NCBI GenBank assembly: GCA_963699755.1
Contig: CAVOVB010000004.1
Span: 32,001 to 96,000 of the forward strand
Source of the DNA: an uncultured delta proteobacterium
GTDB lineage: Bacteria > Myxococcota_A > Polyangia > Polyangiales > Houyiibacteriaceae
Reading direction: 5' to 3'
DNA: 64,000 nucleotides
The notes below the pieces were generated by a model. It did not search any database. It was not told the DNA's origin and saw nothing but the letters and a program-made list of their open reading frames with translations. A program made the position numbers and the translations under genes. Below, piece by piece: positions 1 to 64,000 of the stretch (position 1 is the first letter of the stretch; each line of letters opens with the position of its first letter).

Positions 1-247
1 CGCCGCCCGGTGTCCGGCAAACCAGTAACGAGGCGCGGCACCGAAAGGAATACGAACGTTTCGAACCTGGATCATGTCACTCTACAGAACGCTAGGCTAG
101 CATTCACCGATGCTCAGTAAAGGCGCCGGCGGTTTCGAGGCGATGGTCTCAGGCATGGTATCCTCCCGCCTGGCGCCAGGTTGGCGGATGATGCTGGTCG
201 ATCGGACGGTGATTGAGTTCGCCCTCAAGGAGGACATCTCGAAATCG

Positions 248-1723
248 ATGAAGCTTGCCGTGCTCGCGGTGATGCTGGCTCTCTTGTCGCAGGGCTGTCT
301 GCCCACGGATCAGGAGGCGCCATCGATCGAGCCTAGCGCAGTCATCAAGAAGATCGCCGGTCGCGGCATCGCTCCGCCGAACATCATTGTGATCGTGGCG
401 GACGACCTCGGATACGGTGACCTCGGATCCTACGGGGGCCGGGCGATTCGAACACCGGAGATCGACGCCCTCGCGAAGGACGGCATTCGGTTCACCGATT
501 TCCATGCGAGCGACTCGGTCTGCACGCCGTCACGGGCGGGGCTACTCACCGGTCGCTATCCGGCGCGGATGGGGTTGGACGTTCCGCTGATGCCCGAAAA
601 GATGTCCTGGTCGCACACGCTCACGATCGGCTTGGGCTATCTAGCGGGCAAGCTCGGCATCATCGACCTGGCGACGCAAGGCGCCGCCACCGGCCTGCAT
701 CAGAACGAGATCACTTTGGCGGAGGCCCTGCGGGTCGGCGGCTACGCAACTGGGATGGTCGGAAAGTGGCATCTCGGAGATTTTGCTTCCAACCCGGCGC
801 ACAATCCGCTCGAGCACGGTTTTGATTTCTATTTCGGAGTCCCGTACAGCAACGACATGCACCCGCTGCCACTGTATCGCAATCGGGAGCAGCTGGTCGC
901 CAACGTAGACGACCAGGCCGTTCTGACTGGGCGCTACACAGAAGAAGCCATCCGCTTCATCGCGTCATCGCGGGAAGGTCCGTTCTTTCTATACTTCGCG
1001 CACACCTTTCCCCACCGGCCGCTGTTCGCCTCTGATCGCTTCCAAAACCGCTCCAAGGGCGGCATCTTCGGTGACACGGTGGAGGAGGTCGACTGGAGCG
1101 TCGGTGAGCTGTTGGCAGCACTGGAGCAGTACGGACTTGCGGACAATACGCTGGTTGTCTTCACCAGTGACAATGGCCCTTGGTACCAGGGCAGCCCCGG
1201 CGGGTTTCGAGGCCGCAAGGGGCAGAGCTACGAGGGGGGTCACCGCGTGCCCTTTGTTGCTCGATGGCCTCGGCGAATCGCAGCTGGAACGATCTCAGAG
1301 GAGCCGGCCATGAACATCGACCTATTCCCGACCTGCCTTGCGCTTGCCGGGCTATCGTCGCCCGCGGATCGAACCGTCGATGGCCAGAACATTCTCGAGT
1401 TGCTCACTGTCCCAGACAGCGTGTCACCTCATCAATCGCTCTACTTCTACCACCAAGGGGAGCTCGAAGGCGTCCGCACCGGGAAGTGGAAGTATCTGCG
1501 CGCGATCAATCACTATGTCTGGCCCCTGCCTTTGAACAAGAAAAGCGGTGGAATGAGCGAGCACACCACGGGGCCGCTTCCCCTGCTGTTCAACCTCGAG
1601 ATCGACCCCGGAGAGTCATATGACTTGAGCGATAAGCACTCGGACGTGGCCCGGCGACTGGCCGACCGGATGACACAGTGGGAAGCGGACCTGGCAACCA
1701 ACCGAAAAGGGTGGAAGCGGTAG
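248..1723 (+). CDS. Arylsulfatase A-family sulfatase, probable lipoprotein
   Basis: PNIIVIVADDLG, formylglycine signature CTPSRAGLLTGRY, GKWHLG, SDNG, GRKG..YEGG.RVP. ATG at 248 follows AAGGAGG and opens a hydrophobic signal ending LLSQGC. Confidence 0.93.
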   Translation: MKLAVLAVMLALLSQGCLPTDQEAPSIEPSAVIKKIAGRGIAPPNIIVIVADDLGYGDLGSYGGRAIRTPEIDALAKDGIRFTDFHASDSVCTPSRAGLLTGRYPARMGLDVPLMPEKMSWSHTLTIGLGYLAGKLGIIDLATQGAATGLHQNEITLAEALRVGGYATGMVGKWHLGDFASNPAHNPLEHGFDFYFGVPYSNDMHPLPLYRNREQLVANVDDQAVLTGRYTEEAIRFIASSREGPFFLYFAHTFPHRPLFASDRFQNRSKGGIFGDTVEEVDWSVGELLAALEQYGLADNTLVVFTSDNGPWYQGSPGGFRGRKGQSYEGGHRVPFVARWPRRIAAGTISEEPAMNIDLFPTCLALAGLSSPADRTVDGQNILELLTVPDSVSPHQSLYFYHQGELEGVRTGKWKYLRAINHYVWPLPLNKKSGGMSEHTTGPLPLLFNLEIDPGESYDLSDKHSDVARRLADRMTQWEADLATNRKGWKR

Positions 1724-1832
1724 ACCGCCAGGTTTGCCGGGATGGCGCCGCTCCGGATGCTCCGGTGTTCTGGTGCAACGTCCGATGGCCGCTCCGACCG
1801 CGCCGAATCAACGCTAGGGCATGGACTTCATG

Positions 1833-3722
1833 TCAGGGCACTTCGTAGCTGGTGGCAGACAAGCACCTCGCACCCTGATATTCGATCAGCCCGTTGGGCG
1901 GAGTCAGTGTGATCAGGTCGCCCGAGCTGATCGGTTGGGGTGAGCCACTGAGGGGCCATGATTGCTGTGCTCCCGCTGGGACCTGGCCGTACGCGACGGG
2001 TGGATCGAAGCCGGTATCCGAGTACACACTCCAGATTGGTCCGGCGAGTGGGCTCAACACGATCAGCGCCTGGGCGCCCACTGCGGGATCCCATGTGATT
2101 TCGCCAGTGCCATCGTCGTAGTTGATTTCCGGGAGCGGAACGAAACAGAACCCGAGCTCGAGATTGAGGTTGATCGATTCGCTCGGACACGTGAGAAAGC
2201 TCCGACGCGACTCGTAGAAGAAACTAGCAAGACCATCGGACTCATTCACCGAGGCTGTTACCGCCAGCAAGGTAGCGTGCGCATTGGAGACCTCGAACTG
2301 GCCGCTGCCGTCGCTGAGAACAGCCGGCGCACAAGTAGCACCGCAGATGCCTTCCGCCAGGTCCGGATCGAGCAGCTCGTCTTCGGCGAACACCACGACG
2401 TTTGCAACCGGTGCACCTTCCCTACGCACAGTTCCGTCTACGGTGCAGATCCCCGGCTGCACCTCGTTCGCCGGAACCAGCCCGAGCTCCCCAATCACCA
2501 TGCAACCGCTCGGACAAGTGGCGGAATCGGTTGTGAGCTCGGTCTCACTGAAGCGGTAGGTCTTTCCGCCGTTCTGGAAGGTCAACAGTACGGAAAGGGT
2601 TTCACCGCTGGTTCCATTCCCGTCCAGGTCTTCGCCGGGTTTCTCCGATCGGCGGGCATCCACGCAGAACGATCCATCTTCTTTGGTGGTGAAGGGTTGC
2701 GAGTTGCCGATGAAATTCACTCCCCGGACTGTTCCGGTGGCTCCTTTGATGGGCTTGCCTTCTTCGTCCACCACAACCCCGCCCATGCATGTGTTGTCTT
2801 CCAGGGGCCAGTCCACGTTCCAGTACGAAAAATGGGTTACTTCGGCTTCGGCAAAGAGCGTTCCTGAGTAGGAGCCATCGTGAATGCTGGCCAGGTCCGC
2901 TTCGGCGATGAGCGCTCCTCCGGCGTCCCGAATCTGCCCGGTTCCCTCCATGACCCAGTCCCCAGCGATCTCGTCGAAGTAGAACATGGGTACGGTGACC
3001 CGGTCATCACCGGGCATGATGTCCACGATCGCTTCCCAGGTATCCCGAGGCATCCGCATGCTGATGGTCGCCGGCTCACCGGGCTGAAGCTCCTCGATCA
3101 GATCGCCGCTTTCGTCCCTGAGCTCGAATGCCCCGAAGACGGCCGAGATCAGCATATTGCCTTGATTGTCTGAAAAAGAACCCGGAAAACGGTCCGCGTC
3201 CGACGCGGGGTTGAAGACCTTGGCGTAGCCAGAAGACACCTGGATGCTGGTGATGGACACCGTTCCAGCATCGTCCCGGCACCGGCTGTTCTCGCACAGC
3301 AACTCTTCCATCTCCGTCAAGGTTCCGTCCAGCGTGACATCCGCAAGCGCCTCGACTTTCACCGTCCGGATCAATTTTGCGTATCGGTCTTCTTCGAAGG
3401 TGACAACGGTAGTCTTGCCCTCCTCAGCTGGAGCATTCAAAGAATACTTGCCGTCTTCGCCCGCAAGGCCGGATGCGCTTTCGTTTGCTTCGATGGAACC
3501 ATCTCCGTCCCGGTCAAGGCTGGCCGTGACTCGTGCACCGTCGGCTGGATGCACCCCCTGCCCAGACGAAGACAGCAGGAAGAGTTGACCGGCAACCACG
3601 ATGGTATCACCTGCCCCGCCCGCACCGGCGGAACCACCGCCGCCACCCTGCGTCTCACCGCAGCCAAGCAACGACACCAGGCCCAGCGCGCAGAGGCACA
3701 GGAATCCGAATAAGCAACGCAT
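1833..3722 (-). CDS. Secreted lipoprotein with carboxypeptidase-regulatory-like beta-sandwich domains and an HFSxWNxD motif
   Basis: Signal MRCLFGFLCLCALGLVSLLGC (lipobox), Gly-rich linker, GxVVDxxGxPIxGA and GxVxxxGxPVANV repeats, VTHFSYWNVD. Confidence 0.75.
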   Translation of the reverse strand: MRCLFGFLCLCALGLVSLLGCGETQGGGGGSAGAGGAGDTIVVAGQLFLLSSSGQGVHPADGARVTASLDRDGDGSIEANESASGLAGEDGKYSLNAPAEEGKTTVVTFEEDRYAKLIRTVKVEALADVTLDGTLTEMEELLCENSRCRDDAGTVSITSIQVSSGYAKVFNPASDADRFPGSFSDNQGNMLISAVFGAFELRDESGDLIEELQPGEPATISMRMPRDTWEAIVDIMPGDDRVTVPMFYFDEIAGDWVMEGTGQIRDAGGALIAEADLASIHDGSYSGTLFAEAEVTHFSYWNVDWPLEDNTCMGGVVVDEEGKPIKGATGTVRGVNFIGNSQPFTTKEDGSFCVDARRSEKPGEDLDGNGTSGETLSVLLTFQNGGKTYRFSETELTTDSATCPSGCMVIGELGLVPANEVQPGICTVDGTVRREGAPVANVVVFAEDELLDPDLAEGICGATCAPAVLSDGSGQFEVSNAHATLLAVTASVNESDGLASFFYESRRSFLTCPSESINLNLELGFCFVPLPEINYDDGTGEITWDPAVGAQALIVLSPLAGPIWSVYSDTGFDPPVAYGQVPAGAQQSWPLSGSPQPISSGDLITLTPPNGLIEYQGARCLSATSYEVP

Positions 3723-4045
3723 GAGAAATCCCCACTCCGGACCCACCCGACTCGGGCAGGTCACAGCGCAGATCATGCAACCTGGGTCGCCGTGGCGCCC
3801 GTGACTATTTGCATTCTCTTGCTTTGCTCACACGCGCAAAGGTTGCGCCACGATCGTCGGAAAGGTGTCGGGAAAGCATTCTGATTCCCACCGGTCGGCA
3901 TCAACGCGCGCAGCATTTGCGCTGCGTCTTTTGGCGGGTCGCAGCTCTCCAGCAGCAGGCTTCGGAAGCAACCTTTGGTCACCCTCCATTCGGCTGCCCC
4001 ATCCGCAATGGGCCACCCGGCAGAGTGGCCCACGGTAGGCAGCCA

Positions 4046-4941
4046 TCACCCGACGTCGTGCAACGGACTTCCATCTGCTGCGAGGACGACGAGGTTGCCC
4101 GAGTTGGCGACGTCCGGTGCACCATAGGTGGCAAAGAGGACCTCGGGTGACCCGTCCTGGTTGAGGTCTGCAACAACCGGCTCCGACGCGTACATGACTG
4201 CCTGACCGTGCATGTAGTTGAACCGCCACAAGAGATGCGCGCCCGCGTCGAATGTGTAGAGGAAACCGTCGTTGAGAGATACGATTATCTCGGGTCGGTC
4301 GTCGCCCTGGAGGTTCACCGTAACAGCCGCAGGAGCTCCGAGCGGCGGATGCCAACCATCGACAAGAATGGGATCTTCGCCACGCGGTAGATTCTCCCAT
4401 CCCGACGGGCGCATCGCGGAGCGCGAGCCGTCTTCTTGCGCTCCCTCGAGCACCATCAGTGCGTACGCTTGTGTTTCGTAGGGCTCGTGCATCTCGACGT
4501 TGGGGATTCCCAGCACCTCGTTGTCGCCGTCGCCATCGACATCGACGATGTTCGGCAGAGAGGCCGTCCACTAGAGCCATTCCGCCCAGGCCGGGTGCGG
4601 CCATTCGCCGCTGTGGTCATGATAGTGGTCCGCTTCGACCTGAGGGTCCGGCCAGCGGATGAACTGCCCCCAAGTCAGGCGTTGCCGTGCAAATTCCGAG
4701 CTACGGTTCGTGAACCAGGGTGCGCTAGCGAGGTTGGCGATGAACACCGCTCTTGCACCTCTCCCTGATTCTCCCCTGCCGCGCAGATCGCATCGCGCTC
4801 CCCTTCTGTGCTGCTGCCTCCGCCGCGTAGCCCGTTGTCGTTGCCCGCGCTGCTGCATGCGGTCGTTCGGACAAACAAGAGAAGAAGCGCAACTCCACGC
4901 CTGGGTCCCCAGTCTCCATCAATCCCCCGAGTGCCGAGCAT
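4046..4941 (-). pseudogene. Degraded FG-GAP/VCBS-repeat secreted protein
   Basis: Signal-like N-terminus (VALLLLFVRTTAC), then a frameshift. In-frame TAG at 4571-4573 (EWL*WTAS). FG-GAP motifs VDVDGDGDNEV, NLQGDDRPEII and ADLNQDGSPEV, then a premature end at 4046. Confidence 0.7.
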
Positions 4942-5189
4942 TCAACAATGCCCGCCATTAATTGTACCGGTCGAAAGAGGACTACCAAAGCCGCTTGCGT
5001 ATGGGTGAGCGCAATTCCGCGAACGCCTGCTTTCATGATGCGCATTGCCCTCGTGGCGCATGGGCTTCACCGGACCTCGGTTGCCAAATCAAGACGAAAT
5101 CGAGGCGCCTAGAATGCCCCCAGGCGCAAGATCTGCGCGAGTTGGCGATTGGAGTCGCCGGAAATTGCCCGGAGCTGTGGTTCATCCGA

Positions 5190-5205
5190 CGGCATGAACT
5201 TTGCG
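5190..5205 (+). promoter_or_regulatory. Sigma54 (-24/-12) promoter of the HPF-CSD/archease/rtcB operon
   Basis: CGGCATGAACTTTGCG matches TGGCACG-N4-TTGC with exact GG-N10-GC spacing. It lies ~30 bp before the ATG at 5234 (RBS GAGGAG at 5221). Confidence 0.65.
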
Positions 5206-5233
5206 TGGTCGAAGGATGACGAGGAGTCGATCG

Positions 5234-5800
5234 ATGCAACACCCCCTGCAAATCACGTTCAAAGAGATGGAGCCCTCCGAAGCCGTCGAGAAGTGGGTAG
5301 AGGAGCGTGCGGCCAAGCTGGAGAAGTCTTATGCACCCATCATCCACTGCCACGTGGTCATCGAGGCGCCTCATCGGCGTTCCCGCCATGGCCGACTCTA
5401 TGGGGTTCGGATCGACATCACCGTCCCGGGCGGTGAAGTCGTGGTGAGTCAGCAGGGGCCGAAGGACCACGCTCATGAGGACGTGTACGTCGCGCTTCGA
5501 GATGCTTTCCGTGCCGCTCGGCGTCAACTTCAAGATGTAGCCCGAAAGCAACGCCGGGAGGTCAAGCGGCATGAGCCCCAAAGGCGCGCGCAAGTCACCA
5601 AGCTCTATCTCGCGGAAGGCTACGGCTTTCTCGAGGGGAGTGACGAAGTCGAGGTCTATTTTCACCGTAATGCGGTGCTCCATGGGGCGTTCGACGACCT
5701 CCGCATCGGTAGCCTCGTGCGGTACGTGCTGGCAGAGGGTGAAGGCAAAGCCGGGCCACAAGCCAGCACGGTGGAGCTCATCGGCGAAGTGGAGCCATAG
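5234..5800 (+). CDS. HPF/RaiA (S30AE) ribosome-associated protein fused to a C-terminal cold-shock domain
   Basis: N-terminal LQITF..MEPSEAV....EERAAKLE and [19 protein letters not shown]-terminal CSD motifs GYGFL, VYFH and GPQASTV. Confidence 0.9.
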
Positions 5801-5804
5801 CCCA

Positions 5805-6236
5805 ATGACCTCGCGTCCGCAGCCGTGCTGGGAGCACTTTGCCCACGATGCGGACATTGGCGTTCGCGGCCGTGGGCAATCGCTGGACATCGCCTTCGAG
5901 CAGGCTGCGCTTGGACTCACCGCCCTCGTTACCGATCCGAGCCTCGTGCGAAGCGACGAGCGGGTAGAGATCAGCTGCGAGGCACCGACCCTAGACGTGC
6001 TCCTCGTCGACTGGCTCAATGCGCTCATCTACGAGATGACAACGCGGTCGATGTTGTTCGGCCGCTTTCGTGTCAAGATCGACCGGCTCACGCTATCTGC
6101 ATTGGCACAGGGCGAACCTGTCGACCGTCGGCGCCACGAGCCCGCGGTAGAACCCAAGGGCGCGACGTTCACCGAGCTCCGAGTCAGCCACGACGACGAA
6201 GGACAGTGGATCGCGCAATGCGTCGTCGATGTGTGA
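5805..6236 (+). CDS. Archease (RtcB cofactor)
   Basis: [33 protein letters not shown]-terminal VVDV. Starts 4 bp after the previous stop. Confidence 0.93.
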
Positions 6237-6257
6237 ATCGGGGGGCTAGGAGGAAGC

Positions 6258-7688
6258 ATGGACATCAGCGCACTGCACCAGACATCCGAAGACCAATGGA
6301 TGCTCCGTGCCACGGGCAAGATGCGTGTTCCGGTGATCTTCTATGCCGACCGGACGCTGCTACAGGGAATGGATGAAAAGGTACGTGAGCAAGCCACCAA
6401 CGTTGCGACGTTGCCGGGGATTGTTCAGGCAAGCTATGTGATGCCCGACGGGCATTGGGGTTACGGCTTTCCCATCGGCGGAGTGGCCGCCTTCGATGCA
6501 AACGAAGGGGGTGTCGTATCGGCTGGGGGCGTGGGATTTGATATCTCCTGCGGTGTCCGCTGCTTGCTGACCGGATTGCAGACAGACGACATCGAGCCTG
6601 TGAAAGAGCAGCTTGCCGATGCGTTGTTCAGGCACATTCCGGCCGGTGTGGGAAGCACTGGTCACCTTCACCTCGACGAAGCCGAGATGTCCGCGATGCT
6701 ACTCGGCGGCGCGCGCTGGGCGGTCGATCGAGGATGGGGCTCAAGGGAGGATCTCGAGCGGATCGAGGAGCACGGTTGCATGCGCGGCGCGGAGCCGAAG
6801 CATGTGTCTCAAAAAGCGCGCGACAGACAGCGCGACGAGATGGGAACACTCGGCTCGGGAAACCACTACCTCGAGGTGCAGCGTGTCGCGGAGATCTTCG
6901 CGCCCGGCGTGGCCTCCGAGCTATCAATTGCGGAGGGCGACGTGGTCGTCGCCATTCACTGCGGGTCGAGGGGGCTTGGGCATCAGATTGGCACCGAGTA
7001 TCTGCGTGAGATGGCCATCACCTCCGAGGAGCACGGCATCGAGCTTCCCGATCGCGAGCTTGCTTGTGCTCCGTTGCGTTCCGAGGTGGGCCGTCGATAT
7101 CTCGGCGCCATGCGCGCTGGGATCAACTGCGCGCTCGCCAACCGGCAGATCATCACGCATCTCACGCGCCAGGTGTTTAGCGGCCTGTTGCCGAAGGCCG
7201 AGCTTCCGCTGCTCTACGATGTCTCCCACAACACCTGCAAAGAGGAAGAGCACGTCGTCGATGGCATGCGAAGGCGTTTGTTCGTTCATCGAAAGGGGGC
7301 CACACGCGCATTCGGGCCGGGACATCCCGAGCTGCCGGAACAGCTTCGCACGATCGGCCAACCGGTGTTGATCGGGGGCAGCATGGGAACCGAATCCTGG
7401 GTACTCGTCGGCACGGCAGGGGGCATGGTTCTCTCCTTTGGGTCTGCATGCCATGGTGCGGGGCGGCGGATGAGCCGCCACCGCGCCAAGAAGCAATGGC
7501 GCGGCAACAAGGTGATCCAGAATCTCGGACACCGCGGCATCATCGTTCGATCGGTCAGTATGCGAGGCGTCGCGGAGGAAGCACCCGGGGCGTACAAAGA
7601 CGTTCGCGTCGTGGTCGACTCCGCCGATCGAGCAGGGCTCGCGCGCAAGGTCGCACGCCTCGAGCCCATGGTGTGTATCAAGGGTTAG
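6258..7688 (+). CDS. rtcB: RtcB RNA 2',3'-cyclic-phosphate/5'-OH ligase
   Basis: MPDGH.GYGFPIG, GFDISCGVR, GTLGSGNHYLE, HCGSRG, DVSHN, HRKGAT, SACHGAGR, EEAP.AYKD. Strong RBS AGGAGG. Confidence 0.97.
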   Translation: MDISALHQTSEDQWMLRATGKMRVPVIFYADRTLLQGMDEKVREQATNVATLPGIVQASYVMPDGHWGYGFPIGGVAAFDANEGGVVSAGGVGFDISCGVRCLLTGLQTDDIEPVKEQLADALFRHIPAGVGSTGHLHLDEAEMSAMLLGGARWAVDRGWGSREDLERIEEHGCMRGAEPKHVSQKARDRQRDEMGTLGSGNHYLEVQRVAEIFAPGVASELSIAEGDVVVAIHCGSRGLGHQIGTEYLREMAITSEEHGIELPDRELACAPLRSEVGRRYLGAMRAGINCALANRQIITHLTRQVFSGLLPKAELPLLYDVSHNTCKEEEHVVDGMRRRLFVHRKGATRAFGPGHPELPEQLRTIGQPVLIGGSMGTESWVLVGTAGGMVLSFGSACHGAGRRMSRHRAKKQWRGNKVIQNLGHRGIIVRSVSMRGVAEEAPGAYKDVRVVVDSADRAGLARKVARLEPMVCIKG

Positions 7689-7696
7689 GTGTGCTC

Positions 7697-7713
7697 TAAC
7701 CCCACCCACGTTG
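7697..7713 (-). repeat. REP-like 17-mer, left inverted copy
   Basis: Minus strand reads CAACGTGGGTGGGGTTA, 14/17 identical to CAACCTGGGTGCGGTTG at 9482 and 9523. Confidence 0.6.
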
Positions 7714-7927
7714 ACTCGCGACTTCGCAGGATCGGTGGGTGAGCCGCGTGTCTCCGGGCGTCGGTTGTACGCAACGCGCCCGGGCTGAGGCAGAAAGCTT
7801 TTCAGTGCGGAAGCGCAGCCGAGGCTCCAGACCTGAAATCTGTGCTCGGAAGTGCCGCAAGAATGCGCCCATCCCTCGGCCGTCGCCCCACACGACTGCC
7901 GCGCTCACATCGATTGGAATGGACGCG

Positions 7928-8836
7928 CTACGACTGCGCCACGGCCCGGTGCACTCGGCACATGCACCAAGTGCCCTGTGGAAACACGACGCTGCGTAGC
8001 CCCGCGCGCCAATGCTCGAGTGCCTCTCGGTAGGCGTGCCGAAACGCGCGAAGCTCGGCCACGGCCTCAAAGAACATCTTCTTCTGCCCCCGCCCGACCG
8101 CAAAAGTCGGGTTTCGATCTCGGAGCAGCTCAAAACTCGTCGCCCTTCGATACGGCGAGAGTCGACGAATGCGGTCTGCCCCGAGAATGCGCCAACCATG
8201 CTTTCGGATCTCGAGGTGCGCCATTCGTTCTTGGCGCGCGAGCTCTTCTTGGACAGCCTCCCGCAGCGCCTCGGCGCTGTACCTTTGCTTCAGGCTCGGT
8301 GGCAGCGTGAGCGTTAGCGTACCGCAGTCAGGCCACCTTGCGTTCTTCGGGTTGAAGTATGCTTTCGGGCGCTTTGCCGTCCAAACCCGGCGCCCGAGCT
8401 CGTGCGGGAGCACCGTGATGCCGGGCCAGTCCCGTGCATGACGGACTAGACGCGCCTTGACGGGGTTGGCCATCACATACGCGAGCTTCTCGATGACGGC
8501 TTGCTCCGTCAGCAAGCGAACGACCGAGGCTTGCTCTGGCTCCCAGGTGGGCCCCTCCCACTTGCGAAGCACTTTGCTCCCGAGCGACACCAAGCGATGG
8601 AGGTGCCGAAGGAAATCAGGGTGCCGCCCCTTCGTGTCGGTGACGATCAGATGCTCGTGGGTCGACATGAGAGTGACGGCGTGCACGAGGATGCCGAACT
8701 GTCGAGCGCAGATCGCGAGCGTGTAGAGGTAGAGCTGGCGAATGGCGGAATCGGGGCGGAAGAGGTGATGGCGCCGAAGGGTCCGTCGGGTGATCATCAG
8801 GGTGTCGCCGGGGAGCACGAGGCGGGGTTGAGTCAT
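7928..8836 (-). mobile_element. REP-associated tyrosine (Y1/HUH) transposase, RAYT/TnpA-REP-like, with C-terminal extension
   Basis: ITRR N-terminal strand, HUH motif LMSTHEHLIV, catalytic Tyr in YVMANPVKARLV....DWP. Intact 302-aa ORF with no tnpB. Confidence 0.85.
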
Positions 8837-8940
8837 GGAACAGCTCGAGACGCATGAAGCGGGCCAGGTTTCCCGAATGTGATTTCAATACGTTGCGGTG
8901 GCTGCGGCTGGCGGATACCGTCGACCTCGTTGGCGGACGC

Positions 8941-9010
8941 CAACGTGGGTTAGGCACGTTCCATTGATTCTGCTCGGCGCAACCTGGGTTCGGTTGTCAG
9001 GGTTCGGTTG
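8941..9010 (+). repeat. Cluster of REP-like motifs upstream of RAYT
   Basis: CAACGTGGGT (8941-8950), CAACCTGGGTTCGGTTG (8980-8996) and partial GGGTTCGGTTG (9000-9010). Confidence 0.65.
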
Positions 9011-9460
9011 TTCACTTGAGCTCAGCAAAGTCGACAGTGCGCTCCAACAGTGGGGGCGACAACCGGTCGCTCCCGTCGGGCGCAAGAAGGCTTACTGTGC
9101 CGGTACACTCCGCCTTGCGGCGCTTCTGTCGGTCATGCGGAAGAACGAACCGGCAGTCGAACCGCGCCTACCCGCCTAGGACTCCGCGCACTTTGCGCTC
9201 TGTGACGGTCCCTTGTCCGAACCCTTCAACGTGGTGCAGTGCGTGCTGCGCCGCGTCCCCGTCGACAGATCGAGGACGGAACCTTGATTGCACGCAGTCT
9301 TCATCCAGCACCCTGTGCCCGGGCAACACAAACCCGACCAAGAGCACGTATCGATGGGTAAGTCGCGGTTCGAGCAAGGGCATTCATGGGGCTGCTATTC
9401 CCTTGTTCTCAGCGACGAAACGGGTCTCGGTGCACGTTGGATCTTGCTCGATTGACAGCA

Positions 9461-9541
9461 GCCGCTCTATCGACGGTTGCTCAACCTGGGTGCGGTTGCT
9501 CGCCGTTCTATCGACGGTTGCTCAACCTGGGTGCGGTTGCT
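9461..9541 (+). repeat. Tandem duplication of a 40-bp unit (period 41), each unit holding a REP-like hairpin
   Basis: GCCGYTCTATCGACGGTTGCTCAACCTGGGTGCGGTTGCT at 9461-9500 and 9502-9541, one mismatch. Confidence 0.92.
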
Positions 9542-9592
9542 GTTAGTATCTGGTCGGCGCGATTCGCCGAAGTCGCGCATCTGGGCCGGAGC

Positions 9593-10687
9593 TCAGCGGA
9601 GCGCTTCTTCAAGCGCGCCGAGGCAGAGCTGGACGTGGCGCGGTGTCGCCGAGGCGCCCATCAGGCCGATGCGCCAGGCCTTGCCTTTGAAGTCCCCGAG
9701 GCCCCCGCCGATTTCGAGACCGTAGTCCGCAAGGAGCTTCGCGCGCACTGTGCGATCGTCGATACCTTCTGGGACCCGAACCACAGTGAGGGGAGGGAGT
9801 CGGACGTTTTCGGCGACCGGAAGGTCCAGGCCCAGCGATTCCAGGCCTTGGCGAAGCGCCTCTGCTTGCTCACAGTGACGCGCGTACCGAGCCTTGAGCC
9901 CTTCTTCGAGCACGACTCGAAGGGCTTCGTGCAGCGCGAAGATCATGTTCACCGGCGCCGTGTGGTGATAGACACGCTCGCCGCCGAAGTACTGGCCAAG
10001 TAGGTTCAAGTCGAAGTACCAGCTTTGGACCGGTGTCCTGCGCGTCGAGAAGACTACTCGCGCGCGCTCGGAAAACGAAACTGGTGAAAGTCCCGGTGGG
10101 CATGAAAGACACTTCTGCGTGCCGGAGTAGACCGCGTCGATCCCCATCTGGTCGACCTCCACCGCGACACCGCCGAGGGACGTGACCGCATCCACGAGCA
10201 GCAACGCGCCACACGAATCTGCAATCGCGCGAAAGGGACTGAGATCCTGAAGCACACCGGTCGAGGTTTCGGCGTGCACGATGGCAAGCACTTTGAATGA
10301 GCTCTTCTTCGCCACCCTCGCAACCTCGTCCGGATCGATGGCTTGCCCAAAGGGCGCATCGACGAGGGTAACCGCGGCGCCACAGCGTCTTGCCACTTCA
10401 GCCATGCGCCCACCGAAGACACCGTGCCGACAGATCAGCGCCTGGTCACCAGTTTCGAGTAGGTTCACGAAGCAGGTCTCCATGCCCGCTGAGCCCGTCC
10501 CTGAGATCGGGAGCGTCAGCGCGTTCTCCGTTCCGAACACCTGCCGAAGCATGGTCTGCGTTTCGTCCAGGACTTGCAAAAAGATGGGGTCCAGATGCCC
10601 GATCGTGGGCCGCGAGAGCGCGTCCAACACTCGGGCAGGAACGTCAGAAGGTCCTGGTCCCATCAACACTCGTTGAGTCGGAGTCAT
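9593..10687 (-). CDS. Alanine-glyoxylate/serine-pyruvate aminotransferase (class V PLP)
   Basis: [48 protein letters not shown]. Confidence 0.93.
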
Positions 10688-10791
10688 TTGGGCACAATAC
10701 AAGAGAAAACCCCTCGAAAAAGACCTTTCCGAAGGGTTCATCTCACGACGAAGGGCAACGAGCCCGTTTTCAAAGGGCTAATGAAGCGTTC

Positions 10792-11442
10792 CTAGCTCAG
10801 CCTTCGGTAGACGCCCACCACGACACCGAGCACCTGTGTGGTCCGCCAGTCGTTCTTGGGAATGAGAATCGGCGCCATGGCCTTGTTGGCAGGCTCGAGA
10901 CGGACGTGCTCGCGCTCTGGGAAGTAGTACTTGCACGTGGCTTCGTCGCCGACGAGGGCGATGATGATCTCGCCGCGGTTCGCGGTGAGTTGCTTGCGTA
11001 CGAAGACGAAGTCTCCGTCGAAGATACCGGCCTCGATCATCGATTCGCCGTTGACGCGAAGGCCGAAGACGTCGCGCTGGCCGCCGATGAGCATCCGGTC
11101 GATTTGAACCGTGTCCTCTGAATCCTCGATGGCCTCGCTCAGTGCGCCCGCCGCGACGCGGCCGATGATCGGAATCGAGACGAGGTCGTCATTCGAGCCA
11201 GGTGGGCGGCTGCTGGGCCGGCCATCCGGGGTCTTCATGAGACGAAGGGTCCGGGACTTCATGTCCTCGCGGGTGAGGTAACCCTTGCGCTCGAGGGCAC
11301 GCAGGTGATCGTTCACTCCATTTGTGCTCCGAATGCCCAGATGATTGCCGATTTCACGAAGCGTGGGTGGATACCCTCGCGAGTGAATCGAGTCCGAAAT
11401 GTACTCAAGCACCGCCTTCTGGCGCGCTGTTAGCTTATGCAT
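10792..11442 (-). CDS. lexA: SOS repressor LexA
   Basis: GYPPTLREIG HTH, Ala-Gly cleavage site GRVAAG, catalytic Ser GESM and Lys EATCK. Confidence 0.96.
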   Translation of the reverse strand: MHKLTARQKAVLEYISDSIHSRGYPPTLREIGNHLGIRSTNGVNDHLRALERKGYLTREDMKSRTLRLMKTPDGRPSSRPPGSNDDLVSIPIIGRVAAGALSEAIEDSEDTVQIDRMLIGGQRDVFGLRVNGESMIEAGIFDGDFVFVRKQLTANRGEIIIALVGDEATCKYYFPEREHVRLEPANKAMAPILIPKNDWRTTQVLGVVVGVYRRLS

Positions 11443-11537
11443 GCTTTCCCCCGCTCGCATCTCTCACCGCCTTCTCGTTAGCCTCTTAGCCTCAATCGCT
11501 GCACAAATGTCCCCTGCAATGCTGAGCAGGTGGGATA

Positions 11538-11566
11538 AAGGTACATATTGTCGCCAATCTTGTCAA
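11538..11566 (-). promoter_or_regulatory. Sigma70-type promoter of lexA
   Basis: Minus strand TTGACA-17 nt-TACCTT. Confidence 0.65.
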
Positions 11567-11592
11567 AGAAGCGGCGATCTGTGCAGGCCTGC

Positions 11593-12633
11593 TCAGTTGA
11601 ACCCGCCTGAACCATCGTCTGAAGAGCTCGGTTCGACCGGCTCCTCGCTCACTTCGGGTCGGCGTGCGGCGCTGCTCAACGCTCCTGAGATGGCAGCGAA
11701 CGGCGAGAAGCCCAGCAAGCCCTCAAGACCCTTTCCGTCGGTGAGGCCACGCCAGAAACCCTGAGCGATGCCCACGAGCTCCTCCGGCTCCAGCTGTTCG
11801 AGCGCGTGGAACGCGAGCTGGGTCGCGCCTCCGAGCACGTCGAGGCCGAGGCCGGCCGCTGCGTAGGCAGGCAGCGGATGAACGATCAGCGCGCGAGTCG
11901 CGTAGGCCATCGCCCAGTCGCCAGCGTGCCTGCCGCTCAGCAAGGCCTTGGCTTGGGAGCGCTCCATGAAGATACCGACGTGAATTGGGCCGAGCTCTCG
12001 TTCGATTGCCCGGGTGAGCACGCGCTGATCGCGACGCCAGGCCCCGCCAAGCGGACCCGCCCACTGTGAGATCGCGCCTGGCCCGGCGAAGACATCGAAG
12101 CTGCCTGCATTGCGTCGAAGCACCGCGCCGGTCCAAAGCGCGCCATCCTCGAAGACGCCGAGCACGACGCTCGTCCCATTCGGAACGAGGAAGTCGATCG
12201 CGGGTTTGGCCGCTGGCGCTGCCGCGAGCAGAAGATCGGGGAGGGGGTTCGGCCATACCCGAATCCAGTTTCCATTGCCGAGCTCCCTCAAGACATGCAC
12301 GAAGCGCATGACTCTAGCCACGAAGTCCTGATCAGGGTCCAGCGGTTCGGCGAGGTAGCCGCCGAGCTCGGCCATGGCGCGTTCGCGCATGAGGATACAG
12401 GCACCAGCCGAGGTCGCCTCGCAGAGCGCGCGGAGGTCGTTCAAGGGCGGAAGGGTGGCGGGGTCGAGCGAGCCTCTGGCCGTATGAAAGCACGCCGCCG
12501 CGCGTCGATCGGCGTCTACCACGACGATGAGCACCCCGCCCGCGTCATGGCTGTCTTCTCCGAGGAATAGGGAGACCAGCCGATTCCAGTAGGCGTCGTC
12601 GAAGCCGTAAAAGGCGAAGTCCTCGCTGATCAC
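11593..12633 (-). CDS. Hypothetical protein
   Basis: 346-aa ORF with protein-like composition, co-oriented with neighbours. No motif recognised. Confidence 0.75.
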   Translation of the reverse strand: MISEDFAFYGFDDAYWNRLVSLFLGEDSHDAGGVLIVVVDADRRAAACFHTARGSLDPATLPPLNDLRALCEATSAGACILMRERAMAELGGYLAEPLDPDQDFVARVMRFVHVLRELGNGNWIRVWPNPLPDLLLAAAPAAKPAIDFLVPNGTSVVLGVFEDGALWTGAVLRRNAGSFDVFAGPGAISQWAGPLGGAWRRDQRVLTRAIERELGPIHVGIFMERSQAKALLSGRHAGDWAMAYATRALIVHPLPAYAAAGLGLDVLGGATQLAFHALEQLEPEELVGIAQGFWRGLTDGKGLEGLLGFSPFAAISGALSSAARRPEVSEEPVEPSSSDDGSGGFN

Positions 12634-12650
12634 CTGCCGACTCTACCACG

Positions 12651-15209
12651 CTACTGCCATTGCAGCGTAGCCACAGCAGCCGGGTAGGCGTCGACCATCA
12701 AGTAGACGCGGAGGCTGCTCGGCACCTCTGCGACGTCGCTCAGGTCCAGGGAGACCGTTTGCACGGTCCCCGTCCTAGGCGCGTGTGCGGTTGCCTCGGT
12801 GTAGTTGAGGCCGATGGGGCCTCCGTCGGCGGCGTTCAGAATGAGGAGGCCGAAGTTGTGCGCGTCGCTCTGCAATGAGGTGCCCGTCAAGGTGGCCAGC
12901 ACTTGGTTCCCATCCTGCGCAAACGCGACGGCGCCAATTCCTGCGGGTGCGCTTTGGGTGCCATCTTCCCCGAAGGGCCCGAGCTCGGCGCCGCCCACGG
13001 CATCGAGCAGACCCGTATCGACATTGCAGAAGCCGAGGATCTCCAGGAACACACCATAGTCGGTGATTTGATCACAGATCGTCTTGGCATTGAGCGACGG
13101 GCTGCGCAGCGCATTGCCGTCCGCGTCGAGCGTGCCGGCTACGCGGAAGTACTGGAAAGGGAGCGGAAAACCGTTGAACTCGATCGTGAAGCCCTCTTTG
13201 TTGATCATGGTCAGAAGGCCGTCGTCCCAAAGGAGCTCTAGGGGGAAACGAACCTCTGAGCTCGGGTTGACGACGGTGTTTCCTTCTGCGTCGAGCGTGC
13301 CGCCTACGCCCCAACCAATGTACTTGCCCTCAGCGCCCTCGACGATGCCGATCACGTAGTGAATGGAATCGAAGCCGATCTGGTTGTAACTTGGAAGGAT
13401 CGTCGGTAGCGGCGCGGAGATTCGGTAGAGCTCGACGATGCCGGTTTCCTCGCCAGGCGCCTCTGCCACTGGGAAGGGGAACCCCGTGGTGCTCCGCGGA
13501 GGGATGTCGAAGGCGAAGGTCTCGTCGAACGAGCCGCCCAGACCGGGAGTGAACATGAACACCAGCCCTTTGCGATCCTCCAACTGGTCGAGGTACTTGC
13601 CCTTGACCCGAACTTCGATGCGCCCGCCTTGGTCGCCGACCCAGTGCTCCTCCGGGATTACCGTGACGTAGCGGCTGTCACCCGAGACATCCGCAAGAAC
13701 CTCCGCGGCGGTGCCAACCGTCGTGACCTCCAAGCTCTTGGGGTCGATGGCCGTGAGCTTCGTGTTGCCATCTTCCCGGACGAGCAAGGTGAAGGTGAGC
13801 GGTTGGTTCGCCCAGATCTCGGTCGGGGGCTCGATCTCGAGCCCTCCAAAGCTCGTAGTGAACACCATGAACACACCGTTGTCGGGAAGTGGCTCTCCGG
13901 GGCCACGCGTGCAGCGCTGATCCTTGAGACCAGGCCGCAGGCAATAGTCGTACGGCAAGGCGAAGACCTCACCCGTTTCGCCGGAAAGCACGACGAACTC
14001 CTTGCCGAGTGCAGGCGACGAGTTCAGGTCATCCCGTTGGTCGTCGATCAGCTGAATCGACCAGCGAAGTGTGCCGTCGCGGTTCAAAACGAACATCTGC
14101 CCCTCGCCGGAGCCGACGTAGATGTTGCCGTCACCGTCGATCGCGGGCGAGGAGCGGATCGGCTCACCGGTGTCGTAGGCCCAGACCAACGAGCCATCCG
14201 CCGGATCGATCGCGTAGATCGTTCCGTCTGCGGAGGGCTGGATGATCGTTCCATCCTCGGCTTGCGCCGGACTTGCATAAATGTGGTCGCGCGCGCCGTA
14301 GCTCCACTGCTCGATGCCATCGCTCTGGCGCATGCCATAAAGGAAGCCGTCGAAGCTGCCCACGGCGAGCAGCGCATCAGCGCCGGTCCCGGCCAGCATC
14401 GGACTGGCGGCGACCGTGCCCCGCGTCAGGAAGCCCCAGACCAGGTCCCCTGCCTCGGCTCCGATCCCGAAGACGGTCGGCAAGAATGGGAAGTTGCTGC
14501 CCATGTAGAGGCGATTAGTCTCTGGATTGAGCGCGGGAAGCGACCAGGTCTGATCGCGCGTGACGAAACACCACGAATCACTGCGATCATCTCGCTCGAT
14601 CCCGTAGGTGCAGCGGTTGTCGTTTGGCACGTAGAGGGTGCCATCCAAGCCCATCGCGACATTGCCCTCGAACCAGTTGATCAAGGCATCGTTCAGCGAG
14701 GGGGGATCGGCTTCGAAGGTCCAAAGCACCGTGCCGTCTTCGCGATCGAGCGCATAGAGGAGACCATCACCTGAGCCGAAGTACACGACACCGCGGTCGT
14801 CGAGCAACGCGGAAGAATCGATGACCTCGCCGGTGCGTACGGACCAAAGCTCGTTGCCGTTCCCGTCGAGCTTGTAGAAGACGCGGTCGCCGGAGCCGAC
14901 GTAGACGTTGTTCTCGCCGTCGATCACCGCCGTGGAGAAGACGCCTTTCCCCGTCTGGAAGACCCAGGGGTCCGCTCCGTTGTCGATCGGCAAGATGGGG
15001 CTTCGGCCCGTTTGCATCACATCTCGGCGGAACTTCGGCCAAGGGCTCGCGCTGTCCATCGGCACTGCGTAATCGAACTCTTCGATCTGGCTCCGTGGCT
15101 CCGATGCATTATCGGTGCAGCCCGGCAGAGCAGCAGCGAGGAGGAGCAACGCGCCAAATACCGATCCACGCCGCGACGAGTCTGCATTCACGAGAGCCGC
15201 CTCCTTCAC
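12651..15209 (-). CDS. PQQ-like beta-propeller repeat lipoprotein with large C-terminal domain
   Basis: Lipobox ALPGC, WPKFRRD...TGRS, repeated SSPA/VYVGS.DG.LYAL.....G...W motifs. Confidence 0.85.
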   Translation of the reverse strand: MKEAALVNADSSRRGSVFGALLLLAAALPGCTDNASEPRSQIEEFDYAVPMDSASPWPKFRRDVMQTGRSPILPIDNGADPWVFQTGKGVFSTAVIDGENNVYVGSGDRVFYKLDGNGNELWSVRTGEVIDSSALLDDRGVVYFGSGDGLLYALDREDGTVLWTFEADPPSLNDALINWFEGNVAMGLDGTLYVPNDNRCTYGIERDDRSDSWCFVTRDQTWSLPALNPETNRLYMGSNFPFLPTVFGIGAEAGDLVWGFLTRGTVAASPMLAGTGADALLAVGSFDGFLYGMRQSDGIEQWSYGARDHIYASPAQAEDGTIIQPSADGTIYAIDPADGSLVWAYDTGEPIRSSPAIDGDGNIYVGSGEGQMFVLNRDGTLRWSIQLIDDQRDDLNSSPALGKEFVVLSGETGEVFALPYDYCLRPGLKDQRCTRGPGEPLPDNGVFMVFTTSFGGLEIEPPTEIWANQPLTFTLLVREDGNTKLTAIDPKSLEVTTVGTAAEVLADVSGDSRYVTVIPEEHWVGDQGGRIEVRVKGKYLDQLEDRKGLVFMFTPGLGGSFDETFAFDIPPRSTTGFPFPVAEAPGEETGIVELYRISAPLPTILPSYNQIGFDSIHYVIGIVEGAEGKYIGWGVGGTLDAEGNTVVNPSSEVRFPLELLWDDGLLTMINKEGFTIEFNGFPLPFQYFRVAGTLDADGNALRSPSLNAKTICDQITDYGVFLEILGFCNVDTGLLDAVGGAELGPFGEDGTQSAPAGIGAVAFAQDGNQVLATLTGTSLQSDAHNFGLLILNAADGGPIGLNYTEATAHAPRTGTVQTVSLDLSDVAEVPSSLRVYLMVDAYPAAVATLQWQ

Positions 15210-15322
15210 CGAGTGCGACGTTAGGCACGTCTTGCTCGGTGGTCAACCGAGTTCACTAGCGAATGCGCCCACGTCCCACGCAAACCTTGCGCCTGCGCCA
15301 GCTTCTCGTCTACAAGGCAAGC

Positions 15323-15703
15323 GTGAGCTTCGTTTGGGTCGCAATTGGAGGAGCCGCTGGGTCCTGTCTTCGGTACTGGGTCTCTTTGCTGCTCGGGCCC
15401 GTTAGCGCGGCGCACGGGTTTCCATGGTCGACATTTGCCGTCAACGCGCTTGGCTCGCTCGGCCTCGGCATGGTGTTCGTGCTCGCCGAGGACCGCTCCT
15501 GGTTTGGCACGGACCTGCGATTGCTCCTGGGAACCGGCGTCATGGGCGGTTTCACGACCTATTCTGCGTTCAATCTGGAGAGCGTTGGGCTCATGCAGAA
15601 CGAGGCATGGGGCCGGGCCGCCCTGTACATGGCCGGGACGTTCGTGATCTGTCTCGTCTCCGGCGGGGTCGGCCTGATCATCGGACGCGCGCTTCGGGGC
15701 TAG
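15323..15703 (+). CDS. crcB: Fluoride efflux channel Fluc/CrcB
   Basis: VAIGGAAGSCLRY, FPWSTFAVNALGS, GTGVMGGFTTYSAF. GTG start inferred. Confidence 0.93.
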   Translation: MSFVWVAIGGAAGSCLRYWVSLLLGPVSAAHGFPWSTFAVNALGSLGLGMVFVLAEDRSWFGTDLRLLLGTGVMGGFTTYSAFNLESVGLMQNEAWGRAALYMAGTFVICLVSGGVGLIIGRALRG

Positions 15704-15704
15704 C

Positions 15705-17348
15705 TCAGGGCTCGGGCTTGCCGAGCAACCAGATGCGTGCGCTGTGAGCGAGCGCGTACAGGGCGCTCAGCGCTAGGGCAAGGCCGCCGAGCCAATAGCT
15801 TTCCTGCGAAAGCAGGATCGCGCCAGCGATGGTCAGCGAGCCGACGACCAGCCCGCTGAATGCCCGCCGGCCGAGACGATCCGCGGCGGACTCGAGCTGC
15901 GTTTGCTGTGTGCGAACGCTGAATGAGCCCTTGCGAAGGTCGTCGAGAATCTCTTCGAGCTGCAGCGGCATCTCCGTGGTGGCCGCGCCTAGGCGGCGCA
16001 GGCCCCGGAGCGCGTCCTGGGTCACGCGCTCGGGGGAATAGCGCTGCTGGAAGAGGTCTATGAAGTAAGGGCGCACCTCTTCGAGAAGGTCGAGCTCCGG
16101 GTAGATCTCTTTGCCGACTCCTTCGACCGTCATGAGGCTCTTGCCGAGCATGAGAAACTCCGACGGAATCTCGACGCCGAACTTTCGCGAACCCATCACG
16201 AGATCGCGGAGCAAGGACCCAAGCTCGATTTCCTTCAGTCGCTTTCCTAGGTAGCGCTGCGCCAAGGTAGCGACCTCCGCCTCGTACGCTTCGCGGTTGA
16301 TCTTATGGATCGGTCGGCCGATCGCGTAGAGCGCGTCCGCGATGCCGCTGTAGTCCTCGCGCACTGCCGCCACCATCAGGTCGATGGTCCGGTCTCGCAT
16401 CTTGGGTGAGAGCCGTCCGACCATACCAACGTCGATCATGCCGATCACGGGTTCCTCGTTCGTTCCGAGAATGATGATGTTTCCCGGATGTGGATCGGCG
16501 TGAAAAAATCCGTCTTCGAAGATCTGCTGGATGATGATCTCGATCGCACGCTTTGCCATCAGCTCGCCGCTGACTCCGGCGCGCAGCGCCGCGTACACCT
16601 TTCGCCCTTCGAGGTACTCGAGCGTCAGTACCCTCTTTGCGCTGGCGCTCCGGTAGACCTTCGGAAACTTGGCATGTGGATTCCGCCGAAAATTCTCGGT
16701 GAAGCGCTCGTGGTTATCAGCCTCGAGCGAGAAGTCGAGCTCCGCCGCAACCGAGCGATCGAACTCTTCCACCAGGCTGATCGGCCGATACAAATGCGAC
16801 TCCGGCATCGAGCGGACGATGGCCTTGGCAAGCCAATAGAGAAGGTCGACGTCGCGCGCCATCAATGTCTGGACATTCGGGCGCTGGACTTTGACGACCA
16901 CTTCTGGGCACTCCTCGCCATCGCGGAGGCGCGCCCCATGGACTTGCGCAATTGAAGCAGAGGCGAGCGGGGCCTCATCAAACGATTCGTAGACCTCGGC
17001 CAGCGGGCAGCTGAGCTCGCGCTCGACTTGCTCGCGGATCGCTTCGAACGGCTCCGGGGGGACCGCGTCCTGGAGCTTCTTGAGCTCGACGAGAATGTCC
17101 TCGGGGATCAGGTCGGGCCGCGTCGACATGATTTGCCCCAGCTTGACGAAAGAGGGGCCGAGGTCCTCCAAGACCTTCCGAAGGCGAATGCCCGCCGGCA
17201 TCCGTGCACCGTCACCGCGTTTGCGGCCGGGGATCAGGGTGCTGAGCCCGGTGCGCTCCACCACCTCGCCGAATCCATGGACGGCCAAGACGCCGGCAAT
17301 CTGCCGCAGACGCTCGAGGTCGCGAACCGTGGTCAGAATAGAAGCCAT
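15705..17348 (-). CDS. UbiB/ABC1 (AarF) atypical protein kinase
   Basis: LGPSFVKLGQ.MSTRPD, ASASIAQVH, VVKVQRP, FFHADPHPGN, C-terminal TM helices. Confidence 0.93.
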   Translation of the reverse strand: MASILTTVRDLERLRQIAGVLAVHGFGEVVERTGLSTLIPGRKRGDGARMPAGIRLRKVLEDLGPSFVKLGQIMSTRPDLIPEDILVELKKLQDAVPPEPFEAIREQVERELSCPLAEVYESFDEAPLASASIAQVHGARLRDGEECPEVVVKVQRPNVQTLMARDVDLLYWLAKAIVRSMPESHLYRPISLVEEFDRSVAAELDFSLEADNHERFTENFRRNPHAKFPKVYRSASAKRVLTLEYLEGRKVYAALRAGVSGELMAKRAIEIIIQQIFEDGFFHADPHPGNIIILGTNEEPVIGMIDVGMVGRLSPKMRDRTIDLMVAAVREDYSGIADALYAIGRPIHKINREAYEAEVATLAQRYLGKRLKEIELGSLLRDLVMGSRKFGVEIPSEFLMLGKSLMTVEGVGKEIYPELDLLEEVRPYFIDLFQQRYSPERVTQDALRGLRRLGAATTEMPLQLEEILDDLRKGSFSVRTQQTQLESAADRLGRRAFSGLVVGSLTIAGAILLSQESYWLGGLALALSALYALAHSARIWLLGKPEP

Positions 17349-17541
17349 GAGCGGCGCAGCGTAGCACCTGGGCGCTAGCGTGCGGCCGCCGAGGAGCAGC
17401 ACCAAAGCGGCATCGCAGGCCGGGTCGAGTTGGATCGAGTCTAGTTCACGCCTCCACGTTCGTATTTACGGCCACGAAACAAATCAGAAATAATCGGGGG
17501 GTACACCCACTTGCATAGGCGGTTCTCGTTGGGCTGCTTGA

Positions 17542-17895
<354 letters not shown>

Positions 17896-17915
17896 GTCGA
17901 TTTCGCATCCTCTAT

Positions 17916-17954
17916 GCGCCCCGTCGGTGCCGGGCCGGCGGGGCGCTCGTATTT
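17916..17954 (+). terminator. Probable intrinsic terminator after glnB
   Basis: 12-bp GC stem GCGCCCCGTCGG/CCGGCGGGGCGC followed by TCGTATTT (weak U tract). Confidence 0.45.
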
Positions 17955-17991
17955 GCGGTCCGGCCCCAGCGCCCGTCACTATCTCCCAGGT

Positions 17992-18021
17992 TTGACGTGC
18001 TGTTGTTCAGTCAGATACCAT
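17992..18021 (+). promoter_or_regulatory. Sigma70-type promoter of psd
   Basis: TTGACG-18 nt-TACCAT, ~20 bp before the ATG. Confidence 0.55.
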
Positions 18022-18040
18022 TTCTGAACTGCACCGGTAC

Positions 18041-18901
18041 ATGGGGATGAGTGCTTCACGATTGGCTGCGCAAACGGTCCGTGTTCTACCGCGCAAGCGG
18101 CTGAGCAGGGCGCTGGGCCGGATAGCGTCGTCCAGGGCACCACGGCCGCTAGTCGATGCAGCGGTCGGCGCCTTCATCCGCATTTATGATGTCGACATGA
18201 GCGAGGTGGACCTGCCCGATGGGGGCTTCCGCACGTTCGATGACTTTTTCACCCGCACGCTGCTCGAGGGAGCGAGGCCAATCGACCCCGATCCCGCGGC
18301 CCTGGTGTCCCCTGCAGACGGACGGATCGAGGATCTCGGTGAAATTACGGCCGAGGGCGAGATCATCGTGAAGGGGCAGCCCTATACGGCTGAGGCGGTC
18401 CTTGGGGACGAGGACGCGGCCAGGCTGTACGAGGGAGGTCACTATTTCATCGTCTACCTTTCGCCCCGCGACTACCATCGCGTACACGCTCCGACCTGCG
18501 GAAGCGTGCAGTGCATGCGGTACGTTCCGGGCAGTTTGTTCCCGGTAAACCGAATTGGGACCCAGTTCATCCCTCAGCTTTTCGCAAGAAACGAACGTCT
18601 TGCTATTGTGCAAGAGAGCGTTGTGCACGGAACCGTGACGACGATCATGGTGGGAGCAATAGGGGTGGGACGCATCGGCGTGAGCTTTGATGATGTGCAG
18701 ACCAACCGGGGGGACACTCCGGGTCTGCGGAGCTATACGGATTCGCCGATTCCGCTTGATCGCGGCGACGAGCTCGGTGTGTTCCACATGGGCTCGACCG
18801 CGATCGTGATGACGCCGCCAGCGTGTCCGCTCGATCTCAGGGCGCAGGCCGGTTCATCGATTCGGATGGGCGAGGTCATGGCCAAAGGGGAACGGCCGTG
18901 A
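18041..18901 (+). CDS. psd: Phosphatidylserine decarboxylase proenzyme
   Basis: FDDFFTR.L..GARP, SPADG, YLSPRDYHRVHAP, LFARNER, pyruvoyl cleavage motif F.MGST. Confidence 0.95.
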   Translation: MGMSASRLAAQTVRVLPRKRLSRALGRIASSRAPRPLVDAAVGAFIRIYDVDMSEVDLPDGGFRTFDDFFTRTLLEGARPIDPDPAALVSPADGRIEDLGEITAEGEIIVKGQPYTAEAVLGDEDAARLYEGGHYFIVYLSPRDYHRVHAPTCGSVQCMRYVPGSLFPVNRIGTQFIPQLFARNERLAIVQESVVHGTVTTIMVGAIGVGRIGVSFDDVQTNRGDTPGLRSYTDSPIPLDRGDELGVFHMGSTAIVMTPPACPLDLRAQAGSSIRMGEVMAKGERP

Positions 18902-20322
18902 GCGGCGAGCCGGCGGACAAGGCTGAGGGGGGCTCCTCCGCTGCTCCCCGAAAGCGACGTGCGCTTCGCGTTCCGATCGTCGACATTCCGCGTGCGAGCG
19001 TGCTCGAAAACCCGGAAGGGCTGGGCACCAATGGTAACGGAGCGGCGCAACACGCTTCGAACGTAGTCGAGCTCGACCCACCAAGTGGCGTCACCTTCGC
19101 GGTGGAGCCAAGCGACGACCGCGAGCCGACCGAACCGTCGTTCACGACCATGGGCGATCCATTCTTCGGCGACCACGATGGATACGACGAAGCGGAAGCG
19201 TCGATGCCGTCGATCGACGTCCATTTCAGCGATCCGCCGATGATCCGGAGCTCCACCGCGCCGCCCGCTCCAGCGCGATACAGCGAGCCTCCCGAAGAGC
19301 TATTCCTCGACGACGACGATGTGCTGTTTCGGAGCGATATCGCGCCACCGCCCGACAAGAGCTCGGACATCTTGATCCCGATTCCCAAGCCCCCACCTCC
19401 GCCAGCTGATTCGAAGGAGTCGGGGCCACCCGTGGTTGAAACGGACGATGACGGACCCTGGCACGAGCACTTCTTCGGGGAGGCGTATCTGCGAACCGTT
19501 CGGACGTCGACGCCCAAGGAAGTCGCGGTCGAGTGCAGTTTCATCGAACGAGCGCTGCGGATGCCGATTGGGTCCCGAATTCTCGATGTGGGCTGCGGTC
19601 TCGGGGTGCAGGCTGTGGAGCTCGCCTCCAGGGGCTATCACCTGGTCGGGCTCGACATCTCGGCCACGATGGTTTCGCGCGCATACGACGAAGCCGAAGA
19701 CCGAGGCCTGCAAATCGACTTCGTGCGAGGTGACATGCGCGAAGTCACCTTCGTCGAACCCTTCGACGCGATGCTCTGCTGGGGAACCACGTTCGGCTAT
19801 TTCAGCGAAGAGGAAAACGAGCTCACGATCCGAAAGTTCCACGAGGCAATTCGACCGAACGGCACGCTATTGCTCGAGGTCGTCAATCGCGACTTCATGA
19901 TCGGTTCCCAGCCAAATCAGGTTTGGTTCGAGGTCGATGGCGCAGTCTGTATGGAAGAGACCGACTTCGATTATGCAAAATCACGACTTCGCGTGAAACG
20001 CCGCGTGGCGAACCACAGCGGTCAACAGCACGATCGCCTCTACTCGATTCGCCTCTACGCGCTCCACGAGATCTCCGCAATGCTCGAGCGGAACGGTTTC
20101 CGGGTCGACGAGGTCAGCGGGCGGGAAGCCACGCTCGGGATCTTCTTCGGGGTCCATTCCCCTAAAATGATCATTCGCGCTGAGCGTTTGCCAGGCTCAC
20201 CCCGGCAACAGAGCAGCATTCCGTCCGCGCCGCCATCGGCGCCGCCGTCCGCGCGGCCGTCCGTGCCCTTGGGGGCGCTGAGACCTTCGCAGTTTCCGCC
20301 GTCCGCCGTTGACGAGGACTAG
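18898..20322 (+). CDS. Class I SAM methyltransferase with long acidic Pro-rich disordered N-terminus
   Basis: ILDVGCGLG, GLDIS, GDMR, FGYFSEEEN. GTG start overlaps the psd stop (GTGA). Confidence 0.85.
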   Translation: MSGEPADKAEGGSSAAPRKRRALRVPIVDIPRASVLENPEGLGTNGNGAAQHASNVVELDPPSGVTFAVEPSDDREPTEPSFTTMGDPFFGDHDGYDEAEASMPSIDVHFSDPPMIRSSTAPPAPARYSEPPEELFLDDDDVLFRSDIAPPPDKSSDILIPIPKPPPPPADSKESGPPVVETDDDGPWHEHFFGEAYLRTVRTSTPKEVAVECSFIERALRMPIGSRILDVGCGLGVQAVELASRGYHLVGLDISATMVSRAYDEAEDRGLQIDFVRGDMREVTFVEPFDAMLCWGTTFGYFSEEENELTIRKFHEAIRPNGTLLLEVVNRDFMIGSQPNQVWFEVDGAVCMEETDFDYAKSRLRVKRRVANHSGQQHDRLYSIRLYALHEISAMLERNGFRVDEVSGREATLGIFFGVHSPKMIIRAERLPGSPRQQSSIPSAPPSAPPSARPSVPLGALRPSQFPPSAVDED

Positions 20323-20365
20323 GCGTTCTCATCGGCGAAAGGGCCGTGGCGAATCGCATGCTGCG

Positions 20366-20968
20366 TCACTCGGGGGCGATGCCGTTGCCGTTGAGGACGT
20401 ACTCCACGCGACAAGGCAGCGAGAGGAACGGGCCACCGAGAGCGGCCACCGCGGGCGTGCAGTCCGAGCCGGTGAGCGGGACGATTTCGGTGGTCTGCGA
20501 TCCGGTGATCGAAACCAGGGTCGGATCGATCTCGGCGTCGGCGCCAGCCCCGTCTCCGACCCCGCCGTCGCCTTCGACCCCAGCATCCTCGTCGATGGTG
20601 ATCTCGGGCGTCTCGACGTCGATGGTGAAGACGTCGCGCTGTGTCACCGAACAGCCGATATAGCCGCGGAAAGGGTCCGCCTCGACGACCATCCAGCTCT
20701 TGCTGGTTTGAAACGTATAAGAACTGTCATTTTCGATGCCAGCGAACATCGAGCCGCCCGATTGCTCCCAGTATGCGCGGCCGTTCGACTCACTCCGGAG
20801 ACTGAAGCTCAGGGTCAGGGAATCGGCAGCCGGAACTGCTGCACCGCAACTCTGTTCGACCATCAGGCCAACAGCCTGGAAGCTGCCCACGAGCTCCCCC
20901 GGCGGTTCTTCCTCCTGGCCCCAGCAAGCAGAGATCAGCACGAGCAAGGTGAGCGAAATCGAGCGCAT
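20366..20968 (-). CDS. Hypothetical lipoprotein
   Basis: Signal with lipobox LISAC, Cys pairs, DAG-rich linker. Confidence 0.75.
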   Translation of the reverse strand: MRSISLTLLVLISACWGQEEEPPGELVGSFQAVGLMVEQSCGAAVPAADSLTLSFSLRSESNGRAYWEQSGGSMFAGIENDSSYTFQTSKSWMVVEADPFRGYIGCSVTQRDVFTIDVETPEITIDEDAGVEGDGGVGDGAGADAEIDPTLVSITGSQTTEIVPLTGSDCTPAVAALGGPFLSLPCRVEYVLNGNGIAPE

Positions 20969-21016
20969 GGCTCAGAGTTACCGCCCACGGGCTCAGAGCG
21001 TCAAAGAAAGTGCCTG

Positions 21017-21838
21017 CTAGAAACGAATCTCGAAGCCGCAGTTGAACGTGACGCGAGTGCTGACCGGCCTGCCCTCTTTGTCGAGCGGTGGCTCCCACTT
21101 GGCGCCTTGCAGGGCTTGTTTGCACGCCTGCCCGAACTTGTAGCCGATCGGGTCTTCGGAGATGAGTGTGATCTTGCTCGGTAAGCCCGTCGGCCCGATC
21201 TGCAGTCGCACGACTGCCGCGCCCTCGACGCCTTCCTGTTTGGCCTTCTTGGGGTAGAGCCTTTCTAGCTTCTGCTTCAAACTAGGCGGAATTGGTTGCC
21301 TCGAGAGATCGCCCACGTCGACGACCACCCCGATGCCGGTGCCTCCGACGATTCCCCCGACGATCCCATCGCGGCTCCTGCCGGTGACGACCGCGTCCGG
21401 CTTTCCGATCGGTCCCTCGCGGCTCTCGCCTGAGCCAGGATCCATCGCCCACGAGGAGGGCTCGTCACCTTCGTTGGTGAGGACGATGTTGTCGAACGCG
21501 ACAGGTGTTTCCGGCGCTGCGGCGGGCGGCTCCTCCGGTGCCTTGGGAGGCTCCTTTGGCGCTCTCCAGGTCTTGGGCTTGGGCGGCGGCTTCACCGGCT
21601 CAGGCTCCGCCGGTTCCTCTGGCTCGGGGGTTTGCTCCTCGAGCGGCTCTTCAGGCTCGGGCTTGGCTGGTTCCTGATCGATGATCGCCACCGCGACGGG
21701 ATCGAGCGGTTCGTCAGCGCCGGGCCCCCGCTGAATGCCGGGTGTCAGGCCCAGAAATACGGCGTGCGTCGCGAATGCCAGTAGGACCCAAGCCGTGTCG
21801 AGCGCCCAGGGGGCGAGGTTCTCGAAAGGGTTGGCCAT
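21017..21838 (-). CDS. tonB: Energy transducer TonB
   Basis: N-terminal TM with conserved His, EP/KP-rich linker, YP..A...GVEG.AVV C-terminal domain. Confidence 0.88.
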   Translation of the reverse strand: MANPFENLAPWALDTAWVLLAFATHAVFLGLTPGIQRGPGADEPLDPVAVAIIDQEPAKPEPEEPLEEQTPEPEEPAEPEPVKPPPKPKTWRAPKEPPKAPEEPPAAAPETPVAFDNIVLTNEGDEPSSWAMDPGSGESREGPIGKPDAVVTGRSRDGIVGGIVGGTGIGVVVDVGDLSRQPIPPSLKQKLERLYPKKAKQEGVEGAAVVRLQIGPTGLPSKITLISEDPIGYKFGQACKQALQGAKWEPPLDKEGRPVSTRVTFNCGFEIRF

Positions 21839-21858
21839 CGGTTCGGCAGCAGCGCCGC

Positions 21859-22278
21859 TCAGCGTCCGATCTCCTCGGGGCGGACGTTGATCGCGAACTT
21901 GGTAACGCGCTCCTGGCGGAGGATGTCGATCACCTCAACGACCTTCGCATGCGCGATTCTGCCGTCTGCAGCGATCACCGCGCGCAGGTCTTCGTCGTTC
22001 TCACGCGCCGCACGAACCCGGGTTCGAAGCTCATCGGCGGTGACCGGGATCGTATCGAGGAAGAGCTGGCCCTTCTGATCGAGCGATACGGCGAGGGTCG
22101 CAGGTGCCTGCTCCCCCGTCGAGGCCTTCGGGAGCTCCATGGGAATCGTCTTCGAAACGATAGCCGTCGCAGTGACCATCAAGATGATCAGCAGAACGAG
22201 CACGACGTCGACCAGGGGGGTGACGTTGATGTCTGTGATCAGGTCATCGTCGTCGCCGGAGCGCGCGCCACCAGCCAT
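21859..22278 (-). CDS. exbD: Biopolymer transporter ExbD/TolR
   Basis: INVTPLVDVVLVLLIILMV; IAAD.....VVEVID. Confidence 0.93.
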   Translation of the reverse strand: MAGGARSGDDDDLITDINVTPLVDVVLVLLIILMVTATAIVSKTIPMELPKASTGEQAPATLAVSLDQKGQLFLDTIPVTADELRTRVRAARENDEDLRAVIAADGRIAHAKVVEVIDILRQERVTKFAINVRPEEIGR

Positions 22279-22279
22279 C

Positions 22280-22924
22280 CTACTCGCTCCCCTTGCGGAC
22301 GTTTCCCTTGAGGTAGGCGAGCAGGTCGCGGCCGAGGGCATCGGCCCAGGTGAGGCGATACCGAATCAAGCGCTGAAAGTAGTTGTAAAAGGCAACCGCG
22401 GGAAGGGCGACGAGGAGGCCGATCGCAGTTGCGACGAGCGCTTCACCAACCTCGGTCATCAGACCACTGGTGACCTTGCCCGCGCTCTCGTCGAGGACGT
22501 GGAACGCCTTGATGACACCGATGACTGTTCCGAGGAGCCCCACGAACGGGGCGTTGTTGCCCACGGTGCCGAGGAAGCCGAGGTTGCGCTCCATTTGTGT
22601 GCGGGCGATCGCTGTCGCGCCGGCGAGTCGTTCTTCGACCGCGGCCGGGCCGTCGGCGACCACCTCGATGCCGGAGTGCACGATCCTGGCCTGAAACGAG
22701 CGCGACTGAGCGAGTCGGTCGCGCGCGCTGGTGACATCGTTCTTCGCCAGGTCGAGACGTAGATCCTCTTGAAGCGCTCGAACGTCATCGCGCGACGTGA
22801 AAAAATAGTAAATGCGCTCGAAAATGATCGCCACGCCGATGATGGAGAGGATAATCAGAAGCCACATGACCCAGGTCGCGCCAAGCATGGCGAAGGCGGT
22901 CAATCTCTCTTGAATGTCGATCAT
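22280..22924 (-). CDS. exbB: MotA/TolQ/ExbB proton channel protein
   Basis: APFVGLLGTVIG, EALVATAIGL.VA.PA. Confidence 0.93.
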   Translation of the reverse strand: MIDIQERLTAFAMLGATWVMWLLIILSIIGVAIIFERIYYFFTSRDDVRALQEDLRLDLAKNDVTSARDRLAQSRSFQARIVHSGIEVVADGPAAVEERLAGATAIARTQMERNLGFLGTVGNNAPFVGLLGTVIGVIKAFHVLDESAGKVTSGLMTEVGEALVATAIGLLVALPAVAFYNYFQRLIRYRLTWADALGRDLLAYLKGNVRKGSE

Positions 22925-22950
22925 ACTTCTCCTAGGCTGGAAGCGCGCTT

Positions 22951-23988
22951 TTAGCCGGTCTTGGCGGGCTGTGCATCCCGCTTGAGAATCTCCCGAACCA
23001 GTATGGTCGCGTACGAGCCGGCAGGTAGGGTGAAATCGAGGTCGACCGTGTTGTCACTCACAGCCAGGTCTAGTTTTCGCACCGGGATGCGGACCAATCG
23101 GCGGGTCCCAGGCGCTACCCGCTTCCATTTGGCCAGCTGATCCAGGGTCAAGCCCGACTCGCGGAGCAGCGCCTCTTCGCGTTCGCGGGCCTCGCCCTCG
23201 GGCCAGCGCATCTTGGCGCCAAAGATCGGCCCGGTGGGGCTGACCTCCCAGGCGTCCGCTCGGGCCTGCGTCTCCCCGGCGTCAGGCGCGACGAACAAGC
23301 CTCCAGACTCGTGTTTCTTCATGAGGTCTCCCGGATAAACCTTTCCAAGCGTCGAGCTTTGCACGCGCTCTGCAACGCAGCGATTGAAGATTTGGGACTG
23401 GAGCGCGGACATCTGGAGCTTTCGTTGAAAACCGGCGCGGGGCGGGCGCCCATCTCCGACGACCCAGCGTCGGGCGCGCTCGGCATTATCGCCGTCACGG
23501 CCAAATCGCTGTTCGCCATAGTAGTTGGGAAGGCCGTGCTCTTCGATCTTCGACAACAGCTGGCGGAGGTCTTCTATTCTGGATGCGTCGATTTGCCGCA
23601 GGCGGATCCTGAACCGATTCGCTCGAAGGTGGCCTGTGCGCAGCTTCTGTGGATGAAGCGCCGCCTCGAGCACCCGGATGCCCTCGACCTCGGCTCGTTC
23701 GAGTGCCTCCCGGGAAGCGCCAAAGATGCTGATCCATTGCCGGGTGACCGCGTGCCGATCTTTGAGGCCCGCCCAGCCTGCCGCCTGGGGGTCCGCGCCC
23801 ACGCTCTCGCACAGGGAGCGAACCGCATCCTGGGTCGTCAAACCGCGCTTCTCGATGAACGCAAAGACGTGGTCGCCTGATCCGCTGGGCGGATAGGCCG
23901 GCACCTCTTCGACCTCGAAGTCTTCCGGGGTCGATCGAAACTCGGCATCGACAGGCGCGATCGAGCTGGTCAAATAGGGGAGCGGCAT
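22951..23988 (-). CDS. truD: tRNA pseudouridine(13) synthase
   Basis: PEDFEVEE, AGLKDRHAVTRQW, N.F.IRLR, PNYYGEQRFG, F.LPAGSYAT. Confidence 0.95.
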   Translation of the reverse strand: MPLPYLTSSIAPVDAEFRSTPEDFEVEEVPAYPPSGSGDHVFAFIEKRGLTTQDAVRSLCESVGADPQAAGWAGLKDRHAVTRQWISIFGASREALERAEVEGIRVLEAALHPQKLRTGHLRANRFRIRLRQIDASRIEDLRQLLSKIEEHGLPNYYGEQRFGRDGDNAERARRWVVGDGRPPRAGFQRKLQMSALQSQIFNRCVAERVQSSTLGKVYPGDLMKKHESGGLFVAPDAGETQARADAWEVSPTGPIFGAKMRWPEGEAREREEALLRESGLTLDQLAKWKRVAPGTRRLVRIPVRKLDLAVSDNTVDLDFTLPAGSYATILVREILKRDAQPAKTG

Positions 23989-24039
23989 GGCAGGGCGCTT
24001 CCTGTAGACCATCGAGGCCCCATTGGGTAGACAACAGGC

Positions 24040-25143
24040 GTGAGCGCCCAGCCTTCGACGCGGATCGAGCGTGCATTGCGACAACAACTCGAGGCGGCAA
24101 TCGTGCGAGGGGTATTTCCGGGTGCGAGCGCCTCGGTTGCGATCTGGGAGGCCGGCGCCTGGACCTACATCGATGCCGCGGCTGGGCGCTGTGCCCCGGG
24201 GGGCAATCCGGTCACGGCGGACACCTTCTACGATCTGGCATCACTCACCAAGCCCTGGGTCGCAACGGCCGCGCTTCGTTTGCATCAGGCGGGCTCGTTC
24301 GATCTCGGCGCAGGTGTCCGGCGATGGATTCCCGAAGCGAAGGGAATGCCGGTCGGCGAGCGGACCTGGGAAGAGGTCTTGAGCCATCGCTCGGGGCTGG
24401 CGGCCTGGGTTCCTTTCTACGAGTCCCTCCCCGAGGAACCCGGCACCGATGCGACACGGGACTGGATTGTGGCGGAGCTTCTTCGCCATTGGGATACGAA
24501 CCGCGTGGGCACCGCGGTCTACAGTGACCTCGGGTACATCTTGGCGGGCATTGCGATGCAGCGCGCCACCGGCAAACCGTTGAGCCAGGTCGTTTCCGAG
24601 CGGGTGGCCCTGCCGCTCGGAGTCGACGAAACCGTCTTCTTCGGCGCAAGCCGACCGGACGAAGATTGGAAAGCGCGCTGCGCACCCACGGGCTGGTCCC
24701 CTTGGAGGGCGCGAATGCTGTGCGGCGAGGTACACGATGATAACTGCGCTGCCCTCGGTGGCGTAGCGGGCCATGCGGGAATGTTTGGCTTGTCGAGGAG
24801 TGTCGCCAGCTTCGGCGCCGCTTGCGTAGCCGCTTCTCACGGGAGGCGAGGCGCCTTGGAAGAAAATCTCATGCGGCATGCGACTGCGGCGAGGGCAGGA
24901 GGCACGCACCGACTCGGCTGGGATGGAAAGGCTCAGGCAGGAAGCGCCTGCGGCAACTTGATGGATGCCGATGCCTTTGGTCACCTGGGCTTCACCGGTA
25001 CCTCGCTATGGTGCGACCCGCGCCGGCAGCTGGTGGTGGTGCTTCTGAGCAATCGCGTCGCCGTGTCGGACGACAACAGCGCGATTCGGGCGTTTCGCCC
25101 TGTCTTTCACGACGCCGTCGTCAGCGCCTTCGACGGCTGCTAA
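24040..25143 (+). CDS. Beta-lactamase-family serine hydrolase
   Basis: DLASLTK (SxxK), YSDLG, GEVHDDN, GHAG.F, GHLGFTGTS. Confidence 0.9.
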   Translation: MSAQPSTRIERALRQQLEAAIVRGVFPGASASVAIWEAGAWTYIDAAAGRCAPGGNPVTADTFYDLASLTKPWVATAALRLHQAGSFDLGAGVRRWIPEAKGMPVGERTWEEVLSHRSGLAAWVPFYESLPEEPGTDATRDWIVAELLRHWDTNRVGTAVYSDLGYILAGIAMQRATGKPLSQVVSERVALPLGVDETVFFGASRPDEDWKARCAPTGWSPWRARMLCGEVHDDNCAALGGVAGHAGMFGLSRSVASFGAACVAASHGRRGALEENLMRHATAARAGGTHRLGWDGKAQAGSACGNLMDADAFGHLGFTGTSLWCDPRRQLVVVLLSNRVAVSDDNSAIRAFRPVFHDAVVSAFDGC

Positions 25144-27338
25144 CCGGCAAGCGAGCGAAGCCGATCGAGTAGCTTCGAGTTGGTCTCGTAGGAGAGGGCG
25201 TTCCGAGAGGCGCGAGCGATCGCCCTCGGGTCGCCCACCAGGACGACGAGTTTCTTTGCTCGCGTCAGCGCCGTGTAGAGCAGAGCGCGATTGAGCAACA
25301 TGAAGTGGGCGTTGTGCAATACGATGACCGCGGCCGGAAACTCGCTTCCCTGCACCTTGTGAACGGTGCAGGCGTAGGCAAGCGAAATCGCATCGAGCTC
25401 ATCGGCCTTGTACTGCACCTCGCGTCCATCAAAGCGCACGTAGGTCACGCCGCCATCGATCCGGCTCACCTCGCCGAGGTCGCCGTTGTAGACCTCCTTC
25501 TCGTAGTCGTTTCGAAGCTGCATCACCTTGTCGGCCGCGCGAAACGACGTTGGCAGGGTGGTCTGCTGCTTGCTCGGATTGAAGGCTTCTTGAAGGACTT
25601 CGTTGAGCCTAATCGTGCCGAGTGGGCCGCGTCGCATCGGGGTCATGACCTGTACGTCGGCGATTGGATCGAAGCCGTACGCAGTTGACATTCGGCGGAG
25701 CGCCTGCAGGAGCCGCTCGGTGATCGTGTCGGGGTCCGTGGCCGAAATCAGGAACAAGTCCCCTTCGCCCTTGGTGCCGCTCGGCGTGGGCTCCGGCATT
25801 CCACCTTCGAGCACAGCATGTGCACCCCGAACGATCGCGCTTTGCTGCGCCTGTCGGAACACCTCGTGCAGTCGAATCGTCTTGCAAACCCTAGAGGCGA
25901 TCAAATCGCGCAGGGGCTGCCCCGGACCGACCGGTGGCAGTTGATCGATGTCGCCAACCAGCACCAGGGTGGCGCTGCGAGGAATCGCGGACAGGAGCTG
26001 CGAAGCCAGCCGGATGTCGAGCATGGAGGCTTCGTCGACGAGAACCAGGTCGGCCTCGAGAGGCAAGCGCTGGTTGCGGCTGAAATGACCGGTCGCTGGA
26101 TTCCATTCGAGAAGGCGATGGATGGTCTTGGCCTCGACGCCGGCCGCCTCAGAGAGCCGTTTGGCTGCTCGTCCGGTGGGCGCGCAAAGAGCGACGCGTC
26201 GGTCGAGCGCCGCATGTGCCTGAACGATCGCGCGCACGGTCGTGGTCTTGCCGGTGCCCGGTCCGCCGGTCAGCACGAGCAAATGAGTGCCTAGTGAAGC
26301 ATCGACGGCGCTTCGTTGCGCATCGCTCAGCGTGCGGTCGTAGGTCTTCGCGGGTTGCTGCAGCATTGGCCGGCTGGCAAACGCGCTCAGGGCCTCAGCC
26401 ACCAGGACCTCGGCCCGGTGCAAGAGCGGCGGGTAAATTGCCTCATCATCGATGACGACGAGCTCGCGCGCCCGCAGCTCGCGCAGGGCTTCGTCGAGCT
26501 TCTCCGCTGGAACACCGAGTTGCTCGAGGCCATCGTGGAGCTGTTCCCGCGTTGCGAACACATGGCCTTCGTCAATCGCTTTGCCGACCAAGTGCAGGAC
26601 GCCTCCCTGGACGCGCCTCAAATCATCGCCTGCGATTCCGAGTGCTTCGGCAATGCGATCGGCGGTTCGGAAACCGATGCCGCGAATCTGCTCGGCGACG
26701 ATGTAGGGATCGTCTCGGACGATGCGAGGCGCATCGGCACCATACTTGCGAACGACTTCACGCGCCGTGGCCGGACCCATTCCGAGCGCATGAAGAAAAC
26801 TCATCGTCTCCGCTTCGACGCGGCGCTGCCGAACGGCATTGGCGATCGACTCGGCGCGCTGCGCACCGATGCCCGAAACCTCGCGGAGTCGGGCCGACTG
26901 GGTTGCGATGACGTCGAGCGTTTCGGGACCAAAACGCTCGACGAGGCGGGCGGCCAACGCGGGGCCAATGCCGGGAATCAGTCCGGAGCCGAGGTAGCGA
27001 ATCATCCCCTGCTCGGTGGAGGGGATCGTCGGCGTGAACGAGGTCACCCGAAATCTCGCCCCGTAGACCGCATGCTCGGTCCATCGGCCAATCATCCGAA
27101 CGTTCTCCCCAGGGGCGATCTGACCCAGGTCCCCGATGGCGGTCTGCGAAGGGGAGAGCTCTCCGCCCTCGTCGACCGCGAGACGAATTACAGCGAACTT
27201 TCCGTCATCACTGCGGAAAATGACATCCTCGACCACGCCTTCGAGGACCTGCTCTGACTCCTTCGACCCCACGATTCCCAAGGAATCTAACAGTCTTGTG
27301 CGCGAAGTGCCTTGCTCTTGTGCGTTCTGCGGAAACAT
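25140..27338 (-). CDS. recD2: ATP-dependent RecD-like helicase RecD2
   Basis: N-terminal OB/HhH region (GIGP, GIGF.TAD), GGPGTGKTT, APTGRAA, DEASM, YA.TVHK.QGSEF, LYTALTRA. Confidence 0.95.
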   Translation of the reverse strand: MFPQNAQEQGTSRTRLLDSLGIVGSKESEQVLEGVVEDVIFRSDDGKFAVIRLAVDEGGELSPSQTAIGDLGQIAPGENVRMIGRWTEHAVYGARFRVTSFTPTIPSTEQGMIRYLGSGLIPGIGPALAARLVERFGPETLDVIATQSARLREVSGIGAQRAESIANAVRQRRVEAETMSFLHALGMGPATAREVVRKYGADAPRIVRDDPYIVAEQIRGIGFRTADRIAEALGIAGDDLRRVQGGVLHLVGKAIDEGHVFATREQLHDGLEQLGVPAEKLDEALRELRARELVVIDDEAIYPPLLHRAEVLVAEALSAFASRPMLQQPAKTYDRTLSDAQRSAVDASLGTHLLVLTGGPGTGKTTTVRAIVQAHAALDRRVALCAPTGRAAKRLSEAAGVEAKTIHRLLEWNPATGHFSRNQRLPLEADLVLVDEASMLDIRLASQLLSAIPRSATLVLVGDIDQLPPVGPGQPLRDLIASRVCKTIRLHEVFRQAQQSAIVRGAHAVLEGGMPEPTPSGTKGEGDLFLISATDPDTITERLLQALRRMSTAYGFDPIADVQVMTPMRRGPLGTIRLNEVLQEAFNPSKQQTTLPTSFRAADKVMQLRNDYEKEVYNGDLGEVSRIDGGVTYVRFDGREVQYKADELDAISLAYACTVHKVQGSEFPAAVIVLHNAHFMLLNRALLYTALTRAKKLVVLVGDPRAIARASRNALSYETNSKLLDRLRSLAG

Positions 27339-27642
27339 CCGCTAGCGTTAAAAGAGCACGGATTTGGATCGGAGGGGGATGAGCACCCAGCCACGGATGA
27401 GCGCACCAATCGGAAGACTGAAGATTCGGCAATCGGCCAGGAAGAGGGCGGCGTCCTCGATCGGCCGTGTCCAGGCTTCGGAGCCCCCCTGCGACGCAGA
27501 GGTGACCGAACAAGGCGGGGCCCGGCAGGACGGTCGCTTGCCGCATTACTACCCGTTCGCGCCGCGCCGCGTCGACGACTGCGACGACTGAGCCGAGCGC
27601 GACTTGATTGCGCAGCAAAGGAGCGATTGGTAAGAGCGCTCG

Positions 27643-29196
27643 ATGCCCCCGACTACGATCGCCATCCTTGGGGCCAAAGGGGGCGTTGGCACTTCCCTCT
27701 TCAGCGCGAACCTAGCGATCTACTTGGCGACGATCGGCAAGCGCGTGCTCGCGGTGGACGCGGACCCATCGGGGGCCGATCTGCATGCGATGCTGGGCAT
27801 TGGACCCCGGGTGGCACCATACGTCGCGCCGACGCCTGCCTTTGGGACCGACCGCACCTTGGCCAGCCTGGCGAGCGCCATCGACCACGATGCGGCCAAC
27901 ACACTCCCGCCTCGCGAGCCGGTCGATGGGCCCATCGAGAGCCTGCGCTTGATGGACGGGGGCTTGAGCGAACCGCATCGGGGCAGCGGACGCCGCAGCT
28001 CGCTCAGAGAGCTCCAAAAGCGCGTCGCCAAACAAGACGCGGATTTCGCGGTGGTCGACCTCGGTTCCGCGGCAACCGATGCGGCGATTCGCTTCTGGTG
28101 CGCCGCGAGCCATCGGCTGGCTTTGACGATGCCCGAGCCTAATGCGGTGAGCGGCCTGTATCGCCTCGTTCGAAAGGCATTCGCGGCGATCGCACTCGAG
28201 CGACTCTCCGACGAGAGACAGCAAGCCGCGCTGCACAGCGCGTTTGCGAGAGCTGGTCAGACGCCGGCCCCCTCGGACATCACGGCCCTGCTGCGGCGCG
28301 AGTGGCCGGAGCTTGGAGACGCCTTGCAGAACTGCATGGCCGAGCTCGAGTTCCCGTTCATCGTGAACGAGGCTCGGCTTCGTGCCGACCTGGAGCTCGG
28401 CGATCAAATCACGGTCGCGGTGCGCCGGCGCTATGGCGTTCAATTGAAATACCTCGGGTACGTAGAGCACGACGACGTGGTTCGAAGCTGTTCGCGAAAG
28501 CGACGGCCACTTTTGCTCGAGAGCCCCGGAAGCAGAGCGAGCCGCAACATCGAAAAGATCGCGCGGCGGCTTTTCGCATCGAAGGAAGCTCGCAGAGATC
28601 GGGCGCCCTGGCGCGAGGTTCCGCCGAGCTCGCATCATGATGTGCTCGAAGTAGAGCGCGGCGCGACCGACGAGGAGATTCGCCGCGCGTACAAGCGGAT
28701 GTGCGCGGTGTTCGATCCCGAGAACCTCGTTACCTTCGGCCTGTTCGACGAGGATGGGCTCGAGGCTGCGCGCAGCCGCATCGATGAGGCCTATGACGTG
28801 CTCCTCGACCCAGCACGGCGCCGTCCGTACGAGATTTCGGTTTTCCCTGAAGCTGCGGAAGCCAAGACCGAGGCGGAGCAGGAACAGGTGCCGAGCGGCG
28901 AGCTGCCTCCCGCACCGAGCATCACGCCGGACACGGAGTTCAGCGGTGCTCTGCTCCGCGCCGTTCGCGAATCACAGGGCACCAGCCTCCAACAGATCAG
29001 CGAGCGAACGAAGGTCGGCACCAACTATCTGCGTTGCATCGAGGAGGACGACTTCGCGAGCTTGCCGGCGGCAGTCTATGTGCGGGGCTTCGTGACCGAA
29101 TTTGCCAAATGTCTCAGGCTCGACCCTGAGCAAGTGAGTCAGAGCTATGTTCGGCGCTACAAGGTACGCATGGAAGGCTGGGAGGCGGACGTATGA
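27643..29196 (+). CDS. MinD/FlhG-like ATPase domain + J-domain-like + RodZ-type HTH fusion
   Basis: GAKGGVGTS, VDAD, VVDLG, PEP; then DVLEVERGATDEEIRRAYKR; then LRAVRE.QG.SL..IS..TK....YL..IE.DDF..LP..VYVRGF. Confidence 0.85.
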   Translation: MPPTTIAILGAKGGVGTSLFSANLAIYLATIGKRVLAVDADPSGADLHAMLGIGPRVAPYVAPTPAFGTDRTLASLASAIDHDAANTLPPREPVDGPIESLRLMDGGLSEPHRGSGRRSSLRELQKRVAKQDADFAVVDLGSAATDAAIRFWCAASHRLALTMPEPNAVSGLYRLVRKAFAAIALERLSDERQQAALHSAFARAGQTPAPSDITALLRREWPELGDALQNCMAELEFPFIVNEARLRADLELGDQITVAVRRRYGVQLKYLGYVEHDDVVRSCSRKRRPLLLESPGSRASRNIEKIARRLFASKEARRDRAPWREVPPSSHHDVLEVERGATDEEIRRAYKRMCAVFDPENLVTFGLFDEDGLEAARSRIDEAYDVLLDPARRRPYEISVFPEAAEAKTEAEQEQVPSGELPPAPSITPDTEFSGALLRAVRESQGTSLQQISERTKVGTNYLRCIEEDDFASLPAAVYVRGFVTEFAKCLRLDPEQVSQSYVRRYKVRMEGWEADV

Positions 29197-29792
29197 GCGT
29201 TTCGCAAGCGCCGATCATCCTGGCTTCGGCGTCGCCACGGCGCCGTGAGATCTTGTCGTCCCTCGGGATTGCGTTTGAGGTGCAACCGAGCGGGGCCGAC
29301 GAGACCAGCTTGGCGATCGAGGATCACCTCGAGTTCGTGCGCGCTGCAGCGCTAGTCAAGTTGGAGAACGTCCTGTCGAGCAGTGATCGCCTGGGTGCTC
29401 ACGTTCTTTCGGCCGACACCGTCGTCTGCGTGGGTGACCTGCGACTGGGCAAGCCCGCCGATGAGGCCGATGCGCTGCGTATGCTAGAGCTTCTAGTCGG
29501 ACGGGCGCATCTGGTTCGAACCGCGGTCGCGCTCGGGCGAGTGGGAAAGGGTGCGCTCGATTGCCGGACCGTGGAGACCCGTGTCTGGTTCGGACCGGCC
29601 TCGCGCGGCCAGTTGGAGCGCTACGTTTCGGCTGGCGAGAGTCTCGACAAGGCCGGTGCGTACGCTGTTCAAGGCCTTGCAAGCGGTTTGGTGACGCGGC
29701 TCGAAGGGTCGTATACCAACGTGGTCGGTCTACCCGCTGCCGAAGTGGTCGCGCTGCTCCTCCAACACCATGCATTGGCTCAGTGGCCATGA
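29193..29792 (+). CDS. maf: Maf-family nucleotide pyrophosphatase
   Basis: ILASASPRR, ADTVV, LGKP, DKAGAY.VQG, GSY.NVVGLP. Confidence 0.95.
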   Translation: MSVSQAPIILASASPRRREILSSLGIAFEVQPSGADETSLAIEDHLEFVRAAALVKLENVLSSSDRLGAHVLSADTVVCVGDLRLGKPADEADALRMLELLVGRAHLVRTAVALGRVGKGALDCRTVETRVWFGPASRGQLERYVSAGESLDKAGAYAVQGLASGLVTRLEGSYTNVVGLPAAEVVALLLQHHALAQWP

Positions 29793-30475
29793 GTCATGAC
29801 GTCGCTGCAGCGATCGAACGTGTGCGTGAACGCATCGAGCTCGCCTGCCAGCGCGCGGGCCGAGATCCGAGCGCGGTCCTGCTGGTTGCGGTGTCGAAGG
29901 GGCACCCCGACGGGCTGATTCGGGCGGCATATGACGCGGGAATGCGCGTGTTTGGCGAGAACTACGCACAGGAGCTTGCCGCGAAGGCCTCTGCGCTGAG
30001 CGACTTGCCCGAGATCCGCTGGCGCTTCATCGGCCATCTTCAACGCAACAAGATCAAGCTCATCGAACGCGCTCGTGCCAGCATCGATACGGTGGATTCC
30101 CTCAGGTTGGCGGAGGCGATTTCTGCACGCGCGGCAATGAGGGGCACCACGGTCGAGCTCTTGCTCCAGGTCAACATCGGCGCCGAGGCACAGAAGTCGG
30201 GTTGCGCAGTCGAAGAGGTAGCCGGTCTCGCCGAATCCGTGCGCGCATTGCCGAACGTAATGCTTCGCGGGCTCATGGCTGTCGCCCCGCACTTCGATGA
30301 CGCCGAAGCCACGCGGCCCTTCTTTGCTGCACTCCGGGAGTTGGCGGAGGCGAACGACCTGCCGGAGCTATCCATGGGGATGACGCATGACCTCGATCAA
30401 GCGGTCGAGGAAGGTGCGACGATGCTGCGAATCGGCACGGCCATCTTTGGGCCACGTCTTCTGATGAAGCGCTAG
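29789..30475 (+). CDS. yggS: PLP homeostasis protein YggS
   Basis: LVAVSK, FGENYAQE, FIGHLQRNK, LSMGM..D...AVEEGAT.LRIGTAIFG. Confidence 0.95.
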   Translation: MSHDVAAAIERVRERIELACQRAGRDPSAVLLVAVSKGHPDGLIRAAYDAGMRVFGENYAQELAAKASALSDLPEIRWRFIGHLQRNKIKLIERARASIDTVDSLRLAEAISARAAMRGTTVELLLQVNIGAEAQKSGCAVEEVAGLAESVRALPNVMLRGLMAVAPHFDDAEATRPFFAALRELAEANDLPELSMGMTHDLDQAVEEGATMLRIGTAIFGPRLLMKR

Positions 30476-31305
30476 CGCTCGGCGTCTTGCGCGAGCTTAC
30501 CAAGCTCTGCCGAGCGACGCGTTGCCGCACGGATCGCTGCGCCGATGACTTCGGCAAAGCCGCCCGCCCGGAGAGCGTCGAGGCCGGCGCGTGTAGTCCC
30601 GCCCGGGCTGGTGACTCGATCCCGCAAGACCCCGGGCGACTCCTTGGTGTCGCGCAAGAGGCGAGAGGCACCGAAGACGGTTTGCGAAGCGAGCTGAAGC
30701 GCAGTGTCTTCGGGCAGGCCCTCGCGCACACCGGCGTCTCGAAGCGCTTCGACGAACGCGAACACATAGGCGGGGCCGGAGCCGCTGAGCCCGGTCACCG
30801 CGTCGAGTTGATCTTCGGGCACGCGGACTGAAATGCCAACGCTCCGAAAAAGCGCTTCGGCAAGCTCGAGATCCTCCTCTGTGGCCGCGTGGCCCGCAGC
30901 GATCGCGGTCGCGCCGGCGCCGACCAGGGCAGGGGTGTTGGGCATCGTACGCACGACGCGCACGCCCTCGGCCATTGCTCGTTCGATGAGGCTCGTCGAG
31001 ATGCCGGCGGCAACCGAAATCAAGAGCTTGTCCGGGCCGATCACCGCCGCGATTGCGGGTAGCATCTTTGCAAATACCTGCGGCTTCGTCGCCAGGACCA
31101 CGACGTCGGCTTCTCGTACCGCTTCGAGGTTGTCGTCGGTGATGCGAATCTCGAGCTCCGCTTCTAGTGCCTCGAGCGTGGCCTGGTCCGGGTCGGCCGC
31201 GATGATTTGTTTGCTGTCGACCGTAGACGTCCCTACGAGCCCGCGGATGAGGGCGCGGGCCATGTTGCCCGCGCCGACGAATGCGATCCTTTGATCAACT
31301 GACAT
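30472..31305 (-). CDS. proC: Pyrroline-5-carboxylate reductase
   Basis: GAGNM, VKP-like ATKP, R.MPNTP, SGSGPAY, VTSPGGTT. Confidence 0.96.
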   Translation of the reverse strand: MSVDQRIAFVGAGNMARALIRGLVGTSTVDSKQIIAADPDQATLEALEAELEIRITDDNLEAVREADVVVLATKPQVFAKMLPAIAAVIGPDKLLISVAAGISTSLIERAMAEGVRVVRTMPNTPALVGAGATAIAAGHAATEEDLELAEALFRSVGISVRVPEDQLDAVTGLSGSGPAYVFAFVEALRDAGVREGLPEDTALQLASQTVFGASRLLRDTKESPGVLRDRVTSPGGTTRAGLDALRAGGFAEVIGAAIRAATRRSAELGKLAQDAER

Positions 31306-31355
31306 GCCCGGCGGCATACCACAGAAGCAAAATCAACGATATCTCGGAGCCCAGC

Positions 31356-32651
31356 CTACGCGCAGGCGGCTTCTACGTCGTCGATCTCTTTGGGGATGCC
31401 GTCGGTAAGCACGTCACGACCCGATCGGGTCACCAATACGTCGTCTTCGATCCGAACGCCGATGCCACGCCAGCGTTCATCCACGTCTTCGTTGTCGGTC
31501 GCGATGTAGATGCCCGGCTCGACGGTCAGCACGAAGTCTGGTTCGAGCTGGCGCTGCTTGCCGTCGAGGTAGTAGTGCCCCACGTCGTGCACGTCCATTC
31601 CGAGCCAGTGGGAGGTCCGGTGCATGTAAAACGGCTCGTATTTCTTCTCGTCGATGAGCAAATCGAGCTCGCCCCCGAGCAAGCCGAGGGCGACGAGGCC
31701 CTCGGTGATCAGACGAACGGCGCACTGATGGACCTCGTCGAGCGTCGATCCCGGCTTCACGGCATCGATGCTCGCCTTCTGAGCCCGGAGAACGACATCA
31801 TAGATCGCCCGTTGTTCCGCGGAAAACTTGCCGTTGACGGGGAAGGTACGGGTGACATCGCTCGCATAGTAATCGTACTCGCAGCCTGCATCGATTAGCA
31901 GGAGCTCGCCGTCGTTGATCTGCCGAGCGCCCGCCCGGTAGTGGAGGATCGTAGCATTGGGCCCGGAACCGACGATGCTCTCGTAGGCTGGACGCTCGCT
32001 TCCATGCTTGCGAAAGACATGAAGGAGCTCCGCATCGATTTCGTATTCGTGCATGCCGGGGCGCGCGAGCCGCATTGCACGCAGGTGAGCCTCTCTGGTG
32101 ATCGCCGCTGCCTGCCTCATCGTCGCGATTTCGTCTGTGCTCTTGCGTAGGCGCATCTCGTGCAAGTGAACGGAGGAATCGATGATCGCCGCGGGCGCGG
32201 TTACGCCGCGGCGCTCGCCTCTTCGGAGCTGGTTGAGGCAATTGAAAACCTTGGCATCCGCCTCGTCGTTTTGCGCGAGGCGATAGTGGAGACGCTCGAC
32301 GTTTCCGAGGTAGTCGGGGAGCTTGCCCGGGAGCTCTTCGATCGGAAAGGCGACATCGGCGCCAAAATCCTCGACTGCACCTTCGATGCCTGCGCGAGGC
32401 CCATCCCAGATTTCCCGCTCGCGCTTCTTCGGGCGAACGAAAAGGACCACCTCGTGCTCCGCGTGTTGATTGGTTAGCAGAAGCAGGCTTTCGGGCTCAT
32501 CCAAGCCGCTGAGATAGTAGAGGTCGCTGTCCTGCCGGTACGGGTGCCCGACGTCGTGGTTGCGAATGGCGAGGGGGGTCGACGGAAACAGCGCGACACC
32601 GTCACCCATGGCTTCGAGAAGCTGCTTGCGGCGTGCGGCGAACTCCGACAT
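31356..32651 (-). CDS. pepP: Xaa-Pro aminopeptidase
   Basis: YRQDSD.YYL, LIDAGCE...YASDVTRT.P, HRTSHWLGMDVHD, TVEPG, RIEDD. Confidence 0.95.
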   Translation of the reverse strand: MSEFAARRKQLLEAMGDGVALFPSTPLAIRNHDVGHPYRQDSDLYYLSGLDEPESLLLLTNQHAEHEVVLFVRPKKREREIWDGPRAGIEGAVEDFGADVAFPIEELPGKLPDYLGNVERLHYRLAQNDEADAKVFNCLNQLRRGERRGVTAPAAIIDSSVHLHEMRLRKSTDEIATMRQAAAITREAHLRAMRLARPGMHEYEIDAELLHVFRKHGSERPAYESIVGSGPNATILHYRAGARQINDGELLLIDAGCEYDYYASDVTRTFPVNGKFSAEQRAIYDVVLRAQKASIDAVKPGSTLDEVHQCAVRLITEGLVALGLLGGELDLLIDEKKYEPFYMHRTSHWLGMDVHDVGHYYLDGKQRQLEPDFVLTVEPGIYIATDNEDVDERWRGIGVRIEDDVLVTRSGRDVLTDGIPKEIDDVEAACA

Positions 32652-32667
32652 CGATCCAGCCTAGCAG

Positions 32668-34215
32668 TTAGCTTCGGGGCTGCATCTCGCCGCTCTTGTA
32701 GCGGCTCCAATAGCTCATCAGCGCATCTCGAACCTTGCCGCTCAACAAGACCGCACCGAGAATGTTGGGGAACGACATGCCGAGGATCATCAGGTCCGAG
32801 AAGTCGATCACGTTTCCGAGCTTCAAGACGGAGCCGAGCACGACGAATCCTAGAAAGAGCACTCGGTAGGCCATCGAGAACTGCGCTCCAAAAAGGAAGG
32901 CCCAGCAACGCTCGCCGTAGTAACTCCAGGAAATCATCGTCGAGAATGCAAATAGGAACACCGCCAGGCTGAGCACGTTCGGGAACCAGGGAAGAACCGT
33001 CGCGAAGGCTTTGGAGGTCATGAGCACGCCTTCGTGGCCTCCGCCCTCGTATGCGCCGGTGATCACCACGACGAGGCCTGTCATCGTGCAGACCAGAATC
33101 GTATCGATGAAGGGCTCGAGTAGGGCCACGATGCCTTCGCGTACCGGTTCGTCGGTTGCAGCCGCGGAGTGCGCGATCGACGCGGAACCCACGCCGGCTT
33201 CGTTCGAGAAGGCTGCGCGCCGAAAGCCGGTGACCAAGACGCCGAGCGCTCCACCAAAGCCTGCCTCTGGTGTGAACGCCTCGCCGACGATTTTCCCAAG
33301 AGCTGTACCGACCCGATCGAAGTTCGTGAGGATGATGAAAAGCCCGGCCACCAAGTAGATGCCGCACATCACCGGGACGATGAAGCCTGCGACCTGACCG
33401 ATCCGGCGGATGCCTCCGATGATGACGACACCGACCAAGAACGCCAGGATCAACCCGTAAGCGAGCGCGCCCCAACCGCCCGCGAAAAAGGGAAGGACGT
33501 CAGCGACCTGGGCATAGCTCTGGTTTGCTTGGAACATGTTGCCGCCGCCGAAGCTTCCACCGATGCACATGATCGCGAACATGACTGCGAGCACTCGACC
33601 GAGACGGGGGAGGCCGAGTTGATCGAGGCCGTACTGGAGGTAGCGCATAGGTCCACCGAGGATCTGTCCGTCCTCGCCGACCTCGCGGTACATCTGTCCG
33701 AGGGTGCACTCGGTGAACTTCGATGACATGCCGAGGAAGCCCGCCACGATCATCCAGAAGACGGCCCCCGGTCCGCCCACCGCCACCGCCACCGCCACCC
33801 CGGCGATGTTTCCAAGTCCAACCGTCGCCGACAAGGCAGAGGAGAGCGCCTGGAAGTGAGTGACCTCGCCGGGATCATCGGGATCGTCGTAGCGGCCGGT
33901 CGTCACGATCCAGGCGTGCTTGAACGCGCGGATGTTGACAAAGCCGAAGCGGAGCGTGAAAAATACGGCCCCCGCGATGAGCCAGAAGACGATGAAGGGG
34001 AGCTGCAGGTCCTCCGCGCTGTCATTGTCCCAGAAAATCAGGTCGAAAAACAGCACCTTCGCGATCGGGGCGACGACCATGGCACCGAACCCCGCGTCGA
34101 CCGATTTCAAGACGCCGGCGATTCCGGAATCTCCAGATTCCTTGGCTTGTGCGTAGCTCAGCTGAGGCCACAAACACACCCATGAGACGGCGATTGATGT
34201 CAGCCGTTTGGCCAT
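32668..34215 (-). CDS. Alanine/glycine:cation symporter (AGCS family)
   Basis: FQALS.ALSATVGLGNIAGVA, GGPGA.FWM, GGPM.Y, FSNEAG.GSA.IAH, YYGE. Confidence 0.93.
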   Translation of the reverse strand: MAKRLTSIAVSWVCLWPQLSYAQAKESGDSGIAGVLKSVDAGFGAMVVAPIAKVLFFDLIFWDNDSAEDLQLPFIVFWLIAGAVFFTLRFGFVNIRAFKHAWIVTTGRYDDPDDPGEVTHFQALSSALSATVGLGNIAGVAVAVAVGGPGAVFWMIVAGFLGMSSKFTECTLGQMYREVGEDGQILGGPMRYLQYGLDQLGLPRLGRVLAVMFAIMCIGGSFGGGNMFQANQSYAQVADVLPFFAGGWGALAYGLILAFLVGVVIIGGIRRIGQVAGFIVPVMCGIYLVAGLFIILTNFDRVGTALGKIVGEAFTPEAGFGGALGVLVTGFRRAAFSNEAGVGSASIAHSAAATDEPVREGIVALLEPFIDTILVCTMTGLVVVITGAYEGGGHEGVLMTSKAFATVLPWFPNVLSLAVFLFAFSTMISWSYYGERCWAFLFGAQFSMAYRVLFLGFVVLGSVLKLGNVIDFSDLMILGMSFPNILGAVLLSGKVRDALMSYWSRYKSGEMQPRS

Positions 34216-34311
34216 TGTTCGGGCGAACCATGGCACAACCCCACATTTCTCTCTACTTTTATCTATATCAAAAATTTCGCTTGAAAATGCAATTCTGCGG
34301 TACTGAGGATC

Positions 34312-35490
34312 ATGCCTTTCCTCGGTAGGGCTGCGCTCGTGATCCTTGCCGTCCTGGCATCGCCGGCGATCGTCGGCGCCCAATGCCCGACGGACGACCT
34401 CGACGCGAACGGTGTTTCCGACGCCTGCCCCCCCGGCTCGAACTACATCGCGGCACCGGCCGGCTCTGACTTCCTCTTCGGCACCAACGGCGACGAGTGC
34501 ATCTTCAGCTTCGACGGCGACGGTGGTGTCAGCAACTGCCCGACGATCACCTGCGCGGCGATCCAGGACTTCGATCTACTCCGCACGGACAACGGCCCGG
34601 TGGTGACCTGGAATACGACGACCTAGGTTGGGGCAGTTGCATTTCGGATCTGGCGCCTCGACGAAAATGGCGCGCTCGCCTGAATCGGCGAGGTCGGAGC
34701 CTCCGCAGAGGGCTCGCCGCTAGGCCGAAGCACTACGGCGAGGTTCCGCTGAGCGAATCCGGCGATTTGAGCTTCACCGCCGAGGAAGCCGCTCTTCGTT
34801 TTCTCGCTGCAACAGCGGAAGGTGTTGCGGCCCCGACGGAGGTCAGGCCGCACTTTGGCACGAACCTTCGCTCGACTAGCTTGGCGGTGGACTACCTGAT
34901 CCATCGCTGCGTCTCATCTACCCGGGGATGCACAGGCCTTGGCCGACTGTCGTGAAGCCGACGGCTATCGCGTTCTCTTGCTCGATATCGAGGATGTCTT
35001 CTGGGAGTTCGCCAATGCTTCGCGCCTTCTCAGCAACTGGATTGCGCCCAAGCGCACGCGCGAAATCGACCTCGATGGCGAGAACCTCGAAGAGGCGCGG
35101 GATCGATTGTTCTCCATGTGGCAGCAGTCGCGTGGCTGGCTGAGCTACGTCGGACACGGCCGCCATGCTTCGGGGGCATCGGGCAGCAGCCGCGAGCCCG
35201 TAGAACTGCATCGGGTGTACATCCTCCTCGGAGATCCGGCGCTGCGCCTCCGAGTCGCCTCGCCGGATCCAAGTCCGGACGCCGACCCGCGCAACGATCC
35301 TCCGGGAGTCGATGTGACCGGCGAAGCCGATCCTGTCCTCGACGCCCGGCCAAGCTCGACGTCTGGCTGCGAAATCAAGCCTTCACAGAGGGCAGGGGGA
35401 CCGTTCGAGCCAGCCGTTTTGCTCCTGGGTCTCGCGCTGCTCATCGGTCGGCGCCGCACAGGGCGAAAACAGCCTCGCGCCCTTCATTGA
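34312..35490 (+). pseudogene. Heavily deleted C25 (gingipain-like) peptidase gene with MYXO-CTERM sorting signal
   Basis: Signal peptide, D.D.NG..D.C motif, stops at 34624 and 34681, frameshifts. C25 remnants DYLI, DIEDVF.EF, YVGHG, ILLGDP. Ends SGC...LLLGLALLIGRRR. Confidence 0.7.
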
Positions 35491-35560
35491 CACCCCCTGG
35501 GGCTGATACTAAGCATCCTGCGAGCGTCGCGACCCGCCTCGCCCTGGAGACCGCCCCTCT

Positions 35561-35920
35561 ATGTTCTCGGCCTATTTTCCGGTGTTCCTGATGCTTGGCG
35601 TCGCCTTGCTGGTCGCCCTCGCCGTCTTCGGCCTGACGACGGTGCTCGGGCCGAAGAACATGACGGCCGAAAAGGCGATTCCGTACGAGTCGGGCTCGGA
35701 GACGACCGGCGCGAGCCACATTCGGCTTAGCATCAAGTTTTACCTCACCGCGATCCTCTTCGTGGTCTTCGACATCGAGGCGGTCTTTCTCTACCCCTGG
35801 GCGAGCCTGTTCACCAAGCTCGGCTGGCTGGGGTTCGTCGAGATGCTCCTCTTCCTCGTCGTTCTGGGCGTGACTCTGGTCTACGCCTGGAGAAAGGGAG
35901 CGCTCGAATGGGAGAGCTGA
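35561..35920 (+). CDS. nuoA: NADH-quinone oxidoreductase subunit A
   Basis: PYESG, FY..AILFVVFDIE..FLYPW, KGALEW. Confidence 0.96.
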   Translation: MFSAYFPVFLMLGVALLVALAVFGLTTVLGPKNMTAEKAIPYESGSETTGASHIRLSIKFYLTAILFVVFDIEAVFLYPWASLFTKLGWLGFVEMLLFLVVLGVTLVYAWRKGALEWES

Positions 35921-36453
35921 AAGTCCTCAATGGGGGTGGCGAGGTCGCGGTGACCACGCGCCTGAGTGACCTGCTCCAATGGGCTCGGAAATGGTCGCTG
36001 TTCCAATACCCGTTTGTAACCGCCTGTTGCGGCATGGAGTTCATGGCCACGGCTGCGCCACGATACGACATCGCCCGCTTCGGCGCCGAGGCCCCGCGGT
36101 TCAGCCCTCGACAATCGGACGTGCTCTGGGTGGTCGGGACCATCAGCCAGCGGCAGGGCCCCGTGGTGCGTCGCATTTGGGAGCAGATGGCAGACCCGAA
36201 GTGGGTCATCGCCTTCGGAACCTGCGCTTCGTGCGGTGGCTTCTACGACAACTACACCACGATTCCCGGCGTCGACAAAGTCATTCCGGTGGACGTGTAC
36301 ATTCCGGGTTGCCCGCCTCGTCCCGAGGCCGTGCTCGATGCGCTGATGCTCCTTCAGGAGAAGATCCAGGCCAACGATCGCAAGCCCATCGTGGTTCCGC
36401 CGAAGCTGGTAGCTGAGCGCGCGCCGGGTCGAACGGTTAAGGGCAAGTCATGA
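35908..36453 (+). CDS. nuoB: NADH-quinone oxidoreductase subunit B
   Basis: ACCGME, SPRQSD, G.CA..GG, PVDVYIPGCPPRPE. Confidence 0.96.
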   Translation: MGELKVLNGGGEVAVTTRLSDLLQWARKWSLFQYPFVTACCGMEFMATAAPRYDIARFGAEAPRFSPRQSDVLWVVGTISQRQGPVVRRIWEQMADPKWVIAFGTCASCGGFYDNYTTIPGVDKVIPVDVYIPGCPPRPEAVLDALMLLQEKIQANDRKPIVVPPKLVAERAPGRTVKGKS

Positions 36454-37178
36454 GCCAGGCCGTCGTCGACCGGCTCCGCGCGCAGTTCGGCGAACGCATC
36501 CTCGAGACGAGCGATGCGTTTGGCGACCACGAGGTCCGGGTTGCAGTCAAGGATTGGGTGGACGTCGCGCGGTTCATGAAAGACGACGCCGAGCTCCAGA
36601 TGGACCACTTCATCGATCTCACCGCAATCGACTACCCCGAGCGCCAAGCCGCGCGCTTCGATGTCACGCTCACGATGCGCTCGTCGCGCAACGGTGCACG
36701 GATTAGGGTGCGCACACAGGTGAGGGACAGCGAGGAGCCCGGTACCCTCAGCGGGATCTGGGCTGGCGCCAACTGGGCCGAGCGCGAAGTCTGGGACATG
36801 TTCGGCATCAAGTTCAAAGACCACCCAGACATGCGCCGCATCCTGCTGTACGAAGAGTTCGTAGGGCATCCGCTGCGGAAGGACTATCCGATCGACAAAG
36901 CGCAGCCCTTGGTGCCCTATCGAGAGGAGAGCGAAATCGTGAAGCTGCCACCCTTTGGCATCGAAGAGGGCCAGCCCTTCGCACGGATCGACTGGGAGTC
37001 CCGCCTTGCCGGTCGCGACTATCAAGTGTCCCCTTCGATCGGCGTTCAGCAAGGTCAGCGGCGAACGCTGAGCGACTCCGAAGCCGCCGAGCAGATTCAA
37101 GCACGCATCGAGGCGCGGATGGCGCGGGAAGCGGCGGAGGCGTCCGACGAGACCTCGAAGGAAGGTTCGGGGGAGTAG
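36450..37178 (+). CDS. nuoC: NADH-quinone oxidoreductase subunit C
   Basis: ANWAEREVWDMFGI.F..HPD.RRIL, GHPLRKDYP. Confidence 0.95.
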   Translation: MSQAVVDRLRAQFGERILETSDAFGDHEVRVAVKDWVDVARFMKDDAELQMDHFIDLTAIDYPERQAARFDVTLTMRSSRNGARIRVRTQVRDSEEPGTLSGIWAGANWAEREVWDMFGIKFKDHPDMRRILLYEEFVGHPLRKDYPIDKAQPLVPYREESEIVKLPPFGIEEGQPFARIDWESRLAGRDYQVSPSIGVQQGQRRTLSDSEAAEQIQARIEARMAREAAEASDETSKEGSGE

Positions 37179-38396
37179 ATGGAGCCCGCTGACGAGTTGA
37201 CCAACGAAGAAATCGCGCTGGAGCTTTCCGAGGAGCCGATGCGCCTGAACATGGGCCCGTCGCACCCAGCGATGCACGGCACCATTCGCATGGTCCTCGA
37301 TTTAGATGGCGAGAACCTCGTCAATCTGGACGTGCAGCCAGGCTACTTGCACCGCGGCTTCGAGAAGTCCTGCGAGCGCGGCACCTGGGCCCAGGTCTTC
37401 CCCTACGCCGACCGCCTCAACTACGTTTCACCGATGCTCAACAACGTTGGCTGGGCGCTGGCCGTCGAGAAGCTTCTTCAAATCGAAGTGCCGGAGCGTT
37501 GCCAATACTACCGAGTCATCCTCGGAGAGCTCTCGCGTGTCGCCGACCACTTCACTTGCAACGGGGCTTCAGCGATGGAGCTCGGCGCATTCACGCCGTT
37601 CCTCTGGCTGCTCAAGGTCCGCGATTGGGTTTGGGACATTCTGGAGCGCGAAACCGGTGCCCGCATGACCCATAGCTTCGGGCGCATCGGCGGCATGGCT
37701 GCGCCTCCGACAGCGAACTTCAAAGACGACGTGCTTCAGCTGATTCCGGAGATTCACAAGGTCGTGAAGGAGACGGAGATCATGCTTCTCCGGAACCGAA
37801 TCTTCCTCGATCGAATGCAGGGCGTCGGCGTCCTGACCAAAGAGCAGGCGCTGTCGTACGGCGTCACCGGGCCGGTGGCGCGCTCCACGGGCATTCCCTA
37901 TGACGTCCGCAAGGATCATCCATACCTGGTCTACGACCGCTTCGACTTCGACGTGCCGGTCGGCGAGGATGGCGACAACTGGGACCGCTTCATGGTGCGC
38001 CTCGAAGAAATTCGGCAGTCGGTCCGAATCATCGAGCAGGCTATCGCGCAGATGCCCGACGAAGGCCCGGTCGACGTCGACGACCCGCGCATCGTTTATC
38101 CGGACAAGGACTCGGTCTACAAGACGATCGAAGGCACCATCGCCCACTTCAAGCTGGTCATGGAAGGGCTTCGCACGCCGAAGGGCGAGGTCTATAGCTT
38201 CACCGAAGGCGGCAACGGTGAGCTCGGCTTCCACATCGTGTCGGATGGCAGCGGCACGCCTTACCGCGTCCGCGTTCGACCGCCGTGCTGGTACAACCTC
38301 GCTGCCGCCCGTGAAATGCTCCTCGGCGGAATGATCGCCGACATCATTCCGACTTTCGGATCGGTCAATATGATCGGCGGCGAGTGTGATCGGTGA
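37179..38396 (+). CDS. nuoD: NADH-quinone oxidoreductase subunit D
   Basis: NMGPSHPAMHG, GYLHRG.EK, DRLNY, C-terminal GECDR. Confidence 0.96.
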   Translation: MEPADELTNEEIALELSEEPMRLNMGPSHPAMHGTIRMVLDLDGENLVNLDVQPGYLHRGFEKSCERGTWAQVFPYADRLNYVSPMLNNVGWALAVEKLLQIEVPERCQYYRVILGELSRVADHFTCNGASAMELGAFTPFLWLLKVRDWVWDILERETGARMTHSFGRIGGMAAPPTANFKDDVLQLIPEIHKVVKETEIMLLRNRIFLDRMQGVGVLTKEQALSYGVTGPVARSTGIPYDVRKDHPYLVYDRFDFDVPVGEDGDNWDRFMVRLEEIRQSVRIIEQAIAQMPDEGPVDVDDPRIVYPDKDSVYKTIEGTIAHFKLVMEGLRTPKGEVYSFTEGGNGELGFHIVSDGSGTPYRVRVRPPCWYNLAAAREMLLGGMIADIIPTFGSVNMIGGECDR

Positions 38397-38399
38397 GCG

Positions 38400-39974
38400 A
38401 TGCCTAAATTCACTTTAGACGGCAAAGAGATCAGCTTCGAGTCCGGCGAGACCGTCATGCAGGCGGCCTGGCGTGAGGGCGTCGAGATCCCGCACTACTG
38501 CTGGCATCCCGGTCTGTCGATTGCGGCGAACTGCAGAATGTGCCTAGTGCATGTCGAGAGCGGCCGGCAGATGGAAATGCCGCAGCTCGTGTTCGACGAG
38601 GCCCAGGGTGAGTATGTGCCGGCCACCAAGCCCAAGCTTCAGCCGGCCTGCCAGCTCGCGGCCACCGACGAGATGGTGGTCTCGTCGACGAACGACGAGG
38701 TCAAAAAGGCGCAGGCGGCGGTGCAGGAGTTCTTGCTCCTCAACCATCCGGTAGACTGCCCCATCTGCGATCAGGCTGGCGAGTGCAAGCTCCAGGACTA
38801 CTACTACGAGCACCAGGGTACGGCGAAGCGGAAGCTCACCGAGCCGGTGCACAAGCCGAAGGGCGTTCGCTTCGGGCCGACCATCATCTATGACGCGGAG
38901 CGTTGTATCATGTGCACGCGCTGTATTCGGGTCTGTGACGAGGTCGCCAAAGACCACGTTCTCGACATGCGAGAACGCGGCAACCGCAATGAGATCATCC
39001 TCGCACCCGGCAGGGAGCTCGACCACAAGTACACGTTGATGACCGAGCACGTTTGCCCAGTCGGGGCGCTGACAAGCCAGGATTTCCGCTTCAAGGCGCG
39101 GGTCTGGTTCCTCAAATCGGCCCCAAGCGTCTGCACGGGATGCGCGACCGGCTGCAACACCCACGCCGACTATGACCCGCGCAACGGTAAGATCTACCGC
39201 CTTCGCCCACGCGATAACGAAGAGGTCAACAAGTTCTGGATGTGCGACGAAGGCATGATGACCTACATGCGCCACGATATCGATCGCCTGCTGATGCCAA
39301 CCGAGGGGCGCGGCGGAGAGCGGATGCCGCTGGGAGAAGGCGAAGCACTCGATCTCGCTGCTCAGAAGCTCAAGGCGGTGGACGGCGACAAGCTCGCGTT
39401 CGTCCTCAGCGCTCAGCACAGCACCGAAGACAATCTCGCGCTGGTGAAGCTCGCCTCCGCTCTGGGCTCTGGGGAGCTCTACCTGGCCGCGCTCGGCGGA
39501 TGGGAAGGCGACGACATACTCCGCAGCGACGACAACAACCCAAACCGCGCCGGCGCGACCCAGGCAGCCGGCGGTGCCCGCTTGAAGTCGGTGGCAGAGC
39601 TGATCGACGAGGTTCAAACGGGAACGGTGCAGGGGGTGCTCGCACTCGGCTGGGCCAGCGCCGAAGAGCTCGAGGAGCTAGCGCCTCTGCTTGCCTTGGA
39701 CGGGGTCATCTCACTCACGAGCCACCTCGGCGCGCTGCCCGCCGTCGCGTCCGTCGCCATTCCGGTTGCCGATACCTTCGAGATCGACGGGAGCTTTGTG
39801 AACGCCAAGGGCATGTCCCAGTCCTTCGGGCCCGTCTTGCCGAAGCCCGCCGGCGTCGACCCTGCTTGGAAGACGATTGGGGAGCTGGCGCGGAAGCTGG
39901 GCAAGGACCTCGGCTTCGAGGATCTCCCGGGCCTGCGCCAGGGCTTAGTGGACGCCGCGGAGGCAGCCCAGTGA
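38400..39974 (+). CDS. nuoG: NADH-quinone oxidoreductase subunit G (shortened C-terminus)
   Basis: IPHYC, CRMC, HPVDCPICDQAGEC, CIMCTRC, CPVGAL, CTGCATGC (N7-type). Confidence 0.9.
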   Translation: MPKFTLDGKEISFESGETVMQAAWREGVEIPHYCWHPGLSIAANCRMCLVHVESGRQMEMPQLVFDEAQGEYVPATKPKLQPACQLAATDEMVVSSTNDEVKKAQAAVQEFLLLNHPVDCPICDQAGECKLQDYYYEHQGTAKRKLTEPVHKPKGVRFGPTIIYDAERCIMCTRCIRVCDEVAKDHVLDMRERGNRNEIILAPGRELDHKYTLMTEHVCPVGALTSQDFRFKARVWFLKSAPSVCTGCATGCNTHADYDPRNGKIYRLRPRDNEEVNKFWMCDEGMMTYMRHDIDRLLMPTEGRGGERMPLGEGEALDLAAQKLKAVDGDKLAFVLSAQHSTEDNLALVKLASALGSGELYLAALGGWEGDDILRSDDNNPNRAGATQAAGGARLKSVAELIDEVQTGTVQGVLALGWASAEELEELAPLLALDGVISLTSHLGALPAVASVAIPVADTFEIDGSFVNAKGMSQSFGPVLPKPAGVDPAWKTIGELARKLGKDLGFEDLPGLRQGLVDAAEAAQ

Positions 39975-41386
39975 CCACGACCTTCCTCGTCGTCTCGTCC
40001 TTGGTCAAGGTATTGGTGATCCTCGTAATCACCGTCGGCACCTTCGCTCCGATCCTGATTTGGGCCGAGCGTCGACAGAGCGCCATGATTCAAGATCGCC
40101 TCGGCCCGAGTCGAGCCGCCATCACCCTTCCGGCCTCCGCCGTGGCTTTCATCGATCGTGTACGGCTCCCCATGTGGCGCCTCGCGGCCTTGACCGGCAT
40201 CGTGGCCATCGTTGCGCTGGTCACGCTCACCTTCATCGCCATCAAGGGAGACAATCCGCTCTCGATTTCGACCTCCGCACTGACGGCAACTCTGGTCGGC
40301 TTTGGCGCTGCGTCGATTCTGCTTCGCGCGGGCTACGGGGTGCACAGCATGATCGTCCGCAATGGTGGCAAGATCATGCTCCTCGGTCTTCTTCACCCCT
40401 TGGCGGACGCCATGAAGTTCATCTTCAAGGAAGACTTCGTCCCTCCAAAGGCTGACAAGCTCCTCTTCTCCGCAGGCCCGATCATCGCGCTCGTCCCAAC
40501 GATCGCTGCCTTCGCGGTCATCCCGTTCGCGAGCACGCTGCACTGGGACTACCTCAACCAGGTGCTCCCGCGGACCGGCGAAATCGCCGGCCCGGCGGTT
40601 CCCATGCAAGTCGCGAGCATCAACGTCGGCATCCTCTTCATCTTCGCCATCGCGAGCACCGGCATCATTGGCGCCGCGATATCGGGCTACGCCTCTGACA
40701 ACAAGTACTCTTTGCTCGGTGGCATCCGCGCCGCCAGCCAGATGGTCAGCTACGAGGTCGTGCTCGGCCTCACCCTCGTGCCGGCCTTCATGGTCTACGC
40801 CTCGCTCCGGCTCGAGGACATGGCGACCTGGCAGTACGACCACGTCTGGGGAGTCTTCATTCCGCCCCTGACCCTCGCCGCGATCAACTTCTTCGTCGCT
40901 GCGGTTGCCGAAACGAAGCGCGTTCCGTTCGACCTTCCCGAGGGGGAGAGCGAGCTGGTCGGAGGCTACCTCACCGAATATTCGGGAATGAAATTCGGAA
41001 TGTTTTTCATGGGGGAGTTCGTCGAGGTCGTCTCACTCGCTGCGCTGGCCTCCGTGATTTTCCTCGGCGGCTGGGACGTGCCGTTCCTCTACCGAGACGG
41101 CTTCGAGCTATCCCTCCCATTCGCCGCTGCGAGCGTCTCGGTGCCGCTCGTCCATTGGCTCGTCGTCGCCATTCAGTTCGTCGTCTTCCTCTTCAAGATC
41201 ATCGTTCTGATTTGGTTTCAGCTGATGATTCGCTGGTCGCTTCCGCGATTCCGCTACGACCAGCTGATGTCTCTTTGCTGGAAGGGCCTCCTGCCCGTCT
41301 CTCTGCTCAACATCCTGGTTGTCGGCGCCTTCATCCTCTCGGGTTGGCTCGAGGGCTGGGTCGCCTTTTTCGAGAAGATCTTCTGA
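39971..41386 (+). CDS. nuoH: NADH-quinone oxidoreductase subunit H with internal insertion
   Basis: ER...A.IQDR.GP, LAD..K...KED..P, Y.LLGG.RA.SQM.SYE, PFDLPEGESELV.GY, PRFRYDQLM. GTG start overlaps the nuoG stop. Confidence 0.95.
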   Translation: MTTTFLVVSSLVKVLVILVITVGTFAPILIWAERRQSAMIQDRLGPSRAAITLPASAVAFIDRVRLPMWRLAALTGIVAIVALVTLTFIAIKGDNPLSISTSALTATLVGFGAASILLRAGYGVHSMIVRNGGKIMLLGLLHPLADAMKFIFKEDFVPPKADKLLFSAGPIIALVPTIAAFAVIPFASTLHWDYLNQVLPRTGEIAGPAVPMQVASINVGILFIFAIASTGIIGAAISGYASDNKYSLLGGIRAASQMVSYEVVLGLTLVPAFMVYASLRLEDMATWQYDHVWGVFIPPLTLAAINFFVAAVAETKRVPFDLPEGESELVGGYLTEYSGMKFGMFFMGEFVEVVSLAALASVIFLGGWDVPFLYRDGFELSLPFAAASVSVPLVHWLVVAIQFVVFLFKIIVLIWFQLMIRWSLPRFRYDQLMSLCWKGLLPVSLLNILVVGAFILSGWLEGWVAFFEKIF

Positions 41387-41394
41387 GGTCGCCC

Positions 41395-41988
41395 ATGGCA
41401 GTCGAAGTCAAAGTCATCAAGAAGCCCCGCCGTACCGTCGCCGAACAGGTATATCTCCCCGAGATCGCCAAGGGCCTGAGCTTTGCGATGGGACGCTTCT
41501 TCAAGAACACCTTCGGCCCAGAGGCCAAAAAGGAAATCGCCACGGTCAGATACCCGGAAGAGACGGTCGAATACCCAGAGCGCTTCCGCGGAATTCATCG
41601 GCTCACGCATCGAACCGACGGCTCGCCACGCTGCGTCGCATGCCTTTGCTGCAGCACGGCTTGCCCGGCACAGTGCATTTACATCGAGCCGGCCGAGTAC
41701 GAGCCCGATGACCCGCGCTACGGCTACGAGCGCTTCCCAGCCGTGTTCACGATCGACGAGCTCCGCTGCATCTTCTGTGGCTATTGCGTCGAGGCCTGTC
41801 CCTGCGATGCCATTCGAATGGATACCGGTATGCACATGCCGCCTTCGACCCGACGCGAGGACTTCATTTTCGACAAGGACACCTTGCTTTCGATCCCAGG
41901 GCGCGATGGTTCTTTTGTCACCGCCAACCCCCGCCATGAGCCGGGCGATCCGAGCTACCCGGGGATCGACCGCGAGGGCGGCCACTGA
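41395..41988 (+). CDS. nuoI: NADH-quinone oxidoreductase subunit I
   Basis: T..YPEE, RFRG.H, CVAC.CC..ACP, CIFCGYCVEACP. Confidence 0.96.
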   Translation: MAVEVKVIKKPRRTVAEQVYLPEIAKGLSFAMGRFFKNTFGPEAKKEIATVRYPEETVEYPERFRGIHRLTHRTDGSPRCVACLCCSTACPAQCIYIEPAEYEPDDPRYGYERFPAVFTIDELRCIFCGYCVEACPCDAIRMDTGMHMPPSTRREDFIFDKDTLLSIPGRDGSFVTANPRHEPGDPSYPGIDREGGH

Positions 41989-41990
41989 CC

Positions 41991-42839
41991 GTGAGCGATT
42001 CGCGCGCGGCCAGCCGGACGGCGATCATGGTCGCCGCTTACCGCGGCAGGGCCTCGGCTGCGACGAACCCGGTCTGTGACGATCCATGGGCGCTTGGGCT
42101 CGCCGGAGCTGAAGGCGAAGCGCTTGCCCGTCGCTGGGACGAGCACTCACCTTCGATGGAGCTCTGGATGGGGCTTCGAACCCGGTATCTCGACGACTGC
42201 GTGAACCGGGCGCTCGATCGAGGCTTTCGTCAAGTCGCAATCCTCGGCGCCGGCCTCGACACCCGGGCCGCACGCCTCGGTCGCGACGGCGTCCGCTTCT
42301 TCGAGGTCGACCAGCCCGCCAGCCAGGCCGAAAAATATAAACGCCTTTCGAGGTTTGAGGCCTATCCGCTCGAAGCAGCGACATTCGTTCCGTGCGACTT
42401 CGAACGGGATGACTTCGTGCAGCTCCTCGAAAACGCCGGCCTCGACCGGCAGTCTCCGGTCTGCTTCGTCTGGGAGGGTGTGATCTACTACCTGCTCGAA
42501 GTGGCAGCCCGCTCCACGCTGCAACGCCTGGCCGCCGAATTCGACCCCCGCTCGCTTCTCGTATTCGATTACCTCAACAGCAGGATGGCCAAGTCGAGCC
42601 CACGGCTTCGCGAAGAGGACCGAGCGATGAAGGGCATCATCGAGGAGCTTGGCGAGCCCATGCAGTTCGGCATCGACGATCCGACGCCCCTGATGGCCGA
42701 GTGCGGCTATCGATTCCTTCGAACGATCTCCTTCGACGAGCTGGCCCTGCAATACACCGGGACCTACGCGCGTGAGCGCTTCTTTCGCTTTCAGGCGATC
42801 GCGCTCGCGAGCGCATCGGAGCAGATGTCCCTGTGGTAG
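41991..42839 (+). CDS. SAM methyltransferase, leucine-carboxyl-methyltransferase (LCM)-like
   Basis: RTRYLDD, QV.ILGAGLDTR, FEVD.P, WEGV..YL. Confidence 0.9.
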   Translation: MSDSRAASRTAIMVAAYRGRASAATNPVCDDPWALGLAGAEGEALARRWDEHSPSMELWMGLRTRYLDDCVNRALDRGFRQVAILGAGLDTRAARLGRDGVRFFEVDQPASQAEKYKRLSRFEAYPLEAATFVPCDFERDDFVQLLENAGLDRQSPVCFVWEGVIYYLLEVAARSTLQRLAAEFDPRSLLVFDYLNSRMAKSSPRLREEDRAMKGIIEELGEPMQFGIDDPTPLMAECGYRFLRTISFDELALQYTGTYARERFFRFQAIALASASEQMSLW

Positions 42840-43588
42840 AGAGGCGACGAATCGATGGTCGCGCGGTCACCTTCCGCCACGAGCCGGGCAGGGGGCCAGC
42901 GCTGGTCTGCATTCACGGTTCCGCAGACAACCACCACGTCTACGATCGGCTTCTCGACGAGATGCCGGAACGTGAGCGCTACGCGATCAACCTTCCGGGA
43001 CGGGCAGACACCGACGGTCCGGCGCTTGTCAGCGTGGCCGAGATGGAAGCGTTTGTGTCCCGTTTCATCGATGCAGAAGTAGAAGGGGACTACCTCCTGG
43101 TGGGCCACTCTCTCGGGGGTGGCGTCGCGATCGAGCACGCGCTCTCATGCGCATCGGAGCACCTCAAAGGCATCGTGCTACTAGCTACGGGCGCGCGTCT
43201 CCGCGTCCACCCCATGATCCTTCAGCTCTTCGAGCAAGCCGTGAAGTCCGGCGCTTCCATCTCGCCGCTCCCTCCGGGCCTCTATGAACAGGGCACGGAC
43301 CCTCGACTCGTCGCGGCTGCTTCGAAGGCTCGCGAGCTTACGCCCATCGAGACCGGTCACGCCGACTGGCGCGCCTGCGACAGCTTCAACCGCATGGAAG
43401 ACGTCGCCAAAATTCGAGTCCCCGCCCTTATCGTCACAGGCAGCAACGACGCCCTCACGCCAGTGAAGTACGGCCAATACCTCGGGGCTCAGATCCCCCA
43501 CAACAAGCTCTACATCCTAGATGGCGCTGGCCACATGCTGCTTACCGAACGCGCGGCCGAGCTCGCTACGCTCATGACCGCAAGCTAG
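42833..43588 (+). CDS. Alpha/beta hydrolase
   Basis: IHG, LPG, GHSLGG nucleophile, G..D..TP, AGH. Confidence 0.9.
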   Translation: MVERRRIDGRAVTFRHEPGRGPALVCIHGSADNHHVYDRLLDEMPERERYAINLPGRADTDGPALVSVAEMEAFVSRFIDAEVEGDYLLVGHSLGGGVAIEHALSCASEHLKGIVLLATGARLRVHPMILQLFEQAVKSGASISPLPPGLYEQGTDPRLVAAASKARELTPIETGHADWRACDSFNRMEDVAKIRVPALIVTGSNDALTPVKYGQYLGAQIPHNKLYILDGAGHMLLTERAAELATLMTAS

Positions 43589-43704
43589 CTGCCTGCCCAG
43601 CGAAGTCAGCAGGTAGAGCCCAGGCGAGTGGAGGGAAACTTCCGCCGTGGGCGTCCGATAGGTCTGGCATGGAGTCCACGGCCGCACTACGGTGCCTTCC
43701 GTTC

Positions 43705-45609
43705 ATGAGCGACATCGACTTGGCTTTGCGGGAGCGTTTTGGGCTTCCGGCCTTTCATCCCTGGCAGCGCGAAGCGATCGAGGAGCTCCTCGAAGGGCGG
43801 CGGCGGGTTGTGGTGATCGCCCCAACTGGTGGGGGAAAGTCGCTTTGTTACCAGCTACCTGCCGCCGTGCTCGAAGGCACCTCCATCGTCATCTCGCCCC
43901 TCATCGCACTCATGGAAGATCAGGTGCGAGCGCTCACGCAACGCGGAGTCGCGGCGACTTATCTAGCGTCGACGCTCGACCCGGATGAAGTGAAGAGACG
44001 GGAGCGCGAAATCTTCGAGGGCCGCTACCAACTCGCGTACGTGGCGCCGGAGCGCCTAGAGTCGCAGTGGCTCGTCGACAGGCTCGCGGCGATCCACCCC
44101 CCACTGCTCGCAATCGACGAAGCACACTGCATTTCCCAGTGGGGCCATGATTTTCGACCCTCGTACCTGAGGCTCGGCGAGGTCATCGAACGGCTGCAGC
44201 CTCCCCGGGTGATTGCCTGCACGGCGACCGCCACGCCGATCGTGCGTCGCGAAATTCAAGCGCGGCTTGGGCTCGATTCAGATCGGAGCGCCGTCATTTT
44301 GCGCGGTTTCTCACGCCCGAATCTTCATCTTGCCGTCGTAGAGAGCGATAGCTCCACCCAGAGGCGCAAGCTTATGCTTGGCGCGCTTCGGGGTGCGCTT
44401 GGAGCTCCCGCGAACCCCAAGGGGGGCGCCATCGTGTACGCGGCGACTCGGCGCAACACCGAGAACGTCGCGGAGGCCGTCGCCAAAGACGGTTGGCGGG
44501 TCGCCGCATACCACGCCGGGCTTTCTGCTGCCGTGCGCGAAGAGGTCAACCGGAGTTTCGCAGATCATTCGCTCGACGTAGTGGTCGCCACCAATGCATT
44601 CGGCATGGGTATCGATCGGGCTGACATTCGCACGGTGGTGCACGTGCAAGCGCCTGGCTCAGTCGAGGCTTACTATCAAGAGATAGGGCGCGCGGGTCGT
44701 GATGGGCAGCCTGCACATGGGCTCTTACTGACCAGCTCAGGGGACCTCGGGCTACGACGTCGCTTGATCGGCTTCACTGGCGGCCGAGATCCCGGCGGCC
44801 CAGAGGACCCCGCGCACGCTCAGCAGCAGTGGCGCCTCTTCCTCGATCTCATGCGGTACGTCGAAGCGGGGAGCTGCCGGCACGATTTCATTCTGCGCTA
44901 TTTCGGCGACGAGCAGGAAACCCTGGGCGGCTGCGGTCACTGCGACGTATGCGAGCGCCTCGAAGAGCGAGGCGAGGAGGGCGGGTCACGAACCACCTCT
45001 GAAGACGAGACCCTACTGGTGCGCAAAGCGCTCGCCGGTGTCGCGCGCAATCAGGGGCGCGCGGGGCTGACCGCGGTTTCAGAGATGCTTCATGGCACCC
45101 AGAGCGAACGCCTGCGTCGATTGGGGCTCACCGAGCTCAGCACGCATGGCTTGCTCAAAGAGTGGCCCAAGGCCTGGGTACTCGCCCTTCTGAGGCGGCT
45201 CATCACAGCGGGTCTCGTCGATCTCAGCACGGGTGAGTTTCCGATCCCTCATCTGACGACGCTTGGGGTGGCGACCATGAAAGGTGAAGAGCCGGTTCGC
45301 GTGCTCGTCCCCGACGAGGACGCTGGCCGCCCCCCATCGGCCAAGAAGGAACGCCGGCAGGGGAGCCGGGACCTCCCCGAGGACGTCGACGTGTCGCTCT
45401 TCGAAAGCTTGCGCGCGACACGTCTCGATCTCGCCCGCAAGAAGGGCGTTCCTGCCTATGTCGTCTGCCACGACCGAACGCTTCTTGAAATCGCCGCCTC
45501 TAAACCCACCTCGGTCGAGGCACTGGCCCGTATTCACGGGATGGGCCCCGCGCGCATCGAGCGCTACGGGGAGCCGTTCCTCGACACCGTGAACTCCCAC
45601 GCGCCGTAG
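43705..45609 (+). CDS. recQ: ATP-dependent DNA helicase RecQ (RQC + HRDC)
   Basis: PTGGGKSLCYQLP, DEAHCISQWGHDFRP, ATNAFGMGID, YYQEIGRAGRDG, CG.CD.C, HRDC VPAYVV. Confidence 0.96.
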   Translation: MSDIDLALRERFGLPAFHPWQREAIEELLEGRRRVVVIAPTGGGKSLCYQLPAAVLEGTSIVISPLIALMEDQVRALTQRGVAATYLASTLDPDEVKRREREIFEGRYQLAYVAPERLESQWLVDRLAAIHPPLLAIDEAHCISQWGHDFRPSYLRLGEVIERLQPPRVIACTATATPIVRREIQARLGLDSDRSAVILRGFSRPNLHLAVVESDSSTQRRKLMLGALRGALGAPANPKGGAIVYAATRRNTENVAEAVAKDGWRVAAYHAGLSAAVREEVNRSFADHSLDVVVATNAFGMGIDRADIRTVVHVQAPGSVEAYYQEIGRAGRDGQPAHGLLLTSSGDLGLRRRLIGFTGGRDPGGPEDPAHAQQQWRLFLDLMRYVEAGSCRHDFILRYFGDEQETLGGCGHCDVCERLEERGEEGGSRTTSEDETLLVRKALAGVARNQGRAGLTAVSEMLHGTQSERLRRLGLTELSTHGLLKEWPKAWVLALLRRLITAGLVDLSTGEFPIPHLTTLGVATMKGEEPVRVLVPDEDAGRPPSAKKERRQGSRDLPEDVDVSLFESLRATRLDLARKKGVPAYVVCHDRTLLEIAASKPTSVEALARIHGMGPARIERYGEPFLDTVNSHAP

Positions 45610-46385
45610 CCGACCACTTCATCGCGGCTTCCCGCGGTGTCGCCCGAGCTTCTGAGGTCCAAGGTCCGCGGGACGAGCCCGTGTCGTTGCGCCACCTGCA
45701 AGAGCCCCTGAATGCCCGTGCGGCCGCAGGCGTCTTCTGCATCGATGCGTTCCGGCGCAAATGATTCGATGGCCGATGCAGTCGCCTCGTCCATGCGCTT
45801 GGCGGTGTCGTAGTCGTGGTAATGGCTCAAGTCGGAGCTGATGACGATGAGTGTTTCATCGCCGCCCCAGAGCGCTTCCAGGACATTCGCCACCTGCGCT
45901 GGCGAGGCCCGTCCGACCGTGATTGGAAGAACGGCAAATGCGCCGAGCACCTCCTGCAGAAACGGAAGCTGAACCTCGAGCGAGTGTTCCCAGTGGTGCG
46001 CATCGTCGCGTACCTGGACATAGGGGAGACGCAGCACTTCGCGGCGGGCCGTTTCATCGATGGGAACCGACCCGAGCGGCGTTTCGAAGGCGGTGTCGCT
46101 GGGAACGGCCAAGCCGTCGAAAGGCAGACGATGACTCGGCCCGATCAGCACGACGCGCTTAACCAGCTCCCGTGCGCCCTCCAGCTGGACGAATGCCGTG
46201 GCGGCGACTGGCCCCGAGTACGCATAGCCAGCGTGTGGCACGATGAGCGCCTTCGGCCAGGGATCGCGCGCTGCGGAATCGCTGCGGGCCGAATCGAGCT
46301 GCTCGCGGACCACGGCGCGCAAAGCAGCCCCGCTCGCTGGATAAAACGAACCGGCGACCGCAGCTAATCGAACCCTGGCCACCAA
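45564..46385 (-). CDS. amrB: AmmeMemoRadiSam system protein B (MEMO1-like)
   Basis: AVAGSFYP, PHAGY.YSG, GPSH, EHSLEVQLPFLQ, SSDLSHY, SGD......VVGY. Confidence 0.93.
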   Translation of the reverse strand: MVARVRLAAVAGSFYPASGAALRAVVREQLDSARSDSAARDPWPKALIVPHAGYAYSGPVAATAFVQLEGARELVKRVVLIGPSHRLPFDGLAVPSDTAFETPLGSVPIDETARREVLRLPYVQVRDDAHHWEHSLEVQLPFLQEVLGAFAVLPITVGRASPAQVANVLEALWGGDETLIVISSDLSHYHDYDTAKRMDEATASAIESFAPERIDAEDACGRTGIQGLLQVAQRHGLVPRTLDLRSSGDTAGSRDEVVGYGAWEFTVSRNGSP

Positions 46386-46468
46386 CGAAATCTGAGCACG
46401 TTCGAGAACTTGTCAACGCGAGCGAGTCGGGCTTGCAAGTGAGACCCTGGATGCGCATCGTGTCTTTG

Positions 46469-47569
46469 ATGGTTCAACCCCTCAAATCAACGGTGGCGAC
46501 TGACTATTGGAGCCTGCTCGAGGACGGACGGGTTCTCTGCGAGCTCTGCCCGCGGGCCTGCAAGCTTGGTGAGGGTCAGCGTGGGCTCTGTTTCGTCCGG
46601 GCCCGCGAAGATGACGCGGTCGTGCTGACCACCTATGCGCGGTCGAGCGGATTCGCCGTGGACCCGATCGAAAAGAAGCCCCTCAACCACTTCCTACCCG
46701 GAACGCCGGTGTTCTCCTTTGGGACGGCAGGCTGCAATCTGACATGCAAGTTCTGTCAGAACTGGGACATCTCGAAGTCTCGCCAGATGGACACGCTCGC
46801 TGACGCGGCGGGGCCCGATGAAATCGCCGATGCGGCTGAGCGACTCGGCTGCCGGAGCGTGGCGTTCACCTACAATGATCCGGTGATCTTTCTCGAGTAT
46901 GCGCGCGACGTCGCCCATGCGTGCAAAGAGCGCGGCATCCGAACCGTCGCCGTGACCGCGGGCTACGTCAACCCTGCGCCGAGGGCCGAATTCTTTTCCT
47001 TCATCGACGCGGCCAACATCGACTTGAAAGCATTCGATGACGACTTCTACCGTCGGATCGCTGGCGCGCGACTCGAGCCGGTCTTGGACACGTTGCGCTA
47101 CCTTCGCCACGAGACCAACGTTTGGTTCGAGATCACCAACCTCGTGATACCCGGGCATAACGACGCAGACGACGACATTCGACGGATGAGCGATTGGATC
47201 GTCGAAGAGCTAGGTCCAGACGTGCCATTGCATTTCTCCGCGTTTCATCCGAGCTACAAGATGCTGGATGTGCCTCCCACCTCGCGAGCGGCTCTGCATC
47301 GAGCGAGGAGCATCGCCCGCGAAGCCGGAGCTCGTTACGTTTACACCGGCAACGTGCACGACCGAGAAGGTGACACGACGTATTGCGCTGCTTGCGGAAC
47401 ATCGCTGATCACCCGTGATTGGTATGAGATCCTGTCTTGGAACCTCGAGGAAGGAGCCTGTCCGGGCTGTGGCACTCGCTGTGCCGGCGTGTTCGAGGCG
47501 CAACGCGGGACCTGGGGCGCCCGCCGCCTTTCGGTCAAAATGGCGCCGGACGGAATCGCGCTCTCGTAG
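46469..47569 (+). CDS. amrS: AmmeMemoRadiSam system radical SAM enzyme
   Basis: C.LCPR.C, DPIEKKPL.HF.PG, GCNL.CKFCQNW.IS, TYNDP, PLHFSAFHP, YVYTGNV. Confidence 0.94.
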   Translation: MVQPLKSTVATDYWSLLEDGRVLCELCPRACKLGEGQRGLCFVRAREDDAVVLTTYARSSGFAVDPIEKKPLNHFLPGTPVFSFGTAGCNLTCKFCQNWDISKSRQMDTLADAAGPDEIADAAERLGCRSVAFTYNDPVIFLEYARDVAHACKERGIRTVAVTAGYVNPAPRAEFFSFIDAANIDLKAFDDDFYRRIAGARLEPVLDTLRYLRHETNVWFEITNLVIPGHNDADDDIRRMSDWIVEELGPDVPLHFSAFHPSYKMLDVPPTSRAALHRARSIAREAGARYVYTGNVHDREGDTTYCAACGTSLITRDWYEILSWNLEEGACPGCGTRCAGVFEAQRGTWGARRLSVKMAPDGIALS

Positions 47570-47581
47570 CTCGTCGCGTCC

Positions 47582-48469
47582 CTACGCCGCCGAGGCTCTG
47601 CCTTCGGGCACCGCGAGGATCTTGCCGAGGAAGTCGAGCACCGCGCGAATGCGCGCGCTGTCGCGAAGGTCTTTGTGGACGGCTTGCCAAATCTGACGCG
47701 GTTCGGGCGCGCCTTGGACTGGGAGACGAACCAGGTAAGGATCGTGATCGGCGACGAGGCAGGGGAGCAGGCCAATCCCGGTTCCTGCGACCGTCGCCGA
47801 GTAGGTGGCTGAGACGCTATCAGAGCGCAGCGCAACCCGGGCTCCGTCCATGCGCGCTTCGATCCAATCGTTTTCGCGGCGGAACGGACGAACGTTGGCG
47901 AAGAGAATCATCTGGTGCCCAGCCAGCGAGTCCTTTGGCAGGCCGAAGCGATCGACGTAACCAAGGGATGCGTACAGCCCTAGGTGAATGAAGGAGAGGC
48001 GCTTGATGATCAGATCCTCCTGCGTCGGGCGAGCCAGACGAAGAGCAATGTCGGCTTCCCGCCGGGCGAGGTTCACTTCCAGATTGGTGCAGTTGAGCTC
48101 GAGTTGGATCTCGGGGTAGCGCTCGCGGAAGCGATGTAGCTGCGGAGCGATGAATCGGGTGGTGAGCATTTCCGTCGCGGTCAGCCGCACCACGCCTTCG
48201 AGCTTCTGATCTTCGCCAGCGACGTCGCGCTCGACCCCGAGAGCCTCGCGCTCTATTCGTTCGGCGCGCGGCAGCAAACGGTGGCCGGCCTCGGTCAGCA
48301 CGTAGCCGTTGGGCGTTCGGTCGAACAGCCTCGCGCCGAGCTCCTCTTCGAGCTTGACGAGTCGTCGGCCCACGGTAGTTGGGTCCAGCGATAATGCAGT
48401 GCCCGCTGCGGCGAGCGTCGCGTGCCGTTGGAGCGTCAGGAAATAGCGCACATCGTCCCAGTTGAACAT
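47582..48469 (-). CDS. LysR-family transcriptional regulator
   Basis: NWDDVRYFL, TTV.RR...LE..LG..LF.R...G..LT.AG, EADIALR. Confidence 0.95.
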   Translation of the reverse strand: MFNWDDVRYFLTLQRHATLAAAGTALSLDPTTVGRRLVKLEEELGARLFDRTPNGYVLTEAGHRLLPRAERIEREALGVERDVAGEDQKLEGVVRLTATEMLTTRFIAPQLHRFRERYPEIQLELNCTNLEVNLARREADIALRLARPTQEDLIIKRLSFIHLGLYASLGYVDRFGLPKDSLAGHQMILFANVRPFRRENDWIEARMDGARVALRSDSVSATYSATVAGTGIGLLPCLVADHDPYLVRLPVQGAPEPRQIWQAVHKDLRDSARIRAVLDFLGKILAVPEGRASAA

Positions 48470-48587
48470 GGCCTGCAGCATCGCAGCCTGATCGCCGAGA
48501 AGCAACTGCAAAAGTGCGTTATCAGGCTGCGCAGCTCAAGCGTATTGAGGCGCTAAGTCCTTCATATGACGAACGAAAGGAGCCATC

Positions 48588-48776
48588 ATGCAGAGCCTTC
48601 ACCGAATGGAGCGGAGCCCATACCTCGAGGTCCTAGCAAAGCAACTGGAGGTTTGGGAGCAGTTGATCGTCGCGCTGAAAGAGACCTGGGATCGTGCGTT
48701 CAGCCCTGATTGTCAGCTGGACCCCCAGATTTCGCCCCAGGAAATCTGGGCAGATCTGACCCACGGACGCGACTGA
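48588..48776 (+). CDS. Small hypothetical protein divergent from LysR
   Basis: 62 aa, AAAGGAG RBS 5 nt before the ATG, amphipathic helical pattern. Confidence 0.6.
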   Translation: MQSLHRMERSPYLEVLAKQLEVWEQLIVALKETWDRAFSPDCQLDPQISPQEIWADLTHGRD

Positions 48777-48874
48777 GAGCCAAGACACCCCTGGAGCCGA
48801 CGCGCTTCAGTTCTGAAAACAGCATAGGCAGAAAACTCTGTTACAGTAAGAATCAGGGACCTCGGAGGGAGCCG

Positions 48875-51800
48875 ATGAATCGACCTATGCCTACTTGGGT
48901 GGCGGCCGCGATGGCCGTCTTGATGACAGTTGCGGGCTGTGGTGGAGGCACCGTAGCCAACGGCCGCGTGGCTCCAAAGATCAGCTCGACACCCTCGACG
49001 ACCGCGACGGTAGGGGTTCCATACAACTACACGGTGACCGCCGACGGGATGACGCCAATCGGATTCGTCCTGGAGTCGGGTCCGTCTGGTTTTTCAGTCC
49101 ACCCAAGCACGGGCGTCGTCACCTGGACGCCGCAAAGCGAAGGCACGGTTTCGGTCACGATCAAGGCCACGAATCTCGCAGGGTCCGACATGCAATCTTT
49201 TGACGTCGAAGTTGTAGGTCTGAGCGGTCCGGAGTTCGTCACCGAGCCGCCGACCGAAGCGACGGTCGGGGCGCAATACGCATATGATCCCCAAGTCGTT
49301 GCCAATGGCGACGTTTCGTGGAGCGCCACGGTCGCACCGTCGGGTTTGACCATCGATCCTGATTCCGGCGCAGTGCGTTGGACGCCCACCTTCGATCAAG
49401 CGGGCGGACAGGACGTCACGATCCGTGCAACCGAGGACGACAGCGGCTTGCATAGTGAACAAGCGTTCGTGGTCACCGTCGAGGATACGGGCGGCCCGGC
49501 AGTGATCACCTCGACGCCGCCGGAACGCGTCTACGCTGGTGAAGTCCTTCAGTACGACGCAACAGCTGCCGGCGCGCCGGTGATTCAATGGACGGTGGAA
49601 GAACCATCGACGGGTACGCCGGCAGTTGGTGTGACCATCGTGACCAGCCCCCCGGAAGGGGATGCGGTGACGATCGAATGGGATACAGACAGCGTTGCGC
49701 CCGGACTCTACAGCATTGCGATTCAGGTCGACAATGGGCTCGGCGAGCCAAACGTCCAGGAGTTCATGGTGACGGTGGATCACCGCCCGCCGGTGCCCAA
49801 GATCGATCTCGTCACGGCGCCGCGGCCCCCCTCAACGATCTTTGTTGGCGAACTCTACGACTACGACGTGAACCTGACACCGGAAACCGAGAGCGACGGG
49901 GTGGTATGGAGCCCCACCGGCACCACCATTCCCGCAGATTTGGCAATCACGATCGACTCGGTCACCGGTCGGGTCACTTTCACGGCCTCCGAGTCCAACG
50001 GCGAGCTCGAGTACAGTTACACGATTCGAGCGGAGAACGTGCTCGGCGACGGTGATGAAGCGACGATCACGGTCGACGCCTTCTACCCCCCCGCGACGCC
50101 GATGCTCAGGGTCACACCGGCCACGACGTTCAATCTCGAGGTCGGCGAAAGCTTCCCCGGCGCCTCGGCGACGGCAACGGGGAATCCGACTCCGACGCTC
50201 AGCATCTCGGGCACGCTTCCCGATTTCCTGAACTTCGATCCACTTACCGGGCTGCTTTCGGCATCGTCGAGCAAGCCGGCACCGGAGAACTCGGACATTG
50301 GAGCACACTCGTTCGACATCGTCGCAACCAACAGCGAGGGGACCGACAACGCGACGATCGAGGTCAGAGTCGTTGCGGCTCCGCCGCGCGTCGATTCGAT
50401 CACGCCAGCCGCGGGCCGCCGTCAATCCGATGTTCCGGTCATCGTTCGCGGCGCTGGGTTCGTGAGCGCGGCTGCGCCCGCGATCCGTCTCGAGCTCGGC
50501 ACCTACACCGAGAGTCTCAGCACGACTTTCGTCGACGAGTCGACCCTGACGGCAACGGTGCCCATCGATCTTGCCCGGCCTTCGGGGGTTTACGACGTCC
50601 TGGTCGATCAGGGCTCCTCTACGACCCTTGCGAAGCGGTTCACCGTGACAGAAGGGGACGGAACCACACTGAGTGGGAGCGTCGGTGTGGACATCACGCT
50701 TCGTGCGAGCGACAGCCCGCACGTCATCACCGGAAACCTTCTGATCGAGAACGGCGCGACCTTGACGGTCGAGCCGGGCGCGGTCGTCATGTTGGCTGGC
50801 GGAACCAATCGCCGGATCGACATCGGAACCGGCACTGCCGGCGCCCTGGTGGCCGATGGCGGTCTAGCTGGTGTGGATGACCAGATCGTATTCACTCGCT
50901 TTCAGGACATCGCTGGCCCGGTGCCGGGTGGTCATTATCGCGGCCTGCGATTCGGGGCAAACATCATGTCGGCCACGACCGTCCTCCGCAATGTCGTCGT
51001 CGAGTTTGGTGGACGGGTGAACACCGAGACGAATCGCGGCGCGATCGAAGTTCTCAGTGGCTCTGCGCCGATGGTCGCCGACTCGATCATTCGAGAGAGC
51101 TTGAACTACGGCCTCTACGCACAGGCCGGCGCAGGCTCGGAGACCGTCAATTGGTTCGACGGGAACCAGCTCACGGCAAACGGAAGGGCCCCGGTCAACA
51201 TCGGTTCGGACGAGGTCTCGACCCTCGGCGCCAACCTCGACCTCTTGGGCAATGGAGAGGACCGCGTCTTCGTGCGCGGCTCGGTGGTGAGCCGAGCGAA
51301 TGCGTCCTGGGCAAACTACGGCGTCCCATACTACCTGAGCGCCGACATCAACGTCCGCGCTGGGAGCACGATGAACATCGCACCCGGAACCCAGATGCGG
51401 TTCGCACCGGCGCGCCGTCTGATCGTTTCGACGAACGGAGAAGATGGGACCCTGGTTGCCGCAGGCACGGCAGAGGCACCGATTCGAATGCTGGCCGACA
51501 GCGGCACTTGGAATGGCATTTACTTCGATGATCGAATCCAAGCGGCGACGGTCCTGCGAAACGTTCGAGTCGAAGGCTACGGCTCCGGCGTGAACGGAGG
51601 CCTCCGTGTCGACAACCCTATCGATCCCGGTGGCCGTGTCGCCGTCGTCGAGGATTGCGTCTTCCAAAGCGACGAGCCTGGCGCGACCGGGGTGTACCTG
51701 TCCGACAACGCCCGCCTGAGCTCCTTCGAGAACAACGTGCTGGCAGTCGACGGCGTCTCGGTGAGCGCCACCATGGCGGGCTTCGATGATGCGCTTGGCT

Positions 51801-53017
51801 CATCGAACATCTACGAAGCGCCTCTGCGTGTCCGGGGCGGTTCTGTTACGGGTGAAGACATGGTCTGGCACAAGCCGATGGCGAGTGACGGCTCGACGCA
51901 GCCGATTCGCCCGACCAGCAGTCTCGCCGTCACCGACGGGTCCTTGAACATCCAAGCGGGCAACCGAATCGAGATGCCGGTCGACGGCGGAATCACGATG
52001 ACCGAGAGCCAACTCGTGGTAGACGGGACCGCAACGGAGCCGGTCGTCTTCGAGCCCGTCCCAGGGGCGGGCTACTGGAACCGAATCCGTCTTCGAGGGA
52101 GTGGCGCAGGGACAACGAGCATCGCCAACGCCGTGCTGCGGTCGGCAGGATCGAGCCCGAGCTCAGCTGTAAGTACCAGCCGCGCGGCTATCACCATGGA
52201 GGCCTTCAACGGCGTTCCTGCGACCCCCGCCATTTCCAACACGACCATCGTCGACAGCAACGGGTACGGCTTGACCTTCGCGGACACGACGCACTGCGCT
52301 GGCGCATGCGATGGCAACACCGTCGTAGGCTCGCGCTTCTCAGCGGTTCGGATGTACGGCAACTTCGTCGGACGCTTTGGTACGGGCAACGTCCTAGCCG
52401 GAAACAACACGACGAGCTCATTCGGGCACGACGGTTTCTGGGTCGTCGGCGACATCGTTGACACGACGGCGACATGGCCGGCCAACGATGTGCCGTACCT
52501 AATGCATGGCGACTTCGCGCTCAGGCAGTCGAGCCCGTTGGATCCTGTGCCCGTCTGGACCATCGAACCTGGGAGCGAGCTTCGTTTCTCGAGCGCCCGG
52601 CGGCTGCAGGTGGGCGAGGGCAACGAGGGAATTCTCGACGCTCAGGGCACCAGCATGGAACCGATCACCTTCACGAGCATGGACAGCGTGACGCCGATCT
52701 TCTGGCGTGGACTCGACTTCAACCAGGGGTCGGACGGATCGATTCTCGATCATGTCATCCTCTCTTACGGTGGCAGCAGCGCAAATACGGGCAACGTGAA
52801 CTTCAGGATCGGTTCCGTGGTCACCATTGGTGCGGTCGCGTTCACGCTATCGCAGAACTATGCGGCCGTAGTCTACTCAGGCTCTGCACCGATGTTCACC
52901 GGCCCGTCCACCGACCGGGTCTACATGCTCAATGGTCAGGCATCTATCCCGGGGGCAGGAGACCCTGCGTTCGACTGCGTGCGTGACGCGACGACCGGAA
53001 CCTGCACCCCGCTCTAG
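48875..53017 (+). CDS. Large surface lipoprotein: putative Ig (He_PIG/cadherin-like) repeats, IPT/TIG domain, beta-helix repeats
   Basis: RBS GGAGG, lipobox VAGC, repeated P.ITS.P...A.VG..Y.Y and G.V.WTP, SITP..G, repeated G.L.A.GT...PI.F...W.G. Confidence 0.85.
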   Translation: MNRPMPTWVAAAMAVLMTVAGCGGGTVANGRVAPKISSTPSTTATVGVPYNYTVTADGMTPIGFVLESGPSGFSVHPSTGVVTWTPQSEGTVSVTIKATNLAGSDMQSFDVEVVGLSGPEFVTEPPTEATVGAQYAYDPQVVANGDVSWSATVAPSGLTIDPDSGAVRWTPTFDQAGGQDVTIRATEDDSGLHSEQAFVVTVEDTGGPAVITSTPPERVYAGEVLQYDATAAGAPVIQWTVEEPSTGTPAVGVTIVTSPPEGDAVTIEWDTDSVAPGLYSIAIQVDNGLGEPNVQEFMVTVDHRPPVPKIDLVTAPRPPSTIFVGELYDYDVNLTPETESDGVVWSPTGTTIPADLAITIDSVTGRVTFTASESNGELEYSYTIRAENVLGDGDEATITVDAFYPPATPMLRVTPATTFNLEVGESFPGASATATGNPTPTLSISGTLPDFLNFDPLTGLLSASSSKPAPENSDIGAHSFDIVATNSEGTDNATIEVRVVAAPPRVDSITPAAGRRQSDVPVIVRGAGFVSAAAPAIRLELGTYTESLSTTFVDESTLTATVPIDLARPSGVYDVLVDQGSSTTLAKRFTVTEGDGTTLSGSVGVDITLRASDSPHVITGNLLIENGATLTVEPGAVVMLAGGTNRRIDIGTGTAGALVADGGLAGVDDQIVFTRFQDIAGPVPGGHYRGLRFGANIMSATTVLRNVVVEFGGRVNTETNRGAIEVLSGSAPMVADSIIRESLNYGLYAQAGAGSETVNWFDGNQLTANGRAPVNIGSDEVSTLGANLDLLGNGEDRVFVRGSVVSRANASWANYGVPYYLSADINVRAGSTMNIAPGTQMRFAPARRLIVSTNGEDGTLVAAGTAEAPIRMLADSGTWNGIYFDDRIQAATVLRNVRVEGYGSGVNGGLRVDNPIDPGGRVAVVEDCVFQSDEPGATGVYLSDNARLSSFENNVLAVDGVSVSATMAGFDDALGSSNIYEAPLRVRGGSVTGEDMVWHKPMASDGSTQPIRPTSSLAVTDGSLNIQAGNRIEMPVDGGITMTESQLVVDGTATEPVVFEPVPGAGYWNRIRLRGSGAGTTSIANAVLRSAGSSPSSAVSTSRAAITMEAFNGVPATPAISNTTIVDSNGYGLTFADTTHCAGACDGNTVVGSRFSAVRMYGNFVGRFGTGNVLAGNNTTSSFGHDGFWVVGDIVDTTATWPANDVPYLMHGDFALRQSSPLDPVPVWTIEPGSELRFSSARRLQVGEGNEGILDAQGTSMEPITFTSMDSVTPIFWRGLDFNQGSDGSILDHVILSYGGSSANTGNVNFRIGSVVTIGAVAFTLSQNYAAVVYSGSAPMFTGPSTDRVYMLNGQASIPGAGDPAFDCVRDATTGTCTPL

Positions 53018-53076
53018 TGCCCCCACGCCGGCCGGAGCTTGCGCGGCGAGATCTGCTCACCTAGGCTCCGCCCTTC

Positions 53077-54264
53077 GTGTCGGACGAGAAGAACATCTCC
53101 CAAAAAACGCTAGCGGTTCACGGCGGTGAGCCAAGGACCTACCCGTATGACGCCCTAGTTGCCCCGATTACGCAGACCGCCACGTATTCGTTTGCGGATA
53201 CCGCGGAGCTCATCGCGTATTTCGAAGGGCGAAAAGAGCGCGAGGAGTACGGTCGCTACGGGAACCCGTCAGTGCGGCTGGTCGAAGAGAAGGTCGCCTC
53301 GCTCGAACGGACCGAGGACGCCGTAGCCTTTGCGAGTGGCATGGCCGCCATGACCTCGACAATTCTGGCTCTGGTAAGGTCCGGCTCGCACGTGATTTTG
53401 TTCGCCGACTGCTATCGCCGGACTCGTCAGTTCGTGACGACGTTCCTCGACCGCTTTGGTGTTTCGAGCACGCTAGTCCCTCCTGCCGACCTGGAAGCCT
53501 TGAGGGGAGCCATACGACCCGAGACGCGATTGGTCATCGCAGAGGCACCGACGAACCCCTACCAGACAGTTCCCGACCTGGAGCAGCTCGTCGAGATCTG
53601 CGGCGAGAAGAAGGTCAAGACGCTGGTCGACAGCACCTTTGCGACGCCGGTGAATTGCACGCCGGCCAACTACGGGATCGACATCGTAGTGCATAGTGCG
53701 ACGAAGTACCTGGCGGGCCATAACGATGTGCTCGGGGGTGTCGTAGCCGGAAAGTCCGGGATCGTGTCGCTCGTTAGGGACCTTCGAAGCGTGTTTGGTG
53801 CCTGTCTCGATCCCCACGCGGCGTATTTGATTCACCGCGGCGTCAAGACCTTGGCGCTCCGAGTCGAACAGCAGAATGCCTCCGCGCAGGTGCTTGCCGA
53901 GCGCCTGGAGCGGCACCCGAGGGTGCGGCAGGTCTGGTATCCGGGGCTGCCCTCACACCCCAACCACGACACCGCCAAGCGACTGATGACGGGCTTCGGA
54001 GGCGTGGTGACCTTTGAAGTCGACGCGGATCTCGACGGCACCAGTCGCGTCATCGATGCTTGCCGAATCCCGCGGATCGCCCCGAGTCTAGGTGGGGTGG
54101 AATCGCTCATCGAACAGCCCGCCTTGATGAGTTACTTCGAGCTGAGCACCGAAGAGCGCGAGGCGATCGGCATCCGCAACAACCTGGTCCGCTACGCGGT
54201 GGGCATCGAAGACACCGAAGAGCTCGTCGCTGATCTGGTCTCTGCGCTGGACGGCACGGCTTGA
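53077..54264 (+). CDS. Cys/Met metabolism PLP enzyme (cystathionine gamma-synthase family)
   Basis: YGRYGNP, FASGMAA, E.PTNP, DSTFATP, HSATKYL.GH.D, SLGGVESL. Confidence 0.93.
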   Translation: MSDEKNISQKTLAVHGGEPRTYPYDALVAPITQTATYSFADTAELIAYFEGRKEREEYGRYGNPSVRLVEEKVASLERTEDAVAFASGMAAMTSTILALVRSGSHVILFADCYRRTRQFVTTFLDRFGVSSTLVPPADLEALRGAIRPETRLVIAEAPTNPYQTVPDLEQLVEICGEKKVKTLVDSTFATPVNCTPANYGIDIVVHSATKYLAGHNDVLGGVVAGKSGIVSLVRDLRSVFGACLDPHAAYLIHRGVKTLALRVEQQNASAQVLAERLERHPRVRQVWYPGLPSHPNHDTAKRLMTGFGGVVTFEVDADLDGTSRVIDACRIPRIAPSLGGVESLIEQPALMSYFELSTEEREAIGIRNNLVRYAVGIEDTEELVADLVSALDGTA

Positions 54265-54381
54265 TGCATCGTCCTTGACACTGCGATTCGCCTCACAAAA
54301 CAACGCTGCAACTCTTGATTGGCACTGGGAGCAGCTCAGAAGCTGCCTCAGGAAGAAGGGCGCAAGTGCGCGAAATTGCTG

Positions 54382-54409
54382 TTGACGCGCCTAGTGCGCT
54401 AGATATACT
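54382..54409 (+). promoter_or_regulatory. Sigma70-type promoter of the HU/IHF-tyrS pair
   Basis: TTGACG-16 nt-TATACT. Confidence 0.65.
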
Positions 54410-54433
54410 GGGCGGCCAATGGGGAAAGAATCG

Positions 54434-54739
54434 ATGACGAAGTCGGAGCTCATCGACGCTGTAGCCCAGCGGACGAAGATCACCAAGAGCCGAGCTGAAC
54501 AAGTTGTAAACTGCGTCTTCAACTCGATGACGTCAGCGCTCGAGCAGGGGGAGGGGATCGAAATCCGCGGCTTCGGTAGCTTCACGGTTCGCGAGTACAA
54601 GTCATACAGCGGACGCAACCCGCGTACGGGGCGGTCGGTACCGGTTCCGGAAAAACGTCTCCCGTTTTTCAAGGTCGGGAAAGAGCTCAAAGAGCTCGTC
54701 AACAGTGGCGTTGCCGACCGCGCCGACGTCGGCGAATAG
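54434..54739 (+). CDS. HU/IHF-family DNA-binding protein (IHF-beta-like)
   Basis: MTKSELI, IEIRGFGSF, GRNPRTG, P.FK.GKELKE. Confidence 0.95.
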   Translation: MTKSELIDAVAQRTKITKSRAEQVVNCVFNSMTSALEQGEGIEIRGFGSFTVREYKSYSGRNPRTGRSVPVPEKRLPFFKVGKELKELVNSGVADRADVGE

Positions 54740-54748
54740 AGACTGAGG

Positions 54749-55972
54749 ATGAAGCCCGAAGCGCAGCTCGCCGAGCTCAAGCGCGGTGTGGTCGATTTGC
54801 ACGTCGAGGCTGAGCTCCTCGAGCGTCTGAGCGCCGGAAGGCCTCTCAAGATCAAAGCCGGGTTCGACCCGACGCGACCGGACCTGCATCTGGGCCACAC
54901 GGTGCTCCTCAACAAGATGCGCCAGTTCCAAGAGTTGGGGCACGAGATCGTCTTCATCGTCGGAGATTTCACAGCTCAAATTGGCGACCCTTCCGGCCGA
55001 AGCAGCACGCGTCCAGTCCCTACGCGCGACGAAATCCTGGAGGGCGCCCACAGCTACGCCGACCAGGCGTTCAAAATCCTCGACCGACGCCGAACGCAGA
55101 TTGTCTACAACAGCGAATGGCTCGGCAAGATGGCCTTCGATGATGTGATTCGGCTGGCAGGCAAGTACACCCTGGCGCGCATGATGGAGCGGGACGATTT
55201 CCGGCGTCGCTGGACGGAGCACCAGAGCATTTCGCTGCACGAGCTTCTTTATCCGCTGGCGCAGGCCTACGATTCGGTGGTGCTCGCATGTGACGTCGAG
55301 CTTGGCGGAACCGACCAGCTCTTCAACCTGCTCGTCGGTCGGGAGATCATGCGAGAATCGGGGCAGCCGCCGCAGATCGTCATGACCACGCCGATTCTCG
55401 AAGGGATCAACGCGCGCTCCGAAGGCGGCAAGATCGTCGGCGCGAAGATGAGCAAATCGCTCGACAACTACGTCGGTGTGGCCGAGCCGCCGCGGGAGCA
55501 GTTCGGCAAGCTCATGAGCATCTCCGATGACCTGATGTGGCGCTACTACGAGCTGCTTTCTTCGCAGGCGACGCTTGAAATCGAGAGACGAAAGCGCGCC
55601 TGCATCGCCGGCGACATGAACCCGCGCGACGCGAAGATTGCGCTGAGCAAAGAGATCGTGACCCGCTACCACGACGCCGCCCAGGCCAACGCCGCTGAGG
55701 CCTCTTGGCTGGCTCAGTTCTCCAAGCGACAGGTTCCGGACGACATCCCCGAGTATGAGCTAGCGCTCGACGAAGACGCCGTCTGGGTTCCCAAGCTGCT
55801 CAGCGACATCGGCTTGGTGAAGAGCTCGAGCGACGGCCGACGCCGGATCCAACAAGGCGGAGTCGAAATCGATGGGAACCGCCTCAGCGACCCCCAGGCC
55901 AAGCTCCCCAAGGGCCGCCGCTACATCATCAAAGCCGGCAAGCGCAGCTGGGCCGCCGTCACCCTCACATAG
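54749..55972 (+). CDS. tyrS: Tyrosine-tRNA ligase
   Basis: GFDPT..DLHLGH, YPL.QAYDS, ELGGTDQ.FN, KMSKS, C-terminal S4 domain. Confidence 0.97.
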   Translation: MKPEAQLAELKRGVVDLHVEAELLERLSAGRPLKIKAGFDPTRPDLHLGHTVLLNKMRQFQELGHEIVFIVGDFTAQIGDPSGRSSTRPVPTRDEILEGAHSYADQAFKILDRRRTQIVYNSEWLGKMAFDDVIRLAGKYTLARMMERDDFRRRWTEHQSISLHELLYPLAQAYDSVVLACDVELGGTDQLFNLLVGREIMRESGQPPQIVMTTPILEGINARSEGGKIVGAKMSKSLDNYVGVAEPPREQFGKLMSISDDLMWRYYELLSSQATLEIERRKRACIAGDMNPRDAKIALSKEIVTRYHDAAQANAAEASWLAQFSKRQVPDDIPEYELALDEDAVWVPKLLSDIGLVKSSSDGRRRIQQGGVEIDGNRLSDPQAKLPKGRRYIIKAGKRSWAAVTLT

Positions 55973-55998
55973 GGGACTCCCTCCCTGCGCCGAACCTC

Positions 55999-56028
55999 TT
56001 GAAATCAGGTTTTTTTCGGAATTATGCT
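55999..56028 (+). promoter_or_regulatory. Sigma70-type promoter candidate
   Basis: TTGAAA-18 nt-TATGCT in an AT-enriched intergenic region. Confidence 0.45.
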
Positions 56029-56199
56029 ATGCGTCCGGAGAGCCGCTTCTGCGTGCGCAGATGCTCTGGTGCATGCTCGCAGGCTCATTTCGCTCTATCT
56101 GGCGGGCGAGCTCTAGATGGGCTTCAACTTTGACGAATTAATTTTCTCGCTTTTCAAAAGGCCGGCGGCAGCGCAGTGATGCGCGCGTGGGAGAGCGAC

Positions 56200-57849
56200 A
56201 TGCGGATTGGAACATCGTACAAACAGCATCCAGGGCTCGCGGAACACTGGGACGCGGTCGTCATTGGATCGGGTATCGGCGGCCTCGCGACGGCGGCGAC
56301 CCTCTCCAAGCTGGCCGAAAAACGCGTGCTCGTTCTGGAACAGCACTATACGGCGGGCGGATTCACACACACGTTCCGCAGGCCGGGATACGAATGGGAC
56401 GTCGGCGTTCACTACATCGGGGACGTGTCGCATCCGCGCGCGAGCTCCCGTCGAATGTTCGATTTCATCACCGATGGGAAGCTCGACTGGGCCGACATGG
56501 GCGAGGTCTACGACCGGATCATTCTAGGCGACAATTCCTACGATCTCGTCAAAGGTTTCGAGAATTTCCGCGCTCAGATGCACGAGTACTTCCCGCAAGA
56601 CAAAGACGCGATCAACCGGTACCTCGGAAAGGTGATCGCGACCGTGAAGAAGGCGCAGATGTTCTTCGCGGAAAAGGCGTTGCCTCCTTTCGTTTCCAAG
56701 TTGTTTGGGGGAATGATGCGGCGCGGCGTCACCAAAGAAGGCTTGCGCACGACGCGCGAAGTGCTCGAAGAGATCACCCAAAACCAAGAGCTCATCGGCG
56801 TTTTGACAGGTCAGTTCGGCGACTACGGGCTGGTTCCGTCCGAGAGCAGCTTCTTCATTCATTCGATGGTCGTGGCGCACTACTTCCGTGGCGCGGCTTA
56901 CCCCATTGGAGGCTCGTCCCGAATCGCGGAAACGATTCTCCCGGTGATCGAACGCGCGGGCGGCGAGGTCGTGACGAATGCCGAGGTCACGGAGATCATC
57001 GTCGAGAACGAACGGGCCGTCGGGGTGAAGCTCAGCGATGGACATGCGCTCCGTGCGCCCATCGTCATCAGCGACGCCGGCGTCATCAACACTTTCGAGC
57101 GGCTCGTCCCCTCGGACCTGGCGGAGTCGATCGGCTATGCCGCCAAGGCCAGAGAGCTCGGGACATCGGTCGCTCACCTCTCGCTCTACGTCGGATTGAA
57201 GGGCAGCACCGAAGAGCTCGCGCTTGAGAAAACCAACCTGTGGGTCTATCCGGACCACCGCCATGACGAGAACTTCAAGCGGTTCTTGGCCGATGTGGAG
57301 GCACCATTTCCGCTCGTTTATCTCTCGTTCCCCTCCGCCAAGGATCCGGATTTCGACCGTCGGCATCCAGGGCACTCGACGATTGAAGCCATTACGATGG
57401 GCTCCTACCAATCGTTTGCGCGCTGGGAGAACACTTCCTGGAAGAAGCGTGGCGCGGAGTACGACGCGCTCAAAGAGCGCCTTTCGGAGCGACTGCTGGA
57501 CGTCATCTACAAGTACGCGCCGGCAACCCGCGGCAGGGTCGAGATCGCTGAGCTTTCGACGCCGCTTTCGACGCGGAATTTCGCTGCCCATCCAAAGGGA
57601 GCGATTTATGGCCTCTCCCATGATGCTCGCCGTTACGAGCAGCGATGGCTTCGGCCGCGAACGCCGATCAAGGGTCTCTACCTCACCGGTGCGGACGTCG
57701 TATCCGCAGGCGTGGTCGGCGCGATGATGGGCGGACTGATCTGCAGCTCCGCGGTGCTCAAGGCCAACGTGCTCGGTCAAGTATTGAAACATCAGGCGCA
57801 AGCGCTGCGCGACAATGCGCCCGCTCCAAGCAACGCGGCGCCGGCCTAA
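56200..57849 (+). CDS. Phytoene desaturase/retinol saturase-like FAD oxidoreductase
   Basis: IGSGIGG, EQHY.AGG..H.F, DVGVHYIG, YP.GG, SAKDP, STPL, GAIYG, GLYLTG.D. Confidence 0.9.
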   Translation: MRIGTSYKQHPGLAEHWDAVVIGSGIGGLATAATLSKLAEKRVLVLEQHYTAGGFTHTFRRPGYEWDVGVHYIGDVSHPRASSRRMFDFITDGKLDWADMGEVYDRIILGDNSYDLVKGFENFRAQMHEYFPQDKDAINRYLGKVIATVKKAQMFFAEKALPPFVSKLFGGMMRRGVTKEGLRTTREVLEEITQNQELIGVLTGQFGDYGLVPSESSFFIHSMVVAHYFRGAAYPIGGSSRIAETILPVIERAGGEVVTNAEVTEIIVENERAVGVKLSDGHALRAPIVISDAGVINTFERLVPSDLAESIGYAAKARELGTSVAHLSLYVGLKGSTEELALEKTNLWVYPDHRHDENFKRFLADVEAPFPLVYLSFPSAKDPDFDRRHPGHSTIEAITMGSYQSFARWENTSWKKRGAEYDALKERLSERLLDVIYKYAPATRGRVEIAELSTPLSTRNFAAHPKGAIYGLSHDARRYEQRWLRPRTPIKGLYLTGADVVSAGVVGAMMGGLICSSAVLKANVLGQVLKHQAQALRDNAPAPSNAAPA

Positions 57850-57899
57850 ATGCGCATTCGTCTCGCGGCGTGCCTCTGATTCGGTATGCTACACGCGCT

Positions 57900-58484
57900 A
57901 TGACTCCACTCGATCTCGAGCATCCAATTTGGGAGCAGGTCTACATGGTCGCTCCGCTCACCATCGTTGGGACCCGGGAGCCCGACGGGACATACGACCT
58001 GGCTCCGAAGCACTTGGCCATCCCATTGAGTTGGGAAGATCACTACGGCTTCGTGTGCACACCGTCTCACGCAACGTACGCAAACGTGCAGCGGGAGGGT
58101 TGCTTCACGGTGAGCTTTCCGAGACCCGATCAGATCGTGCTCACCAGCCTGGCCGCGGCACCGCGCTGCGACGACGATCAGAAGCATGCGCTTCGAGCGA
58201 TTCCGACGATTCCCGCAACCAAGGTCGAGGGCGTCCTTCTCGATCACGCCTCCATGCACCTCGAGTGCGAGCTGGATCGCATCATCGATGGCTTCGGCGC
58301 GAACAGCTTGATCATCGGGCGAATCGTGGCGGCGTCGGCGGCCGAAGGCAGCATTCGAGACGATGACCGCGATCCACAGGAGATGATCGCCCACTCTCCG
58401 ATCTTGGCCTACGTGCACCCCGGGCGTTTCGCCGAGATCGTGCAAACCAATGCCTTCCCGTACCACGTCGGCTTCAAGCGCTGA
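57900..58484 (+). CDS. Flavin reductase-like (DIM6/NTAB) protein
   Basis: IVGT....G..DLAP, TY.NV...G.FTVS, LEC.L, IIG.IV. Confidence 0.85.
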   Translation: MTPLDLEHPIWEQVYMVAPLTIVGTREPDGTYDLAPKHLAIPLSWEDHYGFVCTPSHATYANVQREGCFTVSFPRPDQIVLTSLAAAPRCDDDQKHALRAIPTIPATKVEGVLLDHASMHLECELDRIIDGFGANSLIIGRIVAASAAEGSIRDDDRDPQEMIAHSPILAYVHPGRFAEIVQTNAFPYHVGFKR

Positions 58485-58494
58485 GGCGTTGACG

Positions 58495-59685
58495 ATGTCA
58501 ACAGACCAAGACCTCCCAAAACGAATTCTCGACTACCTCGACGGCCATCGCGCGGAGATGGCCGCTCTGCTGGAACGACTGGTGCTCTGCGAATCTCCTT
58601 CCGGCGATCGCGCCTCGCTGCTGCGTGTGATGGGCCTCCTCTCGGAGGCGTTTTCCGAGCGAGGGTTCCGCCCGCGCATCATCGCAGGCAAAGAGAGCGG
58701 CGGCATGCTCTTGGCCATGCCCGACCGCCGGCCACGCCATCGTCCGCATCAACTCCTCCTGGGCCACTGCGATACGGTCTGGCCGATCGGGACGCTAGAG
58801 ACGATGCCGGCCAAAACCGAAGATGGCACCTTCTGGGGGCCCGGCTCCTACGACATGAAGGCAGGCCTCACACAAGGCCTCTTTGCCATCGAGGCGCTTG
58901 CCGCCGCCCGTGCCGACGCGCTCGCGGTCACTCCTGTCTTCGTCATCAACTCAGACGAAGAAATTGGCAGTCGCGAATCGACCCGCGTGATCACCCGATT
59001 CGCGCGCCGGGCCGATCGTTGTTTCGTCCTCGAGCCTTCGCTTGGCCCAGATGGAAACCTCAAGACCGCGCGCAAGGGCGTGGGTAGCTTCACGATCACC
59101 GTTCGGGGCAAGGCCGCGCATGCGGGCCTCGACCCAGGCAAGGGCGCAAGCGCGATCCTCGAGCTCTCGCTCATCATTCAGAAGCTATTCGCGCTCAATG
59201 ACCTCGAAAACGGTGTCACGATTAACGTAGGCACGATCGACGGCGGCCTCAGCGCAAACGTGGTCGCACCCAAGAGCAGTGCGCTCGTCGACGTCCGGGT
59301 CCCCACTTTGGAAGATGCAGAGCGCATCGAGAAGGCCATCCACGCGATCGAAGCTCAAACACCTGGCACGCAAGTCGAAATCGAAGGCTCGGTTCGCCGG
59401 CCCCCGATGGAGCGCACGCCGCGCAACCAGCGCCTCTGGCAGCTCGCGCGGCGCGGCGCCGAGGAGCTCGGCATCGAGATCGAACAAGCGGCAGCGGGTG
59501 GCGGCTCGGACGGAAATACGACGAGCCAGTTCGCTCCGACGCTAGATGGCCTTGGCGCGGTCGGCGCTGGCGCGCATGCGGTCAACGAGCATCTGCTGCT
59601 CGACAAGATGGTAGAACGCTCGGCGCTCCTAGCGACGCTGCTCTCGTTTCCGCCGCTCGACGACGTAATGCCACCGCCCCTTTAG
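58495..59685 (+). CDS. M20 metallopeptidase (glutamate carboxypeptidase-like)
   Basis: ESPS, GH.DTV, GPG.YDMKAG, DEEIGS, G.AAHAG, GGGSDGN, GAHA..E. Confidence 0.92.
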   Translation: MSTDQDLPKRILDYLDGHRAEMAALLERLVLCESPSGDRASLLRVMGLLSEAFSERGFRPRIIAGKESGGMLLAMPDRRPRHRPHQLLLGHCDTVWPIGTLETMPAKTEDGTFWGPGSYDMKAGLTQGLFAIEALAAARADALAVTPVFVINSDEEIGSRESTRVITRFARRADRCFVLEPSLGPDGNLKTARKGVGSFTITVRGKAAHAGLDPGKGASAILELSLIIQKLFALNDLENGVTINVGTIDGGLSANVVAPKSSALVDVRVPTLEDAERIEKAIHAIEAQTPGTQVEIEGSVRRPPMERTPRNQRLWQLARRGAEELGIEIEQAAAGGGSDGNTTSQFAPTLDGLGAVGAGAHAVNEHLLLDKMVERSALLATLLSFPPLDDVMPPPL

Positions 59686-61073
59686 AGCCCGGCCACCCGA
59701 ATCACCGTGTCGCGTGAAGGTCGATCGTCGCCGACCTGCTCGAGCAGAACGTCCGCGGGGCACTGCGCCGCCTCGAGGAGCGCACGCAAGGGGCGCAGAA
59801 GAACGGTTTCGTCTTCCCCCGCATCATTTAGCGCGCCGATTCGCCGAAGTCCGTCCTCGGCGAGCTCGAGGAGTTCACCTGCCCAATCGACTGCCTCGCG
59901 GTTCATGAACTTCGTGCGAACGCCGTGTCGCGCGAGTGCATCGCGCTGACGTTCGACCTCGGGAAGCGGCCAGGAGTCGACCAGGCCCTCGAGCCCGCGA
60001 AGGCTCTCGTCGTCGTAGAGAAGCCCCTTCCAAAGCGCAGGCAGGGCAAACAGCATGTCCGGGCGCTGTACGTCCGCGCCTCGACACTCGAGCGTATTCT
60101 TGAGCCTGACCTCCGGGAAGAGCGTGCTCAGATGCATCACCCAGTCTCCGTAGTTCGCTCGGAGCCCCCGAAAGCCTTCTTCCATGAACGAGCGGAACGT
60201 CTGGCCGGTATTGTAGTGAGCTCTGCCATCGCGCTTCACGAGAAACATCGGCACGTCGAGCGCCCAGTCGATGTATTCGAGGTAAGTCGGATGGTCTTTC
60301 CAAGCGAAAGGCAAGAGCCCGGACCGATCCGGGTCCATGTGTAGCCAGGTCAAGGCGCGATACGAGTGATAGCCACTTCGCTTCCCGTCTGCCCATGGGC
60401 TGTTGGCGAACATGGCGGTGGCAAGGGGCTGCGCCTTCAAGCTCACCCGGAGCTTGCGCATGGCGTCCTCCTCGGAGGCGTAGTCGAGATTGGCCTGCAC
60501 GGTGCAGGTCTTGGTCATCATGTCGCCCGCCAGCGTGCCGCGCGTTGGCATGTACTGGCGCATCACGTCGTAACGCATCTTCGGCACCCAGCCGAGCTCC
60601 TTCACCGAAGCAAAGGGGTGGCAGCCAAGCCCGAGCCAGACGAGCCCGAGCTCGTCGATGACCGGTTGAAGTTTGGCCCAATGTAGGTCGGACTCCGCCT
60701 TGCCATCATGAACCGATCGATACGGTGCGCCAGAGAGCTCGATTTGGGAGCCTGGTTCGAGCGTCACGGAGGCGTCCTCACCGCGAAGAGCGACGATTGG
60801 TCCGGCGTCGGTCTCGCGCACCGGCTCCCAGCCCTGTTCCGCAATCAGCCGATCGAAGATCGCCAGGACACTGACCGGCCCGTCATACGGCAAGTGCGCC
60901 CCATCGGCCTTTCGCACCGCGATGCGCTCGGCTTCCGTGCCGATCCGCCAACGCTCCCGCGGCTTCTCAGCGTCATGGAACAGCACGAGCAAGTCATCCA
61001 TCGTGCGAAGCGGGGCATCGGGTTTCGGCAACGTGTCCTCTGAGCTCGACCTTGGGGCGCGGGACCCTACCAC
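59682..61073 (-). CDS. gshA: Glutamate-cysteine ligase (GCS2, plant/alphaproteobacterial type)
   Basis: IGTE.E, TLEPG.QIELSGAP, PK.RY, MM..TCTVQ.NLD, FANSP, HL.TLFPEVRLK..LE.RGAD. Start uncertain. Confidence 0.92.
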   Translation of the reverse strand: MVGSRAPRSSSEDTLPKPDAPLRTMDDLLVLFHDAEKPRERWRIGTEAERIAVRKADGAHLPYDGPVSVLAIFDRLIAEQGWEPVRETDAGPIVALRGEDASVTLEPGSQIELSGAPYRSVHDGKAESDLHWAKLQPVIDELGLVWLGLGCHPFASVKELGWVPKMRYDVMRQYMPTRGTLAGDMMTKTCTVQANLDYASEEDAMRKLRVSLKAQPLATAMFANSPWADGKRSGYHSYRALTWLHMDPDRSGLLPFAWKDHPTYLEYIDWALDVPMFLVKRDGRAHYNTGQTFRSFMEEGFRGLRANYGDWVMHLSTLFPEVRLKNTLECRGADVQRPDMLFALPALWKGLLYDDESLRGLEGLVDSWPLPEVERQRDALARHGVRTKFMNREAVDWAGELLELAEDGLRRIGALNDAGEDETVLLRPLRALLEAAQCPADVLLEQVGDDRPSRDTVIRVAGL

Positions 61074-61144
61074 GGAGGCTTGGAGAACGCCGCTGGGCCC
61101 AATTCGCGGTTGCGCGCGCCGCCTGGACGTGGTGGAACAGGTCC

Positions 61145-61693
61145 GTGGATCGACTGCTCTACCTTCTTCGCGAACGCGGTTTTCGCCGCGGCCAATTCGT
61201 ATTGAGCTCGGGCAAGAGCAGCGACTTCTTCATCGACTGCAAGCCAGCGGTCCTTCTAGCAGAAGGACATGCGCTGGTAGGCAGAGCCTTGCTCGAGCGA
61301 ATTCGGGACGAGATCGGATCCGTTTCGGCCGTCGCTGGTGTGGAGCTCGGTGGCTGCCCCTTGGCTTCCGCCGTGGCATGCGCGTCCTGGGCCGACGACG
61401 AACCGATCGACGCGGTCTACATCCGGAAGTCCAGCAAGGCACATGGCACTGGGAAGCTGCTCGAAGGTGCCGAACGCTTGGCTCCGAACGCCAAGCTGGT
61501 CATCGTCGAAGACACGGTGACGACCGGCGGCTCCACCTTGCGCGCAGTCCAAGCGGTCCGCGACGCAGGCTTCGAAGTCGCGGGCGTCATTGCCGTGGTC
61601 GACCGGCTCGAGGGAGGTGCTGAGGCCATCCGCGAGGCTGGGGTCGCCTTCAGCACGCTCTACGACCGAACCGACTTCATGGGGGACGCGTGA
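61145..61693 (+). CDS. pyrE: Orotate phosphoribosyltransferase
   Basis: F.LSSG..S.F.ID, RK..K.HG, VEDTVTTGGS, VDR.EGG. Start approximate. Confidence 0.93.
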   Translation: MDRLLYLLRERGFRRGQFVLSSGKSSDFFIDCKPAVLLAEGHALVGRALLERIRDEIGSVSAVAGVELGGCPLASAVACASWADDEPIDAVYIRKSSKAHGTGKLLEGAERLAPNAKLVIVEDTVTTGGSTLRAVQAVRDAGFEVAGVIAVVDRLEGGAEAIREAGVAFSTLYDRTDFMGDA

Positions 61694-62337
61694 GGAAGGC
61701 GACCTTGGCACTCCTTTTCCTTACAGCCCTCGCATCAGCGGGCTGCAGGCAGCCCCCGATTTCGATGCAGCCCGGGTCTCGCACGTTCACGCCCGATTCA
61801 TACGGCAGCGTCTGGGAAGCCTGGACGCGCAACGAGGAAGCCTTCTCCTGGAAGGAGCTCGCCCACGAGATTTTCGTCTCGGCGACCTTCGAGTCCTGGG
61901 AATTCCGTTGGGCCTACGTCGTCCGATACGCCTACGACTACAGCCTCGAGCCTGAGGTGAGAGACGAGATGCTCCAGGCCAGCCTGGCGAGCTCTCGACA
62001 GGAGCACCGGTTCTTCGTCACCTTGTCGGGGCTGGACTTCAAGGAGTCCAATCTTGCCGGTAAAACATCGGCCTGGCGGGTCCTGCTCATCGATCCCGAG
62101 GGGAACCAGACCATCCCGATCCTGATCGAGCGTGTCAGGCGGCCCACGGCGGCCGATCGGGTTTACTTCCCCCAAGTGAACCCATATCGGCAGGTATTTC
62201 GGCTTACATTCCCCGCGGTGGACGCCAAAGGGCGCAAGACCATCCCCGACGACGCCGAATTCATCGTCCTTCGCTTCACTGGGGCCCGAGGCAGGGCTGA
62301 CCTCCGCTGGCAGCTCCGCCCCACCGAGGGCGGCTGA
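61690..62337 (+). CDS. Hypothetical lipoprotein
   Basis: GTG start overlaps the pyrE stop; signal ending SAGC. Confidence 0.75.
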   Translation: MRKATLALLFLTALASAGCRQPPISMQPGSRTFTPDSYGSVWEAWTRNEEAFSWKELAHEIFVSATFESWEFRWAYVVRYAYDYSLEPEVRDEMLQASLASSRQEHRFFVTLSGLDFKESNLAGKTSAWRVLLIDPEGNQTIPILIERVRRPTAADRVYFPQVNPYRQVFRLTFPAVDAKGRKTIPDDAEFIVLRFTGARGRADLRWQLRPTEGG

Positions 62338-62344
62338 CGAAGGT

Positions 62345-62374
62345 TTGACAGCTTCGATTCCTGGTCGCTATCAT
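62345..62374 (+). promoter_or_regulatory. Sigma70-type promoter
   Basis: TTGACA-18 nt-TATCAT. Confidence 0.65.
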
Positions 62375-62434
62375 GCACTGGTCGCGTAAGCCTTCGTAAC
62401 AAATGGGGAAACGGGCTGCGTGGGGAGGTTCAGA

Positions 62435-64000
62435 ATGATTGTGCGCCACAGGGGGTGGGCCGTTGCAGTTCTCATTGCAGCGCTTGGTTTGGGTTGTCAC
62501 GCAGCGGAGGATGATCCTGCGGGACAGGCGGGTGAGCTTTCCGATCCGGTTCGGCGTGAGAACGCCGTTTTCAATCTGAAGGCGATCTACACCGAAACCC
62601 TCGCCGCAAACGGCGGCGATCGGAACAGCGCCGACGTGAAAGCAGTCGCCGACGTGATCGTTGGTCCGCTCACTCAAGCCTACCTCGACTACCCAGAGGA
62701 TCGGATCAACGGCCTTGCGATCTTGGAGCTCCTGTACGAGATGCAAGATCCGCGCAGCGTTCCCGCGCTCATCGAAGCATTGAACTGGCGCACCGAGGTG
62801 TCCGAGGATCATGCGATTCGCGCGGCGCAAACGATTCAGGCGATGAACGTTCCACCCGCAGAGCGGCCCAAGGTGATCCAAGCGCTCGCGCGCTCTCTCG
62901 AACGCATCACCGATGCACGTCCCGAAGACAACAAGATGCGTGTATCGATGATTCGTGCGCTCGGCTCCTTGAAAGACAAAGGTGCGACCGAGATCCTCAC
63001 CAGCATCGCGACCAAGCAAGACGAAAAGCAGAACTTCTTGATCAATCGTCTGGCGGCCCAGCAACTGGGTGAGCTCCGGGACCCAGAGGCAGTTCCTTCG
63101 TTGATCAAGTGCCTCTTCCTCTTTGCGCCGAACCAGCCGGATCTTCGAATGAACGATGTGGCCGCCGAAGCGCTAATCCTCATCGGGCGCCCCTCGCTCA
63201 AGCCCCTGCTCAAAGTGCTCGCCGGCGACGATGCGACGGCGAATACAATCGCCAAGCAGTTCATCGATGCGGTCAAGGCTCGCAGGCCGGACCTGGCGAA
63301 CAAGATGACGGTCCGACAAGTCACCGGAGGCGAAGCGAGCTTTGCGCTGGGCGCGCTCGGGTTCTCGGAGGCCCTGGAGCCACTGCTTGGGGAGGCCGCC
63401 TCCAGCGATACACCGCGCAAGCTGAACGCAGCAATTGCTTTGGTCCGCGTCGACGTGCCGGCCGGGCAAGAAGAGCGCGTTCGGTCGACCTTGAAGAAGG
63501 TCTACGCAGAGCTGCCCAAGGGCTACGAAGGAATCATGATGCGTGGGCAGCTGCTGGCAGCGATCGCGCATACCTATGACGAGGAGATGATGCCCTTCGT
63601 CTACGATCAGGTGGTCGACGCGAAGTCCAATCCGGAGCTTCGCCTGATTGCGGTCCAGAACTACGCGCTGCTGGCGAACGAAGCCGAAGCGGCGAAGCTG
63701 ACGGAGGCCATCGCGAAGGAGCAGCCCTCGGAGGCTGGCGGCTACCGGGAGAAGTTCGAAGAACGCAAGCCACTGCTCGACCTCGCGACCGAGTGCGATA
63801 CCAGCGTCGACTGCTGGGTCTCGAAGGCAGGGAGCGCCGACAACAACACCGCTCGCAAGGGGGCGTACATGCTCGGACGCTATGCGCGCGGAAACGCCAA
63901 GGCGATCGACGCGCTGGTGGGCAAGCTCGGCAGCGACGACTACGGGGTTCGCCTCGCCGCGCTCATGGCGCTCGATCGCATTGCGGACAAAGGCAGCACT
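62435..64000 (+). CDS. HEAT/PBS-lyase repeat lipoprotein, truncated by the window end
   Basis: Absent from the ORF track because there is no stop in the window. RBS GGAGG; MIVRHRGWAVAVLIAALGLGC lipobox; repeats DPRSVPALIEAL, RALGSLKD, LGELRDPEAVPSLIKCL. Confidence 0.85.
   Translation, partial: MIVRHRGWAVAVLIAALGLGCHAAEDDPAGQAGELSDPVRRENAVFNLKAIYTETLAANGGDRNSADVKAVADVIVGPLTQAYLDYPEDRINGLAILELLYEMQDPRSVPALIEALNWRTEVSEDHAIRAAQTIQAMNVPPAERPKVIQALARSLERITDARPEDNKMRVSMIRALGSLKDKGATEILTSIATKQDEKQNFLINRLAAQQLGELRDPEAVPSLIKCLFLFAPNQPDLRMNDVAAEALILIGRPSLKPLLKVLAGDDATANTIAKQFIDAVKARRPDLANKMTVRQVTGGEASFALGALGFSEALEPLLGEAASSDTPRKLNAAIALVRVDVPAGQEERVRSTLKKVYAELPKGYEGIMMRGQLLAAIAHTYDEEMMPFVYDQVVDAKSNPELRLIAVQNYALLANEAEAAKLTEAIAKEQPSEAGGYREKFEERKPLLDLATECDTSVDCWVSKAGSADNNTARKGAYMLGRYARGNAKAIDALVGKLGSDDYGVRLAALMALDRIADKGST

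Follow-up and report, generated by a model that had tools for sequence, protein, structure and literature searches.

Archease turns RtcB into a multiple-turnover RNA ligase, and operons in which the two genes adjoin are known from P. horikoshii and T. thermophilus (PMC3973293, PMC4604427). The RtcB chemistry studied in relatives uses GTP and Mn and acts on 2',3'-cyclic or 3'-phosphate and 5'-OH ends. Bacteria are without archaeal-type tRNA splicing (PMC3973293, PMC4604427). RtcB is tied to a ribosome-related partner in the RtcB2-PrfH and RtcR-RtcBA modules, which answer RNA damage (PMC13166195, PMC6514570), and E. coli RtcB is reported to re-ligate a 43-nt 16S fragment bearing the anti-Shine-Dalgarno (anti-SD) sequence (review, PMC6101614). 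Burroughs and Aravind (2019) linked HPF to baeRF and RtcB to PrfH; archease goes unmentioned in the available part of that paper. Hibernation genes near rtcB were noted earlier for Balon, and the DosR regulon includes RafH (Rv0079), the Balon homologue Rv2629 and the RtcB Rv2631 (PMC5309233, PMC10901736, PMC3721108). The hibernation factor gene in the DosR set lies two genes ahead of rtcB. Rv2630 is presumably an archease. It was unchanged in one proteomic table in which most DosR proteins fell (PMC12976132).

HPFcold (CBU_0020; PDB 9T0Z, 9TZE) is a hibernation factor whose HPF domain occupies the tRNA cleft of the 70S monomer and whose cold-shock domain (CSD) wraps and caps the 16S anti-SD, as solved on the ribosome (Stuart et al., bioRxiv 10.1101/2025.11.08.686982 = PMC13392368). 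A conserved exposed patch is strong only on the face of the protein turned to the anti-SD RNA (PMC13392368). Neither the preprint text nor five supplements of the journal version mention RtcB or archease. We found no HPFcold-RtcB link in the literature searched; Burroughs and Aravind 2016 (PMC5062991) and its supplements, which lie outside that literature, may record such a neighborhood. The regulatory counterpart is NmpR of M. xanthus, an NtrC-type, sigma-54-dependent activator that acts at low oxygen downstream of a protoglobin kinase (PMC11841059). Its consensus, GCGCA-N5-TGCGC, was set by EMSA and reporter assays, and NmpR is induced 6.5-fold under hypoxia, with NmpR-dependent hypoxic induction demonstrated in M. 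xanthus for mxan_4236 only (PMC11841059). The main text of the NmpR paper contains none of the terms 'ribosom', 'hibernation' or 'RtcB'.

The window, the whole 64,000-nucleotide stretch of DNA analyzed here, encodes an HPF-CSD fusion, archease and RtcB in three ORFs, all on the plus strand and separated by 4 and 21 bp (Table 1). An earlier note on this DNA had described three such co-oriented genes with intact motifs, and the ORFs, Pfam matches and residue checks bear this out. PF02482 (residues 5-106) and PF00313 (120-181) in the fusion, PF01951 and PF01139 were all above cut-off. Only one close copy of each gene is present in the assembly, which is 100% complete with 9% contamination and has its closest relatives among Myxococcota of the SG8-38 type. 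The same note had the operon lacking rtcA, rtcR, prfH and TROVE. That is correct for the operon, but the genome has an rtcA, unlinked to the trio, on contig C10. Neither RtcR nor TROVE was found in the genome, and nothing scored above the cut-off for PrfH. The genome also encodes a short HPF beside rpoN. Each part of the trio is known; the combination and its predicted regulation appear to be new.

Table 1. Genes and predicted control elements of the trio, in window coordinates.
Feature	Coordinates	Strand	Basis
Candidate distal enhancer site S1	5094..5108	+	3 mismatches to NmpR consensus; 15 nt upstream of S2
S2, perfect GCGCA-N5-TGCGC palindrome, predicted NmpR-type enhancer	5124..5138	.	Identical to NmpR consensus
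Predicted sigma-54 -24/-12 promoter	5190..5206	+	GG 5191-5192, GC 5203-5204; conserved in 11 relatives
HPF-CSD fusion, HPFcold class ribosome hibernation factor, 188 aa	5234..5800	+	Pfam, 9T0Z match, F132/Y142
Archease, RtcB activator, 143 aa	5805..6236	+	PF01951, P. horikoshii residue equivalents
Archaeal-type (archease-partnered) RtcB RNA ligase, cysteine form, 476 aa	6258..7688	+	PF01139, alignment, TGC codon

Judged by its sequence, the HPF-CSD fusion is HPFcold, an already described class, which answers for this protein the question left by the earlier note whether the trio had been characterized. It matches chain 9 of PDB 9T0Z over its full length (E 2.5e-32) and has the same layout of PF02482 followed by a C-terminal PF00313. 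Both residues that stack on the anti-SD in HPFcold are kept, F132 being present in 38 and Y142 in 37 of 38 aligned rows, and the canonical anti-SD was found in the 16S of this genome. The basic anti-SD contact R123 of HPFcold is a lysine here (K123). The secondary rRNA contacts differ, R177 being T179 and KLEVG reading DLRIG, with D155 in place of its contacting lysine. As KLEVG is common to two species only (10.1101/2025.11.08.686982 = PMC13392368), the mismatch at KLEVG and R177 is not family-defining. The AlphaFold model (pLDDT 77.9) displays both folds. Foldseek returned single-domain HPF and CSP structures, with 9T0Z not among the 50 best matches listed. A protein search with HPF-CSD gave 3934 matches at E <=1e-20 among 4259 candidates.

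Like the P. horikoshii and T. thermophilus operons, the trio has adjoining archease and rtcB genes with shared catalytic and metal-binding residues. Residues 13-476 of the window RtcB align with P. horikoshii RtcB at 518 bits. Invariant in a 40-sequence RtcB alignment are D64, D95, C98, N202, H203, H234, H324, H399, E441, Y446 and K475, which we take, in the case of D95 on published evidence, to be catalytic residues, including those for metal binding and guanylylation. The C98 codon is TGC, ruling out a selenocysteine RtcB. In the archease, H14, D17, K118, D142 and the terminal V143 correspond to H9, D12, K117, D141 and I142 of P. horikoshii, where H9, D12, K117, D141 and the C-terminal carboxylate are activation residues by mutagenesis (PMC3973293, PMC4604427). 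Different from those operons, the window archease has an Ala in place of E8, a further activation residue, and a hibernation factor gene and a predicted oxygen-controlled sigma-54 promoter stand in front. The window RtcB belongs to another subfamily than RtcB2 (111 bits with the release_rtcB-type model against a cut-off of 272). The cue for the RtcB2-PrfH and RtcR-RtcBA modules is RNA damage, whereas the predicted cue for the trio is low oxygen.

That prediction comes from the DNA ahead of HPF-CSD. The S2 palindrome was found de novo, and 11 of 12 close relatives have it ahead of HPF-CSD; its identity with the NmpR consensus was noticed only afterwards. In the window S2 is intergenic with 0 mismatches to that consensus, and a co-oriented predicted sigma-54 site follows within 100 bp, 66 bp past S2 here and 66-69 bp past it in 11 relatives. 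This site has the top score in the genome with what we take to be the sigma-54 consensus, and rpoN is present. The start of the earlier note's annotation, 5190, coincides with the sigma-54 site, though the promoter is not mentioned there. An S1-like site at the 15-nt spacing that NmpR prefers, with <=3 mismatches, is found in 7/11 relatives (chance ~1.9%). The second NmpR sites bound in M. xanthus lie 14-15 nt away with <=2 deviations and a perfect GCA-N5-TGC core (PMC11841059). The window S1 is degenerate, with 3 mismatches, and is weak evidence because that core is missing. Since the promoter matches the site of an oxygen regulator, the trio is likely switched on together at low oxygen.

A sigma-70 scan gave one antisense site, at chance level, Rfam gave 0 matches over 3700-9600, and no convincing terminator was found after rtcB (z -1.7). 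One RNA-library contig crosses the HPF-archease junction (5630-5863, 1 difference) and another the archease-rtcB junction (6099-6323). Since these libraries may hold DNA, the junction-crossing contigs are no proof of a transcript. Three metatranscriptomes contained 5-7% of the words. In four congeners archease-rtcB is placed divergently after PolX and the sigma-54/NmpR-type promoter is not directly upstream, as in congeners with archease-rtcB unlinked from HPF.

We scanned the genome with a palindrome matrix trained on the relatives' sites, the window excluded. Of 112 matches, 56 are intergenic, as are 30/47 at a stricter cut, while intergenic DNA makes up 12.8% of this genome; the best of 20 permuted palindromes gave 25/69 and 14/33. 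The sites flank a cbb3 oxidase cluster, USPs, CBS, hemerythrin, nqrA, a wax-ester synthase, L-LDH, PolX and a cytochrome c/COX1-family pair that we read as norCB. The cbb3, USP, CBS and hemerythrin targets are common to this genome and the M. xanthus NmpR regulon (PMC11841059). Within the cbb3 cluster, surrounded by motif sites, are genes for a protoglobin kinase, a candidate NmpU, and for an NtrC-type regulator at C7:269904-271328, a candidate NmpR orthologue by synteny and motif. The kinase is encoded in 52 and the regulator in 50 of 55 congeners, and the two are adjacent in 12/12 genomes of a distant family. In one distant genus, three genomes have HPF-CSD no more than ~8 kb from the pair. 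The binding consensus, the sigma-54 promoter and a protoglobin kinase are common to this genome and the NmpRSTU system (PMC11841059), and S1 with S2 would reproduce its tandem sites; the adjoining kinase and regulator genes and the degenerate S1 set this genome apart. An NmpR-type site precedes HPF-CSD at 5/17 loci of other Myxococcota against 0.85 expected. The corresponding count in the own genus, 11/15, is circular because those 11 trained the matrix.

To see how common it is for HPF-CSD to stand beside archease-rtcB, we surveyed the 55 genomes of the genus, some of them incomplete. HPF-CSD is encoded in 15, archease in 17 and both in 13, leaving two with HPF-CSD alone and four with archease alone. 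Where both are encoded, the genes are adjacent in six genomes, unlinked in six and probably linked in one (G004), through astA-astD-astB across a contig break inside astB. The arrangements HPF>astA>astD>astB and astB>archease>rtcB are both seen among congeners, and HPF or archease-rtcB is cleanly missing in five (L008, L010, L178, L179 and L184). Around HPF-CSD and archease-rtcB the congeners carry a shuffled stress island of PCMT-erythromycin esterase, HSP20, PolX, GroEL, CBS and LonC genes. In the window genome the trio is intact as a unit with its own promoter, apart from this island, part of which is on contig C10.

Beyond the genus, 31 of 301 Myxococcota drawn encode a full-length HPF-CSD (E <=1e-25), 10 of them with archease, and in none of the 10 are both on one contig. 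Among 401 Pseudomonadota 12 encode archease, and two of these have HPF-CSD <=1 kb away. One is the centre genome, picked through HPF; L173, the other, is unrelated to the window genome and shares the gene order of the window. At 46 archease-rtcB loci outside the genus, a divergent HPF-CSD lies within 3.5 kb at four and a short HPF at two. We also collected 104 HPF-CSD loci outside the genus, 77 from metagenomes (80 loci kept of 549, three own-genus-like ones excluded), 14 from genome contigs and 13 from Myxococcota. Archease/rtcB is near HPF-CSD at nine loci within 600 bp and at 11 within 3 kb, where ~0.1 would be expected; these counts are lower bounds because many contigs are short, and kin among the loci are not independent. 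The known families within 600 bp are CBS (11), archease/rtcB (9), YbaK (5), USP (4) and baeRF12 (4), and CBS and USP rise to 15 and 13 within 3 kb. HSP20, PRTase, PfkB, NAPRTase and BCAM0308 are also neighbors. The linked genes occur as HPF-arch-rtcB, arch-rtcB-HPF, rtcB-arch-HPF, divergent and convergent. The neighborhood search proposed in the earlier note thus had a divided outcome: the linkage recurs far above chance in unrelated lineages, but it is loose, with adjacency in only 6/13 congeners.

In a quick tree of 125 HPF-CSDs, 22 of them linked (five chosen through archease), the linked proteins are scattered and sisters differ in linkage, including the window's sister L001. No residue column separates 12 RtcB-linked from 42 unlinked HPF-CSDs, with 21/40 permutations as extreme. 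By these comparisons there appears to be no RtcB-dedicated HPFcold subfamily. In a FastTree of 72 RtcBs, 31/39 rows of the window clade have HPF or island genes no more than 4 kb away, against 2/33 in the other clade; the figure is 13/21 once genus and HPF-picked rows are removed from the window clade. One clade of RtcB may accordingly serve in low-oxygen dormancy. On tRNA introns as a possible RtcB substrate, an ARAGORN search allowing introns gave 27 intron calls among 84 lines, most of them too long to be credible.

We read the trio as the part that maintains translation within a hypoxia/dormancy gene set that is widespread and whose members are freely reshuffled. We put at roughly 0.65 the probability that the operon is driven by sigma-54 at low oxygen and that its products work in parallel, with no special complex between HPF and RtcB. 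On this reading the sigma-54 promoter would be activated by an NmpR-like protein at low oxygen, the probable signal in this organism, and the three genes would be co-transcribed. HPFcold would keep idle 70S ribosomes in store with the 16S 3' end capped, and alongside this, nicks in tRNA or rRNA would likely be closed by RtcB with the help of archease. Hypoxic activation through NmpR and sigma-54, the ribosome binding of HPFcold, and the chemistry of RtcB and its multiple turnover with archease are carried over from studied relatives. The earlier note's proposal that the three genes form one unit is plausible, and genes for a hibernation factor and RtcB adjoin repeatedly in unrelated lineages. 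Its suggestion that HPF-CSD marks ribotoxin-damaged ribosomes is not borne out, as the promoter and neighbors point to low oxygen and dormancy rather than toxin attack.

That note had also supposed a park-and-repair module in which HPF-CSD stabilizes damaged ribosomes and presents RNA ends to RtcB; in a fuller version, it would keep a damaged ribosome or a severed 16S 3' fragment in place and pass the ends to archease-RtcB. The linkage data lend this some color: among known families within 600 bp of HPF-CSD, archease/rtcB ranks second, the pairing occurs in at least five arrangements scattered over both trees, L173 repeats the order of the window, and the 43-nt fragment that E. coli RtcB reportedly rejoins is from the region that the CSD binds. 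Still, direct hand-over is not supported by these data, and we regard such a coupling as unlikely. Of the congeners with both genes, roughly half have the trio split, each gene occurs without the other, none of the 10 other Myxococcota has the two on one contig, and sister HPF-CSDs differ in linkage with no residue specific to the linked ones. The CSD, being known to wrap the 16S anti-SD, already has an RNA target, and according to the HPFcold paper there is little surface conservation away from the face toward that RNA, which speaks against its presenting ends to RtcB. Balon, which is not homologous to HPFcold, also adjoins rtcB, so shared regulation fits better than a specific interface.

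Another view, that loss of astA-astD-astB in a stress island left archease-rtcB behind the HPF promoter by chance and without selection, seems decidedly unlikely. It draws on the two ast arrangements in congeners, the break inside astB between the two contigs of G004 and the clean losses in five congeners. However, the linkage re-forms in unrelated lineages in varied orders, the trio is intact here with its promoter and away from the rest of the island, and the unbiased rows of the window RtcB clade keep island or HPF neighbors far more often than the other clade. Least probable to us is an operon co-regulated by some other Fis-type regulator or signal, such as RegB/RegA redox control, starvation or envelope stress, in place of an Nmp-like oxygen pathway. 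A RegB/RegA-like pair, below cut-offs, is encoded in the genome together with 24 HTH_8 matches, and that pair or one of the >20 other HTH_8 regulators could bind the palindrome. Many sites stand before genes with no evident tie to oxygen, lipoprotein-like genes and the trio's left-hand neighbor among them. Against this, S2 matches the NmpR consensus exactly, a sigma-54 site lies at the distance of an enhancer from it, and motif sites surround the protoglobin kinase and NtrC-type pair. To our knowledge, RegA-type proteins are not sigma-54 activators.

On the favored reading of a low-oxygen operon with products acting in parallel, the NmpR regulon would reach into the upkeep of translation in an uncultured genus of myxobacteria. 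The timing of HPFcold expression is established in one organism at most, and a trio with a predictable, mutable promoter makes both this timing and the role of bacterial archease-dependent RtcB testable in a system that is harmless. If co-regulation alone is true, the result is a useful annotation. If hibernation and repair were coupled, ribosome hibernation would for the first time be physically joined to rRNA repair, a new mechanism that gives the archease-type bacterial RtcB a physiological substrate.

Low-oxygen regulators also accompany HPFcold in other phyla. With what we take to be the FNR box consensus, an FNR-type box was found before 38/85 metagenomic and proteobacterial HPF-CSD genes (shuffled mean 6.3, maximum 11) and before 0/15 of the own genus. 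Allowing one mismatch, it precedes 3/16 proteobacterial or metagenomic archease-rtcB units against 0.1 expected. The neighbors of HPF-CSD resemble the DosR and Burkholderia lxa hypoxia sets, in which HSP20, USP, PfkB and P-type ATPase genes are found, and the BCAM0308 family of the similar lxa locus flanks some HPF-RtcB loci. Both sets differ from the trio in their regulators, and Balon of the DosR set is not homologous to HPFcold. A 'store and mend' dormancy unit might have been built repeatedly under three unrelated oxygen sensors (NmpR, FNR-type and DosR), with the CSD, on the hibernating ribosome, clamping the 3' fragment of a nicked 16S that carries the anti-SD, for rejoining by archease-activated RtcB, a speculation to which we assign a low probability. 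Plasmids hold 11 HPF-type and five archease records, with both genes ~154 kb apart in Methylocella.

Genes for a YbaK-type tRNA editing domain, baeRF12 and BCAM0308 are recurrent neighbors of HPF-CSD, hinting at a broader translation-maintenance set in the islands; BCAM0308 has a weak match to NMD3. An HPF-CSD subgroup on a long branch (L193, L200, L202, and L214) comes from four Myxococcota of three families, all four with rtcB-archease nearby.

Features in the window, on other contigs (C) of its genome, G000, and at compared loci (L)
Feature	Location	Strand	Remark
YbaK-type tRNA editing domain gene	L092, L095, L105, L142, L146		adjoins HPF-CSD
baeRF12 gene	L096, L115, L140, L018		adjoins HPF-CSD
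BCAM0308 gene	L111, L147, L200, L202, L214		adjoins HPF-CSD
rtcA	C10:256701-257648		~9 kb from PolX/HSP20 island
Tyrosine-transposase-like ORF	window 7928-8836	-	immediately after rtcB; NF047646 match below cut-off
Second perfect GCGCA-N5-TGCGC site	window 3908-3922	-	precedes gene 1833-3722
Large low-oxygen cluster, two diverged copies	C7:236-273 kb; C1:1729-1768 kb (L243-L246)

The G000 rtcA is adjoined by an endonuclease V gene. Upstream of the transposase-like ORF, which has eight further relatives in G000 (39-45% identity), a 40-nt sequence is duplicated in tandem, accompanied by short repeats (8977-9541). The ORF and repeats may mark how the trio departed the C10 (PolX/HSP20) island. The rtcB of another genome, G742 (L273:4158-5588), was called as two ORFs while its tblastn alignment spans 1-476, and possibly contains an internal stop.

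The second site with the NmpR consensus is followed after 72 bp by a sigma-54-like site, and the gene behind it is lipoprotein-like. The same arrangement precedes several similar genes in G000. Both copies of the low-oxygen cluster encode cbb3 oxidase, nqr, USPs, a protoglobin kinase, and a regulator, the latter two 83% and 93% identical between copies, respectively. Either a duplication or the 9% contamination of the assembly could account for the pair. Elsewhere in the window (45564-47569), a gene for AmmeMemoRadiSam protein B lies divergent to radical SAM coding sequence.
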